Shown piece by piece: positions 1 to 27,064 of a stretch of 27,064 nt of DNA (position 1 is the stretch's first letter; every line of letters begins with the position of its first letter). The notes under the pieces were generated by a model. It saw only the letters and a list, made by a program, of their open reading frames with translations, was not told where the DNA came from and did no database searches. Source of the stretch: a virus. Lineage: Duplodnaviria; Caudoviricetes. Location of the stretch: IMG/VR virus record IMGVR_UViG_3300031519_000176, positions 1 to 27,064 of that record; one strand, given 5' to 3'. The translations under genes were made by a program, and so were the position numbers.

Positions 1-107
1 GAGACACTTCGTTGTCTGTTGCTCGGCTATCTACCAGTACAGCAGCCTCTCCACTAGTGTTGATTACGTCTAGAACAGAGCGAGGAGAAGACGTACCAAT
101 ACCAACG
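1..107. repeat. Direct repeat of 26724..26830
   Basis: Identical except position 91 (a vs c). Confidence 0.95.
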
Positions 108-835
108 CTACCGCCGGAGTCGATACGCATACGCTCAGTGCTTAACGTCTTAAGCGCCATTGAGTCGTCAGCATGATCATAGACGATCTGACCCCTAGCC
201 GTGTTAGACGCATCACTAAAGTCTATAGCGCCAAGGTCGGCATCACTACCGCTTCGCACATCAACCCGTACATCGCCAGTGTCTGTAACCATAAGCTTAC
301 GGCTGCCAGATACAGGAGTGCCGCCAATGCCCACGTTCTCACTAGCATCAATCGTGATAGCCGTGGACGTAGCGTTATCGTCGATGCCGGGGAATAGGGC
401 CGTCTGCGCTGCCGCTTGCGTTGTCGCCCCAGTGCCACCCTGGGAGATTCCCAGAACGCCGTCGACTGTTTTCGCGCCGCCGATATTGATTTTCCAGGAT
501 GTTTTAGTTCCGCTGCCGGCGAATCCAAAAACGTCGACCACCAGGGTAGTAGCGCTATAGCTAGTCACGATACAGTCGAGAAAATTTGTTTGAGGCGCCG
601 CAGCATCCGAAATTCTTAGGGGTGTTCCGGCCTGGTAGGGCTTGCCGGAATCCGCCGTCGTGAATGTTTTGGACCCGATGCCAATAGCCACCGAACTGGT
701 TGACGTCGAATTGTAAATGTCCCCGGCCTGAGTGACGAAATCCTCGAATGCATCGGGCAGTCCGTCGACGTAATTGTTCCCCTCAAAATCTGCCAGGGTA
801 TACGTTCTGCCGTTTAAAGTGATTGGATAGGCCAT
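1..835 (-). CDS. Tail fibre / receptor-binding protein, N-terminal part (long allele), runs off the window start
   Basis: Not in the ORF track. ATG at 835 overlaps the upstream stop (TAATG). Manual translation is open to base 1: MAYPITLNGRTYTLADFEG...GIDDNATSTAITIDASENVGIGGTP...TERMRIDSGGSVGIGTSSPRSVLDV. It continues in frame at 26723 if circular. Confidence 0.9.
   Translation of the reverse strand, partial: MAYPITLNGRTYTLADFEGNNYVDGLPDAFEDFVTQAGDIYNSTSTSSVAIGIGSKTFTTADSGKPYQAGTPLRISDAAAPQTNFLDCIVTSYSATTLVVDVFGFAGSGTKTSWKINIGGAKTVDGVLGISQGGTGATTQAAAQTALFPGIDDNATSTAITIDASENVGIGGTPVSGSRKLMVTDTGDVRVDVRSGSDADLGAIDFSDASNTARGQIVYDHADDSMALKTLSTERMRIDSGGSVGIGTSSPRSVLDVINTSGEAAVLVDSRATDNEVS
336..569. 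repeat. Direct repeat of 26831..27064
   Basis: 234 bp with 9 mismatches by manual alignment, 5 of them clustered at 362..369. Confidence 0.93.
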
Positions 836-1689
836 TAGATCAGTTCCTCGATTTCAAATTGGCGACCGTAATATTCAAGCGTCCGGTTCTGTATTGGGCT
901 CGTTGATACTAATCGCCCATAAATATTTTGCGTGATATATGTCGCCGGATCGCCTGGTTGTGGAATTACCAGGATATCTTTAGCAATACCACGCTCTCGG
1001 TCGATATTATTAAACACATTGGAAAAAATTTCAGCCTCGGGAATATTTAAAATCTCAAAAGTAAACCTCCGGAAACGCTCAACCTCATCGATAAACGTCT
1101 GTCCGCCTCGGGATTTAACCACTCTCGAATTATCCACGAATTCAAATTCTCCGCCAAAAGCGTAGTTTGATGACGGCCGATAAGCGGGCCCGGAGATCAT
1201 TCGACCGATTTGAATGTATCCGTCTGTGTTGTTCGTGTCTACGATGTCGACACGCAAATATCGAGCCACTACCTGCGACGACGGAATGTTAAAGGACGAT
1301 ATTGTATAGCTTGCAGCCACGGCTGGGTTTAGAAATCCACCCCAAGAAAAAATGCCCCAGGGCAAGGTCCCGAATTCCTCAACCACTGGCCAGGCATCGA
1401 CCACGCCACTGTCATATTGTGTTGACGCAAAATCCGACACAGTAGACAAACGGAATCGAATCGTTCCGGTTTGGCTTATGTTGTGCCGAATGACTGCCAT
1501 GAAATCGATCACTTTCCCCGCGCCGAAATCCACATCGATCTGTACAGTTGTGGCTGCGTTGGATCGATAAACCTTGACCAGCTGACGGTCCTGCACGTTT
1601 TCAATGGGCAGCGTTGCGACCTCCGAGCTGGCTGTGATAGAGGTCGCCTCATCAATTCGGTTTTGACTTGATAAAATTAAATTCGACAT
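835..1689 (-). CDS. Tail tip / distal tail structural protein
   Basis: 284 aa between the hub-like gene and the fibre; beta-rich N-terminus (QIDVDFG, ARYLRVDI resembles discoidin/CBM-like folds); translationally coupled to neighbours. Confidence 0.6.
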   Translation of the reverse strand: MSNLILSSQNRIDEATSITASSEVATLPIENVQDRQLVKVYRSNAATTVQIDVDFGAGKVIDFMAVIRHNISQTGTIRFRLSTVSDFASTQYDSGVVDAWPVVEEFGTLPWGIFSWGGFLNPAVAASYTISSFNIPSSQVVARYLRVDIVDTNNTDGYIQIGRMISGPAYRPSSNYAFGGEFEFVDNSRVVKSRGGQTFIDEVERFRRFTFEILNIPEAEIFSNVFNNIDRERGIAKDILVIPQPGDPATYITQNIYGRLVSTSPIQNRTLEYYGRQFEIEELI

Positions 1690-1690
1690 T

Positions 1691-3181
1691 TTACCCCCAC
1701 AGCTCTAGCTCTACCTCGCTGATCGCTGCATCCTCAAATAAAGAGATTACGGTGAATAGTTTTCCTGAGTTGAGAGAATACCGCGAAAACGTAATTTTTA
1801 CGATGTCGCCAAGCTTTAGTGTGAACGGTTGCGCCTTGCAGCGTATTCGATAAACATCACGCTGCACCTTATACAAATTCAGCAAACGAGTCGCCTCTGT
1901 TGCGGCGTCGGTCGATGCTGCGAACGCTGAGTCCACATCTAAAAACCTAGCGTTTGGATATATTGCTTCAACCGACGAATCTTTTGCCTCTACGCTTGCC
2001 CCAGATCGCTGAAAGAAATCGGGATCAGCTGCGCCGCTGCCCAGCACATCCTCAGTCAAAACCGTATAATTTTTTTTGTATTTTACAATCACCGTCGAGG
2101 TTGGTGTTTCCGTTGGTAATCGATCCAATTCTATGATGCTGAACGAATCCAGCTCCAGGTCTGCCGTTCCGCTAGGCGCAATCACCCGACCGACATTGAA
2201 TTTTCCGGTTCGGTTAAATCCGTAGAATGCGCCGACCGTGTTGGCGATCTTGTCCATCGTTTCCAAGACGCTGGTTCTGGTTGGCACGTATAACCCCAGG
2301 GGCGCGCTGATGGCCGCGTCTAGGGCGGTAAATGATGCCGTATCGATATCGCCGGGATCGCTTAAACCTCCATATTGAACCGCCAGAAGCCGCAAAATGT
2401 CCGATGCCGTTTCCTTGTACGATCCACTCGGCTTTGCGCCTTTTACGTCGCAGGTAATCACCCCGGTGACAGTGCCCGACATTGTGAACCGTCCATTTGC
2501 CAGATCCGCCGTGAACCCCGTGGTTGCCACACCGTTTTCGTAAACTGCCACAATAGATTGGATTTGACCGTCATGCACCTGATAAACGGCGCTCGATTCA
2601 TCAACTAAAATCGGCGTTATATTGAAGACCTCGCCCAGTGTGATGGGCTTGGAAACGCCTTGCATTATCGCGCTCCCTTCATTGCCTCCGGTCCCTGCGT
2701 AGGTATTCGGGGGAAATGTCCGGGTGAATTTGTCTTGACCGTCACGAATCACAATCCGAACCTGGAGGTCGTCGAATTCCACAGATTTTGACTGCCCTTT
2801 GAAAATCGTAAAATGCTGCGATAGGTTGGCGCCCTTTTCTCCCACCTTTACCTCAACGCCGCGATCGTCCCAGGCATACCCCGAGAATGCATCCAAACCG
2901 CCGTCAGCATTCGCCAGCTCAATGGCGCCGAACGACGGGGTGGAATTCCCTCCCAGTTTTGTGGATTGAAACATGGCGCGTTCAAAATTCAGCGCCTCAA
3001 TCACCCTGGGCTCGAAGTAAGTATTTGCGGGTGACTCGCTCGGGCTTGATACATAACCCCGATCCGACAGATATACCGTCGTTTCAGCCCCCGCACCCAA
3101 GTCATATGGGGTCAAAATAACAAGATAGGATTTTGCTGAATATGGATTTTCAACCAATTCCTGGAGCGTCGTTGCAACCAT
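1691..3181 (-). CDS. Tail hub / tip protein
   Basis: 496 aa directly after the tape measure gene; KPITLGEVFNITP and C-terminal LKLGDIVKIT resemble phage tail hub proteins. Confidence 0.65.
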   Translation of the reverse strand: MVATTLQELVENPYSAKSYLVILTPYDLGAGAETTVYLSDRGYVSSPSESPANTYFEPRVIEALNFERAMFQSTKLGGNSTPSFGAIELANADGGLDAFSGYAWDDRGVEVKVGEKGANLSQHFTIFKGQSKSVEFDDLQVRIVIRDGQDKFTRTFPPNTYAGTGGNEGSAIMQGVSKPITLGEVFNITPILVDESSAVYQVHDGQIQSIVAVYENGVATTGFTADLANGRFTMSGTVTGVITCDVKGAKPSGSYKETASDILRLLAVQYGGLSDPGDIDTASFTALDAAISAPLGLYVPTRTSVLETMDKIANTVGAFYGFNRTGKFNVGRVIAPSGTADLELDSFSIIELDRLPTETPTSTVIVKYKKNYTVLTEDVLGSGAADPDFFQRSGASVEAKDSSVEAIYPNARFLDVDSAFAASTDAATEATRLLNLYKVQRDVYRIRCKAQPFTLKLGDIVKITFSRYSLNSGKLFTVISLFEDAAISEVELELWG

Positions 3182-6100
3182 TATCCTCGGCCACCCGCCA
3201 ACGCTCGACCCGATTCGATCCGGGTAAATTGTCGACGCAAATCGGAAATCTCATCACGCACCTCGTGGACCGCTTTTATTAGCTCCTTTCCGCCCTTGTC
3301 CCCTATCGGTGACACCGTTCCACCTTGCCCAGGTATAAATAGCTCCGGGCCATTCTCCCCGACGATCGACGCCTGTCCACGCTCTAGCGAACCGCCGAAC
3401 TCGCGATTCACGACCGAAGAAGCTGCCATATACATATTTGCAAAATCCTGGTCCATATTGAAATCTTCAAAAGATAGCTGGATGTCGGAAATTTGATTCG
3501 CCAAAAAATTATAAATTTCTTCTGCAAACCCCGGTCCCATTTCATTCAGTCCCTCGGCGACATTTCGATGGCGCGCAAGGTCCGAGCCGGCGGGGAGAAT
3601 TCCACGCATTGTGGTCGGAACGATAGACTGTTCAAGTGCATCATAACCACCGCGAGTGGTTCGCCGGTACAACCGACCACCGATTCCGGTATTTTCACCT
3701 AACTGCTTCAGGGCTTCTTGATAGCTTTCTTGAACATAATCGCGAGAACCCCGATAAATAGACAGCTTTTGCCGGCTTTCGGGCTCTCCGCCAAAAATTG
3801 ATGCAAAAATCGCGCCAAAAATTCTATCCAAGATGGCTAAAATTGCTATGCTTGCCGGGTCAAATCCCACGAACCCGCCACCTTCAAATCCGGGCAGTTC
3901 CATTTTTCCGGCGTTCAACATATCAAAAAAGCCGGTTCCAAACTTGCTAACACTGCCGGCGTTTATGACGTACTCCCCAGCCGAAAGTCGCGCCAGAACC
4001 TTGTCATCTTTTGGACCTCCGGCGCCAAACACTCGGCCACCGTCCGCAAATCCTGGCGCACCAACTTCGCCACCCTCCGCCAGTCCAGGGATTAGGCTTT
4101 TAACAAAATTTAAGCCGACCGAAACAATCGCTTCCGCCGCTATAGCCTGCAAACCTGCGATGATGGAGTCTACAAAACTCGAAAATTTCAGCTCTCCAGA
4201 TGCAAAAAAACCAGCGAACGCGCCTTCAAGTTCCGTCAGTGAGCCATTTAATAAATCGATAGCGCCGTCACCCGATGCGCCGGCTCCGATGGCATCGAAA
4301 AATCCGCGAATCTTATTCAGCATTGGAACACCGAAGAGCTGTCCCGCCGCCGTTTCTGATTCCTTGAGTCTGTTTTCAAGCTTGTCTAGGGCCTCATCTG
4401 GGTCTGTTCCCTTTGCAATTTCGCGGTAGTAGTCCCTGATCATTTGCTGGCCATCGGGCCCCGCCAGGTCATTAGCGGCCGTTTTTGCTGCTTCAAGGCG
4501 AGACTTTAGCGTTTGCAGTGTTGCGTTCGCTGCGCCTGTATTTTCACCTAGTGCATCAATCTGAGACTGAAGGGAATCTATTTCTCTCTCGGCCTGTCGC
4601 ACGGGGTCAATAATGCCGGTCATTTCTGCGTTAAAATCTGACAGGGCATCATTGTATTCGTCTTGGGTAATTTTTCCCGCAGTAAGTAGCTGATCTAAAT
4701 TTCTGATTGACTCTTGATAATCTTCGACCTCTGTCGTGGTGCCCCTTATGCTATCCAGTAAATCAATTTGAGCGTCCGTGAGTCCTTGGGTTTTTAAAAT
4801 GATATCGACTTGCTCATCCTTCAGCTTTTCCAGAGCAACCCGCATTGCATTCAGCTGAGACTCGTTTTGCCCACCGCTCGCGACGGCGGCATCAATGGCC
4901 GCTGTCAAGGCTTCTTGCTCATCGGTGTTTTTCTTTAATTCATCCTCAACGCCGGTCAATTCTCTGGTCATTTCCGCCAGCATTCGGTTGAATTCTTCGC
5001 CCTCAATTTCTCCCTTATTGAGCTGATCACTAAGAATTTTTACTTTCTTTTGAAAATCATCAATGGCCTTTGTCGGTGCCTGTGTCTTTTCCTTTAGCTT
5101 TTCAAGGGCCTCTCTGAAGTCGTCGGTCTTTACCGCTGCTTTTGCGGATTCGTCCGCGACTTCATCCACTGCATCGGCGTGATCAGAAAGGGGTCTTTCA
5201 ACGTCGTCGGTCGTGTCTAATAAATCATTGAGCGACTTTTCAAGGTCATCGGTTGAATCTGTCGCATCATCGGAACCGCCCACCATGTCGTCAAGAGAGT
5301 CGGTCGCCGCGACGATATCGTCGGAAAAGAAAACCGCCGCCGTGCTGATTGCCGCCATCGCCAGGCCAATGGGACCAAGAGCCGCCTGGGTAGCTATAGC
5401 CGCGACCCGAACCGTCGCCAGAGCCTTGCCCAGCTGGATCAGAGCGATGGCAAACTGCGCTACCTTGGTAACGGCCATAACTGCGATGAACGCGCCGAAA
5501 AGCTTGGTGATGGTGCCCAAATTATCCAATAAGAACTCAAACCCGTCGAGAAGTTTACCCGTCAACGGAACCGCCATTTTTGCCAGCTTTTCGGCGACCT
5601 TTTCCATTTGCGGAGCCGCTTCCGATAGTCCTTTGACCATCGCAGCCTGAACGATTCCCTGAAATTTGGTCATTGAATCGTTAAATGATTCGATCTGACC
5701 CAGCGCGTTGTCGTCTATTTCAAGGCCCAGCGCCTTGAACTCATCGCGCAAATCCTCCAGCCCCTCAGAGCCGTGATCAAGGAAATTGATCAGCTTTATG
5801 CCGCGATTCGAAAATAGATCGGACGCCGCCGCTGCGCGTTCCGCTGGGGTTTTTAAGTTCTTGAATTCGTCCGCGATTATCTTCAGCTGTTGATCTAGCG
5901 GTAATGTCGCCAGCTTTTCGGCGGATATGCCGAAATCCTCCAATCGCTCGCGCGCGATTCCGGTTCCCTCGGCCGCCTCACCGACTCGCTTTTGAAAAAT
6001 TTCCATCAGCTTGCTGAATGTGCCGGTTTCGACCCCGGCATAATTTGCCGCCAGCTGTAGCGCGCCCAGATCCTTCGCGGCCAGCCCTAGCCTGGACGAT

Positions 6101-6321
6101 GTTTTCGCCAGGTTGTCGGCTGTTTCAAGCGCCTTTTTCGCCATTAAACCAAACCCAGCGGCACCCGCAGCAAGGCCCAGGGCTCCGGTCATTCCGCCCA
6201 GGCTGGATTTAATTTTGCCTATAGCTTTATTGGCATTATCTAAGTTGCCTCGAAGCGATTTTGTGGCTTTTCCGGTGTTGTCTTTGCCGTCAAAGACGAC
6301 CTTTACGGTTTGATTTGCCAT
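3181..6321 (-). CDS. Tail tape measure protein
   Basis: 1046 aa, Ala/Leu-rich helical/coiled coil with a hydrophobic segment, C-terminal FADGG...LSAGEYV and VGENGPELFIP motifs; follows the chaperone genes. Confidence 0.93.
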   Translation of the reverse strand: MANQTVKVVFDGKDNTGKATKSLRGNLDNANKAIGKIKSSLGGMTGALGLAAGAAGFGLMAKKALETADNLAKTSSRLGLAAKDLGALQLAANYAGVETGTFSKLMEIFQKRVGEAAEGTGIARERLEDFGISAEKLATLPLDQQLKIIADEFKNLKTPAERAAAASDLFSNRGIKLINFLDHGSEGLEDLRDEFKALGLEIDDNALGQIESFNDSMTKFQGIVQAAMVKGLSEAAPQMEKVAEKLAKMAVPLTGKLLDGFEFLLDNLGTITKLFGAFIAVMAVTKVAQFAIALIQLGKALATVRVAAIATQAALGPIGLAMAAISTAAVFFSDDIVAATDSLDDMVGGSDDATDSTDDLEKSLNDLLDTTDDVERPLSDHADAVDEVADESAKAAVKTDDFREALEKLKEKTQAPTKAIDDFQKKVKILSDQLNKGEIEGEEFNRMLAEMTRELTGVEDELKKNTDEQEALTAAIDAAVASGGQNESQLNAMRVALEKLKDEQVDIILKTQGLTDAQIDLLDSIRGTTTEVEDYQESIRNLDQLLTAGKITQDEYNDALSDFNAEMTGIIDPVRQAEREIDSLQSQIDALGENTGAANATLQTLKSRLEAAKTAANDLAGPDGQQMIRDYYREIAKGTDPDEALDKLENRLKESETAAGQLFGVPMLNKIRGFFDAIGAGASGDGAIDLLNGSLTELEGAFAGFFASGELKFSSFVDSIIAGLQAIAAEAIVSVGLNFVKSLIPGLAEGGEVGAPGFADGGRVFGAGGPKDDKVLARLSAGEYVINAGSVSKFGTGFFDMLNAGKMELPGFEGGGFVGFDPASIAILAILDRIFGAIFASIFGGEPESRQKLSIYRGSRDYVQESYQEALKQLGENTGIGGRLYRRTTRGGYDALEQSIVPTTMRGILPAGSDLARHRNVAEGLNEMGPGFAEEIYNFLANQISDIQLSFEDFNMDQDFANMYMAASSVVNREFGGSLERGQASIVGENGPELFIPGQGGTVSPIGDKGGKELIKAVHEVRDEISDLRRQFTRIESGRALAGGRG

Positions 6322-6493
6322 TCATCGCTTCCTTTCGCTGCGCTTCATATTCCTCGTGCTGTAATTTGAGGAATATCGACCATTCGATGAATTCCTCGAC
6401 GGCCATTTCGGCTTCCAGCTGGGCCACGGTCATACCCAGCTTTTCGGCTAAAATGAATCTAAATTTTCGATCCGCCGATTCCCTTAGTTTTTT
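6290..6493 (-). CDS. Tail assembly chaperone gpT-like extension, reached by -1 frameshift
   Basis: -1 frame after A AAA AAC reads KKLRESADRKFRFILAEKLGMTVAQLEAEMAVEEFIEW...KGRL*, a typical gpT pattern; fills the gap before the tape measure gene. Confidence 0.85.
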   Translation of the reverse strand, partial: KKLRESADRKFRFILAEKLGMTVAQLEAEMAVEEFIEWSIFLKLQHEEYEAQRKEAMNGKSNRKGRL

Positions 6494-6840
6494 TCGATCG
6501 CTGCCTCATCGCTGGACATTATCGAGTTTGCAATACGCGCCACGACATTTGCATCAACGTCATTTCTTAGAGCGTTTTTGTCCTCAATGGTGAAAAGCTT
6601 GTCGCCCTCCTCATCCATCAATTTCATAATCAACAGCTCGGCCAAAACATCCGCCTGGCTTTGCTTTTCGGTGATGTATTGCAATCGCCCTTGATCCTTC
6701 AGAGTGAAGGGGGTCGAATAGGCCACCATCGGCCCTTCATCGTCCCCCCATTCTGGGATTTCGACGCGCTTTAGTGGCTTCGATTTGTAATGCTCCGACG
6801 CCCTTTGAATTGCTGTCGATTTCCGCTTCGCGGCCGGCAT
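6484..6840 (-). CDS. Tail assembly chaperone (gpG-like)
   Basis: 118 aa between tail tube and tape measure genes; VEIPEWG motif; ends in the slippery site. Confidence 0.85.
   Translation of the reverse strand: MPAAKRKSTAIQRASEHYKSKPLKRVEIPEWGDDEGPMVAYSTPFTLKDQGRLQYITEKQSQADVLAELLIMKLMDEEGDKLFTIEDKNALRNDVDANVVARIANSIMSSDEAAIEKN
6487..6493 (-). other. Programmed -1 ribosomal frameshift heptamer A AAA AAC
   Basis: GAA AAA AAC TAA at the end of the chaperone gene, in correct X XXY YYZ phase. Confidence 0.85.
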
Positions 6841-6842
6841 TA

Positions 6843-7232
6843 TTAAACCGTGCTCTCGGTCAATGCTCCGGTGCCCTGAAGGCTGAGAGATGCTTCGACC
6901 ATGCCATCAAATGAGCCCGTGATGGTTCGACCCGTAACGAGTGCAGTTCCGGAGAGCTGGTGAGCGCCAGTCGTGTCGCCTTCCATCTGGAAATTCACCG
7001 TGATCTCACTGCCGACCGTCATTGCGCCCTGGCCAGATGTGTCGCTGTCATCGAAAAATACATCAACAGAACCCGAAAAAGACTTCAGGCTGGTTTTAAA
7101 TGTGCGATATGTGTCGCCCATTGCAGTATCTTCGATTGTGTCCATAGTTTCATCGACACTATAAGAACGGATTTCCGCGATCGCGTCACTTCCGACCTTT
7201 ACGGTTCCGCTGTTTCCCTTGAATGTTGCCAT
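6843..7232 (-). CDS. Major tail tube protein
   Basis: 129 aa, G/S/T-rich; IEDTAMGD and C-terminal SLQGTGAL pattern typical of siphovirus tail tubes; position. Confidence 0.85.
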   Translation of the reverse strand: MATFKGNSGTVKVGSDAIAEIRSYSVDETMDTIEDTAMGDTYRTFKTSLKSFSGSVDVFFDDSDTSGQGAMTVGSEITVNFQMEGDTTGAHQLSGTALVTGRTITGSFDGMVEASLSLQGTGALTESTV

Positions 7233-7395
7233 TGCTCAAACCCTCATCGGTTGCTATTTCGATCGCTTGATCGTTTTTTACTTTAGCTGATCCATTAATG
7301 GTCCAGCCGTTTGCTATAAGGCGAATCGAGTCCACCTCATAAACCTCTATTGGCTCGCCGCCCTTGGGTGGCCAAACCTTGATCCTTGTTGCCAT
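7186..7395 (-). CDS. Small hypothetical virion-module protein
   Basis: 69 aa, strong AGGAGG SD upstream, fills the gap between tail terminator and tube genes. Confidence 0.65.
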   Translation of the reverse strand: MATRIKVWPPKGGEPIEVYEVDSIRLIANGWTINGSAKVKNDQAIEIATDEGLSNGNIQGKQRNRKGRK

Positions 7396-7403
7396 GCTGC
7401 CTC

Positions 7404-7847
7404 CTATGCCGCAGTGCCGGCGTTGTTCTCCAAGGTTGCATAATCAACCAAAACAGAAAAACGCGCCACCCCAACAGGTTGGTCGCCGTCGCCTGAGAAA
7501 TCGGCTTCGAATGCGGTGACCCTGGTATCCTTCGCCAGTCCGCCGCGAGTAATGTCCACCGCTAAAGCTTCCTCGACTTCCTCGCTGATTGTATCTATAT
7601 CGGCGTCAAAATTCGACACCCCTTTCACAAATGCTTCAATTCTTACTGTGAGCGTCCGCAATTGCGTCCTGGGGGGCGTGATTGTTGACAGCTCTATTTC
7701 CTCGCTATCGGTAAAAACCGCCAGGCCCGGAAGTTTAGAGTCTGCCAATGGATAAACGCGGGTCGGGTAAACATTCGACCCTGTGGTCGCCAGGCCGGTT
7801 AGGGTGGTCACAATATTATTTCTAATCTGGTTTCTAACGTGCGCCAT
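7404..7847 (-). CDS. Tail terminator / completion protein (gpU-like)
   Basis: 147 aa; MAHVRNQIR start, LPGLAVFT, acidic helix DTISEEVEEAL; position. Confidence 0.75.
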   Translation of the reverse strand: MAHVRNQIRNNIVTTLTGLATTGSNVYPTRVYPLADSKLPGLAVFTDSEEIELSTITPPRTQLRTLTVRIEAFVKGVSNFDADIDTISEEVEEALAVDITRGGLAKDTRVTAFEADFSGDGDQPVGVARFSVLVDYATLENNAGTAA

Positions 7848-8158
7848 TATTGCGCTTCCAGCTGCATCATGGTCACCCCGGTTCCATCATCCATCACGAC
7901 CCGTATTATATAACTTGCCGAACCCACTATTAACGCATCGCCTTCAGCGGCGCCCGATACGTCTGCCGTGCTGCACTGAAAGGTCGGCGAACTTGCAGCA
8001 AATCCAATTGACCCGCCAGCATCGATCTGGTCGTAATCATCTTCAAAAATTCCATTTATTGATACAGGACCACCGCCGCTCGGGGTGTAGGTTGCAGATG
8101 ACCCGAACCCGTCAACGTCAAAAAATATTGCGCGTTCGATTTCTGTTTCAATTCCCAC
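7847..8158 (-). CDS. Head-tail joining / head closure protein (gpFII-like)
   Basis: 103 aa beta-rich with GDALIV...Y...DDGTG pattern; GGAGG SD before a GTG start. Confidence 0.75.
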   Translation of the reverse strand: MGIETEIERAIFFDVDGFGSSATYTPSGGGPVSINGIFEDDYDQIDAGGSIGFAASSPTFQCSTADVSGAAEGDALIVGSASYIIRVVMDDGTGVTMMQLEAQ

Positions 8159-8234
8159 TAAACCCTCCGGTATTAGGTCATGGATTCCGTTTGATCAATA
8201 TTGTATCCCAGTCAGGACTCCGTGGGAATTTTCA

Positions 8235-8465
8235 TCACTTGCCTTTTGCCTTTTGCTTTCCAGGCTTTCGCGTCGTCACATCTTCGGCTTCTGATTTATT
8301 CAATCCGATCGCTCGATTTGTCGCTGCTTTTTCGGGTTCGGAATAGGGGATCGCACGACCTCGACCGATAAGATTCGCCGCCTCGGAACCCGTCACATCT
8401 AAAACTTCGCCAATTTCGCAGTGCTTTCCATCCCAAAATATTGAGCTTCTTAGTTTGATCTTCAT
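8235..8465 (-). CDS. Small basic protein after the capsid gene (possible gpFI-like packaging/head accessory)
   Basis: 76 aa from ATG 8465 (MKIKLRSS...GEVLDV...AANLIGRGRA) with AAGGA SD; the longer upstream extension overlaps the capsid gene and is unlikely. Confidence 0.7.
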   Translation of the reverse strand: MKIKLRSSIFWDGKHCEIGEVLDVTGSEAANLIGRGRAIPYSEPEKAATNRAIGLNKSEAEDVTTRKPGKQKAKGK

Positions 8466-8490
8466 GTTTTGTGAGTCCTTTCTTTCGCTG

Positions 8491-8521
8491 AAAAGAAAAA
8501 AAAGGCGCCCGGAGGCGCCTT
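8491..8521 (-). terminator. Intrinsic terminator after the capsid gene
   Basis: AAGGCGCC-TCCG-GGCGCCTT hairpin followed by a long T tract on the minus strand, just after the capsid stop. Confidence 0.85.
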
Positions 8522-8533
8522 GTACTGATTGGC

Positions 8534-11185
8534 TTACGCCGTCGTGATGTCCTGCACCGCCGCGAAAGACTCGGCATGGCGAACCGCCACGTCGATGTCC
8601 TGATACATAGCGACACGCACCGCACCCGTTGCAGAGAGCGAATAGGGGTCGATAAGTACATCGAGACCGCCAAACATGCCGATCATTAGATCCGCGAAGT
8701 TTCCGAACACTACCGCCGAACATACACCCGAAGAAGTTCCCTTCGTCAGATCAGACGGAACCAGTGTCGAGCTGGCGACGTTGTAACCTAGCAGGGTATT
8801 GGCATCGTTTAAGATGAAGTTTCCTTCAACGCCACTAGCCTGGCGACCCGTCTGTCGCATAGCTGCCACGACCTTGGGGTTTGTCAGATAAGCCAGGTTG
8901 CCCGCGAGAGCGTTATCGATAGCAACTTCACGCTCCAGGTCAACCATTGAGGCGAACGATACCGCTCCGCCATTGGCTCCCTGTGCAACGCTTCCGATTC
9001 CGCTGGTTCCGAGTATGCCCGTGGGCTCATTTGAACCGCCGCCCTTGATGGCCACTTGGTCGATCTTAGCCGCAAATTGCCGTGTCATATCGTCACGGAT
9101 AATTTGCTCGACACTGGGGTCACTCTGCATCATCAACTTTCGACCGATGTCGACATGCTGAACCAGAGTTTTGGGTGACATGGTGACTTGTCTGAAGGTT
9201 GGCGCGCCCTCGGTAGCGGGTGCGTTGTTTTCAGCCACAAATCCGACCGCCGTTTTGGCGTTCAAAGCCGGGATGGAAACGTCGCCTTTCAAACCCTGCA
9301 TCATGCGAGCGCCCAGGCCAGAGATGACCAGGTTCGCGCGTAATGCATCGATGAACTCACCAGCAAGGTGATCGGTTGCGACTAGATTCGAACCATTCGC
9401 AGGCGAGCCGGTTGTGATATCACGCTTGAAAATGTTGTTCGGCACATAGAATCCGCGCGGCTCTTTGCCGTAACGCTTGGCAAGTTCCTCGGAAACTTCG
9501 CGCTCCAGTCCCTCAAAACGACCAGAGGCAGCACTTCTGATTGCATTGGTAAGCGAGTATTGACGCTGTTCCTTTGCGCTCAGATCGATCTCTGCGACGT
9601 CCAGAGGCTTGTCGGCGATTTTATCCAACAGCGAGCCACGGAATTGGGCAAGATTCATCCCCTGGCGAATAGCCTCATCAGCGAATGAACGCTGGTTGTG
9701 CTTGGCCGCCAGGCCCATGATTTCGTTTATTTCCTTGGATCGTTCGGCCGCAGCTTCAGCGCGCACCTGATCCAAATCGACTTGATTTTCGGGTTCCATT
9801 TTTGGAGCCTCCTTTTCGATAGGTTTAATGGTTGCGTTATCTGGAACTTCGACCGATCGCCCGACACCGACTGACGTATCGGCGGGCAAGCTAACGATAG
9901 AGACTTCCATTATTTCGGAATCTATCACTCGGAACAGATCAGGCTGATCGTTGTCCCTTTCCATCTTCCGAACTTTGTAACCGATCGACACGTTCGAACG
10001 TATGCCGTCGACTACATCCTGGTACACCTCGCTGGCGAGCGCACCCTTTCCAAAGCGCACCGTCGCCCGGAGTCGCCGGGCCGAGCCGTCAAGGCTTACA
10101 GATTCAATGACCCCGATTTGTCGCTCGGGGTCGTGGTCCAATAATAAAGGCGCGTACCCTGAACTTAAAAAATCAAGGTCTAGCGTCTTTTCTGTGTGAA
10201 CAATAACCTCCCGACCGAACGATCGTTCGACCGGCTTCTCACTGGAAACAGACATTTCGACGCGCCGATCGTCTATTTCTTTGATTTCCGAATATTCCAT
10301 TCGGTGAACGACTTCGGATTTGCTGAACCTTTCTTCGGACATTTCTGCCATTTCAGGTTCGGCTTCTTCTTTCTCGTCGTGCGCCTTCGCGAAGGTGATG
10401 ATGATTTCTTCGTCAGTCTCCACGATGTCTTTTATATGTCGCTGCTCCACTTTTCTGTCCTCGCTATCACTCGCCAGGGGATGACCGTCGGGAAAAATAT
10501 CGAGGTCATGCTTTCCACCTTGGAATCTATCATTTTTCAGAGCAAATAAAAACGAATTTACCCTGGCATATCCCCACTGCTCCGGCGAGCCAACGCCAGG
10601 GCGAACCGATCCGGGGTTTGTTTTGTAAGCGCCGATCCCGCGCTCCATGACCTGACGCAACATTCCAATCGTCACGCGGCGCAATGGATCATCACCCACT
10701 TCGTCATTGTGTTCGTCGCGCTTGTTCTCTAGCCCTGTTTCAACTTCGTCGCTCAAATCGCGATCGGCGCGATCATCGTCCTTTTTGCCCTCTAGCTTTT
10801 TGACCAGCTCCAGAATAACGTCCTTCATGCCTTGCTCTCCCAGAGTGCCAGTCACGCCCCACTTCATTTGTGCAACAATACCGCCAACATTGCCCCGGTT
10901 TGGCTCCAAATCGCCGCCACTGAACTGGTCGCCATCCTCAAAATGACGCGCTGCCCAGGCTTCCCGCTCCTTTATCCAGTCCAAAACAGCGCCAGATTCA
11001 TCGCCATCGCGCGCGCGATCCCATAATTTGAACGCATCATTCCCGCGAACATTGCCACCAAGGGCCCAGACCTCGCGATTGAACTCCTGAATATTCTCCG
11101 CAAACCCGCGATCAAACTGTGGATAACTTGAATTCCTTAGCGAAATTTTCAGGTCGTCCCCTTCGGTCGGAAAATCAGTCGCCAT
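8534..11185 (-). CDS. Fused head polyprotein: two extra N-terminal domains + HK97-type prohead protease + scaffold/delta region + HK97-fold major capsid protein
   Basis: Protease motifs PLLLDHD...IG, NVSIGY, EVSIVSLPAD; capsid motifs GEFIDALR, AVGFVAEN, VTMSPKT, GGGSNEPTGI, LLGYNV, VFGNF, DVAVRHAESF. Confidence 0.93.
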   Translation of the reverse strand: MATDFPTEGDDLKISLRNSSYPQFDRGFAENIQEFNREVWALGGNVRGNDAFKLWDRARDGDESGAVLDWIKEREAWAARHFEDGDQFSGGDLEPNRGNVGGIVAQMKWGVTGTLGEQGMKDVILELVKKLEGKKDDDRADRDLSDEVETGLENKRDEHNDEVGDDPLRRVTIGMLRQVMERGIGAYKTNPGSVRPGVGSPEQWGYARVNSFLFALKNDRFQGGKHDLDIFPDGHPLASDSEDRKVEQRHIKDIVETDEEIIITFAKAHDEKEEAEPEMAEMSEERFSKSEVVHRMEYSEIKEIDDRRVEMSVSSEKPVERSFGREVIVHTEKTLDLDFLSSGYAPLLLDHDPERQIGVIESVSLDGSARRLRATVRFGKGALASEVYQDVVDGIRSNVSIGYKVRKMERDNDQPDLFRVIDSEIMEVSIVSLPADTSVGVGRSVEVPDNATIKPIEKEAPKMEPENQVDLDQVRAEAAAERSKEINEIMGLAAKHNQRSFADEAIRQGMNLAQFRGSLLDKIADKPLDVAEIDLSAKEQRQYSLTNAIRSAASGRFEGLEREVSEELAKRYGKEPRGFYVPNNIFKRDITTGSPANGSNLVATDHLAGEFIDALRANLVISGLGARMMQGLKGDVSIPALNAKTAVGFVAENNAPATEGAPTFRQVTMSPKTLVQHVDIGRKLMMQSDPSVEQIIRDDMTRQFAAKIDQVAIKGGGSNEPTGILGTSGIGSVAQGANGGAVSFASMVDLEREVAIDNALAGNLAYLTNPKVVAAMRQTGRQASGVEGNFILNDANTLLGYNVASSTLVPSDLTKGTSSGVCSAVVFGNFADLMIGMFGGLDVLIDPYSLSATGAVRVAMYQDIDVAVRHAESFAAVQDITTA
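9800..9814 (-). promoter_or_regulatory. Internal Shine-Dalgarno for an in-frame capsid start at ATG 9799 (Met463)
   Basis: AAGGAGG 8 nt upstream of an in-frame ATG located at the protease/capsid boundary. Confidence 0.7.
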
Positions 11186-12674
11186 CGGTCATGTCCTCGA
11201 ACGCTTCGCCCGTCTGTAAATTGATTTTTCCGGGCCCATAGGGTGACTGGCCACCGCCGAACGGCTCAAACGCCATCTTCAGGCCAAACTGATCCGCCAG
11301 CTGCTTATCCCTGGCGATCTGAGCAAATACCTCCTCAACATCTCGCCCGTATACGTTCGCCACATCCTGCATCGAAATCAGGCCGTTTTGAAGGGCTACA
11401 ACATGGGCGGTGATCTCCTTTTGCGGGTCGACCCACTGAAAGCCGCGCGGCCGAAACTGGGAAGCGCCTTCAAACTTGTCGAACTTGTCGATCGGTAAAT
11501 TGACCGAGCCTAAAAGGAAAGCATTCGATAACCATCGCTGATAAATTGGTATCACAAAATGATTAATCAAATACGATTGCAGTGTTCGATAAAAATCGCG
11601 GTCCTCAATGCTGCCCTGCCGAATGCTGGAATAGCTGGTTTGGCTTAAATCGTTGGCCAGGCTGTGATATGAAACGCCCAGTCCGGACGCGATACCGCGA
11701 AGAATCGACTTTTCGAAATCCGCGAAAGCACTGGTCGGATGACTTGGGTCCCAGGGCTGAAATTCCACATCCTTGGGCAGCTGAAAAAATGTGCCTGGTT
11801 CCGCATCAGTCAACGGAACCACTGAATCCTCAACATCATCACCGACAAAACCATCGCCGGACTTAGAAACAAAGAACCCCATTTTGCTGGCCGCTGTACG
11901 CGCAGCCACTAGCTCCGCCTCTCGATACCCGTGCAACATCTTCAGCGATGTGATCGCCGTCGACATCCACGGAACACCACGGGTTTGCTGGGCTCGATCA
12001 GGCAAATACAAGTGTAAAATATTTTCAGCTTCGACTCTAACGGTTCGCCGGCTGTATTGCGTGAACTGATAATCGCCTGGATGTTCTGTCAGCATGTGAT
12101 ACGCCACCGGGCGCCGATATTGATCAAATTCGACGCCCATGCGGATTTCGTTTCCGTTCGCTGCGCGCTCGTTCTTTTCTTCATCGATCAGATCGGGCTC
12201 TAGAAATTGCAAGGCGAACCGATCAGCGTTTCCGGGATAGTTCACAATGCGAATCAGCGCCTCGCCATCGCGCGCCATAGACTCAACCGCCAGGGCTTGA
12301 GCATCGACAAACGACATTTTCCCGTCGACGGTGCAATTTCCGACCTTTGCCCAGCGAGCCCACTCACGTTCAATTTGCTGGTTTCCTATCGTGTCGAGAG
12401 TTCCGTCTGTATTGATCGCCTTTACCTGAAGCGTTGCACCGCGTTCGCCGACTACGTTTGTTTTGATAAGATGGATATATCGCCGCGCGTATTCATTGTT
12501 TCGTGATAGGTCACGACACCGATCCCGCAAGGTTTTCAGCGAATACCGAATTTCAGAATCCGCTGATCGCTGGGTCGCCATGAAATCAGCCAACAACCGA
12601 CCACCTTTCGCCCCGTCATACTGTCGTTTTTCCAGGGTTTTTTGCTTTCTTCGGAATATATCAAACATCCCCAT
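11175..12674 (-). CDS. Portal protein, lambda family
   Basis: 499 aa; LRDRCRDLSRNNEYA, GVEFDQYRRPVAYH, QTRGVPW, SYSSIR, WVDPQKE motifs. Confidence 0.95.
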   Translation of the reverse strand: MGMFDIFRRKQKTLEKRQYDGAKGGRLLADFMATQRSADSEIRYSLKTLRDRCRDLSRNNEYARRYIHLIKTNVVGERGATLQVKAINTDGTLDTIGNQQIEREWARWAKVGNCTVDGKMSFVDAQALAVESMARDGEALIRIVNYPGNADRFALQFLEPDLIDEEKNERAANGNEIRMGVEFDQYRRPVAYHMLTEHPGDYQFTQYSRRTVRVEAENILHLYLPDRAQQTRGVPWMSTAITSLKMLHGYREAELVAARTAASKMGFFVSKSGDGFVGDDVEDSVVPLTDAEPGTFFQLPKDVEFQPWDPSHPTSAFADFEKSILRGIASGLGVSYHSLANDLSQTSYSSIRQGSIEDRDFYRTLQSYLINHFVIPIYQRWLSNAFLLGSVNLPIDKFDKFEGASQFRPRGFQWVDPQKEITAHVVALQNGLISMQDVANVYGRDVEEVFAQIARDKQLADQFGLKMAFEPFGGGQSPYGPGKINLQTGEAFEDMTDGD

Positions 12675-13261
12675 CAGATGAACCTCACTTTCACGGTTGC
12701 CGCCGTCTTGCGTCCGAGCTTGATTTCTTCCCGACGCTTTTGCCTGGAAACCTCTGCATCATAATAGTCGCGCCATTCAAGTAATTCAGTCAAACCAAGC
12801 TTGGTGATCGACCGCCCTTGAATGGAATAATTGGCAACATCGGAATCGGCCTTCCCCTGCAAAAGAGATTCAATTTTCGTTAGCATGATTTCGGCATGAG
12901 TGCGCGGGTCAGCACCGCCAGAATCCAGATCGACAATGGCAGTGATTGCGCCACGCGAAACGACGACCCTTTCAGAGTCGGAATTTCTGACGATTTCCAG
13001 CTGAAAGTGATAGTATCCGGCCACGAATGCGGAGGTTGTATCCGAGTCAGCCGTAAACAGAAAACTGTTATTGTATGCTGTGCCCGTGATCTGAATCTCA
13101 GTATTTCCCCCGCCAGTTATCCTGGCCACATAGGTCGCGGTATAGCTGTCGACTGGGTAGTCGCCCGATAAATCCGACCGCTTCCATTGAATGAAATCGC
13201 CGACGACGATTTCCGACGGTTCGCCCTCGGGGGCCGTTGCAGCGTCGAACAGGTTGGCCAT
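12674..13261 (-). CDS. gpW-like head-tail adaptor with N-terminal extension
   Basis: Between terL and portal; C-terminal YSIQGRSITK...EL...RDYY...V resembles gpW; about 115 extra beta-rich residues at the N-terminus. Confidence 0.7.
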   Translation of the reverse strand: MANLFDAATAPEGEPSEIVVGDFIQWKRSDLSGDYPVDSYTATYVARITGGGNTEIQITGTAYNNSFLFTADSDTTSAFVAGYYHFQLEIVRNSDSERVVVSRGAITAIVDLDSGGADPRTHAEIMLTKIESLLQGKADSDVANYSIQGRSITKLGLTELLEWRDYYDAEVSRQKRREEIKLGRKTAATVKVRFI

Positions 13262-13262
13262 A

Positions 13263-15092
13263 TTACCTCCAATTGTTTACAAACCCGCCCGGCTTCCGCT
13301 TTTTAGCTGTACGCGCCTGGCGTTCGTGGTTGGGAATGCCACCATCTGGCCGAGATTCCGCCGACCTGCTTGCCATTATATTGACATTGATTCCAGAAAT
13401 ATATAACGCCGCCATAGCATAACACCGAACGTCAAGGGCTTCATTCCTTCGTCGCTTTTTCACCCATTGCCGTTTCGCATGTCCGCGAACGTATCGCGTC
13501 ACCAGCTGCTCGGATGTTAGCTGTAGAAAATACTCGGAATCGCGATCAATGGGAAAATGACAATATCCAGGGCCCGGATCGGTTATTTTTAGTCGACCAT
13601 AGACCAGCTGCTTCGCTGTATCTGATCCGACAGGAAACAGCCGAACCTTTCCAATGTTGTTTTTGCTGGGGCGACCAACCAGGGGGCGACCCTCGCCGCC
13701 CACGCCCTTGATTCCGAAAACGCGCCTCGATTCCCGACCCTTAATATATCGATAGGTTGCCTGGGTATGGTGTCCGCCAGTATCAACGCAGGTCGCGCGA
13801 ACGCCCAGCTCTCGGCCGTCGGCCGTTTCATAACTGGCAAATAAAACCGCATCAAGGTCAGCCCAAACCTGGGGCGAACTGGGATCGCCCGGCAAAACCG
13901 AGTATTCAAGTGACCACGTTTCCTCGTCCCGCCCGACGCCCACCAGCTCCACCTCAAGCCTATCATCCTGAACGTCGACACCAGCGACCACCATCACGAC
14001 CGCCTCCGGCCACTTATCGCCCCAGTCCTCGGCGCGGTTTTCTAGTAGGTCTTGATCTACACCCTCGCCGGATTCCTCCCAGGTTTCCGCTAGCGATACG
14101 TTTACAAACGTCTGAAGGTCTCCGCTGCGCTTCTTTTCAAGGAAAGATTGCGCTATATCGCCCAGCTTTCTAAAACATGAATAGAGTTCATTTAAGTGAT
14201 AGCTGGCATGGCCACGGAATGGCTGGCTTGATACCCACCCGCCGCGCCTAATTGCTGCAATTCTTTCGCCGTCCGACCACATAACCCCGCAGCCATTACA
14301 CGCATATTTTGCGGTTTCTGGCTGATCTTCGGACCATATAACATTCGTCCAGACTAGCTCCTGCCGAGTTTCGCAGCTGGGGCACGGAACATGAAACCGC
14401 CGCTGGTCGCCTTGATTATATGCGTCCTCGATCCAGCTTGCGTTCTTAATTGTTGGAGTGCTGATTTCTAACAGCTTTCGCCGGTCGCCAAACGTCGCCG
14501 CGCGCTGCCACAATAACGAGACAGGGTGACCCTCTTGGCTTTTGTCATATCCATCGGTTTCGTCGCAAACGATGAAAGGCGCCGACCGGCCGCGCATGGT
14601 TTTCGGTGAGCCCGACCAACTAAACATTAGGAAACCGCCAGGGTACGATTTCATTCGCTGATTGTTTACGCCCTCGCGCCCCCTGGGCTTGGCGATCAAG
14701 TCTTGCAGCGTGTCGTTCGAATCGACCAGTGGATTGAATTTCGTTTCCAGCCAGGTCGCCAGATCGCCCTGGGACGGCTGCATCATTATTTGACTTTGAG
14801 GGTCTTGCCCTATCTTAAACGCTTGAGCGCATAGCGCCAGCATGGTTTTTCCCACCTGGGCCGACCACATCAAGGTGATGCGATTACACTCCGGGTTTGC
14901 CGTCATATCTAAGGGCTCGCGCTGGTAGGGCGCATGATCAAACCGTATCAGTCCGGGGACCGCGTTACCGATTGGAATGCGGACGTTTTGCTCCGCCCAT
15001 TCGCTCGGCTTTAGGTTTGGGGGCGGCTTTAGGTGACGCGCTGCCCGGTGAATCGTCCGCCGCAATCCATCCCAATTGCTGAATTCAATCAT
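13263..15092 (-). CDS. terL: Terminase large subunit, lambda GpA family
   Basis: PYQREP, Walker A SAQVGKT, Walker B IVCDETD, ISTPT, CxxC pairs, GVDVQ, CVDTGG, RNEALD. Confidence 0.97.
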   Translation of the reverse strand: MIEFSNWDGLRRTIHRAARHLKPPPNLKPSEWAEQNVRIPIGNAVPGLIRFDHAPYQREPLDMTANPECNRITLMWSAQVGKTMLALCAQAFKIGQDPQSQIMMQPSQGDLATWLETKFNPLVDSNDTLQDLIAKPRGREGVNNQRMKSYPGGFLMFSWSGSPKTMRGRSAPFIVCDETDGYDKSQEGHPVSLLWQRAATFGDRRKLLEISTPTIKNASWIEDAYNQGDQRRFHVPCPSCETRQELVWTNVIWSEDQPETAKYACNGCGVMWSDGERIAAIRRGGWVSSQPFRGHASYHLNELYSCFRKLGDIAQSFLEKKRSGDLQTFVNVSLAETWEESGEGVDQDLLENRAEDWGDKWPEAVVMVVAGVDVQDDRLEVELVGVGRDEETWSLEYSVLPGDPSSPQVWADLDAVLFASYETADGRELGVRATCVDTGGHHTQATYRYIKGRESRRVFGIKGVGGEGRPLVGRPSKNNIGKVRLFPVGSDTAKQLVYGRLKITDPGPGYCHFPIDRDSEYFLQLTSEQLVTRYVRGHAKRQWVKKRRRNEALDVRCYAMAALYISGINVNIMASRSAESRPDGGIPNHERQARTAKKRKPGGFVNNWR

Positions 15093-15591
15093 CGGATTCG
15101 TCCGGTTCTTCCAGGTCCATGTCGCCCATTGCTTCGAGGGCTTGGTCTATTTCCTTCAATATCACCGCCTTGATTCGGGTTTCGGATTCCTCGCCGATGA
15201 TCGCCGTCGCCACCCGGCTGGGAACCGACCGCAGATTCGTTTTTACTTCAGCGAATGTATTGGACAGCGCGCGCTCCAATTGTCTCAGGGGAACCACCTC
15301 GCCGCGAACATTCGCCAGCTCTAGCTCGACCTTTGCCGTTTCCGCCGCCAGCTTGCGCCGCTTTAGTTCACGCTCGTCGGAATTGTCTCCGCCGCTAGAT
15401 GATTCCTTCGCTCGCTGCTCCAGCCAGGCCGAGACCTCCGCCGTGTTAATAACCCACCGCTTCCCCTTACTGCCTCGCTGGACCACGGGTAAACCACGCT
15501 TCAACCAGGCGTCGACGGTCGTGTGTGAAACCCCAAAAAGGTCAGCGACCTCCTGGCGTGTTACGTTTTTTCCCCTTGTTGTTACCGGCAT
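15085..15591 (-). CDS. terS: Terminase small subunit, lambda Nu1-like
   Basis: N-terminal winged HTH (TRQEVADLFGVSHTTVDAWLKRGLP), coiled coil, immediately upstream of terL. Confidence 0.92.
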   Translation of the reverse strand: MPVTTRGKNVTRQEVADLFGVSHTTVDAWLKRGLPVVQRGSKGKRWVINTAEVSAWLEQRAKESSSGGDNSDERELKRRKLAAETAKVELELANVRGEVVPLRQLERALSNTFAEVKTNLRSVPSRVATAIIGEESETRIKAVILKEIDQALEAMGDMDLEEPDESDD

Positions 15592-15649
15592 TCCCAGACC
15601 ATTGTTACCATTATTCCCAGCTCATTAAAAAGTCGCACAATTGAAACAC

Positions 15650-15693
15650 TGCGATCGCGAATCACCCGCAGCGTCATCCGCTCCAAAGTACCT
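15650..15693 (-). promoter_or_regulatory. Putative cos packaging site region
   Basis: Non-coding, upstream of terS; AGGTACT (cosQ-like, lambda GGGTCCT) followed 17 nt later by GCGGGTGATTCGC (compare lambda GCGGGTTTTCGC next to cosN). Confidence 0.55.
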
Positions 15694-15740
15694 TTTGACG
15701 GGGGGGGTGCGCTCCGGTCGCGGCGCATCATGCAAAAACA

Positions 15741-16388
15741 TTAAAGGTTTGCCATTTCTGCTTTGAAGGCTTTGTCAAACTCTCGATTGAACTCCCGACC
15801 GAATACGCTTTGAGCGACGCGGTAATACCCGAACCTTGCACGGTACTGAGCCCTGGGCTCATACGCCACCAGCATGGTCAACTTCCCCCGCTTAGACCGC
15901 CGGTATATGCCAGGCTGTACCCCGTCACGGCGCCCCAGCTGAACGTGCCCCTCGCGGGATAGCAGAGTCTTGACATAGCGCCGACCCAGGTTTCCAAACT
16001 TGTTTTTTCTCGCTTTTAATGTCGGAACAACTAGCGCCGTCTTTTGTGGTGTCCTGATCCCGCCGTCGATCTGTAGTGATAGCAGGTCATTGACCCGGCG
16101 CCCTCCCCCCGTGAACTTCCCACGGTTGGCGCCTGGTATCAGCTCGACTTGCAGCGTGTTGTATTTGCTGAAAACCCCAACGAATCCCAGCTTGGTATTT
16201 TGGCTGAACATCGCATTCAACGTGTAGGGCGTGGGCCGGTCGAACACTTTGTTCGCTTCCGCGCGCTGGGCCGATGCCACTTTTTTGGCTGTCATGTTCA
16301 AGGCTTCGGATTCGGCGAACAGTGTTTTTTTATGCGCCTTCTGTAACTTTCGCTGAACTTCGCCGATGTTGGTTTTTGCGTTGATCAT
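15741..16388 (-). CDS. gpZ-like neck/minor tail protein
   Basis: Basic protein with ALNMTA...VFDRPTPYTLNA motif seen in lambdoid prophage genes upstream of terminase; GAGG SD favours ATG 16388. Confidence 0.6.
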   Translation of the reverse strand: MINAKTNIGEVQRKLQKAHKKTLFAESEALNMTAKKVASAQRAEANKVFDRPTPYTLNAMFSQNTKLGFVGVFSKYNTLQVELIPGANRGKFTGGGRRVNDLLSLQIDGGIRTPQKTALVVPTLKARKNKFGNLGRRYVKTLLSREGHVQLGRRDGVQPGIYRRSKRGKLTMLVAYEPRAQYRARFGYYRVAQSVFGREFNREFDKAFKAEMANL

Positions 16389-16461
16389 GTCTCGCCTCAA
16401 TAGGGGGGGGGCATTGGATAATGTCAGGCGCCAGGATACCCCCCACCCCCCTTATTTTTTT

Positions 16462-16713
16462 TTACTCTACCACGCCCCACGTTCTCAATCTGAACTGCGT
16501 CAATCGGTGCAAGTACCAGGCCGCTTTTTCTAGGTCGCGCTGGGCTCCAGCAAAATCCTTGCCGTGCTTTTTATCAAAACGCCAGATGTACTTGATGACG
16601 TTGCCGCGTAGATACCCGGCAAATTCCTCCGGGGTCATCTGAGCCTCGATCGCTGCAATGCACTCGATTGCTTCGCTCTTGTAATGATCTGGGTGATTTA
16701 CCAAATCAGTCAT
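16462..16713 (-). CDS. DUF3310 family protein (T7 gp1.7-like putative nucleotide kinase)
   Basis: DLVNHPDHY...IECI...GNVIKYIWR...DLEKAAWYL signature. Confidence 0.88.
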   Translation of the reverse strand: MTDLVNHPDHYKSEAIECIAAIEAQMTPEEFAGYLRGNVIKYIWRFDKKHGKDFAGAQRDLEKAAWYLHRLTQFRLRTWGVVE

Positions 16714-16891
16714 TTCGATATCCCCTTGCCTCGGGTTGATGGCGAATTATCTCCAGAGGCGAACCGATCGCGTCGCATAACTTGACCACCCTGAGATCAT
16801 CCATTATGGCGATATCCTCACGAAACCGCCTCGACATTGAAACCGCAGCCTGGAGAGCCAGCTGGCAATCCTCGGAATCAAACTCGGGCAC
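16706..16891 (-). CDS. Hypothetical protein
   Basis: Part of the 95-aa ORF; GTG 16891 follows the upstream stop; its stop overlaps the DUF3310 start. Start uncertain. Confidence 0.55.
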   Translation of the reverse strand: MPEFDSEDCQLALQAAVSMSRRFREDIAIMDDLRVVKLCDAIGSPLEIIRHQPEARGYRND

Positions 16892-16892
16892 G

Positions 16893-17057
16893 TTAAAATT
16901 TAGGATCACGTTCCGATAAACGCCGGTCGCGTTCTTCTTTGAATGCATCGATCTCGTCCCTTTCAAATTGTCCCTCCAGCGGCAAATCCTCACTGGGGCA
17001 TAGTGGATGATGATCGTCCGATCTTAAACAGTCGGGGCATCTCTTGTATAGATACAT
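16893..17057 (-). CDS. Small putative Zn-binding protein (54 aa)
   Basis: Not in ORF track. MYLYKRCPDCLRSDDHHPLCPSED...; coupled by TAATG to the upstream gene; CxxC-x5-HH-xx-C. Confidence 0.6.
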   Translation of the reverse strand: MYLYKRCPDCLRSDDHHPLCPSEDLPLEGQFERDEIDAFKEERDRRLSERDPKF

Positions 17058-17218
17058 TATTCGCAAACCTCCGCCGCATTCCCTTGATAGTCGGGCCAGG
17101 CGCCGCTGTCCACATTCTCGCAGTATTCAACCTGGGCGCTCTCTGCTTCCTCCAGATCGCCACTTCCGACGATACCCATCACCGCCATAAACAACAACAC
17201 GAATGCAAAATATTTCAT
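17057..17218 (-). CDS. Small membrane-anchored/exported protein (53 aa)
   Basis: Not in ORF track. MKYFAFVLLFMAVMGIVGSGDLEEAESAQVEYCENVDSGAWPDYQGNAAEVCE; GAGGGGG SD; hydrophobic N-terminus and two Cys. Confidence 0.7.
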   Translation of the reverse strand: MKYFAFVLLFMAVMGIVGSGDLEEAESAQVEYCENVDSGAWPDYQGNAAEVCE

Positions 17219-17231
17219 CGTTTCCCCCTCG

Positions 17232-17392
17232 GGCCGCTTACGCGGCCTCTAATGCTTTTTCTTTGAGGTCTTGCCACTCATTTTCTAAGTAGTGATCGCA
17301 GGGCCAATCGCAATTTTCGACCACATACCACACGCAGCTCGAATCGATTTGTACCACCTTGACGGTTCCCTTCTTGTTGAGGCCGCTTACGC
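17232..17392. repeat. 12-bp direct repeat (minus strand GCGTAAGCGGCC) spanning the stop codons of two adjacent small genes
   Basis: ggccgcttacgc at 17232..17243 and 17381..17392; the first lies in a perfect GGCCGC-GTAA-GCGGCC hairpin. Confidence 0.75.
17238..17357 (-). CDS. Small hypothetical protein (39 aa)
   Basis: Not in ORF track. GTG start after AAGGGA; VVQIDSSCVWY...KALEAA*; fills the gap between neighbours. Confidence 0.45.
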   Translation of the reverse strand: MVQIDSSCVWYVVENCDWPCDHYLENEWQDLKEKALEAA

Positions 17393-17530
17393 CGCTCTTC
17401 CGATTTCTGACGCCAACCTAGACGCCTCGACTTGCAACGCCCGCAACCGGTTTGGTTGCCACGATGGGCAATTTTTGTTCATCTCCGCCATGACCTTGTT
17501 CCGCTCTTTGATTAATTCTTGCTTATTCAT
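17387..17530 (-). CDS. Small hypothetical protein (47 aa)
   Basis: MNKQELIKERNK...GRAA with AGGGAG SD; first gene after a putative promoter. Confidence 0.6.
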   Translation of the reverse strand: MNKQELIKERNKVMAEMNKNCPSWQPNRLRALQVEASRLASEIGRAA

Positions 17531-17574
17531 ATCTATCTCCCTGGTTAGTGGCTGTGTCCCCAGCCGATGAAGTA

Positions 17575-17632
17575 ATAGTCGCATACATCATCTAATAGTG
17601 TAAAGTTTTTTTACACTTTTTTTTGTTTTTTT
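17575..17632 (-). promoter_or_regulatory. Putative sigma70-type promoter with A-tract UP element and palindromic operator
   Basis: A tracts, TTTACA (-35), 18 nt, GACTAT (weak -10); palindrome AGTGTAAA-N5-TTTACACT at 17597..17617. Confidence 0.5.
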
Positions 17633-17901
17633 TAATCGACTGGGATCGCCTGGATTACTCTCACCCAAACATATATCCGCCGGTCGCTGTCTTGGCGCAT
17701 GTCCCAGTCAATGCAATCCGGCCACCGAGCAACCACCCGCTCCAGGGTGCGACCGAATTCCCTATGGTTTCCGCCACGGAACCGATATTCGTCTTTGATG
17801 TAAAAATAGGGCCTTGACTCCCCTATGAACTCATTAAGCGATCGGATGACCGCCAGCGTGTTGATATCTAATGACATTGATCGGCCCAGGTCTTTAGACA
17901 C
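17632..17901 (-). CDS. Hypothetical protein
   Basis: 89-aa ORF co-oriented with the operon; no recognisable motif; start uncertain. Confidence 0.5.
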   Translation of the reverse strand: MSKDLGRSMSLDINTLAVIRSLNEFIGESRPYFYIKDEYRFRGGNHREFGRTLERVVARWPDCIDWDMRQDSDRRIYVWVRVIQAIPVD

Positions 17902-17914
17902 TCCAGCGCGGCAA

Positions 17915-18090
17915 GGGAATCCCCTTACCCCGTAGCCCTCCGGGCGTAGTGGGTGGGGGGATTAAAACCCCCCAATTTATTGGGGGTTTATCCCTTCCCG
18001 CTAGGATGTCTTGATTTTTTTTAACTACACCACCACCACCTCTATATATAGGGGGGTAGGGGGTGGTGGGGTGTGTAATTTCTTTACGCT
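17915..18090. other. Putative replication origin / structured non-coding region after the helicase
   Basis: G and C runs, (CAC)n, central TATATATA, inverted repeat at 17965..17989, AT tracts. Confidence 0.4.
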
Positions 18091-18093
18091 TTT

Positions 18094-19173
18094 TCACTTT
18101 AAAACCAAGAACCCGGTCAAAATTCCGTTTTTGTTGAAAACCTCCTCGATCTCCCTCGATCCTCTGAGATAGTCGTATATCTCCCGCCTTTTTCCGTCGT
18201 ATTGGTGCGGAAAATTAACCCCTACCCTGCCGGATGGCGCGGCGGGTCTTTTGCCTGTTTCATGGATATATTTCTCACCCTGCCAGGCGTCAACAATCTG
18301 GTCGATCTCTTTTCGCACCATTTCGTTTTTCATTTCATCCGCCAGCTGGCTAGCCATGTCCTGATCTTTTTCGCTGAATGGGGTCCAGTCCAAAATAGAC
18401 ATTTCAGCCGAACCGTTCTCGAACTCTACCGGCACCCGGCGCATTGTCCCCGACCACGATGGCGGTTGATCGACCAGGCGCCACCGATCCTTTTCCCAGT
18501 TCGCTATCGTTAGATTTAACTTTTGGTCGTATTGCACATTTATCGAATAATCGATGTTCCCAATCAGCGCAGACGCCCCCCTGGCTGATCTTCCCTCGCT
18601 TGCCTTGCTGGTGTGGTGCGCCAGAATAATCGTACCCATTGGGTCTATGGCCGAAAGAATTCGGTCCTCTAAAACGCCGATCAACCTGGACGCCTCGCGA
18701 TTATCGTTTTCATCAAACGAAAAAGCCGTCGCCACCGTGTCAAAAACACACATCGCCGCCGGGTGTTCCATCGATAGCAACCACGCCTCAATCAAATCAA
18801 GATCCCGCGTGTCGAGCGCCAGGTTTGGCAGCGAGTGGAGGCCAAACTCTGGCTTGCCTTCCAAGTTCATCACATAGGCTTTCATTCGCGCTTGGATGTG
18901 CCCCAGCGACTCGCTGAACATTACCACCGGGCCGGGCTTTATCGGTATCCCTTGCCATTCAGTTCGACCGTGTATCATGTGCGCGATCAGGTCACAAATC
19001 AGATGGGATTTTCCCGAGTTGCTAGGCCCGTAGACCATCCCGATCGATCTGGCTGGAATCAGCTTTTCAAGCATCCATTCCGGTTGTCTAATTTTAAAAT
19101 CCCACGGCCGATTCGGGTCGTATTTCGAGATTTTGCAAGCGTTGTATCTTTCCCAAAAATGCTCATCGCTCAT
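18094..19173 (-). CDS. RepA-like (RSF1010-type, AAA_25) replicative helicase
   Basis: WMLEKLIP, Walker A YGPSNSGKS, Walker B CVFDT, FDEND, ILAHHTSK, ARGASAL. Confidence 0.9.
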   Translation of the reverse strand: MSDEHFWERYNACKISKYDPNRPWDFKIRQPEWMLEKLIPARSIGMVYGPSNSGKSHLICDLIAHMIHGRTEWQGIPIKPGPVVMFSESLGHIQARMKAYVMNLEGKPEFGLHSLPNLALDTRDLDLIEAWLLSMEHPAAMCVFDTVATAFSFDENDNREASRLIGVLEDRILSAIDPMGTIILAHHTSKASEGRSARGASALIGNIDYSINVQYDQKLNLTIANWEKDRWRLVDQPPSWSGTMRRVPVEFENGSAEMSILDWTPFSEKDQDMASQLADEMKNEMVRKEIDQIVDAWQGEKYIHETGKRPAAPSGRVGVNFPHQYDGKRREIYDYLRGSREIEEVFNKNGILTGFLVLK

Positions 19174-19582
19174 TGTTTCCCCTTAGTCTAGAACGCGCGT
19201 CGCGTAGTTTTTCCGCCCTTTCTGGGTCTATTTTTGATAAAAGCCGGCCGATCACCAAAGCGTCGGACTCGCTAATTGTTGACTCACCTTTGGCGATGGC
19301 GCCTTCCATTACCATCAACAAAAAATCACAATATTCAAGGTCTGCTCTTCTGTACGCCTGCGGTTTGTAGTCGTCGCCTTCAACCAGGCCGCGACGTTCA
19401 AGTTCGCGAGCAAGGTCAGAAAACCGACAACCATGTCGACAACCCACCAACAGATCAACGGATTGACCGATTTTTATGTGAAATCGATCATGTCCGCCGC
19501 AAATCGGACATGGGCCCTTGTATTCAGAGCCCGAGCGTCGCAACCCCAGGGAATCGGCGACCATTTGCAGGTCGCCACGCAT
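19163..19582 (-). CDS. Stand-alone primase zinc-ribbon domain protein
   Basis: GLRRSGSEYKGPCPICGGHDRF...CRHGC is the P4 alpha/T7-type primase Zn-binding motif; no catalytic domain follows. Confidence 0.82.
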   Translation of the reverse strand: MRGDLQMVADSLGLRRSGSEYKGPCPICGGHDRFHIKIGQSVDLLVGCRHGCRFSDLARELERRGLVEGDDYKPQAYRRADLEYCDFLLMVMEGAIAKGESTISESDALVIGRLLSKIDPERAEKLRDARSRLRGNNER

Positions 19583-20016
19583 CAGAAGGGAATATCATCC
19601 TCTGCAATTGGATCAAGCGCCGGGGGCCCAACCACGCGAGCTGTCATTGCCTGGGCTGCTTTCGTCACCCTGAACGACTTGGGACGCAGGAAAGAGCCGT
19701 CGTTTTCCAGCAATGCGTCGAGCTGCTTTCCCACAATTTCCACCGGGTTCATCGGGTCGCGCAGCGAATTGCAGCCGCAGGCGATCATTATCTGAGCCAG
19801 TTCCCGACGGGCTATTTCGTCAGCTTTGGGGTTTGGGTGTCCAATATTGAGATTCAGCCAGCACTTGCCGCCAGGCGCGCCCAGCGTCACGGACACGTAT
19901 TGATTGCCCTTTGAACTGGTTTTGTTGATTACTTCTTCAATTTTTACGCTGTGCCACCCTTCCGAAAGTCCGGTTCCGCCGGTTTGGTTGAGATAGTCTT
20001 GGGCATTAAATGACAT
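19582..20016 (-). CDS. Single-stranded DNA-binding protein-like (DUF669-like)
   Basis: 144 aa, KTSSKGNQY, acidic tail ending EDDIPF; follows the Sak4-like gene. Confidence 0.8.
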   Translation of the reverse strand: MSFNAQDYLNQTGGTGLSEGWHSVKIEEVINKTSSKGNQYVSVTLGAPGGKCWLNLNIGHPNPKADEIARRELAQIMIACGCNSLRDPMNPVEIVGKQLDALLENDGSFLRPKSFRVTKAAQAMTARVVGPPALDPIAEDDIPF

Positions 20017-20051
20017 TTTTTATTTCCTCTGTTGTTTAAAAATCACGCTGA

Positions 20052-20780
20052 TTAGCGCAATGCTTTCATAAATTCGGACCAATCCAGCGGCATCTCCGCC
20101 GGCAATCCGAACCGATTTTTTGCCACCCAGGCTGGGCGTTCCTCCGTATACATGACACGTTCACCGGAGCCCGTTCCCCGAGTTCTAACCCGGCCACGAT
20201 CCTCGGTTTTAATTGTCTGATACACCTGGTTCGCAAAAAATATCGCGTCGGAGTGTTCAGAGACTAAATCCGCCGCTTTGTTTTGTAGTTTTATCACGTA
20301 CCGATCAAACGCCTCGGCATCTGGGGCCTCAAAACGCTTGACGGCCGAATGACCGATCAACACGGTCGCCATGCGCTTTTCGGATCGCAAATAATTGACA
20401 CGATCAAGAAATTCTCGCCAATACTTCAGCGCCTCAACGTATCCCCGACCATAGCCGGGTTGCTCGATTGACTGCCATTTATTCGCCTCGCAGGTATGGG
20501 CCCATATCAATGGCTCCAACCAGTCGAGAGAGTCGACGATAAGCGTCCGGTATTCATGCTCGCCCTGTATCAGCGAATCAAGCGCCGACCGCACATCTTG
20601 GTAACTTTTAGGCGTAGGAAACGCATCCGCTTCAATTTTCCCCAGCCCGTCCTCAATGGGCAAAAATATCGGATTCGGGGCCGCAGCGCCGAACGTCGTT
20701 TTTCCGACTCCCGCCGGGCCATAAATCAACACTCTCGGCGGTTTTTTGGCGCCGCCTTTCGTGATGCTTTTCATCTCCAT
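20052..20780 (-). CDS. Sak4-like ssDNA-annealing ATPase (AAA_24)
   Basis: LIYGPAGVGKTTF, IEDG, TLIVDSLDWLE, GYGRGY, LIGHS, AKNRFGLP. Confidence 0.92.
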   Translation of the reverse strand: MEMKSITKGGAKKPPRVLIYGPAGVGKTTFGAAAPNPIFLPIEDGLGKIEADAFPTPKSYQDVRSALDSLIQGEHEYRTLIVDSLDWLEPLIWAHTCEANKWQSIEQPGYGRGYVEALKYWREFLDRVNYLRSEKRMATVLIGHSAVKRFEAPDAEAFDRYVIKLQNKAADLVSEHSDAIFFANQVYQTIKTEDRGRVRTRGTGSGERVMYTEERPAWVAKNRFGLPAEMPLDWSEFMKALR

Positions 20781-21164
20781 TTAAAAGCTCTCCCTTATTA
20801 GTCCACAAAAAAGCTCCAGCGAAATCTCGCAGGAACATCGAAAATCATTTTCGTCATAGATATCGGTCGGGTATGCCACTAAAACCCGCCAGGGCGATCT
20901 GTCAGCGCGGAAACACACCGCTGGCGACTTATCCACCCTCTGCGCTTGCCGCACCGCCTGGGCCCAGAACTGGGCCTTTTCTGCGTTTCCGATATTGGCG
21001 TATCGCTTGCATTCAATCGCGAAATAATCGAGCCCGATCAAATCATGTCCACCGCCAAATGATTGGGCAAGGTTTCGCTGTAGGCGTACCCCGGTTTGAT
21101 CCTCTATTTCACGGATCAATTCGCGCTCCCCGCTGGCGCCCTTGTTTCGACTACTCGCCCCCAT
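20781..21164 (-). CDS. Holliday junction resolvase-like PD-(D/E)xK nuclease
   Basis: SRNKGASGERE...GGHDL...AIECKR...W.QA...PAV.FR...W motif. Confidence 0.85.
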   Translation of the reverse strand: MGASSRNKGASGERELIREIEDQTGVRLQRNLAQSFGGGHDLIGLDYFAIECKRYANIGNAEKAQFWAQAVRQAQRVDKSPAVCFRADRSPWRVLVAYPTDIYDENDFRCSCEISLELFCGLIRESF

Positions 21165-21381
21165 GCCGCCGCTTTTCCTTCATTTTCCGCCATTCCCGTT
21201 TTTGAATTTCTCGCCGATATGCGCCTGGCAGCTGCACCGCAACGCCCAGCAAAAACGCGCCCCACAATGGCGACAGAACCCACCACCATGACCACGCCAA
21301 AAGCCCCGCCAGCTTCAGCCCGACAAATAACAGGATGAAATTATCGATCAGCCGACCCACTCGCTCACTCTGCTCGCTCAC
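21151..21381 (-). CDS. Small membrane protein
   Basis: LKLAGLLAWSWWWVLSPLW motif typical of small phage TM proteins; GGAGG SD before GTG 21381. Confidence 0.7.
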   Translation of the reverse strand: MSEQSERVGRLIDNFILLFVGLKLAGLLAWSWWWVLSPLWGAFLLGVAVQLPGAYRREIQKREWRKMKEKRRHGGE

Positions 21382-21526
21382 GAATAAGCACCTCCGCTTG
21401 AATTCTGCGAACGTCAGGAATTGCACCCTTGCCGCGCCAGATGTAGATCGTCTGCCTCGTCACGCCGAGCGCGCGCGCTGTTTGCGAGACACCGCCGAAA
21501 GCTTTGATGATTTCTTCGAGTTCCAT
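21365..21526 (-). CDS. cro: Cro-like helix-turn-helix regulator (53 aa)
   Basis: IIKAFGGVSQTARALGVTRQTIYIW...IP..R..Q signature; first gene of the leftward operon. Confidence 0.85.
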   Translation of the reverse strand: MELEEIIKAFGGVSQTARALGVTRQTIYIWRGKGAIPDVRRIQAEVLIRERAE

Positions 21527-21543
21527 TTTTCGGTCCGTAGTAT

Positions 21544-21572
21544 TTGACAGGGGAATCCTAACCGCATACATT
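21544..21572 (+). promoter_or_regulatory. Sigma70 promoter for the exonuclease gene
   Basis: TTGACA-17 nt-TACATT. Confidence 0.7.
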
Positions 21573-21584
21573 TGCCTGTGTCAA
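21555..21584 (-). promoter_or_regulatory. Sigma70 promoter for the cro/replication operon
   Basis: TTGACA-18 nt-TAGGAT on the minus strand, overlapping the rightward promoter. Confidence 0.65.
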
Positions 21585-21615
21585 ATTTTTATACATCAAA
21601 AGGTTGGAGTGTCGC

Positions 21616-22548
21616 ATGGTTGGAAAATTATCAGATGATCGAAAAATGTCCGGTTCAAGAATCCCGATTCTTTACTGTTGGAATCATGGGGTGCCACATC
21701 CCTGGTCAACGCCAAACGACGAACTCCGAAAGTCAATTCAGGCAAGCGCCGGGGAATATAAATCGTTCGACATTGGGGAGCCTGGAATTGTGGGTAATCT
21801 ACTTGAGCCGGCCCTGGTTGAAAGTGCTTGCGAGAGCCTGGGCCTTCCCAGTCCCGAATTGACCCCGGCCGTTTATAAAACAGAGACGTTTGAAGCGAGC
21901 TGCGACGGACTGGTTCAGGTCGATGATCCGGTAACGGTTTTCAGCGATGGGATTATTCAAGTCGAGGGCGGCGAGCTGGTTTTGTCGGGCTCGGTCCCTA
22001 TTGAGTGCAAATGCACCATTGCGCCGCCAACGGATGAGATTCCCTTGTACCGGGGACCGATTCAGCTGCAAGCCCAAATGTTGGCCACGAAATCAGATTT
22101 TGGGATCATCATCACCCTGCACCGAGGCATTGAACGTCGGATTCATGTGGTCAAAGCCAACCCGGTGATTCAATCCGAAATCAATCAGATTTGCGCGGAA
22201 TTTCAATCTCGGGTACTGACTGAGCGATGGTATCCCCCGGTCAACGTCGACGACGCTGTGATACCTCCCGCAGCGAACGAAAAAACATCGGTCGACGTTC
22301 CGCATCTGGTTGAAGAAATAAGCGACCTGGAGCGATTGCGGAGCGAGAGGGCCGATATCGACGAGCAGATTGCAGGGCTGGAATTGAAAATAATGGATTC
22401 GCTGGGCGAGGCTCAAATGGGAACCTCGGGGCCCTACCTGGTCGAATGGCCGGTTCGGCATTACAAGGAACAGCCGGAAAAGGTCACGCCGGCCAAACCG
22501 GCCCGAACGATACGTTTGAAAACGCTAAAAATTCGCGCTATGGTGTAA
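21616..22548 (+). CDS. YqaJ / lambda-exonuclease family nuclease
   Basis: SGS...PWSTP, GNLLEP, ASCDG, IECK, IQLQAQM; GGAG SD before ATG 21616; terminator downstream. Confidence 0.88.
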   Translation: MVGKLSDDRKMSGSRIPILYCWNHGVPHPWSTPNDELRKSIQASAGEYKSFDIGEPGIVGNLLEPALVESACESLGLPSPELTPAVYKTETFEASCDGLVQVDDPVTVFSDGIIQVEGGELVLSGSVPIECKCTIAPPTDEIPLYRGPIQLQAQMLATKSDFGIIITLHRGIERRIHVVKANPVIQSEINQICAEFQSRVLTERWYPPVNVDDAVIPPAANEKTSVDVPHLVEEISDLERLRSERADIDEQIAGLELKIMDSLGEAQMGTSGPYLVEWPVRHYKEQPEKVTPAKPARTIRLKTLKIRAMV

Positions 22549-22584
22549 GCGACCGCGAGCGGTCAATACTCCCTAAAGTCCTTT

Positions 22585-22606
22585 CCCGGCTCCGGCCGGG
22601 TTTTTT
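22585..22606 (+). terminator. Intrinsic terminator between convergent genes
   Basis: CCCGGC-TCCG-GCCGGG followed by TTTTTT. Confidence 0.8.
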
Positions 22607-22829
22607 ATTCCTCATCGTCGACGATCTCAAATTCGTATTCCGCATATTTTTCGGCCGAAATTATTATGGTCAAGATTTCGAGGGGCGTTTTATCGACCGA
22701 TACCCCGTCGGGGAACAATCCACAATAGACCAATGAGCATCCCTCGCGACCGCGCTCCGGTGACACCGCCAGGATTTCGGTTGATCGAATAAAAAGGGGG
22801 CCCAGCGGCGTTTCGAGTTTAATCATCAT
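22605..22829 (-). CDS. Hypothetical protein
   Basis: 74 aa, start overlaps the HNH stop; last gene of the late operon. Confidence 0.6.
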   Translation of the reverse strand: MMIKLETPLGPLFIRSTEILAVSPERGREGCSLVYCGLFPDGVSVDKTPLEILTIIISAEKYAEYEFEIVDDEE

Positions 22830-23367
22830 CTGCCCACCTATTACCCTTTTTTGAATTTTCCGATGCCGTCAATATCTGCAAATTCCAAGGAACGTGCAAG
22901 CCGCAAACCTTTTCGTGTATCAGAGGGATGATGTGGTCGACGGAATGTGCCATTCCTGTCTCCACTGTCATCGTTCTGGATTTATCATATATTGCATCAA
23001 TTTCGGATCGTGCCTCGTCGCTGTCGCGACAGGTATTTGCAAGGTTTAATAATCTCCCTCGCTCCGTCTTAGATCGACGCAATGCCGCTCGATGGCTTGG
23101 TCGACATACTCTGGCACGATTTAAAATATAGGCGTTTTTCCGATAATGCTCTCGCCAGTATTCGTTACGATTGCCTCGGTTTTTGTCGTATTGACGCCAA
23201 CGCCGCCGCATCTCGTTCGGGTCGATTTCTAAGCGATCGAGTTGAGAGCAAGTGAAACACTGCCGGTTTGATACGAATCGGGGTGACTGGTGGCCAAATT
23301 TGCAGGGTTTGCCGGTGCAATAGTAACGCGCTCCGACGGTCCTGGCTTCGGATACGCTTCCAATCAT
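22819..23367 (-). CDS. HNH endonuclease
   Basis: HSVDHIIPL...VCGLHVPWNLQILTASENSKKGN; N-terminal TGKPCKFGH...C..C Zn motif. Confidence 0.92.
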   Translation of the reverse strand: MIGSVSEARTVGARYYCTGKPCKFGHQSPRFVSNRQCFTCSQLDRLEIDPNEMRRRWRQYDKNRGNRNEYWREHYRKNAYILNRARVCRPSHRAALRRSKTERGRLLNLANTCRDSDEARSEIDAIYDKSRTMTVETGMAHSVDHIIPLIHEKVCGLHVPWNLQILTASENSKKGNRWADDD

Positions 23368-23369
23368 TA

Positions 23370-23798
23370 TTAGCTCGGCAATTCGTCAGATTTGATAACC
23401 TGGGAAATCCTCAACGCTCGATCACCTACCTGATCAGCCCAGCGCGATCTCAGCATTTCATCGCCGGCCTCATCGAATTTTTCAGACCTCAACAGCTCTA
23501 TCGTTTTCGTAAACTTGGAAAGTCCGAATGTGCCCAGGTTAAACGCCATGTTTACGACAGCGGCCTGGCGGTTCGGCGATAAGTCGCGCCAGAATGGAAG
23601 CATCAGATCCAGCTCTTTAATTATTCGAACAATGTCATTTTCGAGCATGAACTGGGCTTCAGCTTTGCCGATCCCGTTGTCTTGAAGGTTTCGACCTACG
23701 CCAATAGTCAGTTTTCCCGCAGTGCAATAGTAAGGCTTTAGCCGAATTCCTTCGTCTTGCTCCAGCCAGCGCGAAAGCGCCTTAAAATCCAACCCCAT
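23370..23798 (-). CDS. Endolysin, T4-like lysozyme (GH24)
   Basis: DEGIRLKPYYCTAGKLTIGVGRNL, NMAFNLG, EMLRSRWADQVGDRA. Confidence 0.93.
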   Translation of the reverse strand: MGLDFKALSRWLEQDEGIRLKPYYCTAGKLTIGVGRNLQDNGIGKAEAQFMLENDIVRIIKELDLMLPFWRDLSPNRQAAVVNMAFNLGTFGLSKFTKTIELLRSEKFDEAGDEMLRSRWADQVGDRALRISQVIKSDELPS

Positions 23799-23813
23799 GA
23801 ACGAACCCCCCGG

Positions 23814-24212
23814 TCACGGCTTTTTGATTTTCGAAACGATTTTCTCGCCTGATCGCGCCACGACATAGCCACCCAATCCGATCTGTAAAAGCATCCACGC
23901 CTCATCCCTTAGCGGATTGGGTAGCCACCCGAGCGAATCCCCGACCGCTAGAGCAAGAAATGTCAGCATGGTAATAGGTCGCCAGGTTGCTGTTATCCAG
24001 TGCTCAGATTGAGCCTCTGCCTGGACGATCCCGGCTTTTGATCTCAGTGTTTCGGCTTCGTAGTCAAACACGCGTTGCATGGCGGCGGCTTGTACATCTA
24101 GCAAATGCCCCTTTGCCTTGAGCCTCTCTTCGTCGGACGTATGCAATTCATCGACCAGCTCCGCCGCCGGCTTGAATATTCCAGCAATTAGCTCAACCAC
24201 TCCCACGCTCAT
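23814..24212 (-). CDS. Putative holin (3TM/GTA-type)
   Basis: TSDEERL, EAQSEHWITATWRP, hydrophobic segments, GGYV..RS.EK; immediately upstream of the endolysin. Confidence 0.75.
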   Translation of the reverse strand: MSVGVVELIAGIFKPAAELVDELHTSDEERLKAKGHLLDVQAAAMQRVFDYEAETLRSKAGIVQAEAQSEHWITATWRPITMLTFLALAVGDSLGWLPNPLRDEAWMLLQIGLGGYVVARSGEKIVSKIKKP

Positions 24213-24424
24213 TCTTCGTATTGGTCGCCGTGGATAATTTTTTGCACCGTTCGTGTTTCATATATACGAATGGCGGTCCAGATTAAAGTGAACAGAGCCG
24301 CCAGGGGCGGCAAGATCGCGCCGATGGTGCCGAGCATTGTCGCGACACTTGCGAAATCAATCAAATTTTTTGTGGCTTCGTCCATGTCGATGATCTGCTT
24401 GATTGGTTTCGTCGATTGTAACAT
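24209..24424 (-). CDS. Small membrane protein (holin/antiholin-like)
   Basis: LPPLAALFTLIWTAIRIYET TM motif; GAGG SD before ATG 24424 (alternative start 24385). Confidence 0.6.
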   Translation of the reverse strand: MLQSTKPIKQIIDMDEATKNLIDFASVATMLGTIGAILPPLAALFTLIWTAIRIYETRTVQKIIHGDQYEE

Positions 24425-24434
24425 TTGGTCAGCC

Positions 24435-24743
24435 TCACGCCATGTCAAAACGCTTGACGTCAGCCGAAGAAATAATCAAACGCGCGCGCGTCAGATCGGC
24501 ATAATAGGCATTTTCGCAATGATGCGGGCGCCACCATTTGAAGGCTCGGTCAATCGCAACCTGGAGACGCTTCCATCGAGGCTTTGCGCGTAGTCTCCAG
24601 CAGCGGCCAGAGAGAGACTCGTTTGTGTTACCACCCAAAAATATCGTGACGCTGATCAGCTGAGAGACTGAGCAGCCCACCCGCAAACCATAATCAATAA
24701 AACGCTGAACGATAATGGTATACATAGCCCGATAATTACGCAT
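24435..24743 (-). CDS. Hypothetical phage protein
   Basis: SQL...GNTNESLSGRCWR...IDRAF.W...HC..AY pattern seen in phage genes near tail/lysis modules. Confidence 0.65.
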   Translation of the reverse strand: MRNYRAMYTIIVQRFIDYGLRVGCSVSQLISVTIFLGGNTNESLSGRCWRLRAKPRWKRLQVAIDRAFKWWRPHHCENAYYADLTRARLIISSADVKRFDMA

Positions 24744-24755
24744 AAATAAACCCCG

Positions 24756-25076
24756 TCACCCATCTTTTTGATCATAAGACCCATCTTTTTGGTCACCTGC
24801 CCCTTCCTCTACAACGACTTTTTCATTGCAGACAGCAGAGTTGCCGCCAAAAGTGAGGCTATTGTCTAAACAGACCTCTGTAACCTCTACAACTGGAGTC
24901 AACGGGCGAAGGTCAAAGCCGCCCGCGTTAAACCTAGTAAACGTCCATGCAGTATTTTCTTCAACGTAAACCTTAGAGCCGACAGGCAAGTCAATAACAG
25001 TACCGTCAGCTAAGTAAATCTCAGCAGCAGACGCGGTAAAAGCAACTAAAGCTAATAGGAAAGTTAATGCCTTCAT
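24756..25076 (-). CDS. Exported protein with Sec signal peptide
   Basis: MKALTFLLALVAFTASA|AEIY; two Cys; coupled by ATGA to the upstream lipoprotein gene. Confidence 0.75.
   Translation of the reverse strand: MKALTFLLALVAFTASAAEIYLADGTVIDLPVGSKVYVEENTAWTFTRFNAGGFDLRPLTPVVEVTEVCLDNSLTFGGNSAVCNEKVVVEEGAGDQKDGSYDQKDG
24758..24795. repeat. Imperfect tandem duplication, 21-bp period
   Basis: acccatctttttgatca (24758..24774) and acccatctttttggtca (24779..24795); encodes DQKDG twice. Confidence 0.75.
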
Positions 25077-25213
25077 TTTTTAATGTCCTTTGTTTGCGTC
25101 TCAGTTTCAACTTCGGTGTGAGAACAGAAGCCCAGACAGATCGTAGATTTCTCTCGTAGTGTGCCTGAGCATCCAGTGAGTAACACGAGTGCTAGGGCTG
25201 CTAAGAGTTTCAT
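25073..25213 (-). CDS. Small lipoprotein (46 aa)
   Basis: Not in ORF track. MKLLAALALVLLTG|CSGTLREKSTICLGFCSHTEVETETQTKDIKK; LTGC lipobox; ATGA overlaps with both neighbours. Confidence 0.85.
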   Translation of the reverse strand: MKLLAALALVLLTGCSGTLREKSTICLGFCSHTEVETETQTKDIKK

Positions 25214-25557
25214 GCTGCCCAAGGAGCGCCTGTGCCACGAGTAGGATTGGCTTTCTCGTCAATCTGAGCCTGAATAGAGGCTTCTACAGACTCCTGCTCG
25301 GTAGGCGTGTCATCCATCTTATTTGTAGCCATGTCAGCCATGAGCCAACCTAGTACGGTATCCTCAGTGATGTTATCCCAAGGCATGAAGTCATCCGCAG
25401 AAGCGTCTGGGAGGGCCTTGGTGCCGTAAGCGGAACCTACGTTACCGTCTGCATCTACACCTGTGCAGCGCCAGTGGGCTACAGTGGCTACGTTATCTAG
25501 ACCATCTTTGGATACTTCGTAGTCTAAGGATGAAATTGTCCATGTAATCGTTGTCAT
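25210..25557 (-). CDS. Tail-fibre-associated protein (putative fibre assembly chaperone)
   Basis: 115 aa directly after the fibre; TITWTI...VAHWRC...F.PW..ITE..VLGW...PW pattern typical of genes after S74-type fibres. Confidence 0.65.
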   Translation of the reverse strand: MTTITWTISSLDYEVSKDGLDNVATVAHWRCTGVDADGNVGSAYGTKALPDASADDFMPWDNITEDTVLGWLMADMATNKMDDTPTEQESVEASIQAQIDEKANPTRGTGAPWAA

Positions 25558-25560
25558 TCT

Positions 25561-27064
25561 TTATGCTCCTTTGAGTGCCGCTACTTCGGCCTGTAGTGTT
25601 TCAATCATTGCTTGTTGCTCTTGGACGGCCTTCAGTAGTACAGGGATGGTCTCCGTGTACTTCATAGAAAGGGTACCGTCCTCGTCCTTGTCAACGACAT
25701 TAGGGAACGTGTTCTCCCAGTCTTGTGCAATGAAGCCAACCTTGTCAGCAGCTTCAGACTCAGTAGCTTTAAGGCTGTAGTTGACACACCGGAAGTCCTT
25801 AATGGTGTCGAGTACAGGGCCGATGTCGCTGATGTTTTCCTTTAGGTTCTCATCAGAGGTAGCTGTCCACGCAGTCGCACCATCAGTAAGTACAACTCCA
25901 GTGTTACCATTGTTCTGAACATAGAGAGCATTTACGCTTGAAGTCCACATACGCATAAACTTACCAGCAGTGGAGCCAGAGTGGCGCATACCGATCCCAG
26001 CCTCTCCGTTTACAGCGGCTTCTACTTGAACCTTTGTTGCTACGCTTGTGATGCCAGTGGAGGTATTAACCAGCAAGTTACCTGAGGCGTCGATACGCAT
26101 ACGCTCAATGTTGCTGGTACTCCAACGCTGATATCCGACGTTTGGGTTCTCGTAATGAATACCTCCTGTAGTCGCCGTCCCGTCTATAGTGAGATTAAGG
26201 GTCTGCGTAACATCATCCGACAACCTAATAGCTGTTTCGTTTGTCGCTGTCGCTGTCTTCACTTGTAGCTTTACCGCAGGGCTTGATTGGTTGATGCCCA
26301 CGTTACCAGCGGAGTTGATTGTCATGGCTTGTACAGGTGTTGCGTAGGTACTAGAAGTCCAGAAACCCAAGTTACAGTTTGGTCCAGCAGCCGCAGCACT
26401 GTTGTACGCCCTCATTCCTCCTGCGTCCCTCGCGCCTCCACCGGACGGGTCGCCTACATAGTATGAAAGACGGCCTAACTCCATTCCGCTTGTCCATGAT
26501 TTTGATTCGCGGTTTGCTATATATATGGCTGGCGGAGAGGTTGAGCTTGAGACATCTAAGTTAGCTAATGGTCCATCAGTACCAATACCAACGTTACCGC
26601 TGGAGTCGATGGTTACATGCTTTGTTGCAAGGTTAGTAGCGTTGCTCAGTGACAACACGCCCCCAGAGTGCTGAAGAACACCGCCAGTGTTTGCTCCAGC
26701 TGTTTTAGTTAGTAGACTTAGTCGAGACACTTCGTTGTCTGTTGCTCGGCTATCTACCAGTACAGCAGCCTCTCCACTAGTGTTGATTACGTCTAGAACA
26801 GAGCGAGGAGAAGCCGTACCAATACCAACGTTCTCACTAGCATCAATCGTGATAGCTGTAGCATTAGCGTTATCGTCGATGCCGGGGAATAGGGCCGTCT
26901 GCGCTGCCGCTTGCGTTGTCGCCCCAGTGCCACCCTGGGAGATTCCCAAAACGCCGTCGACTGTTTTCGCGCCGCCGATATTGATTTTCCAGGATGTTTT
27001 AGTTCCGCTGCCGGCGAATCCAAAAACGTCGACCACCAGGGTGGTACCGCTGTAGCTAGTCACG
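25561..27064 (-). CDS. Tail fibre / receptor-binding protein (short allele), 5' end outside this end of the window, with C-terminal peptidase S74 intramolecular chaperone
   Basis: Repeated (G/E)NVGI...(ERMR)ID modules; SDENLKENI, GFIAQD, YTETIPVLLKAVQEQQ coiled coil. True start corresponds to ATG 835 if circular. Confidence 0.92.
   Translation of the reverse strand, partial: VTSYSGTTLVVDVFGFAGSGTKTSWKINIGGAKTVDGVLGISQGGTGATTQAAAQTALFPGIDDNANATAITIDASENVGIGTASPRSVLDVINTSGEAAVLVDSRATDNEVSRLSLLTKTAGANTGGVLQHSGGVLSLSNATNLATKHVTIDSSGNVGIGTDGPLANLDVSSSTSPPAIYIANRESKSWTSGMELGRLSYYVGDPSGGGARDAGGMRAYNSAAAAGPNCNLGFWTSSTYATPVQAMTINSAGNVGINQSSPAVKLQVKTATATNETAIRLSDDVTQTLNLTIDGTATTGGIHYENPNVGYQRWSTSNIERMRIDASGNLLVNTSTGITSVATKVQVEAAVNGEAGIGMRHSGSTAGKFMRMWTSSVNALYVQNNGNTGVVLTDGATAWTATSDENLKENISDIGPVLDTIKDFRCVNYSLKATESEAADKVGFIAQDWENTFPNVVDKDEDGTLSMKYTETIPVLLKAVQEQQAMIETLQAEVAALKGA

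Follow-up and report, generated by a model that had tools for sequence, protein, structure and literature searches.

Receptor-binding fibres of phages are diversified by invertible cassettes (Gin/Cin, shufflons) and by diversity-generating retroelements. The virus record IMGVR_UViG_3300031519_000176, from a small marine phage, carries a tail-fibre gene in which successive modules are joined by similar DNA, and this locus raises the question of how such a fibre could be rearranged in a phage in which, unlike those systems, neither an invertase with inverted sites nor a reverse transcriptase is found. An earlier note had proposed that short homologies at the junctions act as crossover points for annealing by the phage's own proteins. 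Here, the window is the whole record of 27,064 bases.

The fibre gene and its alleles

Pfam and PHROGs searches identified lambda-like siphophage genes in the record, i.e., a gpA terminase, a lambda portal, a protease-capsid fusion and a tape measure; the nearest isolate terminases are 55-58% identical. The 883-aa fusion (window 8534-11185) combines a DUF5824-like N-terminal part with a prohead protease and the major capsid protein. The contig ends overlap twice, with 1..107 matching 26724..26830 at 99% and 324..569 matching 26819..27064 at 96%, and the contig joint 124->1 is present in sequencing runs X1-X3. Judged by its sequence, the record is one 26,723-bp circle read beyond its own start, and on the same grounds its two terminal ORFs (2..835 and 25561..27063) represent two alleles of a single tail-fibre gene. 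Because of this overlap 93..107 and 26816..26830 are one site, and the 15-mer reported at 93, 26579 and 26816, while present at all three positions, occurs at only two sites per genome. The long allele is ordered as anchor, J0, M1, J1, M2, J2, M3, J3, M4, J4, M5 and S74 chaperone, and the features of the locus are as follows (L261 is a podovirus-type relative).

389..835, minus strand: N-terminal anchor of the fibre gene, with backbone-like codon usage (chi2 p 0.98 against the backbone)
317..364, minus strand: junction J0 of the long allele, TAITIDASENVGIGGT; contig pile-up
108..335, minus strand: 228-bp in-frame block (M1 plus one junction), long allele only; ends ambiguous by ~3 bases
89..136, minus strand: junction J1, ERMRIDSGGSVGIGTS; contains both motifs of the earlier note
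1..107, no strand assigned: terminal overlap, same locus as 26724..26830
26812..26859, minus strand: J0/J1 junction of the short allele; resembles the first junction of L261
26623..26811, minus strand: module M2 interior; 72% aa matches in other fibres
26575..26622, minus strand: junction J2, KHVTIDSSGNVGIGTD
26332..26574, minus strand: module M3 interior; 68-77% aa matches
26284..26331, minus strand: junction J3, QAMTINSAGNVGINQS
26107..26283, minus strand: module M4 interior; 77-93% aa matches, DNA match to L261
26059..26106, minus strand: junction J4, ERMRIDASGNLLVNTS
25561..26058, minus strand: tip module M5, with the intramolecular chaperone Peptidase_S74 at about 25693-25857 (PF13884)
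24756..25557, minus strand: DUF7936 gene and 106-aa gene, downstream of the fibre, shared with L261
21604..22548, plus strand: RecE-like exonuclease (phrog_434, E 2.5e-13)
19582..21164, minus strand: SSB, Sak4-like annealase and RusA-like resolvase (PHROGs), possible helpers

The anchor was found in 50 related loci, and those inspected bear different distal parts. In L015, L019, L021, L025 and L038 it is joined to another kind of repeat fibre, with NTA[VI]G repeats; going by these arrangements, the anchor accepts unrelated distal architectures.

The fibre modules are 60-85 residues each and are joined by one conserved motif. The C-terminal Peptidase_S74 match (PF13884, E 1.6e-11) is above the cut-off and places the protein among the S74 fibres. 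A monomer model of M2-M4 (pLDDT 82) consists of strands nearly throughout and matches the Bdellovibrio MAT fibres and T5 pb1 (Foldseek 8OND, E 1.7e-6; Z 11.3 and rmsd 1.6 over 84 residues for 8OML), and a profile match to Bd2133 (8OND, E 3.7e-34) carries the same ERMRID-GNLGLG joint. Excerpts of Caulton et al. (PMC10769870) describe a V-G-G/N-x-X-X-P-X-X-X-L capping-loop motif between the beta-helix regions of MAT/S74 fibres, together with tip swapping. The junction consensus VGIGTxSPxxxL fits the capping motif V-G-x-x-x-x-P-x-x-x-L, as would be expected of a MAT-type beta-rich module. By analogy with this family, the fibre would be an S74/MAT-type triple beta-helix, presumably an intertwined homotrimer that undergoes autoproteolysis. 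Since the joint overlaps the capping-loop motif, protein selection favours the joint too; its double role as folding boundary and homology block accounts for the conserved protein sequence and for some of the breakpoint bias, whereas the synonymous identity described below is left unexplained by it.

The short allele lacks 228 bp, the indel is in frame and, as had been claimed, both of its ends lie inside the ENVGIG / GSVGIG junction. Allele evidence from X1-X3, any one of which may be the run from which the window came, rests on assembled contigs, in which the long form is dominant, with a depth of 20, 16.8 and 15.5 in runs X1, X2 and X3, respectively. Could the mosaics be assembly chimeras, created at junction words that different sequences have in common? 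Two alleles are indeed joined in the contig, the data are contigs, and many unrelated contigs stack on the junctions, those on J0 having a summed depth of 421 against 20 in X1. However, one 949-nt contig in X1 spans M4 through M1, the short (skipped) form is a separate 111-nt contig in X2 (depth 4.8, 0 differences), and every signal recurs in 21 cultured phages, which makes chimerism extremely improbable. Module shuffling at the joints also accounts for the way in which these genes are split or fused when metagenomes are assembled.

The junctions either side of M1 have only 3-5 exact bases in common at the breakpoint, and the short and long alleles differ at 5 further sites just upstream of it; therefore, replacement fits better than a clean deletion. 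Loss of M1 by simple looping-out at direct repeats was considered and is disfavoured, with flanks that share so few exact bases. The J0 of the short allele (26887-26802) is 93% identical over 86 nt to the first junction of L261, and M1 in P0005 and L177 is preceded by the NATSTAITIDAS form of the long allele. These sequences suggest that the M1 indel arose when a patch was replaced through crossovers in two places, the identical GIDDNA stretch of 19 nt and the VGIG stretch.

Junction DNA in the window and in related genes

Two matches reported earlier were found as described, i.e., a 19-mer that is exact at 119 and 26089 and a match of 30/32 bases between 93..124 and 26579..26610; no inverted junction copies were found on the opposite strand of the record. 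The module interiors had been called unrelated, but they are not entirely so, since module 2 aligns with module 3 (25% over 59 aa, E 5e-4). The claim that synonymous positions are conserved holds as an excess over the codon expectation, but the excess in the window is modest and the earlier note had cited the best pairs. Across 14 junction pairs, 47/100 synonymous sites share a codon where about 36 are expected, and only 3 of the 14 pairs, each of which involves the junction that follows module 1, are clearly elevated. In the long allele, the five junctions share 35 codons against 25.2 expected (P 0.02), or 40 against 26.0 if the short-allele J0 is added (P 0.002), and the best pair of the window has 8 identical codons (P 0.006).

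Related loci were gathered by the anchor (50), by M1 (80) and by an exact junction 18-mer (121). L056-L176, which were picked by an exact DNA motif, were excluded from the codon tests and retained in the breakpoint test; the 216 ORFs were reduced to 190 by dereplication, and 88 genes with 252 junctions entered the codon test, in which junction pairs are not mutually independent. Within these 88 dereplicated genes, synonymous identity between junctions was 0.588 against 0.383 expected, whereas pairs from different genes showed no excess (0.344 against 0.347). A universal junction DNA sequence was rejected on that between-gene figure. With related interiors removed, the within-gene value was 0.585 (274 pairs), compared to an expectation of 0.380 from interior usage, 0.386 from backbone usage and 0.409 from the larger of the two, and 41-42 of 48 genes were above expectation. 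Codon bias alone therefore fails to account for junction identity. In 900 permutations of junctions among genes of similar GC the maximum was 0.474, below the observed 0.588, and exact runs of at least 20 nt were found in 62/380 within-gene pairs against 1.4 expected.

GC-matched pairs from different loci reached 0.391 against 0.357, and different fibre genes of the same locus reached 0.537 against 0.356. The within-gene excess, without an overall between-gene excess, indicates that joints are homogenised per gene or pool and not universally. This reading is weakened by other conserved motifs, which likewise exceed expectation between genes, at up to 0.515 against 0.401. As a control for artefacts, 21 cultured phages (33 ORFs, 122 junctions) were analysed, and within-gene identity was 0.558 against 0.382-0.421 expected, with 18-20 of 23 genes above; several isolate genes are at chance against the stricter null (S-CBP1, S-CBP3, S-CBP4 and S-B28), and a number of Synechococcus podovirus genes are near chance. 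In L177 (5860-11385), three tandem fibre genes each start with a GIDDNA-TAITID entry junction and have a common junction spelling.

These data bear on a reading in which modules are joined anywhere, independently of homology, only joins at the structural joint fold, and the likeness of joints stems from codon context or from old tandem duplications. The overlap of the motif with the capping-loop consensus of solved MAT/S74 fibres (excerpts of PMC10769870), the module interiors as remote homologues and the few exact bases shared by the indel flanks are all in its favour. Yet synonymous sites cannot be fixed by protein selection, and the joint spellings are gene-specific and above GC-matched permutations even where the interiors lack detectable similarity, so that we consider this reading unlikely. 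The sequences are better explained, in our judgement with good probability, by motif-guided shuffling of the fibre, i.e., by general homology-guided exchange that is filtered by the fold.

Module order and breakpoints among phages

For the breakpoint test, shared DNA blocks of at least 120 nt and at least 80% identity were used, and a block end was counted if it lay within 36 nt of a junction centre. In the modular zone, 42/52 block ends were at junctions (18.2 expected), as were 44/123 over whole genes (15.7 expected), although these counts are non-independent and BLAST extends through conserved joints. Cultured isolates gave 23/30 in-zone ends at junctions against 9.3, with block ends that were not dereplicated and many of which are at the first junction. 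Protein selection would also be expected to produce breakpoint enrichment.

An unknown site-specific recombinase acting at the joint, or a functional RNA/DNA signal there, supplied in trans, could give the long exact runs at joints and would suit the 12/18 near-complete carriers in which no annealase was detected. But the joint spelling varies between genes and pools, there are no inverted copies, the breakpoints are scattered across about 60 nt, and no recombinase is encoded; of all the readings weighed here we give this one the least credence.

The same modules were found in different fibres. L180 and L237 have one module in common (97% over 211 nt) at different positions and behind unrelated anchors, another is common to L192, L198, L203 and L184, and the cultured phages HTVC120P and Kolga, the latter of which we take to be a siphovirus, have one module in common (95.5% over 311 nt). 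Four of the five window modules (M1-M4) recur in other fibres in other orders: M1 has matches at 93% aa in P0005 and 75% in L177-L179, M2 at 72% aa in P0006 and P0009, where the neighbours differ, M3 at 68-77% aa in P0002, P0003, P0004 and P0008, at other positions, and M4 at 77-93% aa in P0005, P0007, P0011 and P0012. Among the proteins that were fetched, M5 had no match other than itself, and a close relative of M3 was not found in viral contigs. The idea of a shared module pool, drawn on in differing order by unrelated phages with breakpoints at junctions, is thus borne out by L180/L237, by the block ends and by M1-M4; the opposite pattern, a fixed module order with random breakpoints, was not what was observed.

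A further partner of the window is L261, whose terminase, portal and capsid families differ from those of the record and whose backbone gave no blastn match to it. The two share M4 from junction to junction (86.6% DNA identity over 239 nt) and an 847-nt block (window 24756-25647, comprising the last bases of the fibre, the DUF7936 gene and the 106-aa gene) that is 89.6% identical. Third-position T is 0.35 in the module interiors of the window against 0.19 in the backbone (p 2e-12), and the genes of L261 are likewise T-rich; the anchor, by its codon usage, belongs with the backbone. This composition suggests that a podovirus-type pool was the source from which the phage acquired the distal fibre and the pair of genes downstream of it. 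The L261 capsid had no isolate match >60%. The 24756-25647 block is also 83% identical to L082 and seems to travel with these fibres; it might encode a chaperone or an accessory protein of the fibre. Contigs also pile up on, and DNA is shared at, the C-terminal coiled-coil end of the fibre (window 25552-25689), which is likely a further crossover block outside the repeat motif.

Enzymes, known systems and hosts

PHROGs matches place an SSB at 19582-20016, a Sak4-like protein at 20052-20780 and a RusA-like resolvase at 20781-21164, as the earlier note had reported; the exonuclease is RecE-like by PHROGs, and no YqaJ match was found with Pfam. Searches of all six frames of the record for serine recombinases, tyrosine recombinases and reverse transcriptases found none and detected the positive controls, in agreement with the claim that no invertase, reverse transcriptase or dedicated recombinase is encoded. 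A small transcription regulator lies divergent from the RecE-like gene, the sole long plus-strand gene (window 21365-22548), with no integrase.

That the phage's own Sak4-SSB-exonuclease-resolvase set is a specific shuffling engine would agree with the presence of all four genes, and excerpts of PMC5928155 report that Sak4 with its SSB anneals single strands. However, the same excerpts term Sak4 a weak annealase, and Sak4 was found in 7/40 fibre-carrier records (one weak) and in only 3/18 near-complete ones, so that it does not track the fibre type; ERF, RecT and a sub-threshold Rad52 match add one each among the latter. In five genes from complete genomes without detected Sak4, ERF, RecT or Rad52, homogenisation was still 0.547 against 0.366. 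It follows from both observations that Sak4 is not required, and the proposal of this set as the specific agent, which goes unsupported, seems very unlikely to be correct. Remote annealases may have been missed in carriers; a search for T7 gp2.5 gave no match anywhere, positive controls included.

Of the earlier claim that short junction homologies are crossover points, the uniform DNA and the breakpoints at joints stand, while annealing specific to this phage and loop-out do not. In the exchange that we favour, general recombination would use the short DNA homology of the motif as an in-frame crossover point, and crossovers would insert, replace and move whole modules, homogenising the joints meanwhile. 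Co-infection of a cell would provide the setting, and the annealing or strand exchange might be carried out by any available enzyme, i.e., the phage Sak4/SSB here and other annealases or host RecA elsewhere. Selection would retain only those joins that keep the triple beta-helix intact, and swaps would alter host binding or fibre length.

The principle is already known from T-even phages, and the present fibre is a clear new case of it. In T-even gp37/gp38, exchanges occur within or near conserved motifs, according to excerpts of PMC3157838 that summarise Tetart 1996 and 1998. The likeness extends to variable segments between conserved motifs, segment duplication and the lack of a dedicated recombinase, and exchange points were found in or near the motifs here as well (the 42/52 and 23/30 block ends). 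By comparison, the present motif, ERMRID-xx-GNVGIG, sits in a triple-beta-helix S74 fibre, and entire modules of 60-100 aa vary in position and in number and cross podovirus, siphovirus and myovirus groups, whereas gp38, as the excerpts have it, is strictly syntenic in its motifs. Three points had escaped the earlier note, i.e., that the junction is a structural element, that the contig ends are alleles and that T-even adhesins had established the principle.

The fibre has the same repeat and fold as Bdellovibrio MAT and S74 fibres (Bd2133 8OND, Bd1334 8OML, Bd3182; T5 pb1 4UW8), with the capping-loop motif, S74 end and mosaic tips described in excerpts of PMC10769870, but it is phage-borne, and the same excerpts treat tip swapping at the protein level and not homogenisation of joint DNA. 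In DoMo (domain movement), the domains encoded by type I restriction-modification specificity genes shift from one position or gene to another and vary in number, probably via recombination at flanking repeats (excerpts of PMC3077401). The modules here behave similarly; DoMo, by contrast, has two or three slots and concerns DNA-binding domains of bacteria, and the present system has 1-10 slots in a structural fibre of unrelated phages. A long-read study found 100-300-bp variants in marine phage tail genes and, in the text available, named no mechanism (PMC12379486); excerpts of PMC7468147 describe module pools whose members are interchangeable. The literature search found no paper on DNA-level homogenisation of the joint; Supplementary Fig. 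18 of PMC10769870 (capping loops) may bear on it. GNVGIG or NVGIGT was absent among the matches listed by a literature text search, which were unrelated.

The fibre family, with 93 matching records, is present among phages that infect SAR11, Roseobacter, Synechococcus and Prochlorococcus. The result points to fibre remodelling in those phages module by module, across morphotypes and without a dedicated enzyme, likely, by analogy, a known way for phages to change host recognition; cultured pairs, e.g., HTVC120P and Kolga, render the mechanism testable. The host of the window was not indicated by its joint spelling, which picked none of the host groups of the cultured phages. The sole genome match for the anchor is L283:8001-8438; this 15.6-kb contig belongs to a MAG with the label Rubripirellula and is probably a mis-binned phage and not a host assignment. 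Tentatively, and with some doubt, the ERMRID-GNVGIG joint might serve throughout the ocean as an in-frame adapter, with a codon "dialect" that marks out communities of module exchange, which would span phage families and be bounded by shared hosts. If so, joint spelling would reveal which phages co-infect the same cells, and ready recruitment would be limited to modules of the same dialect. No dialect of whole groups was found for Pelagibacter phages (0.507 against 0.492) or Synechococcus phages (0.339 against 0.346). The nearest dialect neighbours were from the same host group for 15/21 cultured phages, and dialect followed host clearly only in four Roseobacter phages, which belong to different groups and have one dialect in common, with 0.625 against 0.338 (L265 CRP-823, L264 CRP-1, L268 CRP-7 and L282 CRP-5).
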